Below, piece by piece: positions 1 to 64,000 of a DNA stretch of 64,000 nucleotides. A program made the translations under genes and the position numbers. Origin of the DNA: Eledone cirrhosa. Its lineage: Eukaryota. Under the pieces are notes generated by a model. It made no database searches. It was given only the letters and a program-made list of their open reading frames with translations, and was not told the origin of the DNA. The stretch covers positions 26,412,001 through 26,476,000 of the forward strand of contig OZ024762.1 of assembly GCA_964016885.1 (NCBI GenBank). Reading direction: 5' to 3'. How positions within the stretch are numbered: the first letter of the stretch is position 1; every line of letters starts with the position of its first letter.

Positions 1-14763: not shown

Positions 14764-15775
14764 CATGTATACATATGTATGTGTGTGTGTATTGTGTCTG
14801 CCTGTGTGTAGTTGGGTGTTGTGTATACATATATGATGTAAATACAAACATTTATCAATATATTTTTTCTGTTACGACAGAGACAAGACTATCTTCTGAC
14901 CTTTATATTCCTATTGCCATTCTGTAATTAATTCGTTCTTATCTCATTCTAATGCCGTTTCGTTTTGTCGAAATCCAACTTAAGACTTTTACATCCACCT
15001 AATCTACTATCACAATTCCTTATATATTTTCACGACGAGTTCTGTTGCCGTTTTGTTTTTCGACTTGTTGTGGCTTTTGGTTGTTGTTTTTTGCAGTTTT
15101 TTTTTCAAATTAAAGCGATGTGAATAATAATAATAGGTGTTTCTATCTACTTTCTGCACAAGGCCAGCAATTTGTAGGGTAGGGAGGATAGGGTAGGGTA
15201 GTGTAGGGTAGTGTAGGGAAAAATCGATTAAATGAACCCCAGTGCGTTACTGGTGTTATATTTTATCAACACCAGTAATTCTATAAAAATAGAATAAAAT
15301 AGAGTCAGTTAGTTTGATAGTAGAGAGGAGAGGGAATGGAGGTAAAGAGTTTCACATTATCAATCTGTGTACTGTGATATGGTACAATTATTCTTTGACC
15401 ATTGGTATGGGTGAGGGTTTTGATGTTTGCCATATATTTTCATTTTGACTTATATTTTCATAAACGAAAATCCCACTCCCGTATTCTACCCCGTAGTGAA
15501 TAGTCGCTTCCACAATTATAGGCTTTCCGATGAAGTGTGATAAATAATTAAGTATTGCATATGATTGAACAATATATATTGTAGTCAGCATACGCAGACT
15601 ATTATAATAGACACAGAAATATGTTAAAGCAAATAAATTCCTAATCTCCTTTCACGCGGATGTTTATATTTTACTTGGTGCAATACTTGCTTATGGACCT
15701 GTTATTTTTATCTCAAGATATTTTTTCCAATTCCAACACACCCGTCCCCCTCAATCTATCTTTTTTCTCATTCTT

Positions 15776-15811
15776 TCTTCTGATGAAGGACTAGCTTCCG
15801 AAACGTTAAGA
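15776..15811 (+). ncRNA. Minimal hammerhead ribozyme (PLE type)
   Basis: tctt-CTGATGA-a-gga(ctagct)tcc-GAAA-cg-tt-aaga; stem I tctt/aaga, palindromic AACGTT stem III. Confidence 0.6.
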
Positions 15812-15913
15812 CCCACTTCATGCTATATCAAGCGTTAACCTAATATATACCTTCCATATACTGTATCGAATGTGTTGTTATTTCTGTTTACCTTTTACAT
15901 ATATATATATATA

Positions 15914-16004
<91 letters not shown>

Positions 16005-16372
16005 AGATTCAGAACCCTGACAGCTGAGCTGCGGTCGTTTCGATAACTAGTTCGGATCTCGTAATCTTTGTTCTACTTATGAATAGTAATGTAACCACCA
16101 AACAACGCTTGAAAGCAGGTTATAAAAGTTAATCTAAATTTAATTCCAAAGAAGAAAAACCAGAATATTTTTCTCTGGGAGTTCCTTTCTGATAAGGGAA
16201 TTTTAAGACCCGAAATATTAGGAAAAAAGTTACAATAACAAAAACAAACAAAGATTATCAGGTAACTTACTTTTTCGTTACCTTCATCTTACAGTTCATT
16301 TTGCATTGTTTAGCCTCATACCTCTTTCACATTATATATTATACACAATGTGTCAAACAAGAGTTTATTATA

Positions 16373-16714
16373 CAGTGTACCCCTGGTATTCGGGGTCCTG
16401 AAATTCGCGGTCCTGAAATTCGCGATTCCGCTTATTCGTGGATCTTTTCTAATAATTGTTCGTGGAAACCACCGAAAATTCGCGGTATCGTAAATATCTT
16501 CCACGATATTTTTATGGCATTTTTTGACTAGCAATATATTTATTCTATCACGCTTTTTAACGCTAAATTATTGATAACAATATTTGACGTCCTATATTTT
16601 ACGTTATGTTTTGACGTTAGGCATTTCTATGGAACACGTCCAATATTCTCAGTTTTTCACTCTTCGCGGGTACTCTAGGAGCGTAAAGCCCATGAATACC
16701 GGGGGACAAATGTG
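16373..16714. mobile_element. Tc1/mariner (Tigger-like) MITE
   Basis: TA|CAGTGTACCCCTGGTATTC ... GAATACCGGGGGACAAATG imperfect TIRs; internal gaaattcgcg subrepeats. Confidence 0.6.
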
Positions 16715-16715
16715 T

Positions 16716-16757
<42 letters not shown>

Positions 16758-16769
16758 ACACATATATTT

Positions 16770-17301
16770 AAAAAGGGAAAAGAATGAAACGAAATTTCAT
16801 TTCTCACTCTTAGTACGGCTGTTACTTTAATATAAGTATGTATACGTACATACATATATGTATACATACGTACAGTAGTATGTATATATATACATTTATT
16901 ATAATGTTCATATATACTGTACGTGTGTATACATATATGTATGTACGTATACATACTTATATTTAAGTATCAGCCGTACTAACAGTGAGAAATGAAATTT
17001 CGTTTCATTTTTTTCCATTTATCGTTTTCAGTACGCCCGGCCGACTAACTCACGTGATATGCAAATTAGGCTGCTCAGCCGTTAATATGCATAAGGAAAG
17101 TATATACTTTCAAACGTTCAATCATCTGACAGAAAGGTATACGATACTGACGATAGCTAATAAGCTTGAAACTAGTTCATCGTTCCTTTGTCAGTGTTGA
17201 ACAAAAGGACAACGATGGTTGCCGGACACTGTACGGCGTAATTCGGGCTGTTTATTTACAAACAAACTGAACATTATAATAAATGTTCGGTAAACCCATA
17301 C

Positions 17302-17388
<87 letters not shown>

Positions 17389-17482
17389 CGTGTGTGAGTG
17401 TGTGTGTGTGTGTGTGTGCATGTATGTATATATATACATACTACTGTACGTCTGTATACATATATGTATGTACGTATACATA

Positions 17483-17490
<8 letters not shown>
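16770..17490 (+). mobile_element. HHR-bearing non-coding element homologous to the 469-bp unit, with 5' inverted segment and terminal direct repeat
   Basis: 16782-16880 is inverted relative to ~16915-17012; 16915-16960 is repeated at 17443-17490; it shares blocks with 49527-49995. Confidence 0.7.
17116..17202 (+). ncRNA. Type I hammerhead ribozyme (slightly degenerate)
   Basis: Long stem I (gttcaa..ctgaca..aagg..acgat / atcgt..cctt..tgtcag..ttgaac); CTGACGA (17147-17153); stem II agct-AATA-agct; GAAA; ACTAGT stem III. Confidence 0.7.
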
Positions 17491-17543
<53 letters not shown>

Positions 17544-17760
17544 AGCATAGAAATTATTGTGAGCGTGAAGCCAACAGTATTCCATAATATATAAGTGACT
17601 ATAACGTCAAAATGGAAAAATAGTTAACGTAAGATATGGGAAAATAATTCAAACTCAATTCAAAAAGAATCAAGACAGATTTATCCACAGAATTTTGTGA
17701 AATCCAGAGAAAAATCAATAGAGCCTTAACTCTGAATAAAATTTGGAAAAACTACAAATT

Positions 17761-17837
17761 CTCTGTACAGTCTAAAAAGACTATTTCACGAAACTTTCAT
17801 TGGGGATGGTCACGGTTGGAACTGATCATCAGCAGAG
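17761..17837 (-). ncRNA. Hammerhead ribozyme motif inside a ~608-bp unit with a terminal direct repeat (17538/18146)
   Basis: Minus strand: ctctg-CTGATGA-(~36 nt)-GAAA-tagtc(ttttta)gactg-ta-cagag; stems I and III pair, stem II is imperfect. Confidence 0.6.
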
Positions 17838-18397
17838 CTCAAAGACACGATAACCCTAGTACCACTGTTTATAATATGCCACAAAGGGAATTTAAAAGCA
17901 GGCTAGTTCAACATCATGCGTAATTATGAAAATAAAACGCACATCTAGAGACATGTCTGGTGACGTCAGAATGAGACGAATGTCTGTTTACATGAAATAG
18001 CAGTAAAAAAACATTCCGAAAAAAACTCTGCAAATGTAAGGAGTTCAGCAAAAAGCAATATTATCGCGGTTTTTTTTTTAAAGACCGGGATTAGTCACAA
18101 ATAATTTAAGCACTCTGGGAACGAATTCCGAGTATAAATATATAAATGAAAAGTATAGAAATTATTGTGAGCGTGGCATTGATTATATATATATATATAA
18201 TCAAAAAAAGGGAAAAGAATGACTTCACTTGTGGTTCTAAACAATTTAATTTAATTTTATAATATGATTTTACAATTTGGTTTGTACGACGAATGCGAGA
18301 AAGTTAACCAGGCATCTTTAAACATCTCCCCAGTGAAGTTAAGAAAGAACTTATTTGATCTACAAAACCAAATTGTAAAATCATAATATAAAATTAA

Positions 18398-18726
18398 AAG
18401 GGCGATGAATTGGCAGTATCGGTAGAGGGTCGGACGCCATGCTTTGACGGCCCTTGCCATTCTGAGTTCAAATCCCGTCGAGGTTAACTTTGCCTTTCAT
18501 CCTTACGGGGTCGATAAAATAAAGTACCAGTAATGCACTGGGTAATTTGCAGGCCTTGTGCCAAAAGTAGAAACAATTATAAAATTAAATCAAATTGTTT
18601 AGAACTAATGTGAAGTCATTCCCGCCGAGGTTGACTTTGCCTTTCATCCTTACGGGGTCGATAAAATAAAGTACCAGTAATGCACTGAGTAATTGTTGGC
18701 CTTGTGCCTAAAGTAGAAACAATTAT
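18398..18726 (+). mobile_element. Two adjacent copies (one near full, one 5'-truncated) of the tRNA-derived SINE
   Basis: A-box-like tggcagtatcgg, B-box gagttcaaatcc, body gactttgcctttcatccttacggggtcgataaaataaagtacc, tail agtagaaacaatta. Confidence 0.85.
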
Positions 18727-18779
18727 TTTCCCTTTTTTTAAATATTCCTAACTGTTCCCATGATTTCACACATTTTCCA

Positions 18780-18811
<32 letters not shown>

Positions 18812-18813
<2 letters not shown>

Positions 18814-18988
18814 CGAAGGAAATGTGGTAAGGAACCAGGTGGACCATAACGCACCAAAGTACTCAATACTTGGGGTAGTAGAGTGGGCAATAGGAACAAG
18901 TAAGACCCCGACGGCTGAGCTCAAGCCGTCCTGAATTAGCCGTCGAAACGGCTTGAGCTCAGCCGTCGGGGTCTTACTTGTTCCTATA
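18812..18988. mobile_element. (TA)n-embedded palindromic element, same family as 46911-47310
   Basis: 18890-18928 is the perfect reverse complement of 18948-18987; 18820-18928 matches 46920-47028. Confidence 0.75.
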
Positions 18989-19273
18989 TATATATATATA
19001 TATATATATATCCAGGGAGTGTAACGCTGTGTTACTGTAGGTTCACCCGGGTGAGCACTCGATGTTTAGGTTCACGTCAGTATTGAGGTGTAGAGCTAGA
19101 CAGAGTGTAATAGAATAATACAAGGACGAATGGTTACTCCTTCATTACGTTTATTGGTTGGTGACGCGTGTTTCGCTACTCATCAGCTCAAGGTTCAATC
19201 TGTATCGATCTGGCCCAACTCTGGAATCAAAAGCGCCTCGGACCTCTGTAGTATTAATGACTGTCATTACTAC

Positions 19274-19320
<47 letters not shown>

Positions 19321-20049
19321 ATTGGCTTTGATTTCCATGTCTGTGTGTATCGATTTATCTCAAAGTATATTTGATTTCTCACTTCTTGACATCATTTTCT
19401 GGTGTCTGCCTGCACCGCCTCCTCTATTCTGTTTGGTATTTCGTAATGCTGGCACACGGTGCCACTCTCTTGAGGAAAGAGCCAGATGATGCGATGTTTG
19501 TGTGTTTGTTTGGGGGAGGGGAAGGGGTTGTTTGAACCAGAGTCGTTTGCTGTGGTTGTACTCCTCGTCAAAGCCTTCGCCATTTTGTCTACGGGGTCAC
19601 AGCTAAATATTACCACCTATATAGTCGTGTCGACCGAGTTGCGTAGTAGATTCAACCCCTCTCTCCCCACTTTCCTTTACATTTGCTAATTTCGTTTCGT
19701 TTTCGTTTTTGATTTTGCTTTTGCTTTTCCCTTCTTTATTGCCAACACAATACGTTGTCATTCAATGCAAGCAACACCACAACAAAGCCTACAAGCAGAA
19801 AACTAAATATTAATAAAAATACACACACAAAATCAGAAAACCAGTAATCCAACAAACCAACAAACCAACATTCGTTTAGGTTGAATGAATCTATAAATAA
19901 ATAGGGAATAGTATGTAATGAGTGTTCGTATTTGACTACACTGAGAACATGGCCGTTTCTTCATTATATACCAGAATGATTTGTTGACTTACACCTGTTT
20001 GACTTGTTGCTCTGTGTTCAAAGAGGGAAAGAGAGAGAGGGGGGGTTAA

Positions 20050-23000
20050 CGGTGGTTGAGTTGGTTGAAGGTGATGGTAGTGGTGGTAGCGTTGGTGGTG
20101 GTGGCGGTGAAGGTTGTGGCGTTGGTGATGGTGATGGTGGTGATGGCAGTGATGGAAGGGGTGATGGTGCTGTTGGTGATGGTGGTGTAAGTGGTGGTGG
20201 TGGTGGTAGTAGTTGTTGTTGTTGGTGGTGGTGTTGGTGGTGGTGGTGGTCGTGATGGTGGGGGAAGGGGTTGATGGTGGTGTAAGTGGTGGTGGTGGTG
20301 GTAGTTGTTGTTGGTGTTGGTGGTGGTGGTGGTGGTGATAGTGGGGAAGGGGTGATGGTGCTGTTGGTTAGGGTGGTGTAAGTGGTGGTAGTTGTTGTTG
20401 TTGTTGGTGGTGGGGGTGATGGTGGCGGAAGGGGTGATGGTGCTGTTGGTGATTGTGTTGTAAGTGGTGGTGGTGGTGGTAGTTGTTGTTGTTGTTGGGG
20501 TGGTGGAAGTGTTGATGGAGGTGGAAGTGGTGAGGGTGGTGGTTGTGGTGGTTGTGGTGTTGGTAGTGGTGGTGGTGGTTGTGGTGTTGGTAGTGGTGGT
20601 GCTGGTTGTGGTGTTGGTAGTGGTGGTAGTGGTTGTGGTGTTGGTAGTGGTGGTGGTGGTTGTGGTGTTGGTAGTGGTGGTGCTGGTTGTGGTGTTGGTA
20701 GTGGTGGTGGTGGTTGTGGTGTTGGTAGTGGTGTGCTGGTTGTGGTGTTGGTAGTGGTGGTGCTGGTTGTGGTGTTGGTAGTGGTGGTGGTGGTTGTGGT
20801 GTTGGTAGTGGTGGTGGTGGTTGTGGTGTTGGTAGTGGTGGTGCTGGTTGTGGTGTTGGTAGTGGTGGTGGTGGTTGTGGTGTTGGTAGTGGTGGTGGTG
20901 GTTGTGGTGTTGGTAGTGGTGGTGCTGGTTGTGGTGTTGGTAGTGGTGGTGGTGGTTGTGGTGTTGGTAGTGGTGGTAGTGGTTGTGGTGTTGGTAGTGG
21001 TGGTGGTGGTTGTGGTGTTGGTAGTGGTGGTGCTGGTTGCGGTGTTGGTAGTGGTGGTGCTGGTTGTGGTGTTGGTAGTGGTGGTAGTGGTTGTGGTGTT
21101 GGTAGTGGTGGTGCTGGTTGCGGTGTTGGTAGTGGTGGTGCTGGTTGTGGTGTTGGTAGTGGTGGTAGTGGTTGTGGTGTTGGTAGTGGTGGTGCTAGTT
21201 GTGGTGTTGGTAGTGGTGGTGCTGGTTGTGGTGTTGGTAGTGGTGGTAGTGGTTGTGGTGTTGGTAGTGGTGGTGCTGGTTGTGGTGTTGGTAGTGGTGG
21301 TAGTGGCTGTGGTGTTGGTAGTGGGGGTGGTGGTTGTGGTGTTGGTAGTGGTGGTGCTGGTTGCGGTGTTGGTAGTGGTGGTGCTGGTTGTGGTGTTGGT
21401 AGTGGTGGTAGTGGTTGTGGTGTTGGTAGTGGTGGTGCTGGTTGTGGTGTTGGTAGTGGTGGTGCTGGTTGTGGTGTTGGTAGTGGTGGTAGTGGTTGTG
21501 GTGTTGGTAGTGGTGGTGGTGGTTGTGGTGTTGGTAGTGGTGTGCTGGTTGTGGTGTTGGTAGTGGTGGTAGTGGTTGTGGTGTTGGTAGTGGTGGTGGT
21601 GGATGTGGTGTTGGTAGTGGTGTGCTGGTTGTGGTGTTGGTAGTGGTGGTGGTGGTTGTGGTGTTGGTAGTGGTGGTGGTGGTTGTGGTGTTGGTAGTGG
21701 TGGTGCTGGTTGTGGTGTTGGTAGTGGTGGTGGTGGTTGTGGTGTTGGTAGTGGTGGTGGTGGTTGTGGTGTTGGTAGTGGTGGTGGTGGTGGTTGTGGT
21801 GTTGGTAGTGGTGGTGCTGGTTGTGGTGTTGGTAGTGGTGGTGGTGGTTGTGGTGTTGGTAGTGGTGGTGCTGGTTGTGGTGTTGGTAGTGGTGGTGGTG
21901 TTTGTGGTGTTGGTAGTGGTGGTGCTGGTTGTGATTTTGGTAGTGGTGGTGCTGGTTGTGGTGGTGGTAGTGGTGGTGGTGGTTGAGGTGTTGGCAGTGG
22001 TGGCGCTGGTTGTGGTGTTGGTAGTGGTGGTGGTGGTTGTGGTGTTGGTAGTGGTGGTGGTGGTTGTGGTGTTGGTAGTGGTGGTGCTGGTTGTGGTGTT
22101 GGCAGTGGTGGTGCTGGTTGTGGTGTTGGTAGTGGTGGTGGTGGTTGAGGTGTTGGTAGTGGTGGTGCTGGTTGTGGTGTTGGTAGTGGTGGTGGTGGTT
22201 GTGGTGTTGGTAGTGGTGGTGCTGGTTGTGGTGTTGGTAGTAGTGGTGCTGGTTGTGATGTGGGTAGTGGTGGTGCTGGTTGTGGTGTTGGTGGTGGTGG
22301 TTGCGGTGTTGGTAGTGGTGGTGGTGGTTGTGGTGTTGTTAGTGGTGGTGGTGGTGGCGGTGTTGGTAGTGGTGGTGCTGGTTGTGGTGTTGGTAGTGGT
22401 GGTGGTGGTTGCGGTGTTGGTAGTGGTGGTGCTGGTTGTGGTGTTGGTAGTGGTGGTGGTGGTTGTGGTGTTGGTAGTGGTGGTGGTGGTTGCGGTGTTG
22501 GTAGTGGTGGTGGTGGTGGTGCTGGTGTTGGTAGTGGTGGTGCTGGTTGTGGTGTTGGTAGTGGTGGTGGTGGTTGTGGTGTTGGTAGTGGTGGTGGTGG
22601 TTGTGGTGTTGGTAGTGGTGGTGGTGGTTGTGGTGTTGGTAGTGGTGGTGGTGGTTGTGGTGTTGGTAGTGGTGGTGGTGGTTGTGGTGTTGGTAGTGGT
22701 GGTGGTGGTTGTGGTGTTGGTAGTGGTGGTGGTGATTGTGGTGTTGGTAGTGGTGGTGGTGATTGTGGTGTTGGTAGTGGTGGTGCTGGTTGTGGTGTTG
22801 GTAGTGGTGGTGGTGGTTGTGGTGTTGGTAGTGGTGGTGGTGGTTGTGGTGTTGGTAGTGGTGGTGGTGGTTGTGGTGTTGGTAGTGGTGGTGGTGATTG
22901 TGGTGTTGGTAGTGGTGGTGCTGGTTGTGGTGTTGGTAGTGGTGGTGGTGGTTGTGGTGTTGGTAGTGGTGGTGGTGGTTGTGGTGTTGGTAGTGGTGGT

Positions 23001-26000
23001 GGTGATTGTGGTGTTGGTAGTGGTGGTGCTGGTTGTGGTGTTGGTAGTGGTGGTGGTGGTTGTGGTGTTGGTAGTGGTGGTGGTGGTTGTGGTGTTGGTA
23101 GTGGTGGTGGTGGTTGCGGTGTTGGTAGTGGTGGTGGTGGTTGCGGTGTTGGTAGTGGTGGTGGTGGTGGTGGTGTTGGTAGTGGTGGTGGTGGTGGTGC
23201 TGTTGGTAGTGGTGGTACTGGTTGTGGTGTTGGTAGTGGTGGTGGTGGTTGCGGTGTTGGTAGTGGTGGTGCTGGTTGTGGTGTTGGTAGTGGTGGTGGT
23301 GGTTGTGGTGTTGGTAGTGGTGGTGGTGGTTGCGGTGTTGGTAGTGGTGGTGGTGGTGGTGGTGGTGTTGGTAGTGGTGGTGGTGGTGGTGGTGTTGGTA
23401 GTGGTGGTACTGGTTGTGGTGTTGGTAGTGGTGGTGGTGGTTGTGGTGTTGGTAGTTGTGGTGGTGGTTGCGGTGTTGGTAGTGGTGGTGGTGGTGGTGG
23501 TGGTGTTGGTAGTGGTGGTGCTGGTTGCGGTGTTGGTAGTGGTAGTGCTGGTTGTGGTGTGGGTAGTGGTGGTGGTGGTTGTGGTGTTGGTAGTGGGGGT
23601 CTGGTGGTGGTGTTGGTAGTGGTGGTGCTGGTTGCGGTGTTGGTAGTGGTGGTGGTGGTTGTGGTGTTGGTAGTGGTGGTGCTGGTTGCGGTGTTGGTAG
23701 TGGTGGTGGTGGTTGTGGTGTTGGTAGTGGTGGTGGTGGTTGTGGTGTTGATAGTTGTGGTGCTGGTTGTGGTGTTGGTAGTGGTGGTGGTGGTTGTGGT
23801 GTTGGTAGTGGTGGTGGTGGTTGTGGTGTTGGTAGTGGTGGTGGTGGTTGTGGTGTTGGTAGTGGTGGTGGTGGTTGCGGTGTTGGTAGTGGTGGTGGTG
23901 GTTGCGGTGTTGGTAGTGGTGGTGGTGGTTGCGGTGTTGGTAGTGGTGGTGGTGGTTGCGGTGTTGGTAGTGGTGGTGCTGGTTGTGGTGTTGGTAGTGG
24001 TGGTGCTGGTTGTGGTGTTGGTAGTGGTGGTGGTGGTTGTGGTGTTGGTAGTGGTGTTGCTGGTTGTGGTGTTGGTAGTGGTGGTGGTGGTTGTGGTGTT
24101 GGTAGTGGTGGTGGTGGTTGTGGTGTTGGTAGTGGTGGTGGTGGTTGTGGTGTTGGTAGTGGTGGTGGTGGTTGTGGTGTTGGTAGTGGTGGTGGTGGTT
24201 GTGGTGTTGGTAGTGGTGGTGGTGGTTGCGGTGTTGGTAGTGGTGTTGGTGGTTGTGGTGTTGGTAGTGGTGGTGGTGGTTGCGGTGTTGGTAGTGGTGG
24301 TGGTGGTTGTGGTGTTGGTAGTGGTGGTGGTGGTTGTGGTGTTGGTAGTGGTGGTGGTGGTTGTGGTGTTGGTAGTGGTGGTGCTGGTTGTGGTGTTGGT
24401 AGTGGTGGTGCTGGTTGCGGTGTTGGTAGTGGTGGTGGTGGTTGCGGTGTTGGTAGTGGTGGTGGTGGTTGCGGTGTTGGTAGTGGTGGTGGTGGTTGCG
24501 GTGTTGGTAGTGGTGGTGGTGGTTGCGGTGTTGGTAGTGGTGGTGCTGGTTGTGGTGTTGGTAGTGGTGGTGCTGGTTGTGGTGTTGGTAGTGGTGGTGG
24601 TGGTTGTGGTGTTGGTAGTGGTGTTGCTGGTTGTGGTGTTGGTAGTGGTGGTGGTGGTTGTGGTGTTGGTAGTGGTGGTGGTGGTTGTGGTGTTGGTAGT
24701 GGTGGTGGTGGTTGTGGTGTTGGTAGTGGTGGTGGTGGTTGTGGTGTTGGTAGTGGTGGTGGTGGTTGTGGTGTTGGTATTGGTGGTGGTGGTTGCGGTG
24801 TTGGTAGTGGTGGTGGTGGTTGCGGTGTTGGTAGTGGTGGTGGTGGTTGTGGTGTTGGTAGTGGTGGTGCTGGTTGCGGTGTTGGTAGTGGTGGCGGTGG
24901 TTGTGGTGTTGGTACTGGTGGTGGTGGTTGTGGTGTTGGTACTGGTGGTGGTGGTTGTGGTGTTGATAGTGGTGGTGCTGGTTGCGGTGTTGGTAGTGGT
25001 GGTGCTGGTTGTGGTGTTGGTAGTGGGGGTCTGGTTGTGGTGTTGGTAGTGGTGGTGCTGGTTGTGGTGTTGGTAGTGGTGGTGGTGGTTGTGGTTTTGG
25101 TAGTGGTGGTGGTGGTTGTGGTGTTGATAGTGGTGGTGCTGGTTGTGGTGTTGGTAGTGGTGGTGGTGGTTGCGGTGTTGGTAGTGGTGGTGCTGGTTGT
25201 GGTGTTGGTAGTGGGGGTCTGGTTGTGGTGTTGGTAGTGGTGGTGCTGGTTGTGGTGTTGGTAGTGGTGGTGGTGGTTGTGGTTTTGGTAGTGGTGGTGG
25301 TGGTTGTGGTGTTGATAGTGGTGGTGCTGGTTGTGGTGTTGGTAGTGGTGGTGGTGGTTGCGGTGTTGGTAGTGGTGGTGCTGGTTGTGGTGTTGGTAGT
25401 GGGGGTCTGGTTGTGGTGTTGGTAGTGGTGGTGCTGGTTGTGGTGTTGGTAGTGGTGGTGCTGGTTGTGGTGTTGGTAGTGGTGGTGCTGGTTGTGGTGT
25501 TGGTAGTGGGGGTGCTGGTTGTGGTGTTGGTAGTGGTGGTGCTGGTTGTGGTGTTGGTAGTGGTGGTGCTGGTTGTGGTGTTGGTTGTGGTGGTGGTGGT
25601 TGCGGTGTTGGTAGTGGTGGTGTTGGTTGTGGTGTTGGTAGTGGGGGTGCTGGTTGTGGTGTTGGTAGTGGTGGTGCTGGTTGTGGTGTTGGTAGTGGTG
25701 GTGCTGGTTGTGGTGTTGGTAGTGGTGGTGGTGGTTGTGGTGTTGGTAGTGGTGGTGCTGGTTGTGGTGTTGGTAGTGGGGGTGCTGGTTGTGGTGTTGG
25801 TAGTGGTGGTGCTGGTTGTGGTGTTGGTAGTGGTGGTGCTGGTTGTGGTGTTGGTAGTGGGGGTGCTGGTTGTGGTGTTGGTAGTGGTGGTGGTGGTTGC
25901 GGTGTTGGTAGTGGTGGTGCTGGTTGTGGTGTTGATAGTGGTGGTGCTGGTTGTGGTGTTGGTAGTGGTGGTGCTGGTTGTGGTGTTGGTAGTGGTGGTG

Positions 26001-29000
26001 GTGGTTGTGGTGTTGGTAGTGGTGGTGGTGGTTGTGGTGTTGGTAGTGGTGGTGGTGGTTGTGGTGTTGGTAATGGTGGTGGTGGTTGTGGTGTTGGTAG
26101 TGGGGGTGCTGGTTGTGGTGTTGGTAGTGGTGGTGCTGGTTGTGGTGTTGGTAGTGGTGGTGCTGGTTGTGGTGTTTATAGTGGTGGTGCTGGTTGTGGT
26201 GTTGGTAGTGGTGGTGCTGGTTGTGGTGTTGGTAGTGGTGGTGGTGGTTGTGGTGTTGGTAGTGGTGGTGGTGGTTGTGGTGTTGGTAGTGGTGGTGGTG
26301 GTTGTGGTGTTGGTAGTGGTGGTGGTGGTTGTGGTGTTGGTAGTGGGGGTGCTGGTTGTGGTGTTGGTAGTGGTGGTGCTGGTTGTGGTGTTGGTAGTGG
26401 TGGTGCTGGTTGTGGTGTTGGTAGTGGTGGTGGTGGTTGTGGTGTTGGTAGTGGTGGTGCTGGTTGTGGTGTTGGTAGTGGTGGTGGTGGTTGCGGTGTT
26501 GGTAGTGGTGGTGCTGGTTGTGGTGTTGGTAGTGGGGGTGCTGGTTGTGGTGTTGGTAGTGGTGGTGCTGGTTGTGGTGTTGGTAGTGGTGGTGCTGGTT
26601 GTGGTGTTGGTAGTGGTGGTGGTGTTTGTGGTGTTGGTAGTGGTGGTGGTGGTTGTGGTGTTGGTAGTGGTGGTGCTGGTTGTGGTGTTGGTAGTGGTGG
26701 TGCTGGTTGTGGTGTTGATAGTGGTGGTGCTGGTTGTGGTGTTGGTAGTGGGGGTCTGGTTGTGGTGTTGGTAGTGGTGGTGGTGGTTGCGGTGTTGGTA
26801 GTGGTGGTGCTGGTTGTGGTGTTGGTAGTGGGGGTGCTGGTTGTGGTGTTGGTAGTGGTGGTGCTGGTTGTGGTGTTGGTAGTGGTGGTGCTGGTTGTGG
26901 TGTTGGTAGTGGTGGTGGTGGTTGCGGTGTTGGTAGTGGTGGTGCTGGTTGTGGTGTTGGTAGTGGGGGTGCTGGTTGTGGTGTTGGTAGTGGTGGTGCT
27001 GGTTGTGGTGTTGGTAGTGGTGGTGCTGGTTGTGGTGTTGGTAGTGGTGGTGGTGGTTGCGGTGTTGGTAGTGGTGGTGCTGGTTGTGGTGTTGGTAGTG
27101 AGGGTGCTGGTTGTGGTGATGGTAGTGGTGGTGGTGGTTGTGGTGTTGGTAGTGGGGGTCTGGTTGTGGTGTTGGTAGTGGTGGTGCTGGTTGTGGTGTT
27201 GGTAGTGGTGGTGGTGGTTGTGGTGTTGGTAGTGGGGGTCTGGTTGTGGTGTTGGTAGTGGTGGTGGTGGTTGTGGTGTTGGTAGTGGTGGTGGTGGTGG
27301 TGGTGGTGGTGGTGGTGGTGGTGGTGGTGGTGGTGGTGGTGTTGGTGGTGGTTGTGGTGTTGGTAGTGGGGGTCTGGTTGTGGTGTTGGTAGTGGTGGTG
27401 CTGGTTGTGGTGTTGATAGTGGTGGTGCTGGTTGTGGTGTTGGTAGTGGTGGTGGTGGTTGTGGTGTTGGTAGTGGTGGTGGTGGTGGTTGTGGTGTTGG
27501 TAGTGGTGGTGGTGGTGGTGGTTCTGGTGTTGATAGTGGTGGTGCTGGTTGTGGTGTTGGTAGTGGTGGTGGTGGTTGTGGTGTTGGTAGTGGTGGTGCT
27601 GGTTGTGGTGTTGGTAGTGGTGGTGGTGGTTGTGGTGTTGGTAGTGGTGGTGGTGGTGGTGGTTGTGGTGTTGGTAGTGGTGGTGGTGGTGGTGGTTCTG
27701 GTGTTGATAGTGGTGGTGCTGGTTGTGGTGTTGGTAGTGGTGGTGCTGGTTGTGGTGTTGGTAGTGGTGGTGGTGGTTGTGGTGTTGGTAGTGGTGGTGC
27801 TGGTTGCGGTGTTGATAGTGGTGGTGCTGGTTGTGGTGTTGGTAGTGGTGGTGGTGGTGGTGGTTGTGGTGTTGGTAGTGGTGGTGGTGGTGGTGGTTCT
27901 GGTGTTGATAGTGGTGGTGCTGGTTGTGGTGTTGGTAGTGGTGGTGGTGGTTGTCGTGTTAGTAGTGGTGGTGCTGGTTGTGGTGTTGGTAGTGGTGGTG
28001 GTGGTTGTGGTGTTGGTAGTGGTGGTGCTGGTTGTGGTGTTGGTAGTAGTGGTGCTGGTTGTGGTGTGGGTAGTGGTGGTGCTGGTTGTGGTGTTGGTGG
28101 TGGTGGTTGCGGTGTTGGTAGTGGTGTTGGTGGTTGTGGTGTTGTTAGTGGTGGTGCTGGTTGTGGTGTTGGTAGTGGTGGTGGTGGTTGTGGTGTTGGT
28201 AGTGGTGGTGGTGGTTGTGGTGATGGTATTGGTGGTGGTGGTTGTGGTGTTGGTAGTGGTGGTGCTGGTTGTGGTGTTGGTAGTGGTGGTGGTGGTTGTG
28301 GTGTTGGTAGTGGTGGTGGTGGTTGCGGTGTTGGTAGTGTTGGTGGTGGTTGTGGTGTTGATAGTGGTGGTGCTGGTTGTGGTGTTGGTAGTGGTGGTGC
28401 TGGTTGTGGTGTTGGTAGTGGTGGTGGTGGTTGTGGTGTTGGTAGTGGTGGTGGTGGTTGCGGTGTTGGTAGTGGTGGTGTTGGTTGTGGTGTTGATAGT
28501 GGTGGTGCTGGTTGTGGCGTTGGTAGTGGTGGTGCTGGTTGTGGTGTTGGTAGTGGTGGTGGTGGTTGTGGTGGTTGTTGTGTTGGTAGTGGGGGTCTGG
28601 TTGTGGTGTGGGTACTGGTGGTGCTGTTTGTGGTGTTGGTAGTGGTGGTGCTGGTTGTGGTGTTGGTAGTGGTGGTGCTGGTTGTGGTGTTGGTAGTGGT
28701 GGTGGTGATTGTGGTGTTGGTAGTGGTGGTGCTGGTTGTGGTGTTGGTAGTGGTGGTGGTGGTTGTGGTGTTGGTAGTGGTGGTGGTGGTTGCGGTGTTG
28801 GTATTGGTGGTGGTGGTTGTGGTGTTGGTAGTGGTGGTGGTGGTTGTGGTGTTGGTAGTGGTGGTGCTGGTTGTGGTGTTGGTAGTGGTGGTGGTGGTTG
28901 TCGTGTTGGTAGTGGTGGTGGTGATTGTGGTGTTGGTAGTGGTGGTGGTGGTTGTGGTGTTGGTAGTGGTTGTGGTGGTTGCGGTGTTGGTAGTGGTGGT

Positions 29001-32000
29001 GCTGGTTGTGGTGTTGGTAGTGGGGGTCTGGTTGTGGTGTTGGTAGTGGGGGTCTGGTTGTGGTGTTGGTTGTGGGGGTCTGGTTGTGGTGTTGGTAGTG
29101 GTGGTGGTGGTTGTGGTGTTGATAGTGTTGGTGCTGGTTGTGGTGTTGGTAGTGGTGGTGCTGGTTGTGGTGTTGGTAGTGGTGGTGGTGGTTGTGGTGT
29201 TGGTAGTGGTGGTGCTGGTTGTGGTGTTGATAGTGGTGGTGCTGGTTGTGGTGTTGGTAGTGGGGGTCTGGTTGTGGTGTTGGTAGTGGGGGTCTGGTTG
29301 TGGTGTTGGTAGTGGTGGTGGTGGTTGTGGTGTTGATAGTGGTGGTGCTGGTTGTGGTGTTGGTAGTGGTGGTGCTGGTTGTGGTGTTGGTAGTGGTGGT
29401 GGTGGTTGTGGTGTTGATAGTGGTGGTGCTGGTTGTGGTGTTGGTAGTGGTGGTGCTGGTTGTGGTGTTGGTAGTGGTGGTGGTGGTTGTGGTGTTGGTA
29501 GTGGGGGTCTGGTTGTGGTGTTGGTAGTGGTGGTGCTGGTTGTGGTGTTGGTAGTGGTGGTGCTGGTTGTGGTGTTGGTAGTGGTGGTGCTGGTTGTGGT
29601 GTTGGTAGTGGTGGTGCTGGTTGTGGTGTTGATAGTGGTGGTGCTGGTTGTGGTGTTGGTAGTGGTGGTGCTGGTTGTGGTGTTGGTAGTGGTGGTGGTG
29701 GTTGTGGTGTTGGTAGTGGGGGTCTGGTTGTGGTGTTGGTAGTGGGGGTCTGGTTGTGGTGTTGGTAGTGGTGGTGGTGGTTGTGGTGTTGATAGTGGTG
29801 GTGCTGGTTGTGGTGTTGGTAGTGGTGGTGGTGGTTGTGGTGTTGGTAGTGGTGGTGCTGGTTGTGGTGTTGGTAGTGGGGGTGCTGGTTGTGGTGTTGG
29901 TAGTGGTGGTGCTGGTTGTGGTGTTGGTAGTGGTGGTGCTGGTTGTGGTGTTGGTTGTGGTGGTGGTGGTTGCGGTGTTGGTAGTGGTGGTGTTGGTTGT
30001 GGTGTTGGTAGTGGGGGTGCTGGTTGTGGTGTTGGTAGTGGTGGTGCTGGTTGTGGTGTTGGTAGTGGTGGTGCTGGTTGTGGTGTTGGTAGTGGTGGTG
30101 GTGGTTGTGGTGTTGGTAGTGGTGGTGCTGGTTGTGGTGTTGGTAGTGGGGGTGCTGGTTGTGGTGTTGGTAGTGGTGGTGCTGGTTGTGGTGTTGGTAG
30201 TGGTGGTGCTGGTTGTGGTGTTGGTAGTGGGGGTGCTGGTTGTGGTGTTGGTAGTGGTGGTGGTGGTTGCGGTGTTGGTAGTGGTGGTGCTGGTTGTGGT
30301 GTTGATAGTGGTGGTGCTGGTTGTGGTGTTGGTAGTGGTGGTGCTGGTTGTGGTGTTGGTAGTGGTGGTGGTGGTTGTGGTGTTGGTAGTGGTGGTGGTG
30401 GTTGTGGTGTTGGTAGTGGTGGTGGTGGTTGTGGTGTTGGTAATGGTGGTGGTGGTTGTGGTGTTGGTAGTGGGGGTGCTGGTTGTGGTGTTGGTAGTGG
30501 TGGTGCTGGTTGTGGTGTTGGTAGTGGTGGTGCTGGTTGTGGTGTTTATAGTGGTGGTGCTGGTTGTGGTGTTGGTAGTGGTGGTGCTGGTTGTGGTGTT
30601 GGTAGTGGTGGTGCTGGTTGTGGTGTTGGTAGTGGTGGTGCTGGTTGTGGTGTTGGTAGTGGGGGTGCTGGTTGTGGTGTTGGTAGTGGTGGTGGTGGTT
30701 GCGGTGTTGGTAGTGGTGGTGCTGGTTGTGGTGTTGATAGTGGTGGTGCTGGTTGTGGTGTTGGTAGTGGTGGTGCTGGTTGTGGTGTTGGTAGTGGTGG
30801 TGGTGGTTGTGGTGTTGGTAGTGGTGGTGGTGGTTGTGGTGTTGGTAGTGGTGGTGGTGGTTGTGGTGTTGGTAATGGTGGTGGTGGTTGTGGTGTTGGT
30901 AGTGGGGGTGCTGGTTGTGGTGTTGGTAGTGGTGGTGCTGGTTGTGGTGTTGGTAGTGGTGGTGCTGGTTGTGGTGTTTATAGTGGTGGTGCTGGTTGTG
31001 GTGTTGGTAGTGGTGGTGCTGGTTGTGGTGTTGGTAGTGGTGGTGGTGGTTGTGGTGTTGGTAGTGGTGGTGGTGGTTGTGGTGTTGGTAGTGGTGGTGG
31101 TGGTTGTGGTGTTGGTAGTGGTGGTGGTGGTTGTGGTGTTGGTAGTGGGGGTGCTGGTTGTGGTGTTGGTAGTGGTGGTGCTGGTTGTGGTGTTGGTAGT
31201 GGTGGTGCTGGTTGTGGTGTTGGTAGTGGTGGTGGTGGTTGTGGTGTTGGTAGTGGTGGTGCTGGTTGTGGTGTTGGTAGTGGTGGTGGTGGTTGCGGTG
31301 TTGGTAGTGGTGGTGCTGGTTGTGGTGTTGGTAGTGGGGGTGCTGGTTGTGGTGTTGGTAGTGGTGGTGCTGGTTGTGGTGTTGGTAGTGGTGGTGCTGG
31401 TTGTGGTGTTGGTAGTGGTGGTGGTGTTTGTGGTGTTGGTAGTGGTGGTGGTGGTTGTGGTGTTGGTAGTGGTGGTGCTGGTTGTGGTGTTGGTAGTGGT
31501 GGTGCTGGTTGTGGTGTTGATAGTGGTGGTGCTGGTTGTGGTGTTGGTAGTGGGGGTCTGGTTGTGGTGTTGGTAGTGGTGGTGGTGGTTGCGGTGTTGG
31601 TAGTGGTGGTGCTGGTTGTGGTGTTGGTAGTGGGGGTGCTGGTTGTGGTGTTGGTAGTGGTGGTGCTGGTTGTGGTGTTGGTAGTGGTGGTGCTGGTTGT
31701 GGTGTTGGTAGTGGTGGTGGTGGTTGCGGTGTTGGTAGTGGTGGTGCTGGTTGTGGTGTTGGTAGTGGGGGTGCTGGTTGTGGTGTTGGTAGTGGTGGTG
31801 CTGGTTGTGGTGTTGGTAGTGGTGGTGCTGGTTGTGGTGTTGGTAGTGGTGGTGGTGGTTGCGGTGTTGGTAGTGGTGGTGCTGGTTGTGGTGTTGGTAG
31901 TGAGGGTGCTGGTTGTGGTGATGGTAGTGGTGGTGGTGGTTGTGGTGTTGGTAGTGGGGGTCTGGTTGTGGTGTTGGTAGTGGTGGTGCTGGTTGTGGTG

Positions 32001-35000
32001 TTGGTAGTGGTGGTGGTGGTTGTGGTGTTGGTAGTGGGGGTCTGGTTGTGGTGTTGGTAGTGGTGGTGGTGGTTGTGGTGTTGGTAGTGGTGGTGGTGGT
32101 GGTGGTGGTGGTGGTGGTGGTGGTGGTGGTGGTGGTGGTGTTGGTGGTGGTTGTGGTGTTGGTAGTGGGGGTCTGGTTGTGGTGTTGGTAGTGGTGGTGC
32201 TGGTTGTGGTGTTGATAGTGGTGGTGCTGGTTGTGGTGTTGGTAGTGGTGGTGGTGGTTGTGGTGTTGGTAGTGGTGGTGGTGGTGGTTGTGGTGTTGGT
32301 AGTGGTGGTGGTGGTGGTGGTTCTGGTGTTGATAGTGGTGGTGCTGGTTGTGGTGTTGGTAGTGGTGGTGGTGGTTGTGGTGTTGGTAGTGGTGGTGCTG
32401 GTTGTGGTGTTGGTAGTGGTGGTGGTGGTTGTGGTGTTGGTAGTGGTGGTGGTGGTGGTGGTTGTGGTGTTGGTAGTGGTGGTGGTGGTGGTGGTTCTGG
32501 TGTTGATAGTGGTGGTGCTGGTTGTGGTGTTGGTAGTGGTGGTGCTGGTTGTGGTGTTGGTAGTGGTGGTGGTGGTTGTGGTGTTGGTAGTGGTGGTGCT
32601 GGTTGCGGTGTTGATAGTGGTGGTGCTGGTTGTGGTGTTGGTAGTGGTGGTGGTGGTGGTGGTTGTGGTGTTGGTAGTGGTGGTGGTGGTGGTGGTTCTG
32701 GTGTTGATAGTGGTGGTGCTGGTTGTGGTGTTGGTAGTGGTGGTGGTGGTTGTCGTGTTAGTAGTGGTGGTGCTGGTTGTGGTGTTGGTAGTGGTGGTGG
32801 TGGTTGTGGTGTTGGTAGTGGTGGTGCTGGTTGTGGTGTTGGTAGTAGTGGTGCTGGTTGTGGTGTGGGTAGTGGTGGTGCTGGTTGTGGTGTTGGTGGT
32901 GGTGGTTGCGGTGTTGGTAGTGGTGTTGGTGGTTGTGGTGTTGTTAGTGGTGGTGCTGGTTGTGGTGTTGGTAGTGGTGGTGGTGGTTGTGGTGTTGGTA
33001 GTGGTGGTGGTGGTTGTGGTGATGGTAGTGGTGGTGGTGGTTGTGGTGTTGGTAGTGGTGGTGCTGGTTGTGGTGTTGGTAGTGGTGGTGGTGGTTGTGG
33101 TGTTGGTAGTGGTGGTGGTGGTTGCGGTGTTGGTAGTGTTGGTGGTGGTTGTGGTGTTGATAGTGGTGGTGCTGGTTGTGGTGTTGGTAGTGGTGGTGCT
33201 GGTTGTGGTGTTGGTAGTGGTGGTGGTGGTTGTGGTGTTGGTAGTGGTGGTGGTGGTTGCGGTGTTGGTAGTGGTGGTGTTGGTTGTGGTGTTGATAGTG
33301 GTGGTGCTGGTTGTGGCGTTGGTAGTGGTGGTGCTGGTTGTGGTGTTGGTAGTGGTGGTGGTGGTTGTGGTGGTTGTGGTGTTGGTAGTGGGGGTCTGGT
33401 TGTGGTGTGGGTACTGGTGGTGCTGTTTGTGGTGTTGGTAGTGGTGGTGCTGGTTGTGGTGTTGGTAGTGGTGGTGCTGGTTGTGGTGTTGGTAGTGGTG
33501 GTGGTGATTGTGGTGTTGGTAGTGGTGGTGCTGGTTGTGGTGTTGGTAGTGGTGGTGGTGGTTGTGGTGTTGGTAGTGGTGGTGGTGGTTGCGGTGTTGG
33601 TATTGGTGGTGGTGGTTGTGGTGTTGGTAGTGGTGGTGGTGGTTGTGGTGTTGGTAGTGGTGGTGCTGGTTGTGGTGTTGGTAGTGGTGGTGGTGGTTGT
33701 CGTGTTGGTAGTGGTGGTGGTGATTGTGGTGTTGGTAGTGGTGGTGGTGGTTGTGGTGTTGGTAGTGGTTGTGGTGGTTGCGGTGTTGGTAGTGGTGGTG
33801 CTGGTTGTGGTGTTGGTAGTGGGGGTCTGGTTGTGGTGTTAGTAGTGGGGGTCTGGTTGTGGTGTTGGTTGTGGGGGTCTGGTTGTGGTGTTGGTAGTGG
33901 TGGTGGTGGTTGTGGTGTTGATAGTGTTGGTGCTGGTTGTGGTGTTGGTAGTGGTGGTGCTGGTTGTGGTGTTGGTAGTGGTGGTGGTGGTTGTGGTGTT
34001 GGTAGTGGTGGTGCTGGTTGTGGTGTTGATAGTGGTGGTGCTGGTTGTGGTGTAGGTAGTGGGGGTCTGGTTGTGGTGTTGGTAGTGGGGGTCTGGTTGT
34101 GGTGTTGGTAGTGGTGGTGGTGGTTGTGGTGTTGATAGTGGTGGTGCTGGTTGTGGTGTTGGTAGTGGTGGTGCTGGTTGTGGTGTTGATAGTGGTGGTG
34201 CTGGTTGTGGTGTTGGTAGTGGTGGTGCTGGTTGTGGTGTTGGTAGTGGTGGTGGTGGTTGTGGTGTTGGTAGTGGGGGTCTGGTTGTGGTGTTGGTAGT
34301 GGGGGTCTGGTTGTGGTGTTGGTAGTGGTGGTGGTGGTTGTGGTGTTGATAGTGGTGGTGCTGGTTGTGGTGTTGGTAGTGGTGGTGGTGGTTGTGGTGT
34401 TGGTAGTGGTGGTGCTGGTTGTGGTGTTGGTAGTGGGGGTGCTGGTTGTGGTGTTGGTAGTGGTGGTGCTGGTTGTGGTGTTGGTAGTGGTGGTGCTGGT
34501 TGTGGTGTTGGTTGTGGTGGTGGTGGTTGCGGTGTTGGTAGTGGTGGTGTTGGTTGTGGTGTTGGTAGTGGGGGTGCTGGTTGTGGTGTTGGTAGTGGTG
34601 GTGCTGGTTGTGGTGTTGGTAGTGGTGGTGCTGGTTGTGGTGTTGGTAGTGGTGGTGGTGGTTGTGGTGTTGGTAGTGGTGGTGCTGGTTGTGGTGTTGG
34701 TAGTGGGGGTGCTGGTTGTGGTGTTGGTAGTGGTGGTGCTGGTTGTGGTGTTGGTAGTGGTGGTGCTGGTTGTGGTGTTGGTAGTGGGGGTGCTGGTTGT
34801 GGTGTTGGTAGTGGTGGTGGTGGTTGCGGTGTTGGTAGTGGTGGTGCTGGTTGTGGTGTTGATAGTGGTGGTGCTGGTTGTGGTGTTGGTAGTGGTGGTG
34901 CTGGTTGTGGTGTTGGTAGTGGTGGTGGTGGTTGTGGTGTTGGTAGTGGTGGTGGTGGTTGTGGTGTTGGTAGTGGTGGTGGTGGTTGTGGTGTTGGTAA

Positions 35001-38000
35001 TGGTGGTGGTGGTTGTGGTGTTGGTAGTGGGGGTGCTGGTTGTGGTGTTGGTAGTGGTGGTGCTGGTTGTGGTGTTGGTAGTGGTGGTGCTGGTTGTGGT
35101 GTTTATAGTGGTGGTGCTGGTTGTGGTGTTGGTAGTGGTGGTGCTGGTTGTGGTGTTGGTAGTGGTGGTGGTGGTTGTGGTGTTGGTAGTGGTGGTGGTG
35201 GTTGTGGTGTTGGTAGTGGTGGTGGTGGTTGTGGTGTTGGTAGTGGTGGTGGTGGTTGTGGTGTTGGTAGTGGGGGTGCTGGTTGTGGTGTTGGTAGTGG
35301 TGGTGCTGGTTGTGGTGTTGGTAGTGGTGGTGCTGGTTGTGGTGTTGGTAGTGGTGGTGTTGGTAGTGGTGGTGCTGGTTGTGGTGTTGGTAGTGGTGGT
35401 GGTGGTTGCGGTGTTGGTAGTGGTGGTGCTGGTTGTGGTGTTGGTAGTGGGGGTGCTGGTTGTGGTGTTGGTAGTGGTGGTGCTGGTTGTGGTGTTGGTA
35501 GTGGTGGTGCTGGTTGTGGTGTTGGTAGTGGTGGTGGTGTTTGTGGTGTTGGTAGTGGTGGTGGTGGTTGTGGTGTTGGTAGTGGTGGTGCTGGTTGTGG
35601 TGTTGGTAGTGGTGGTGCTGGTTGTGGTGTTGATAGTGGTGGTGCTGGTTGTGGTGTTGGTAGTGGGGGTGCTGGTTGTGGTGTTGGTAGTGGTGGTGCT
35701 GGTTGTGGTGTTGGTAGTGGTGGTGCTGGTTGTGGTGTTGGTAGTGGGGGTGCTGGTTGTGGTGTTGGTAGTGGTGGTGGTGGTTGCGGTGTTGGTAGTG
35801 GTGGTGCTGGTTGTGGTGTTGATAGTGGTGGTGCTGGTTGTGGTGTTGGTAGTGGTGGTGCTGGTTGTGGTGTTGGTAGTGGTGGTGGTGGTTGTGGTGT
35901 TGGTAGTGGTGGTGGTGGTTGTGGTGTTGGTAGTGGTGGTGGTGGTTGTGGTGTTGGTAATGGTGGTGGTGGTTGTGGTGTTGGTAGTGGGGGTGCTGGT
36001 TGTGGTGTTGGTAGTGGTGGTGCTGGTTGTGGTGTTGGTAGTGGTGGTGCTGGTTGTGGTGTTTATAGTGGTGGTGCTGGTTGTGGTGTTGGTAGTGGTG
36101 GTGCTGGTTGTGGTGTTGGTAGTGGTGGTGGTGGTTGTGGTGTTGGTAGTGGTGGTGGTGGTTGTGGTGTTGGTAGTGGTGGTGGTGGTTGTGGTGTTGG
36201 TAGTGGTGGTGGTGGTTGTGGTGTTGGTAGTGGGGGTGCTGGTTGTGGTGTTGGTAGTGGTGGTGCTGGTTGTGGTGTTGGTAGTGGTGGTGCTGGTTGT
36301 GGTGTTGGTAGTGGTGGTGTTGGTAGTGGTGGTGCTGGTTGTGGTGTTGGTAGTGGTGGTGGTGGTTGCGGTGTTGGTAGTGGTGGTGCTGGTTGTGGTG
36401 TTGGTAGTGGGGGTGCTGGTTGTGGTGTTGGTAGTGGTGGTGCTGGTTGTGGTGTTGGTAGTGGTGGTGCTGGTTGTGGTGTTGGTAGTGGTGGTGGTGT
36501 TTGTGGTGTTGGTAGTGGTGGTGGTGGTTGTGGTGTTGGTAGTGGTGGTGCTGGTTGTGGTGTTGGTAGTGGTGGTGCTGGTTGTGGTGTTGATAGTGGT
36601 GGTGCTGGTTGTGGTGTTGGTAGTGGGGGTCTGGTTGTGGTGTTGGTAGTGGTGGTGGTGGTTGCGGTGTTGGTAGTGGTGGTGCTGGTTGTGGTGTTGG
36701 TAGTGGGGGTGCTGGTTGTGGTGTTGGTAGTGGTGGTGCTGGTTGTGGTGTTGGTAGTGGTGGTGCTGGTTGTGGTGTTGGTAGTGGTGGTGGTGGTTGC
36801 GGTGTTGGTAGTGGTGGTGCTGGTTGTGGTGTTGGTAGTGGGGGTGCTGGTTGTGGTGTTGGTAGTGGTGGTGCTGGTTGTGGTGTTGGTAGTGGTGGTG
36901 CTGGTTGTGGTGTTGGTAGTGGTGGTGGTGGTTGCGGTGTTGGTAGTGGTGGTGCTGGTTGTGGTGTTGGTAGTGAGGGTGCTGGTTGTGGTGATGGTAG
37001 TGGTGGTGGTGGTTGTGGTGTTGGTAGTGGGGGTCTGGTTGTGGTGTTGGTAGTGGTGGTGCTGGTTGTGGTGTTGGTAGTGGTGGTGGTGGTTGTGGTG
37101 TTGGTAGTGGGGGTCTGGTTGTGGTGTTGGTAGTGGTGGTGGTGGTTGTGGTGTTGGTAGTGGTGGTGGTGGTGGTGGTGGTGGTGGTGGTGGTGGTGGT
37201 GGTGGTGGTGGTGGTGTTGGTGGTGGTTGTGGTGTTGGTAGTGGGGGTCTGGTTGTGGTGTTGGTAGTAGTGGTGCTGGTTGTGGTGTTGATAGTGGTGG
37301 TGCTGGTTGTGGTGTTGGTAGTGGTGGTGGTGGTTGTGGTGTTGGTAGTGGTGGTGGTGGTGGTTGTGGTGTTGGTAGTGGTGGTGGTGGTGGTGGTTCT
37401 GGTGTTGATAGTGGTGGTGCTGGTTGTGGTGTTGGTAGTGGTGGTGGTGGTTGTGGTGTTGGTAGTGGTGGTGCTGGTTGTGGTGTTGGTAGTGGTGGTG
37501 GTGGTTGTGGTGTTGGTAGTGGTGGTGGTGGTGGTGGTTGTGGTGTTGGTAGTGGTGGTGGTGGTGGTGGTTCTGGTGTTGATAGTGGTGGTGCTGGTTG
37601 TGGTGTTGGTAGTGGTGGTGCTGGTTGTGGTGTTGGTAGTGGTGGTGGTGGTTGTGGTGTTGGTAGTGGTGGTGCTGGTTGCGGTGTTGATAGTGGTGGT
37701 GCTGGTTGTGGTGTTGGTAGTGGTGGTGGTGGTGGTGGTTGTGGTGTTGGTAGTGGTGGTGGTGGTGGTGGTTCTGGTGTTGATAGTGGTGGTGCTGGTT
37801 GTGGTGTTGGTAGTGGTGGTGGTGGTTGTCGTGTTAGTAGTGGTGGTGCTGGTTGTGGTGTTGGTAGTGGTGGTGGTGGTTGTGGTGTTGGTAGTGGTGG
37901 TGCTGGTTGTGGTGTTGGTAGTAGTGGTGCTGGTTGTGGTGTGGGTAGTGGTGGTGCTGGTTGTGGTGTTGGTGGTGGTGGTTGCGGTGTTGGTAGTGGT

Positions 38001-41000
38001 GTTGGTGGTTGTGGTGTTGTTAGTGGTGGTGCTGGTTGTGGTGTTGGTAGTGGTGGTGGTGGTTGTGGTGTTGGTAGTGGTGGTGGTGGTTGTGGTGATG
38101 GTAGTGGTGGTGGTGGTTGTGGTGTTGGTAGTGGTGGTGCTGGTTGTGGTGTTGGTAGTGGTGGTGGTGGTTGTGGTGTTGGTAGTGGTGGTGGTGGTTG
38201 CGGTGTTGGTAGTGTTGGTGGTGGTTGTGGTGTTGATAGTGGTGGTGCTGGTTGTGGTGTTGGTAGTGGTGGTGCTGGTTGTGGTGTTGGTAGTGGTGGT
38301 GGTGGTTGTGGTGTTGGTAGTGGTGGTGGTGGTTGCGGTGTTGGTAGTGGTGGTGTTGGTTGTGGTGTTGATAGTGGTGGTGCTGGTTGTGGCGTTGGTA
38401 GTGGTGGTGCTGGTTGTGGTGTTGGTAGTGGTGGTGGTGGTTGTGGTGGTTGTGGTGTTGGTAGTGGGGGTCTGGTTGTGGTGTGGGTACTGGTGGTGCT
38501 GTTTGTGGTGTTGGTAGTGGTGGTGCTGGTTGTGGTGTTGGTAGTGGTGGTGCTGGTTGTGGTGTTGGTAGTGGTGGTGGTGATTGTGGTGTTGGTAGTG
38601 GTGGTGCTGGTTGTGGTGTTGGTAGTGGTGGTGGTGGTTGTGGTGTTGGTAGTGGTGGTGGTGGTTGCGGTGTTGGTATTGGTGGTGGTGGTTGTGGTGT
38701 TGGTAGTGGTGGTGGTGGTTGTGGTGTTGGTAGTGGTGGTGCTGGTTGTGGTGTTGGTAGTGGTGGTGGTGGTTGTCGTGTTGGTAGTGGTGGTGGTGAT
38801 TGTGGTGTTGGTAGTGGTGGTGGTGGTTGTGGTGTTGGTAGTGGTTGTGGTGGTTGCGGTGTTGGTAGTGGTGGTGCTGGTTGTGGTGTTGGTAGTGGGG
38901 GTCTGGTTGTGGTGTTGGTAGTGGGGGTCTGGTTGTGGTGTTGGTTGTGGGGGTCTGGTTGTGGTGTTGGTAGTGGTGGTGGTGGTTGTGGTGTTGATAG
39001 TGTTGGTGCTGGTTGTGGTGTTGGTAGTGGTGGTGCTGGTTGTGGTGTTGGTAGTGGTGGTGGTGGTTGTGGTGTTGGTAGTGGTGGTGCTGGTTGTGGT
39101 GTTGATAGTGGTGGTGCTGGTTGTGGTGTTGGTAGTGGTGGTGCTGGTTGTGGTGTTGATAGTGGTGGTGCTGGTTGTGGTGTTGGTAGTGGTGGTGCTG
39201 GTTGTGGTGTTGATAGTGGTGGTGCTGGTTGTGGTGTTGGTAGTGGTGGTGCTGGTTGTGGTGTTGGTAGTGGTGGTGGTGGTTGTGGTGTTGATAGTGG
39301 TGGTGCTGGTTGTGGTGTTGGTAGTGGTGGTGCTGGTTGTGGTGTTGGTAGTGGTGGTGGTGGTTGTGGTGTTGGTAGTGGGGGTCTGGTTGTGGTGTTG
39401 GTAGTGGTGGTGCTGGTTGTGGTGTTGGTAGTGGTGGTGGTGGTTGTGGTGTTGATAGTGGTGGTGGTGGTTGTGGTGTTGGTAGTGGGGGTCTGGTTGT
39501 GGTGTTGGTAGTGGTGGTGGTGGTTGTGGTGTTGATAGTGGTGGTGCTGGTTGTGGTGTTGGTAGTGGGGGTCTGGTTGTGGTGTTGGTAGTGGGGGTCT
39601 GGTTGTGGTGTTGGTAGTGGTGGTGGTGGTTGTGGTGTTGATAGTGGTGGTGCTGGTTGTGGTGTTGGTAGTGGTGGTGCTGGTTGTGGTGTTGATAGTG
39701 GTGGTGCTGGTTGTGGTGTTGGTAGTGGTGGTGCTGGTTGTGGTGTTGGTAGTGGTGGTGGTGGTTGTGGTGTTGGTAGTGGGGGTCTGGTTGTGGTGTT
39801 GGTAGTGGTGGTGGTGGTTGTGGTGTTGGTAGTGGGGGTCTGGTTGTGGTGTTGGTAGTGGTGGTGCTGGTTGTGGTGTTGATAGTGGTGGTGCTGGTTG
39901 TGGTGTTGGTAGTGGGGGTCTGGTTGTGGTGTTGGTAGTGGTGGTGCTGGTTGTGGTGTTGGTAGTGGTGGTGCTGGTTGTGGTGTTGGTAGTGGTGGTG
40001 CTGGTTGTGGTGTTGGTAGTGGTGGTGCTGGTTGTGGTGTTGATAGTGGTGGTGCTGGTTGTGGTGTTGGTAGTGGTGGTGCTGGTTGTGGTGTTGATAG
40101 TGGTGGTGCTGGTTGTGGTGTTGGTAGTGGGGGTCTGGTTGTGGTGTTGGTAGTGGGGGTCTGGTTGTGGTGTTGGTAGTGGTGGTGCTGGTTGTGGTGT
40201 TGGTAGTGGTGGTGCTGGTTGTGGTGTTGGTAGTGGTGGTGCTGGTTGTGGTGTTGATAGTGGTGGTGCTGGTTGTGGTGTTGGTAGTGGGGGTCTGGTT
40301 GTGGTGTTGGTAGTGGTGGTGGTGGTTGTGGTGTTGGTAGTGGTGGTGGTGGTTGTGGTGTTGATAGTGGTGTTGGTGGTTGTGGTGTTGGTATTAGTGG
40401 TGCTGGTTGTGGTGTGGGTAGTGGTGGTGCTGGTTGTGGTGTTAGTAGTGGTAGTGGTGGTTGCGGTGTTGGTAGTGGTGGTGCTGGTTGTGGTGTTGGT
40501 AGTGGGGGTCTGGTTGTGGTGTTGGTAGTGGTGGTGCTGGTTGTGGTGTTGATAGTGGTGGTGCTGGTTGTGGTGTTGGTAGTGGGGGTCTGGTTGTGGT
40601 GTTGGTAGTGGTGGTGGTGGTTGCGGTGTTGGTAGTGGTGGTGGTGGTTGCGGTGTTGATAGTGGTGGTGGTGGTTGTGGTGTTGATAGTTGAGGTGCTG
40701 GTTGTAGTGTTGGTAGTGGTGGTGGTGGTTGTGGTGTTGGTAGTGGTGGTGGTGGTTGTGGTGTTGGTAGTGGTGGTGGTGGTTGTGGTGTTGATAGTTG
40801 TGGTGCTGGTTGTGGTGTTGGTAGTGGTGGTGGTGGTTGTGGTGTTGGTAGTAGTGGTGCTGGTTGTGGTGTGGGTAGTGGTGGTGCTGGTTGTGGTGTT
40901 GGTAGTGGTGGTGGTGGTTGTGGTGTTGGTAGTGGTGGTGGTGGTTGCGGTGTTGGTAGTGGTGGTGGTGGTTGTGGTGTTGGTAGTGGTGGTGCTGGTT

Positions 41001-43486
41001 GTGGTGTTGGTAGTGGTGGTGCTGGTTGTGGTGTTGGTAGTGGTGGTGGTGGTTGCGGTGTTGGTAGTGGTGGTGCTGGTTGCGGTGTTGGTAGTGGTGG
41101 TGGTGGTTGTGGTGTTGGTAGTGGTGGTGGTGCTTGTGGTGTTGGTAGTGGTGGTGCTGGTTGTGGTGTTGGTAGTGGTGGTGGTGGTTGCGGTGTTGGT
41201 AGTGGTGGTGCTGGTTGTGGTGTTGATAGTGGTGGTGGTGGTTGCGGTGTTGGTAGTGGTGGTGCTGGTTGTGGTGTTGGTAGTGGGGGTGGTGGTTGCG
41301 GTGTTGGTAGTGGTGGTGGTGGTTGTGGTGTTGGTAGTGGTGGTGGTGGTTGTGGTGTTGGTAGTGGTGGTGCTGGTTGCGGTGTTGGTAGTGGTTGTGG
41401 TGGTTGCGGTGTTGGTAGTGGTGGTGCTGGTTGTGGTGTTGGTAGTGGTGGTGGTGGTTGCGGTGTTGGTAGTGGTGGTGCTGGTTGTGGTGTTGGTAGT
41501 GGGGGTGGTGGTTGCGGTGTTGGTAGTGGTGGTGGTGGTTGTGGTGTTGGTAGTGGTGGTGGTGGTTGTGGTGTTGGTAGTGGTGGTGCTGGTTGTGGTG
41601 TTGGTAGTGGTGGTGCTGGTTGTGGTGTTGGTAGTGGTGATGCTGGTTGTGGTGTTGGTAGTGGTGGTGCTGGTTGTGGTGTTGGTAGTGGTGGTGGTGG
41701 TTGTGGTGTTGGTAGTGGTGGTGCTGGTTGTGGTGTTGGTAGTGGTGATGCTGGTTGTGGTGTTGGTAGTGGTGGTGGTGGTTGTGGTGTTGGTAGTGGG
41801 GGTGGTGGTTGTGGTGTGGATAGTGGTGGTGGTGGTTGTGGTGTTGGTAGTGGTGGTGGTGGTTGCGGTGTTAGTAGTGGTGTTGCTGGTTGTGGTGTTG
41901 GTAGTGGTGGTGGTGGTTGTGCTGTTGGCAGTGGTGGTGCTGGTTGTGGTGTTGGTTGTGGTGGCGGTGGTTGTGGTGTGGGTAGTGGTGGTGGTGGTTG
42001 CGGTGTTAGTAGTGGTGGTGCTGGTTGTGGTGTTGGTAGTGGTGGTGGTGGTTGTGGTGTTGGTAGTGGTGGTGCTGGTTGCGGTGTTTGTAGTGGTGGT
42101 GGTGGTTGAGTTGTTGGTAGTGGTGGTGGTGGTTGTGGTGTTGGTAGTGGTGGTGGTGGTTGCGGTGTTGGTAGTGGAGGTTGTGGTGTTGGTAGTGGTG
42201 GTGGTGGTTGTAGTGTGGGAAGTGGTGGTGCTGGTTGTGGTGTTTTAGTGGTGGTTCTGGTTGTGGTGTTGGTAGTGGTGGTGGTGGTTCTGGTGTTGGT
42301 AGTGGTGGTGCTGGTTGTGGTGTTTGTAGTGGTGGTGGTGGTTGAGTTGTTGGTAGTGGTGGTGGTGGTTGTGGTGTTGGTAGTGGTGGTGGTGGTTGCG
42401 GTGTTGGTAGTGGAGGTTGTGGTGTTGGTAGTGGTGGTGGTGGTTGTAGTGTGGGAAGTGGTGGTGCTGGTTGTGGTGTTTTAGTTGTGGTTCTGGTTGT
42501 GGTGTTGGTAGTGGTGGTGCTGGTTGTGGTGTTGGTAGTGGTGGTGGTGGTTGCGGTGTTGGTAGTGGTGGTGCTGGTTGTGGTGTTGGTAGTGGTGGTG
42601 GTGGTTATGGTGTTGGTAGCGGTGGTGCTGGTTGTGGTGTTGGTAGTGGTGGTGCTGGTTGCGGTGTGGGTAGTGGTGGTGCTGGTTGTGGTGTTGGTAT
42701 TGGTGGTGGTGGTTGTGGTGTTGGTAGTGGTGGTGGTGGTTGTGGTGTGGGCAGTGGTGGTGCTGGTTGTGGTGTAGGTAGGGTGGTGGTGGTTGTGGTG
42801 TGGGCAGTGGTGGTGGTGGTTGTGGTGTTGGTAGTGGTGGTGGTGGTTGTGGTGTTGGTAGTGGTGGTGGTGGTTATGGTGTTGGTAGCGGTGGTGCTGG
42901 TTGTGGTGTTGGTAGTGGTGGTGGTGGTTGTGGTGTGGGCAGTGGTGGTGGTGGTTGTGGTGTTGGTAGTGGTGGTGGGGGTTATGGTGTTGGTAGTGGT
43001 GGTGCTGGTTGTGGTGTTGGTAGGGTGGTGGTGGTTGTGTGTGGTCAGTGTTGGTGGTGGTTGTGGTGTTGGTAGTGGTGGTGCTGGTTGCGGTGTTGGT
43101 AGTGGTGGTGGTGGTTGTGGTGTGGATAGTGTTGGTGGTGGTTGTGGTGTTGGTAGTGGTGGTGCTGGTTGTGGTGTGGGTAGTGTTGGTGGTGGTTGTG
43201 GTGTTGGTAGTGGTGGTGCTGGTTGTGGTGTTTGTAGTGGTGTTGGTGGTTGTGGTGTGGGTAGTGATGGTGGTGGTCGTGGTGTTGGTAGTGTTGGTGG
43301 TGGTTGTGGTGTTGGTAGTGGTGGTGGTGGTTGTGGTGTGGGTAGTGGTGGTGGTGGTTGTGGTGTTGGTAGTGGTGGTGGTGGCTGGGGTGCTGGTAGT
43401 GGCGGTGGTGGTTGTGGTGTGGGTAGTGGTGGTGGTGGTTGTGGTGTGGGCAGTGGTGGTGGTTGCGGTGGTGTGGGTAGTGGTGA
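20050..43486. repeat. ~23 kb GGT-rich minisatellite (27-bp unit GGTTGTGGTGTTGGTAGTGGTGGTGST) with higher-order repeats
   Basis: The unit is directly visible from ~20570. Variant markers recur at 28608/33407/38483 (periods 4799 and 5076 bp), and both ends are more degenerate. Confidence 0.97.
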
Positions 43487-43655
43487 CAATGGCGTTGCTG
43501 CTGCTGTTTCTTTGTGGAGGAATTTATGTTCCTATAATCGCCAGGTGTGATTGTTCCACATAACGAAATAACAACTAAAATATGCAAATAATAAATAAAT
43601 ATATTTTACAACATGGACGTTACAGCTATAATTAAACTAATTATTTCTAGTGACT

Positions 43656-43760
<105 letters not shown>

Positions 43761-43809
43761 TACATATATACATACATATATACATACATATATACATATA
43801 TACATACAT

Positions 43810-43875
<66 letters not shown>

Positions 43876-43902
43876 ACATAAATATATATATATGTATGTA
43901 TA

Positions 43903-43935
<33 letters not shown>

Positions 43936-44039
43936 GTATGTATAGAGATGTAAGTGGGTGTACGTTGAGATGCGTGGCGTGTATAAGACGTGTAGAGGAA
44001 TGAAGGAAAGAGCGTAAAGGATATAAATAAAAATAAAAA

Positions 44040-46780
44040 CACGTGATAGAGTTACTTTGGGAGAGATTTAATTGTCCCTATATATTTCGGATTCACTCCA
44101 TCAACTGGGGTTTTTTACGGGGGGCGGGGACGGTTTTCTGTCGGAAAGGTTCGAAATGTGTCCTCCGCTGTTCGTTGTTTTGAATCTCTGCGGTATTCAG
44201 CAGAGCGCGCATGCGCGTGAAATGGGGTCGGTCAGGCAGAGGTCAGCGTCCGAAGTAGTTCTTTCAATTGTGGGAGTGGGGTGGCGCTAGCTGTCAGTCC
44301 ATTCTCTGCCTGTTTGGTGAATATTACTGTGTGTGTGTGTGCGTGTGTTTTTGTCTCGCTTGAGTGTGTATGTGTGTGCGTGTGTTGTTGCCTCGTTCGT
44401 CTGTATTGGCAGTGTACTATGTTCGTATGGTGGAATGCTACTGTGTGTGTGTGCGTGTGTTGCTGTATCGCTTGTGTGTGTGTGTGTGTTGCCGCATCGT
44501 TTGTTAACTTAAACCAACCACCTCATTTCGCTTCTCTCGGATCGGCTGTTTAGTTGTGGCCCTAGGCGTTTGATCCAAAGTGCTTCCTTGATACGTAACG
44601 TGCCGACGTTTCTTTCTGTCGCTAGAATTGTGACAACGGGCCTTCCGTCGTTGTTTCCGCATTTGGCTATGTGTTTCCGGAAAAACGAGGCCCTGGTTTT
44701 AGTGTGTTCCTTGATCTGGATGTACAACGTCCGGATTGTGCTACCTATATAGTATTGGTCGCACTTGTTACATTCTATCTCATACACGACGTATGTGCGT
44801 AGGCAACAGTTCGCATGGCGCATCGGCCAGTCTCTGACGGAGCACGCGTCAGGTGATTTCCCGGGTTTCCTGGAGAGGCATCTTCGCAGGGAGGGGCCCG
44901 AGTGGGCCAGGTGGATGTCGATGCCCTCTCTTCGTATAGCCTTGCGGATAGCGTTGGTGGTATTCTCGTCCAGGTGTGGCATTTTAAGGAGGCACTTAAC
45001 TTGGGTGCCTCTTTGTCTCTTGTGTCTGGTGTCTCATACTCTGTCTGTGAGCGAGGTAGGGTACCCGTTCGTCTACAGCACCTCGAGGAATCGCTTGGTA
45101 TGAGTGACACCACTCGCGGGATCGCTGCATCTGTTTTTGATTCGCGCGATCTCGTTCGTGATGTATCCTCTTTTGGCACTGTTGGGGAGGGCGGACTTGT
45201 AGTGGACGAACAGGTCCCCGCAGGCTGCCTTTCGGTAGAACTTGCAGTGGATCCCTCCCTGTTCCGTGATGTTGATTCGGAAGTCGAGGAGGGCAAGTGA
45301 CCCGTCGTCGTTGGGGTGTTCAATACTGAAGTCAATGTGCTCGTCCGTGTTGTTGAACGTCTCATAGATTCTGTGTGCCATGTCTTGGGAAGATGTGAGG
45401 ATGAGGATATCGTCCATGTACCTTGAGAAAAAGGCGACGGCGTTGAGTGCCTTGCGCTCGAGGCTGTCCATGTAAGATATCGCTAGCACACCCGACAGGC
45501 TTGATCCCATGGGCAGTCCCGAGGTTTGTTGGTATGTTTGGTCAAGGAATCCGAAGTAGGTGTTGTCGACGACGATGGATAGGAGTTGGTGGATGTCAGT
45601 GGTGGTGAGCCTGAAGCAGTGTAAGTCGGTGGATTGGACGCGTTCCATCAGTATATTGACGGCCGGGAGTTCCGGGACCGAGGTGTAGAGAGGGACTACA
45701 TTAAGGCTGAAGGCATATCTGTTATTCTTTCTGGTGTCGGGATCCATTTGATGCAGGCGCTTCAACACCTCCTCGGAGCTGTTAACGTGTCCCGGCAAGG
45801 TGTCTAAGATGGGTTTGAGTATTCTGGCTAGGAGCCATGAAATTTTGTGGAGTGGTCCTTCCACGCTCGATACAATGGGACTGATCTTCAGGTCGAGTCC
45901 CTGTTTGCGTGTTTTCACGAGGTGGTAGAAGGCGGGTAGTCTGCTGTTTCTCGTGAGGACGTTGTATCTCAGCTTCTTTGGGAGCTTCCGCCGGTCGCAG
46001 TTGTTGGTCCAAACGGCGTTGATGGGCTCTTCTATCTGCACCGGAGTGATTCCCGTGACCTTGGAGTAGAGGTTGTCATCGGCAAGGTGCTGGAGGGCCA
46101 AGGTGTTGTAGGCCTCTCTGCTGTTGACGCAGAATTATTTTCATTTGTTGGAGGGGAGGTAGATGAGATTCTTCGATTTTAGGTTGGAGAGAGTGGTGAG
46201 TTGAGATTTGGTGAGGTTGTGTGTTGTGCGTGTGTGTGTGTGTGTCTGTGTTTGCGAAGTATATCCGAGATGGAGTGTTTTAGCCGGATGAGTTTAGTGT
46301 CGAGTTCGTGGTTGGTGAGTGGGGGTGGAGTGGGTTGTCGGGGTGGGAAGTGGGGAACTTGTCTGTGAGCGAGGTAGGGTACCCGTTCGTCTACAGCACC
46401 TCGAGGAATCGCTTGGTATGAGTGACACCACTCGCGGGATCGCTGCATCTGTTTTTGTGGCGCTGTTGATGGCGGTCACCCATTTAAGTTGGTAAGCGGC
46501 TCGACAAAAGTTGGCCTCGATGTTGAGTTTGAGTCTGTCGTTGAGTCGTTGTGAGACGATGAACTTGGGTCCGAGGTGTAGGAGTTTCAGCTCGTCGCTC
46601 GTGAGAGTGCCGGTTAGGTCGGTGACCAGGTGCGTCGCATCGTTGAGGTGTGGCTCGGTGTTGGTGGATGCGGCGGTGGCGGTTGTTAAGTTGTTGTTTT
46701 CCACGTGGTTCTGGTCCGTCTGTTCGTTAGTGTCGATGTTCTCGTTGTAGAATTTAGACAAGATCCACTCATATTTCCGA
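44040..46780 (-). mobile_element. Penelope-like retroelement, near full length, disrupted
   Basis: RT 45073-46101 ('LPAFYHLVKT', 'ISPIVSS', 'SLNVVPLYTSVP', 'YQQTSGLPMGSSLSGVLA', 'SRYMDD', 'LALLD', 'FYRK') followed by a C-terminal GIY-YIG; (TA)n on both sides. Confidence 0.9.
44509..44982 (-). pseudogene. GIY-YIG endonuclease domain of the Penelope-like element
   Basis: 'YVVYEIECNKCDQYYIGSTIRTLYIQIKEH ... RIKEALWIKRLGPQLN'. Confidence 0.85.
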
Positions 46781-46842
46781 TGATATATATATATATATGA
46801 GAGTATTGAAGTTTGCTTCAAGCATTGTGGAATAATAAATAA

Positions 46843-46910
<68 letters not shown>

Positions 46911-46912
<2 letters not shown>

Positions 46913-47305
46913 CGAATGAGTTGTGGTAAGGAACCAGATGGACCATAACGCACCAAAGCACTCAATACTTAGGGTAGTAGAGTGGGTAATAGGAAAATGT
47001 ATGACCCCGACGGCAGAGCTCAAGCCGTTTCGACGGCTATTTCTGGACTAAATTAGAATTTTGAGCCTGGTAAATAAATAGCCGAACTTTTCTTGGGGTA
47101 CTTCCTTATATGAAAAGATTAAGTCTAGACTTAGTTGTGTTTACAAAAAATTTTGACCAATCCTCTTGACAACTACAATCTTCCCATATAAGTAAGTACC
47201 CCTGAAAAGTTCGCGTATCCATTTACGAAGCTAAAAATTATAATTTAGTCCAGAAATAGACTTCGAAGCTGCTTGAACTCTGCCGTCGGGGACATACATC
47301 ATTTT

Positions 47306-47310
<5 letters not shown>
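46911..47310. mobile_element. (TA)n-embedded inverted-repeat element with degenerate long-stem-II HHR motifs in both arms
   Basis: 46989-47120 is the imperfect reverse complement of 47175-47310. Minus arm: acccc-aagaaaa-g..cggctattt...aaatagccg.c-GAAA-cggc(ttgagctct)gccg-tc-ggggt. Confidence 0.65.
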
Positions 47311-47355
<45 letters not shown>

Positions 47356-47514
47356 CATACATTATATATTATATAATTTCTAAAGATTCTCTCTCTCTAT
47401 ATATATATATATACATTACATATGCTGGGGCATATATCATTTCTAATGACTATATATATATATATATACCATTTGATATAATTCAGCGACACAATAGAGA
47501 GCAAAAATTAGAAG

Positions 47515-47592
47515 TACGAAGATGTACTGAAAAGTTCCTGTCTTTGGGTAAGAGAAAATACAGGAGGATCAGTTAATTATGCTTTCATTCGA
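47515..47592 (+). mobile_element. Mariner-like terminal fragment
   Basis: TACGAAGATGTACTGAAAAGTTCC resembles mariner TIR starts (TACGAGG..T..TGAAAAGT); no partner end seen. Confidence 0.45.
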
Positions 47593-47686
47593 CTAAGTCA
47601 ACTTAATATTTCATTATGTAATACACTACAAAGGTAGAGTACACACACACACACACACACATACACACACAGACACACACACACAC

Positions 47687-47767
<81 letters not shown>

Positions 47768-48185
47768 TATATATATGTGTGTGTGTGTGTGTGTATGTGT
47801 GTGCGCGTGTGTGCGTGTGCGTGCGTGTGTGTATGATTCATTTCAAGTACATATTTGACCGGTCACCTTCCTGCTAGCAATTTTCTTAAAGAAAATAATT
47901 GTCATTTCTTGAATCGCAAGAAGGTTTTGCAAATTTTGAGGGTACCAGCTATTGCAGACATATGTATGTATGTAGGTAAGTATGTATGTATGTATGTAGG
48001 TATGTATGTATGTATGTATGTATGTATGTATGTATGTATGTATGTATGTATGTATGTATGTATCACAACAGAAATGCAATGCGTCTATGGATTCCATAGA
48101 AACTAAATACGTCCATTAAACTGGCGCTCTATTTCTATATGGAATGTATCAAGAAAAGGAAAAAAATGAAACCATGAAAATACAA

Positions 48186-48996
48186 TCTATATATATAAAA
48201 CTGTGGTTGTCTGTCTGTCTATCGATTTTTGGCACACATCTCTTAGAATCTCTCACGGAATTGCACCGAAATTGCTATACTTGTACATTGAGCCCTAGCG
48301 AAGACATCGGAAAAAAATATTTCAAATTGACCCACCCTATGTGACGAAATCGAATATAATGTATCGATTTTTGAGCGTAAGTTATCAGTTATTTCCCTTT
48401 GTTCTGTTTACATTGAGCGTCTTACGTAAAAAATTACGCTGGCTTTCTCAGCGTTATAAATGACATTAACAAAATACACGAACAGTTGTCGAGCCAGCAA
48501 AATATTGACCTGCAAAATTCATCAGTTCGAACACTAAGCTTCCGTTTTGCTTCATTTCCATTTAAAAGCATTTTAAAACAATATTTTTACTTGAAAACAA
48601 GTCTATTTAAAGACTACGTAAAACAAGCAAATATTTCAGGCGTGCAGACAGACAGTCGTGCAGAGAGGTGATATAGGCGTGCAGACAGACATAACTGATA
48701 ATTTGGTTACGCTAATGTTTTTCTCTGCGTTGCAGTGTTTACATTTTCGATCTTTGTTAATAAATAACCAGTGCAGTTTTTATCCCCAGCATCCTCTTTT
48801 GTTATAACATTCGGGTTATCGTTATGTTTTCTTAACTTCATAAGGCATATTGTTGGTTGAGGGAATATTAATCAAAAACACCACATGCAAGTCTGCACAG
48901 TAGACACTACAGTTTTTAAGCCAAAAAAGAAACTTAACATTGTAACTTTAACACAGCTACTGAGCGACCCCGAGCAACGCCGGGCTTTACTGCTAG
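48186..48996 (+). mobile_element. Non-autonomous Helitron
   Basis: 5' a|TCTATATATATAAAA followed by (GTCT)n; 3' GC hairpin cccgagcaacgccggg then CTAG|t; inserted at an A|T junction with no TSD. Confidence 0.7.
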
Positions 48997-49080
48997 TATG
49001 TAATATAAGATATACACCTATATATATATATCATCATCATCATCATCATGGTTTAAAGTCCATTTTACACGCTAGCTTGG

Positions 49081-49133
<53 letters not shown>

Positions 49134-49155
49134 GTATATATATAAAGAAAGAATG

Positions 49156-49230
<75 letters not shown>

Positions 49231-49380
49231 GGAGAGAAGGACATCTTAATTTGAATCACGTAAATATTCAAATTCTTATCACCGTTCGTAATATTTAAAG
49301 AAAAAAAGATACTATGTAGAAAAATTAGGCAGTTATAATTATATATATATATGTATATATAAATACATATATATATTAAC

Positions 49381-49416
<36 letters not shown>

Positions 49417-49473
49417 TAACATATATATATATAAATATATATATGCACACACACGCACACACACACACTACAC

Positions 49474-49523
<50 letters not shown>

Positions 49524-49526
49524 GCA

Positions 49527-51857
49527 CCGCTGAACCGGTGCGTACAATGACTCACGTTCTATGCAAATTAGTCTACCCACTACTAATTTTCATAGAAAAA
49601 GCATATAACGATATGTGCTTTTACAATTCTCCAGTGAAGCCGGAAGATGGGTAAATATTGCTGATGAGATGTAATAACATCGAAACTAGTCCAATATTCC
49701 TGTCTGGCCCTCTGGTGAATAGAGGAAATGTGTTTCCTTGAAAACCCGTATGACTCTAAAACTCGGTCCGTCTGTGTGGTTACATACAGACTAGCTGACA
49801 CTCACTGTAAAGTGTCTAGTGAAAAGCTGAGTACATGTACATATGTATACATGTGTGTATTTATATGCATACTAATACTTCCGTATACATATGTAGATGT
49901 ACACTTTAACTTAATTGTTTAAGCGTCAGTCATACAAAAGTGAGTTAGAAGCGAAACGAAATTTAATTTCGTTTCGTTATTTGTTTTTATCGTTTCCGCT
50001 GAACCGGTGCGTACAATGACTCACGTTCTATGCAAATTAGTCTACCCACTACTAATTTTCATAGAAAAAGCATATAACGATATGTGCTTTTACAATTCTC
50101 CAGAGAAGCCGGAAGATGGGTAAATATTGCTGATGAGATGTAATAACATCGAAACTAGTCCAATATTCCTGTCTGGCCCTCTGGAGAATAGAGGAAATGT
50201 GTTTCCTTGAAAACCCGTATGACTCTAAAACCCGGTCCGTCTGTATGGTTACATACAGACTAGCTGACACTCACTGTAAAGTGTCTAGTGAAAAGCTGAG
50301 TACATGTACATATGTATACATGTGTGTATTTATATGCATACTAATACTTCCGTATACATATGTAGATGTACACTTTAACTTAATTGTTTAAGCGTCAGTC
50401 ATACAAAAGTGAGTTAGAAGCGAAACGAAATTTAATTTCGTTTCGTTATTTGTTTTTATCGTTTCCGCTGAACCGGTGCGTACAATGACTCACGTTCTAT
50501 GCAAATTAGTCTACCCACTACTAATTTTCATAGAAAAAGCATATAACGATATGTGCTTTTACAATTCTCCAGAGAAGCCGGAAGATGGGTAAATATTGCT
50601 GATGAGATGTAATAACATCGAAACTAGTCCAATATTCCTGTCTGGCCCTCTGGAGAATAGAGGAAATGTGTTTCCTTGAAAACCCGTATGACTCTAAAAC
50701 CCGGTCCGTCTGTATGGTTACATACAGACTAGCTGACACTCACTGTAAAGTGTCTAGTGAAAAGCTGAGTACATGTACATATGTATACATGTGTGTATTT
50801 ATATGCATACTAATACTTCCGTATACATATGTAGATGTACACTTTAACTTAATTGTTTAAGCGTCAGTCATACAAAAGTGAGTTAGAAGCGAAACGAAAT
50901 TTAATTTCGTTTCGTTATTTGTTTTTATCGTTTCCGCTGAACCGGTGCGTACAATGACTCACGTTCTATGCAAATTAGTCTACCCACTACTAATTTTCAT
51001 AGAAAAAGCATATAACGATATGTGCTTTTACAATTCTCCAGAGAAGCCGGAAGATGGGTAAATATTGCTGATGAGATGTAATAACATCGAAACTAGTCCA
51101 ATATTCCTGTCTGGCCCTCTGGAGATAGAGGAAATGTGTTTCCTTGAAAACCCGTATGACTCTAAAACCCGGTCCGTCTGTGTGGTTACATACAGACTAG
51201 CTGACACTCACTGTAAAGTGTCTAGTGAAAAGCTGAGTAAATGTACATATGTATACATGTTGTGTATTTATATGCATACTAATACTTCCGTATACATATG
51301 TAGATGTACACTTTAACTTAATTGTTTAAGCGTCAGTCATACAAAAGTGAGTTAGAAGCGAAACGAAATTTAATTTCGTTTCGTTATTTGTTTTTATCGT
51401 TTCCGCTGAACCGGTGCGTACAATGACTCACGTTCTATGCAAATTAGTCTACCCACTACTAATTTTCATAGAAAAAGCATATAACGATATGTGCTTTTAC
51501 AATTCTCCAGAGAAGCCGGAAGATGGGTAAATATTGCTGATGAGATGTAATAACATCGAAACTAGTCCAATATTCCTGTCTGGCCCTCTCGAGAATAGAG
51601 GAAATGTGTTTCCTTGAAAACCCGTATGACTCTAAAACCCGGTCCGTCTGTATGGTTACATACAGACTAGCTGACACTCACTGTAAAGTGTCTAGTGAAA
51701 AGCTGAGTACATGTACATATGTATACATGTGTGTATTTATATGCATACTAATACTTCCGTATACATATGTAGATGTACACTTTAACTTAATTGTTTAAGC
51801 GTCAGTCATAAAAGTGAGTTAGAAGCGAAACGAAATTTAATTTCGTTTCGTTATTTG

Positions 51858-51863
<6 letters not shown>
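49527..51863 (+). mobile_element. Five tandem 469-bp units, each with a type I hammerhead ribozyme (retrozyme-like array)
   Basis: Units start at 49527, 49996, 50465, 50934 and 51403 and are near-identical; (TA)n on both sides; no meaningful ORF. Confidence 0.9.
49626..49720 (+). ncRNA. Type I hammerhead ribozyme, unit 1 (identical cores at +469, +938, +1407, +1876)
   Basis: Stem I aatattg/caatatt; CTGATGA (49661-49667); stem II GATGT-aata-ACATC; GAAA (49682-49685); stem III ACTAGT; GUC site at 49691. Extended stem I agatggg/cctgtct, gcc/ggc, attctccagag/ctctggagaat (the last perfect in units 2-3). Confidence 0.9.
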
Positions 51864-51912
<49 letters not shown>

Positions 51913-52004
51913 CCAGAAGAAGGGATATTCAATTTGTTGGTAATTCAACAAATATAAATGTTTATAACTGATTGAGAGCACTCAACAAGTTTTCTGGAGT
52001 ATAA

Positions 52005-52376
52005 TATACAATGATATTAAATAAATGGGAACTATATTTATAAAACCATATTTATTCTATTATATATATTTCAAGGGTACCAAAATTTAGGTACGCCATC
52101 ATCAGATAAAATACAAAATGTTTCATAAATATTTGACATAACCAAGGATAATATACCTTAACGGTTCAAGTTATCCCTGGAAAGCGGATAACTTCCAGGG
52201 ATAATTTGAACCATTAAGGTGTATTATCCTTAGTTATGGCAACATTTATAAAACACACTTGGTATTTTATCTGATGATAGCGTGCCAAAATGTTGGTACC
52301 CTTGAAATATATATAATAGAATAGAATAAATATGATTTTATAAATATAGTTTCCATATATTTAATATCATTGTATA
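52005..52376. mobile_element. ~370-bp palindromic element with an HHR motif in each arm
   Basis: Arms of ~178 bp around a loop at ~52183-52192. Plus arm 52263-52323: tattttat-CTGATGA-stem II-GAAA-tatata-ta-atagaata. Confidence 0.7.
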
Positions 52377-52666
52377 TATATATATGTATACCTGTATGTA
52401 TATATATATACATACAAGTGTATATGCATGTCGATCAGTGGCTGGAATTGAACTCACTAAGAGCTAATTTCTGCCCACTGTGAGACCAGATATTCCAGTA
52501 TTTTAGACACGAATCTATATTCTCTCATTTTCATCTATTTTCAGTTTCGATCATTTGCAAGACAACCTGTCAGCAAGTCTTCTTTTATTTTTGGCTTATT
52601 CTTAAAGTTTTTTCTTGTTATATATATCTCTGTGTCTCTCTCTATATAACATTATAATTTATATGA

Positions 52667-52796
<130 letters not shown>

Positions 52797-52825
52797 GTAT
52801 GTATATACATACATATATATGTATG

Positions 52826-52865
<40 letters not shown>

Positions 52866-53204
52866 GACGTACATGTCTGTACATGTCTTATTGTATGCTA
52901 TTTTATTACATATTAATAATTATCATTTTAAAGAATAATTTTTGCATATATATGTACGTATATATATATATATATATATGTGTGTATGGACAGCTTAGAA
53001 ATATATATATATATATATTGGTATGTATTTACTGATGAAGTCTCATTAATATGCAAAAGTGTTTATATTGAGGCGTTTACAGGCTTGGTTTTCATGAAGT
53101 TCTCATTGGAAATTTCCTACATTCAATCGTTTGTTATAAGAATTGCATTTCGTTGGACAAGTGTGGCGATTTTGTTTATTCTCAATTCATCTTCTGCTTA
53201 AATA

Positions 53205-53338
53205 TACAACGCACGACACACAACACAAAACACACAACACACAACATGCAACATACGCAACACACAACACACAACATACAACATACGCAACACAAAACAT
53301 ACACAACATACAACACACAACATACACAACACACAACG
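53205..53338. repeat. (CAACA)n-like microsatellite
   Basis: Directly visible. Confidence 0.85.
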
Positions 53339-53454
53339 TACCCTCCAAGAGAAACTTCTAGCAGTTTTACAGCTTACCTTGTTTCGTATTATCCTTTTCG
53401 ATTACTAAGCCATAATCTACCTCCCATTTGCCTCCATTGTTTGAAATACTGTTT

Positions 53455-53975
53455 TCGTTATTTTATTTTTTTCATATTTTGAAATTTTTCCCTTTTTTTA
53501 TTTTTATTTTATTTTACTTTTCAGTTGTTTTTTTTTTCTTTTTTTTCTATTCGAAATTTTATTTTTGGAATTTTATTTTTCTACTTTTCCCATTTGTTTT
53601 CTTTTTTTATTTTTATTTAATATAATTTTTTTAATTTTTATTTTCTATTTGAAATTTTATTTTTGTAATTTTATTTTTCCATTTTTCTAATTTGTTTCTT
53701 TTTTTAATTTTTATTTTATATTATTTTTTATTTTTATTTTCTATTTGAAATTTTATTTTTGTAATTTTATTTTTTAATTTATCTCATTTATTCATTTTTC
53801 TTAAATTCTTAATTTATTTTACTTTTTATTTTATAATTTGTTATTTTCTATTTAAAATTTTATTTTTGTTATTTTTATTTTTTAGTCTTTAGTTTGTTTC
53901 TTTTTTTAATTTTTACTTTATGTTAGTTTTTAGCTGTTGTTTATTTTTTTTTATTTTTTTTTTTTATTTGTTATC
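53455..53975. repeat. T-rich low-complexity tract with degenerate internal repeats
   Basis: 'ttttctatttgaaattttatttttgtaattttatttt' recurs several times. Confidence 0.8.
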
Positions 53976-54142
53976 TCCCTAGCTTTCTTTTCGATTACCA
54001 TCTCTAAGGAGTTCTCTATACTTCTTCTCCCCAGTCTGTCATGGCTTACTAGCTCTATACGGATGTTTAAATTGCATAAATAAATGAATAAATAAATACA
54101 ACATACAACACCTTTATCTTGTGTAGAAAACTTATTGCGTCA

Positions 54143-54213
<71 letters not shown>

Positions 54214-54363
54214 GTGTATATATATATATGTATATATATATATATGTATATATATATGTATATATATATGTACATATATATATATATTTATTTTATAGTA
54301 AATATGCCTATAAATATATATATAAATACATATATATATATATATATAAATATATATATAAAT

Positions 54364-54449
<86 letters not shown>

Positions 54450-54534
54450 TTATATATATATGTATTTATATATATATTTATATGCATATTTACTATATAA
54501 ATATATATATGTACATATATATATACATATATAT

Positions 54535-54594
<60 letters not shown>

Positions 54595-54620
54595 TGCAAA
54601 TAAATACACACACACATACT

Positions 54621-54652
<32 letters not shown>

Positions 54653-54664
54653 CACACACACATA

Positions 54665-54703
<39 letters not shown>

Positions 54704-54987
54704 TGCAAATATCTATACTTTATTGAAATGTTTAACGAAATATATAACACGAGAAAATAAATTTATGAACAAACAGATATCGCGAAATATTGCTATAAAA
54801 ATGTTCTGTCATTTAGCTGACAAATATACAAATGTTTTTTCTCAGTAAACGCTGGATAGCTATTGTGTAAAACACCATGCAGTTTGGCGTAGGAAAACAA
54901 TCTGAATTATTACAAATATTTTTCTTTCTTTCAATTGTTTTCTCGGATCCCGTGCTGCAACACCTGCCCTACTGTATAGAATCTCTC

Positions 54988-55086
<99 letters not shown>

Positions 55087-56014
55087 AATAAATTATACAG
55101 TTATCAAACTTGTGTTCAAAAATAGCTGACAATCGTTTCCCCCAAACCCTCGTTTGGTATCATCGGACCATTATTATTAATGTTTGCACATATTGTTACC
55201 CTCCTATTCAACTGAACAATAATATAGATACATATAAATTGATGTTGTGAGCAACAGTTTCGTATTTACAGGGTGGAATTGATGTGACATATATTTTACG
55301 AGAATTGTACAATAATTGTAGAAATATTCAAGTTCAAATTCAAATCAAAATTTTAATTAAAATCAAAATTAAAATCAAAAGCACGGAGTGGAATACATGC
55401 AACAGATAAAACAAGAAACTAGTCCAAATATTAAAGGGGCATTGAGGAAGCAGTTTTGAGAAAGGAAGAGTGCGATAACAAATCATATGCAGGCGTGTGG
55501 ATAGTGTGACTGCGTAAGTCATATACATGAGAAGGGGACAAGCAAAGCTATTATGCATATATAGATGACTAAATACTGCAGTTGAAGCAAATATGTTAAT
55601 GTATTAGAGTCTATGGTGGATGTTGAATGTTGATGGTGTTCGAATTAATGTGTGTTGAGAAACATACAGTTTTTGCAGACTTTTCATTGAAAATTTAACG
55701 GTTGATCAAATATAGTCTATGAACATGAATTCTTTAAGACTAATTTACAAACCATTGCTCTAACTAACTTAAAACACTCAATATAAACATTAACTGAAAT
55801 TTAATTCAACATATGTCATGGAAAAGTCTGCAAAGACTGTATGTTTCTCAATATATATATATTTTACTCTCTCACTCTTTTACTTGTTCCAGGCATCCGG
55901 CTGAGGCTATACTGTATATATATTTATTCATTTAATTATTTATTTATATATATATGTATATATTAATATTTATATATGTATGTAAAAGGTAAACAGACAT
56001 AATATATATATATA

Positions 56015-56130
56015 AGCGTGAGGCTGAGTGGTTAGAGAATTGGAATCACAATCTTGAGGTTGTGAGTTCGATTCCTGGACCGGGCAATGCGTTATGTCCT
56101 TGAGCAAGACACTTTATTTCACGTTGCTCC
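56015..56130 (+). mobile_element. tRNA-derived SINE head with CORE-like segment (second SINE family)
   Basis: A box ggctgagtgg, B box gagttcgattcc, then tgtccttgagcaagacactt. Confidence 0.7.
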
Positions 56131-56226
56131 TTCTACCTGGAGTTGAGACCGATAGATAGTATTAGCAACTGGAGAGACCAACGGAAACAGTGTTTCCTCG
56201 GTCCGATTTGACGAAAGTCGATCGAT

Positions 56227-56261
<35 letters not shown>

Positions 56262-56265
<4 letters not shown>

Positions 56266-56611
56266 GATATTAACAAATGGAAACTATATTTATAAAACCA
56301 TATTTCTTTCATTATACATATTTCAAGGATACCAAGTTAAATTATGGTATGCCTTCATCAGACAAAATACAATATATACCAGTTTTATAAATAAACATTG
56401 ACGTACCCTTTCAAAATGCGACCATTACTTTTGGAAGACAAAAGTAATGGTCGCATTTTGAAAGGGTACGTCAATGTTTATTTATAAAACTTGTATATAT
56501 TGTATTTTGTCTGATGAAGGCATACCATAATTTAACTTGGTATCCTTGAAATATGTATAATGAAATAAATATGATTTTATAAATATAGTTTCCATTTGTT
56601 AATATCGTATA
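56262..56611. mobile_element. ~350-bp near-perfect palindrome with HHR-like motifs, related to 52005-52376
   Basis: Arms of ~172 bp, loop gaaga (56434-56438). Plus arm: tattttgt-CTGATGA-agg.atacca...tggtat.cct-t-GAAA. Confidence 0.7.
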
Positions 56612-56694
56612 TCTACTCCAAATACTTGTCGCGTGCTTTATATCAGTTATAAAAATATTTGCTTGTTGTATCCCAACAAATTAAATATAACTTT

Positions 56695-56739
<45 letters not shown>

Positions 56740-56895
56740 TCATACATACCTATATATAAACACATACACATACATTCACAAACACAAAATATTTTACATC
56801 GGTAGCGAGTCTACGCATATATTTATTGTATGTATAATTATTATATATATTTATCTATATCTTCCTATACATTTCTATTATATATATATATACAT

Positions 56896-56979
<84 letters not shown>

Positions 56980-57104
56980 ATATAATAAAAATGTATAGGA
57001 AGATAGAGATAAATATATATAATACTTATACATACAATAAATATATGCGTAGAAACAATTTTCTGTTTATAATATTGTCAGTAACTTCGAAGTATCAGCT
57101 TTGA

Positions 57105-57940
57105 GGTTTGGTGATGATTGAACTGATGGTGGTTTTGGTGGGTGGTTGCGTTGGTGGAGGTGTCGGTGCTGGTGCTTGTGGTTGCGGTGGTGGTGGTATT
57201 GGTGGGTGGTTGCTTTGGTGGATGTGTCGGTGCTGGTTCTGGTGGTTGTGGTGGTGGTGGTTTTAGTGGGTGGTTGCGTTGGTGGAGGTGTCGGTGGTTG
57301 CTGCTGTGGTGGTGGTGGTTGTGATGGTCGTTGCGGCGGTGGTTTCGGAGGTGGTTTTGGTGGTTTCAGTGATGGTGGTATTAATGTGTGGTTGCGTTGA
57401 TGGTGGTGTCGGTGGTGTCTCCTTGGTGGTAGTTTTGGTGATGGTGGTTGCGTTGATGGTGGTGTCGGTGGAGGTTTTGGTCGTTCCCGTAGTGGTGTAT
57501 TTTGTGATGGTTGTTTTGGTGGTTGTGGTGATTGCAATGGTGTTGGTTTCGGTAGGTTTGGCGGTTTCAGCAATTGCAGTTTTGATGCTGGTTGTTTGCA
57601 ATGGCGGTTGTTTTGCTGGTTTCGGTGGTGGTGGTGGTGGAGGCTGCGGTGGGTTTTGGTAATTGCTGGGATGGTGGGTACGGTGATGGTTGTTTCGGTG
57701 ATAGTGATCGTAGTGGTTTTCGTGGGTGTGGTGATAGTGGGTGTTTTGATGACTGCTGTGATGTGGTTATGGCGATGGTGTTGTTGGTAATATTGAGGTT
57801 GTGAATAAAAATGATGATGATGATGATGATGATGATGATGTTGATGATGATGATGAGAAGGAGGAGGAGGTGGAGAAGGAGGAGGAGGAGGAGGAGGGTA
57901 GGAGGGGGCGGAAGAGAATGATAATAATGACGATGACATC
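57105..57940. repeat. Degenerate GGT/GAT/GGA low-complexity region
   Basis: Trinucleotide-derived; a short internal duplication 'ggttgcgttg..ggtggtgtcggtg' recurs 4 times. Confidence 0.8.
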
Positions 57941-58227
57941 TTAATTCCAGAAATTCAAACTGGAAATTAGCTTATATTCTTAACGCGGAAATGCGCTCTA
58001 TTCGTCCTGGTGGAGAATAATGAAATTAAAGATTGCATGTCATAGAGAGGAAAGGACAGATAATACCCTAAATTGATTGTAAAAATTGATCTGGTATAAA
58101 TTGGACACGCGGCAATTACACACATACATATATATATACATACATGCATACACACACATATCTATATTTATTTATTTATTTAAAAGATACATACCTTTAT
58201 ATATATATATATATATGTGTGTGTGTT

Positions 58228-58258
<31 letters not shown>

Positions 58259-58267
58259 GTGTGTGTT

Positions 58268-58308
<41 letters not shown>

Positions 58309-58437
58309 ATATGTGTGTATATATATATATGTATTTGTGTATATATACACACACATATATATATATATATATATGTATAAATTAATATACATATGTAAAT
58401 ATATATAAATTATTATACATATGTATATATATATATT

Positions 58438-58468
<31 letters not shown>

Positions 58469-58608
58469 ATGTTTATATATATATAGTATATATATATACA
58501 TAGATGTATATATATATATGTATATATATATACATACATGTATATATATATGTATATATATATGCATACATGTATATATATATATATATGAATATATATA
58601 TATATGTA

Positions 58609-58719
<111 letters not shown>

Positions 58720-58897
58720 TAATTTCAAATTATATTGTCATCTATCCATAAATATATTTTTCATTTACGTATAATCCTTGTTCACACAATTTAATAGAAG
58801 TGTATTTTTTTAATTTAGTTTTATGGTGTACATCTTTATTATGTGTGATAGAGATTCGACGTGTTTAATACATGTACGAATGTCAGTTTATATATAT

Positions 58898-59062
<165 letters not shown>

Positions 59063-59069
59063 TATATAC

Positions 59070-59119
<50 letters not shown>

Positions 59120-59130
59120 ATATATATATA

Positions 59131-59252
<122 letters not shown>

Positions 59253-59446
59253 TATACATGTGTAAGTGTATATAAATGTGTTCCTGTAAGTATGTGCTTG
59301 TGTGTGTGTATCTTAAAGAATGTAATTTCTGCGCTGCACTTGTGCCTGTCTCATTTTTTTATGTTTCCTCAGTATCGTAATAAAAGTCAGCGTCACGACT
59401 TTGGTCCCAGATCACATATATTCCTTAGTCGTCATTCTACCATAAT

Positions 59447-60037
59447 TATACATTCATACTCATACATAGCACCCCCAACATATACATTCATACTCATACA
59501 TAGCACCCCCAACATATACATTCATACTCATACATAGCACCCCCAACGTATACATTCATACTCATACACAGCACCCCCAACATATACATTCATACTCATA
59601 CACAGCACCCCCAACATATACATTCATACTCATACATAGCACGCCTAACATATACATTCATACTCATACATAGCAACACCATATACATTCATACCCATAC
59701 ATAGCACACCCAACATATACATTCATACTCATACATAGCACCCCCAACATATACATTCATACTCATACATAGCACGCCTAACATATACATTCATACTCAT
59801 ACATAGCAACCCCATATACATTCATACTCATACATAGCACCCCCAACATATACATTCATACTCATACACAGCACCCCCAACATATACATTCATACTCATA
59901 CATAGCACGCCCAGCATATACATTCATACTCATACATAGCACGCCCAGCATATACATTCATACTCATACATAGCACCCCCAACATATACATTCATACTCA
60001 TACATAGCACCCCTAACATATACATTCATACTCATAT
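59447..60037. repeat. 34-bp minisatellite (~17 copies)
   Basis: Unit acatatacattcatactcatacatagcaccccca; period 59481->59515. Confidence 0.95.
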
Positions 60038-60190
60038 ACACACACGCTTCTACCCCTCCGCATATACACCCTCTCCGCATGCAATCACACACAATGACAC
60101 GCATACACACACTTGAACTGCTGAACACGTTTGACAAATTGAGAATTTAACTTATATGACAAGATGATTATATATATGTATATATATATG

Positions 60191-60236
<46 letters not shown>

Positions 60237-60257
60237 CATATGTGAGCGTTTGTGTGT

Positions 60258-60342
<85 letters not shown>

Positions 60343-60524
60343 ATATATAAGATCAAAAGATGGTTAAAAGATTTCCATGTATTTTATTATGCGCATAAAT
60401 ACATGGAACTCTTTTAACCATCTTTTGATCTTATATATTATTTATACTCCAGTCCTACAAACTGTAGAGTTCTACTTATCCGATATCTGCATTGCTTTAT
60501 TCTACTACAATAAAGCTCACCTCC

Positions 60525-60599
<75 letters not shown>

Positions 60600-60906
60600 A
60601 AATAAAAATAAAAATACAAATAAAGATTCAGCGAGAATCGCATTTCCGCGGGTAGGAAAGGCGAAGAGAAACGCAAAAATCAGAAACGATACTGGCAAAG
60701 TGGTCAATAGTTAAAAACCAGAGGTAAACAATGTGTTAAGAAGCCATACAAAACTGAAAAGGTGGTCAAGAAGGCATTAACCACCAAAGCCAGAAACCAA
60801 ATCAAGCTAAACAGGTCAAAACAAAATAAATGATAACCAGACCTGGACTCCCGGAATTGCTGTTAATTCTTCGGAAAGTATGAATCCCACATACACACAC
60901 ACACAC

Positions 60907-60935
60907 ATATATATATTGCTATTTCAGAGCTCCAA

Positions 60936-60976
<41 letters not shown>

Positions 60977-61766
60977 GAATTGGAGCTCTGAAATAGCAAT
61001 ATATATATGGATGTATATATAATGTATTTTGCAATACACTTTATGCTTAATTAAAAGCATTTTGAAGACCGTATGCTATTGTTTTAGAGTAGTGACAAAT
61101 TCACTTACTTTAATCTCAGCAAACAGGGGAGATAAGCCGACAAGGCCTTGTTTCGCTTTTGTTGAAGCTTATCAAGGCTAACTACCCCTCCTGTCTACTG
61201 AGATTACTGATGTTATATTCTTATAGAAATCTAGTAAATAATCAGGAACTGATTATACAGAGCTATTGTTGGTCAGGCAGAAATTAAAAATTAGAATTGG
61301 AGCTCTGAAATAGCAATATATATATGGATGTATATATAATGTATTTTGCAATACAACTTATGCTTAATTAAAAGCATTTTGAAGACCGTATGCTATTGTT
61401 TTAGAGTAGTGACAAATTCACTTACTTTAATCTCAGCAAACATATACATCCATATATATATTGCTATTTCAGTGCTCCAATTCTAATTTTTAATTTCTGC
61501 CTGACCAACAATAGCTCTGTATAATCAGTTCCTGATTATTTACTAGAATTCTATAAGAATATAACATCAGTAATCTCAGTAGACAGGAGGAGTAGTTAGC
61601 CTTGATAAGCTTCAACAAAAGCGAAACAAGGCCTTGTCGGCTTATCTCCCCTGTTTGCTGAGATTAAAGTAAGTGAATTTGTCACTACTCTAAAACAATA
61701 GCATACGGTCTTCAAAATGCTTTTAATTAAGCATAAAGTGTATTGCAAAATACATTATATATACAT

Positions 61767-61775
<9 letters not shown>
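60907..61775. mobile_element. 317-bp HHR-bearing unit in direct (about 1.5 copies) plus inverted (1 copy) arrangement within (TA)n
   Basis: tagaattggagctctgaaatagc at 60975 and 61292; 61442-61775 is the reverse complement; short inverted stub at 60907-60940. Confidence 0.85.
61571..61666 (+). ncRNA. Type I hammerhead ribozyme with U3-A8 core variant (second copy on minus strand at 61111-61206)
   Basis: Long stem I taatctcagtagacagg..agcc / ggct..cctgtttgctgagatta; core TTGATAA; stem II gctt/aagc; GAAA; palindromic stem III ACAAGGCCTTGT; GUC site at 61638. Confidence 0.8.
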
Positions 61776-61814
<39 letters not shown>

Positions 61815-61820
<6 letters not shown>

Positions 61821-62585
61821 ATACTTTGGGCGGGTCATGTTGCCAATAAGAAACACACGCACCAGTCGCTTTCACTTCAATTTATTATAATAAATTTATA
61901 AATTTAGGAATTTATAAAAATTTCCGGTTGGTTGGTTCCACAACCAGATGGTTGTTTATATATTGTCAAAGTTCTTTCGTCACACATTATGTGACTTCTT
62001 CAGTGACTGGGGATTCTTTTCTTTGATTTTTGTGCCTCTCCTGTGTTCTTTCCTACGCCATCAACTTTTTGTGTGTGTGTTGTGTGCTTAGTTTGCGCAT
62101 GTGTTACATCCGGGTGTTTGTGTGTGTTTATATTCATTTATTTATTTGTTTATTTACATGTTACTGGTTGGTTGTTTCTTCTATGTGCGTGTGTGTTTTC
62201 ATTTTGTCCTTAATTGTAAGTTGTGATGTTGCTGTTCCACTCATGTTTTCTATTTAATTTTGGTTGGAGTTCATTCTGTGATTTGTCTAAACATTGCGTC
62301 TTTTCTGTGTGTAGATTCTATTTTTATTTCTATGTTCTCTAATTCACCCTTATGTTCTATTTAAGCATGTTGGTAGAGTACAGATGATTCTTTACTATCT
62401 TGAAGGTCTCGTCAGTGTTCATTTATCCGTTCTCCTATACTGCGAGCTGCCTCACCTATGTACACTATATTTTTGTCTCTACTTTGTCCTTCGGTACATC
62501 TAATGCTATATACTACATTTCTAATTTTACAGTTATTATGGGGGCTTAACTTACAGATTATACATTTCTTATCTATACAGGGAGG
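61815..62585 (-). mobile_element. Penelope-like element 3' fragment (GIY-YIG remnant + pLTR with minimal HHR)
   Basis: Minus strand: 'CIDKKCIIC..NCKIRNVVYSIRCTEGQSRDKNIVYIGEAARSIGERINEH*'. HHR CTGAAGA...GAAA at ~61963-62006 on the minus strand. Confidence 0.75.
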
Positions 62586-62785
62586 TCTTTGAAAAGGGTA
62601 TGTCTTGCTAATAAGTGTTTTTATAAAAACACTTATTAGAAAGACATACCTCTCGATTCCTGATGATTTCTAAAGAATGAAACAGTTCTACTCCTGTAGA
62701 ATCTCATCTATATTAAAACTTTTATACTCTGCTATGTATCGAGTAACTTACTTACTGTGATTACCTCCGATTCAACCCGGAATAT

Positions 62786-62850
<65 letters not shown>

Positions 62851-62854
62851 TATA

Positions 62855-62921
<67 letters not shown>

Positions 62922-63013
62922 AGCGTGTGTGTGTGTGGATTCATACTTTCCGCTATGAATCTGAAAAGAATCCTGCATCAGTGATCAATGAAAGCTACAT
63001 AACTGCACCAAAA

Positions 63014-63046
<33 letters not shown>

Positions 63047-63059
63047 TAAATAATAATAT

Positions 63060-63978
63060 TGGACACCTTGAAGGGAAAGAAAGAGGCTACGACTTGATCC
63101 CTGAGTCGGAACAAACTAAGACATTCTGGAGAGGAATATGGGAGCAGGATGTTAAACATAATGACCAGGCAGTGTGGATTGAGACAGTACAAAAGGAGAT
63201 TAGTGAACTGGCACACCAACAACCTGATTTGAGTATCACAGTTGAAATTCTTAAGGGGCAGGCCAAAAAACTAACCAACTGGAAATCACCAGGCCCAGAT
63301 GGTGTGCAGGGGTATTGGATTAAAAATATAACATCCCTCCACCCGAAACTGACAATCATGTTCAATGACTGCTTGATGTCAGGTGAGGTACCAGAGTCGT
63401 TGACAAAAGGTACCACAGTTCTGCTAATGAAAGACCGAATCAAGAGTAATGATATTACCAAATATAGACCTATCACATGTCTGTCCGTAATGTGGAAACT
63501 GTTGACAAGCATTGTGTCTGGTGGATTGGCAGTATCGGTAGAGGGTCGGACGCCATGCTTTCCAGCATAGTTATGTCCCTTTACGATCTGTGTTCAAATC
63601 CCGCCGAGGTTGACTTTGCCTTTCATCCTTACGGGGTTGATAAAATAAAGTACCAGTAATGCACTGGGTAATTGCTGGCCTTGTGCCTAAAGTAGAAACA
63701 ATTATGTCTGAGGAAATCTACTATCACCTGCACACAAACAACTTGTTACCGGACGAACAGAAAGGATGCCGAAAGAGGTCCCGTGGTACAAAGGACCAGT
63801 TACTTATTGATAAGATGGTAATGAGGAATTGCAAGAGGAGACACACTGGTCTTGCCATGGGATGGATAGACTACATAAAGGCATTTGACAGGGTGCCTCA
63901 TTCTTGGATCACAAAAAGCCTAGAGATCTTCAGGGTGGTAGATAACATCAGACAGTTGTTGAGCAAGAGTATGAAGAT
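63060..63978 (+). mobile_element. R4/Dong-like non-LTR retrotransposon RT fragment following an (AAT)n tract
   Basis: 'NWKSPGPDGVQGYWIK', 'YRPITCL', and after removing the SINE, in frame: '[19 protein letters not shown]', '[16 protein letters not shown]'. Confidence 0.8.
63521..63700 (+). mobile_element. Near full-length tRNA-derived SINE with 10-bp TSD
   Basis: Flanked by attgtgtctg (63511-63520) and attatgtctg (63701-63710). Confidence 0.9.
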
Positions 63979-64000
63979 GATGATGGGAGAGGATAATGAT

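Follow-up and report, generated by a model that had tools for sequence, protein, structure and literature searches.

Two lines of work bear on the locus described here, one concerned with how animal retrozymes re-enter the genome and the other with how Penelope-like elements (PLEs) form their tail and inverted arm. The literature is cited throughout for the passages that treat these points. For retrozymes, Cervera and de la Pena (2020; PMC7229834) proposed reverse transcription on circles, with PLEs as candidates for the enzyme. A preprint by Li, Clavereau and Pollet (2026; 10.64898/2026.07.22.740005) added PLE co-occurrence and a phylogeny of pLTRs and described the mechanism as still to be elucidated; in these sources rolling reverse transcription has hitherto been a proposal only. 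Self-cleavage in this group can depend on pairing of two ribozymes. The axolotl hammerhead HHR_Amex1, which has a one-pair stem III and a palindromic tetraloop, cleaves poorly alone and efficiently as a dimer (PMC7229834), and one of nine Xenopus retrozyme dimers was cleaved in vitro (10.64898/2026.07.22.740005). PLEs are marked by truncated copies in inverted orientation, by a tail on one end and by a preference for (TA)n (PMC8557442, PMC3846280). The PLE enzyme of the anole cuts and extends both strands of AT-rich DNA, and the PLE tail corresponds to the spacing of two internal reverse-transcription start sites on the RNA (PMC11167929). The published proposals on the PLE tail and inverted arm differ over the template strand.

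In this study, we analysed a window of 64,000 nucleotides (the whole stretch C23:26,412,001-26,476,000 of the 3.0-Gb Eledone cirrhosa genome) and followed an array found in it through the rest of the assembly. The array belongs to a young, dispersed, non-coding family of 469-bp hammerhead repeats. It is a real, young retrozyme family that behaves like a PLE passenger, and it is not an autonomous PLE. We assign a probability of roughly 0.7 to the full model, in which the family is a non-LTR retrozyme copied by a PLE enzyme from both sides of a DNA break on circular templates.

The tandem array of five near-identical 469-bp units that a sequence-only reading of the window had reported was recovered by TRF at 49527-51864 (period 469, 5.0 copies, 99% matches), with units starting at 49527, 49996, 50465, 50934 and 51403. 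Relative to unit 2 as the reference, unit 3 is unchanged, unit 1 carries 4 substitutions, unit 4 carries two substitutions and two 1-nt indels, and unit 5, which ends at unit position 464, carries one substitution and a 2-nt deletion. The units have a GC content of 0.35 and are non-coding, as had been claimed, the longest stop-free frame being 84 codons. The placing of the array between (TA)n tracts holds on the right, where the tract is likely the priming site, but on the left a 6-nt fold-back intervenes before the (TA)n begins (Table 1). This 5' junction likely arose when the cDNA primed on itself and was then closed by end joining. The window array would be a one-armed product, primed at the end site that we call LONG (defined below). 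The hairpins proposed for the remainder of the unit stand in part: only units 2, 3 and 5 have a perfect gtctgtatg/catacagac stem, and the minimum-energy fold does not use the gacact/agtgtc pairing. Position 250 reads G, A, A, G and A across units 1-5 and G or T in older copies, and we take the A to be a putative recurrent mutation that perfects a hairpin and has spread between units.

Table 1. Features of the array and its flanks, in positions of the window.
Feature	Positions	Strand	Basis or remark
Single-armed insertion of 4.99 tandem 469-bp retrozyme units, from unit position 1 to the LONG end (464)	49527..51864	+	locus L068
(TA)n-rich target tract, left side	49340..49522	.	
5' junction: the unit's first hairpin copied as a 6-nt fold-back (49521-49526); TA microhomology to (TA)n	49521..49544	.	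sequence
Unit 1 ribozyme (type I hammerhead), cleavage predicted after 49691	49654..49698	+	
Unit 2 ribozyme (type I hammerhead), cleavage predicted after 50160	50123..50167	+	
Unit 3 ribozyme (type I hammerhead), cleavage predicted after 50629	50592..50636	+	
Unit 4 ribozyme (type I hammerhead), cleavage predicted after 51098	51061..51105	+	
Unit 5 ribozyme (type I hammerhead), cleavage predicted after 51567	51530..51574	+	
Extended bulged stem I around the hammerhead (unit 2 as example)	50096..50188	+	compensatory changes: older subfamilies, F2
Hairpin with octamer-like motif, unit 35-42 (unit 2 as example)	50026..50065	+	
SHORT end site, unit 387-396 (unit 2 as example); no end there in the window	50382..50391	+	second-arm end in two-armed copies
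SHORT-to-LONG interval of about 70 nt (unit 391-464), the 'tail', containing a 13-bp hairpin	51793..51864	+	
(TA)n tract, right side, at the LONG end	51862..51911	.	

The claim of a perfect type I hammerhead in every unit is borne out, the hammerhead region being identical in all five, and the predicted cleavage sites recur at the expected 469-nt spacing (Table 1). In unit 1 the ribozyme is made up of stem I, CUGAUGA, a 5-bp stem II with an AAUA loop, GAAA, the palindromic ACUAGU and GUC. An Rfam search of the array, the hammerhead families of clan CL00010 included, gave no match at the gathering threshold. At the E-value threshold, Hammerhead_HH9 matched over model positions 1-77 (31.8 bits, E 8.6e-7; gathering score 52), with all core bases present and the model's 5-nt stem III loop absent. 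Matches to Rfam miRNA and other models were rejected as lying far under threshold and owing to the AT-rich stems. The 116-nt stem I domain folds with a z-score of -5.1 (0 of 200 shuffles equal to it), and the circular monomer folds at -159.5 kcal/mol (z -11.7, 40 shuffles). The minimum-energy circle contains stems I and II, which predicts a highly self-paired monomer in which the hammerhead is free to form. Stem III consists of a single A-U pair capped by the palindromic loop CUAG. For an RNA of two units, the predicted energies, which cover secondary structure, are -205.9 kcal/mol for the unconstrained minimum, -204.5 for a double hammerhead and -190.2 for two single hammerheads, so that the double form lies 1.4 kcal/mol and the two single forms 15.7 kcal/mol above the minimum. 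These energies, along with the likeness to the axolotl HHR_Amex1 type, fit the earlier suggestion that the dimeric double-hammerhead fold is favoured, and the model predicts self-cleavage as a dimer.

Changes in older copies point to selection on the fold. Compensatory changes occur in older subfamilies in stem II (143/154) and distal stem I (110/184), and in the sister family F2 stems I and II persist although their letters differ. Pairs were kept in 24 of 42 inherited changes (those common to at least 4 loci) and in 56 of 210 private ones (p 2e-4), an excess that comes partly from A>G edits leaving G-U pairs; the test set aside 8 hyper-edited, duplicate or error-rich loci. The sole inherited change in the core affects the cut-site base (GUC to GUU). 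The hairpin with the octamer-like motif is common to the unit and F2 and is altered in an abundant subfamily of 615 copies, which makes it a doubtful promoter.

Genome-wide, the 31-nt core has 1,463 exact copies (737 plus 726) spread over many contigs, and its reversed control has 0; the same 31-mer had 0 matches in viral and metagenome contigs. The purely local duplication of a dead PLE end, which had been named as part of the outcome that would overturn the retrozyme reading, is therefore not what the genome holds. A search with the whole unit returned at least 417 matches from the 39 scored of 713 candidates. The subfamilies form a ladder from 100% down to about 85% identity, and the 87% subfamily accounts for 615 further copies of its diagnostic 32-mer. 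We considered an A>G ratchet along this ladder and found it unsupported, since transitions between old and young subfamilies look balanced by inspection; the distinct variants in 38 loci include 20 A>G and 17 T>C. In the loci that were aligned, the arms are pure concatemers of the unit. Collectively, the family shows non-coding tandem units with complete hammerheads, dispersed copies, target duplications longer than 4 bp and a GC content below 50%. These testable defining features of metazoan non-LTR retrozymes, in addition to the 1,463 core copies, support the original interpretation of the array as a retrozyme.

Insertions of this family may also seed satellite arrays. At C1:95.62-95.69 Mb, a SHORT arm of 65 kb with about 139 units stands opposite a LONG arm of 2 units, and blocks of units are repeated in L052, in L067 and in the middle of L223, where the right arm is rearranged. 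DNA-level expansion after insertion therefore occurs. Taken to its limit, this behaviour would make the whole family a DNA-level satellite or a rolling-circle DNA element whose hammerhead is a dead relic, a reading with which the satellite-like array of 139 units and the Rfam score under the gathering threshold both agree. That reading is largely refuted by A>G clusters confined to one strand (see below), and it is further contradicted by PLE-type ends, target duplications and the compensatory changes in the hammerhead; we regard its probability as negligible.

The anatomy of the insertions was scored in 38 top BLAST matches and in 32 loci taken by genomic position from the list of core motifs. 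L128, a duplicate of L127, was excluded from all counts, and L151-L154, which are one giant array, from the end counts. The 69 distinct loci comprise 47 with two head-to-head arms, 21 with single arms and one nested insertion, L135, which as a second insertion was not scored as two-armed. The outer ends fall at two sites: 57 of 116 lie at unit 463-464 (LONG), 56 at 387-396 (SHORT) and 3 elsewhere. Two-armed loci combine one LONG and one SHORT end in 43 of the 44 that could be scored, the three two-armed loci with a non-canonical end being left aside (binomial p 2.6e-12). The rule holds in 25 of 26 of the top BLAST matches and in 18 of 18 of the position-ordered sample, and its one exception, L031, is chimeric with an older copy. 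Both arms belong to the same subfamily in 35 of 36 loci (0.35 expected; L031 left out). Two-armed loci lie mostly in (TA)n, with a TA tract at both ends in 36 of 44 and at one or both in 40 of 44, and target duplications other than pure TA measure 12-16 bp in 13 of 17 cases. The two-armed anatomy, like the A>G scars, is visible in other copies only; the array in the window is single-armed.

The inner ends of the arms bear on what was copied. They are scattered, and only 1 of 113 falls within 4 nt of the cut site (2.2 expected), which itself is crossed by 105 of 113 arms. Single linear monomers were therefore not the templates. A variant of this idea is that the reverse transcriptase jumps between cleaved linear monomers at the ends made by the ribozyme and so builds concatemers. 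It could account for an edited tract in L227 that ends 7 nt before the cut site and is followed by two unedited monomers, and for the hammerhead region varying most at the cut-site nucleotide, where 6 of 70 loci are changed. Jumping should nevertheless leave an excess of arm ends at the cut site, where there is none, and it sits poorly with 288 core copies in 74 loci that are exact across the cut junction. Moreover, different molecules would not repeat one edit pattern, as the units of L130 do, and the edits of L228 run continuously over the cut site. We therefore think jumping improbable, and continue with circular templates as the favoured reading. Collision-type twin priming found no support either, as inner ends are not enriched at the other arm's start (4 and 6 of 113 within 8 nt; 4.1 expected).

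An inverted 5'-truncated arm, a tail at one end only and two start sites make up the PLE 'tail' signature, which this family displays in its 47 of 69 two-armed loci and 43 of 44 complementary end pairs. The enzymes are at hand in the same genome. A search for GIY-YIG gave at least 150 matches in the scored part of 10,595 candidates, and autonomous PLEs with a reverse transcriptase (RT) together with a GIY-YIG domain at the C terminus are present, a 938-aa open frame carrying both domains. The ends of these PLEs lie in (TA)n and fall at two sites, with a spacing of about 38-65 nt. In the two-armed PLE locus L105, a short end on one side faces an end roughly 60 nt longer on the opposite side, both in (TA)n, and two further PLE families have ends about 65 and 38 nt apart. 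The unit itself has no RT-endonuclease ORF and is in this respect no autonomous PLE. It is very probable that the retrozyme is mobilised through RNA by PLE machinery.

The particular partner was sought among 50 GIY-YIG loci (a small part of the PLEs present) and in the PLE of the window, and no pLTR resembling the unit was found in them. BLAST of the unit and F2 against the 50 loci returned only other retrozyme copies and chance matches of 15-30 nt. L102 was rejected as partner, its 30-nt match lying inside the PLE body on the opposite strand. The window's own PLE was rejected as well: its copies are about 92% identical to each other, it has only 13-mers in common with the unit, its end is not where motif likeness had suggested, and it is older than and unrelated to the unit. 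By eye, the end motifs of the unit may resemble PLE-B ends, a likeness that we do not count as evidence. The unit's junction of tail to start also occurs in F2, and for this reason the retrozyme lineage has probably long been separated from its parent.

Clusters of A>G changes in some copies offer a view of individual templates. In L228, one unit carries 60 A>G among its 61 non-subfamily changes, unbroken across the cut site. An A or U lies 5' of the edited A in 100 of 116 cases, compared with 97 of the 147 As in the unit. A 5' neighbour of A or U is the preference of ADAR. The clusters point to transcription of the hammerhead strand. On the ribozyme strand the changes read A>G in both arms (L223, L123), and when one site was scanned for the mirror change, T>C, 3 matches resulted, each without a second change, while scans of A>G sites gave 8, 164, 50 and 148 matches (the large counts include inherited subfamily changes). 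Because the clusters are A>G and not T>C, the template for both arms was presumably RNA of the hammerhead strand. This observation argues against the origin that has been put forward for the inverted arm of PLEs (PMC3846280), in which synthesis self-primes on an antisense template or DNA folds back. Fold-backs do occur, at the 5' end of the window array among other places, and the inner junctions of L032, L050 and L149 are perfect palindromes, as such an origin would have it. Nevertheless, the two arms mostly have different inner ends, and the longer or tail-bearing arm may be either of them; we judge that origin very improbable.

Two loci carry most of the information on template identity. 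L130, a locus of the position-ordered sample with the anatomy of an ordinary concatemer, shows 11 A>G changes (unit 7-131) in each covering unit of a three-unit arm. A degenerate scan for its haplotype gave 8 matches genome-wide, and the triple-changed form occurs only in the three units of L130. A monomer circle, copied about three times over, would most simply account for L130. L223 belongs to the 20 stretches (L223-L242) that were chosen for carrying A>G. In it, monomers bearing a cluster of more than 20 A>G sites take turns with monomers that are little changed; 16 core A>G sites are all changed (16 of 16) in six units, a second cluster of four sites follows the first in 5 of 5 occurrences, and the haplotype has 4 exact matches, all within L223. 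Read from their outer ends, both arms run edited, unedited, edited, unedited. L223 would most simply come from a dimer circle in which one unit was primed at each of its two sites. On these grounds we propose that the scars are barcodes of single molecules, in which a pair of PLE enzymes primes twice, about 70 nt apart, on one sense-strand RNA circle, be it a monomer or a dimer, and travels round it from each end of a staggered break. We put the chances of this stronger proposal at about even.

The same scars could have another origin, in which PLE enzymes copy long linear uncleaved multimers and the repeats come from source arrays, unequal crossover or gene conversion. Post-insertion expansion is real in this family, as the 65-kb arm and the repeated blocks attest, and because arrays rearrange after insertion the repetition of scars could be secondary. 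Edits can also be fixed in a DNA source: L232, first taken as a private edited haplotype and then rejected as such, carries the A>G set of the 615-copy subfamily. In L227 and L231 edits are confined to one unit, three A>G sites distinguish the arms of L234, and in L224 the patterns of the arms do not match and lack a common period. In addition, the anole PLE enzyme in vitro mainly uses uncleaved RNA, and hammerhead mutants leave insertion unaffected (PMC11167929). Linear multimers do not readily explain, however, why the two arms of L223 independently carry one private order of four edited and unedited monomers, or why L130, an ordinary concatemer, has identical private edits in each unit. No source for the L130 or L223 haplotype was found elsewhere in the assembly, and the source lineage has conserved the hammerhead and its fold. 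Of the private variants that occur in every covering unit, A>G makes up 11 of 20, as compared with 15 of 156 for single-unit variants (p 6e-6), an excess that is not significant when L130 is removed (3 of 12 and 15 of 156, p 0.12). Weighing these points, we consider copying of linear multimers unlikely, and circular templates remain the reading that we prefer.

The full model can be laid out as a series of steps. The array would be transcribed on the hammerhead strand, and neighbouring hammerheads are predicted to join by their ACUAGU palindromes and then cleave, which would set free monomers along with some dimers. These would be ligated into circles, and a monomer circle, having no partner hammerhead, would resist being cut again. 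An RT-endonuclease, presumably of a PLE, would then cut an AT-rich target on each strand, the two cuts lying about 12-16 bp from one another. The cDNA would be primed at unit 463-464 and at 387-396, one site per DNA end; these ends are the ones observed, and the enzyme is the putative part. Each cDNA would roll past the cleavage site for one to several turns and stop at random, and joining of the two 5' ends would give the head-to-head anatomy that is seen. Finally, some arms may expand by DNA recombination, as the 65-kb arm has done.

The family is useful for questions about both retrozymes and PLEs. It offers hundreds of young insertions with a near-strict rule of one long and one short end, edited copies that mark the strand and the identity of the template, and a defined 469-nt substrate with two mapped start sites that could be used in the existing in vitro PLE assay. 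If the model is correct, an enzyme found in nature copies an RNA circle into tandem DNA on either side of a break, and the genome itself would prove that animal retrozymes undergo rolling-circle reverse transcription. The tail and the inverted arm of PLEs would then reflect two primings within a single event, contrary to the antisense self-priming model. In the literature searched, which covered main texts in part and had most subscription papers outside its scope, we found no report of two-armed retrozyme insertions or of editing barcodes.

Compared with the metazoan non-LTR retrozymes (PMC7229834; 10.64898/2026.07.22.740005), the family has the same non-coding tandem units with one type I hammerhead each, low GC, a strongly self-paired monomer, dispersed copies and PLEs in the same genome. 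Its unit length of 469 bp is inside the range of 51-972 bp given in the preprint (10.64898/2026.07.22.740005) and longer than the retrozyme RNAs of 170-400 nt shown as circles. For published retrozymes, pLTR similarity is one ground on which mobilisation by PLEs has been proposed; no pLTR homologue was found for the 469-bp unit, and two-armed insertions, fixed complementary ends and editing scars are not described in the cited passages on them. Newt satellite 2 and the Schistosoma satellite (PMC7229834, PMC2220036) are likewise tandem hammerhead repeats, and newt satellite 2 also has a weak stem III and works as a dimer; internal promoters are reported for these satellites, whereas the octamer-like motif here is altered in an abundant subfamily. 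The MRC1 elements of Chlamys (PMC8557442) are, like this family, non-autonomous PLE passengers with multi-copy head-to-tail insertions. Unlike the unit, elements of the MRC1 type have a 3' end like that of their autonomous partner, and no hammerhead is mentioned in the passages cited (PMC8557442). With endonuclease PLEs (PMC11167929, PMC8557442, PMC3846280) the family has in common an inverted 5'-truncated arm, a tail confined to one end, insertion into AT-rich or (TA)n DNA, duplication of about 10 bp of the target and a hammerhead upstream of the RT start sites. It differs from them in that the unit is without an ORF, both arms can be multi-unit, the tail measures 69-77 nt in place of the published 30-40 nt, and the hammerhead is of the canonical extended kind in place of the minimal pLTR type. 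The tail at one end, which is 'optional' or 'often' present in the PLEs described, occurs here in 43 of 44 loci.

The giant two-armed locus on C1 (two head-to-head arms) is a satellite derived from an insertion of the 469-bp retrozyme: its SHORT arm, named for an outer end at unit position 387-396, has expanded into some 139 units at 95-97%, spanning about 65 kb, and the opposite LONG arm, with its outer end at 463-464, holds 2 units. L031 is the sole LONG/LONG locus, and its left arm is a chimera of an outer unit from an older subfamily at 90% and an inner part at 99%; either a template switch or the capture of an old copy would account for this structure.

Unit position 165, the predicted hammerhead cut-site base (window 49691 and its equivalents), is the most often changed site of the hammerhead region, with C replaced by T in 6 of 70 loci. 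Some of these changes are inherited and others are confined to single units, and they may reflect a tolerated GUU or a misread ligation scar. At L227, a tract of clustered A>G changes on the ribozyme strand ends 7 nt short of the cut site, and the inner end of the arm abuts unrelated G-rich sequence.

Features within the window and at other loci
Feature	Location	Strand	Remarks
Short two-armed inverted element	window 52040-52370		hammerhead-like cores
Short two-armed inverted element	window 56300-56560		hammerhead-like cores
Frameshifted Penelope-like element (PLE)	window 43950-46790	-	RT + GIY-YIG matches
Its RT domain	window 45076-46134	-	
Its GIY-YIG domain	window 44512-45033	-	
Further reverse transcriptase fragment	window 28-720	-	PF00078, E 3e-7
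G/T-rich tandem array, 23-kb	window 20071-43485		periods 27, 54, 81
Two-armed retrozyme insertion, giant array	G000:C1:95620987-95687168		loci L151-L154, L310-L313
Chimeric left arm	L031:2154-2805		
Hyper-edited tract	L227:3146-4775		
F2, sister retrozyme family	L110:7079-10000; L112; L093		
PLE family members	L099, L100, L104, L109, L112		

The frameshifted PLE in the window belongs to a family of 2,659 candidates (identity ~92%) and was rejected as the partner whose enzyme would copy the retrozyme RNA. In another PLE family, the copy at L099 has an open frame of 938 aa, and the family's terminal repeats (pLTRs) carry a hammerhead-like motif with a core deviating from CUGAUGA and a palindromic stem III. 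In the two short inverted elements, every arm contains a core resembling that of a hammerhead, with a palindromic stem III, and these elements are likely solo pLTR-type insertions from other families. The G/T-rich array, whose minus strand has stop-free frames as long as 3,116 codons, is possibly a mucin-like exon rich in Thr/Pro, or a satellite.

The sister family F2 has a unit of about 480-510 nt, a GUA cut site and a TA microsatellite inside the unit, and shares with the 469-bp family the octamer hairpin, the hammerhead fold and the tail module.
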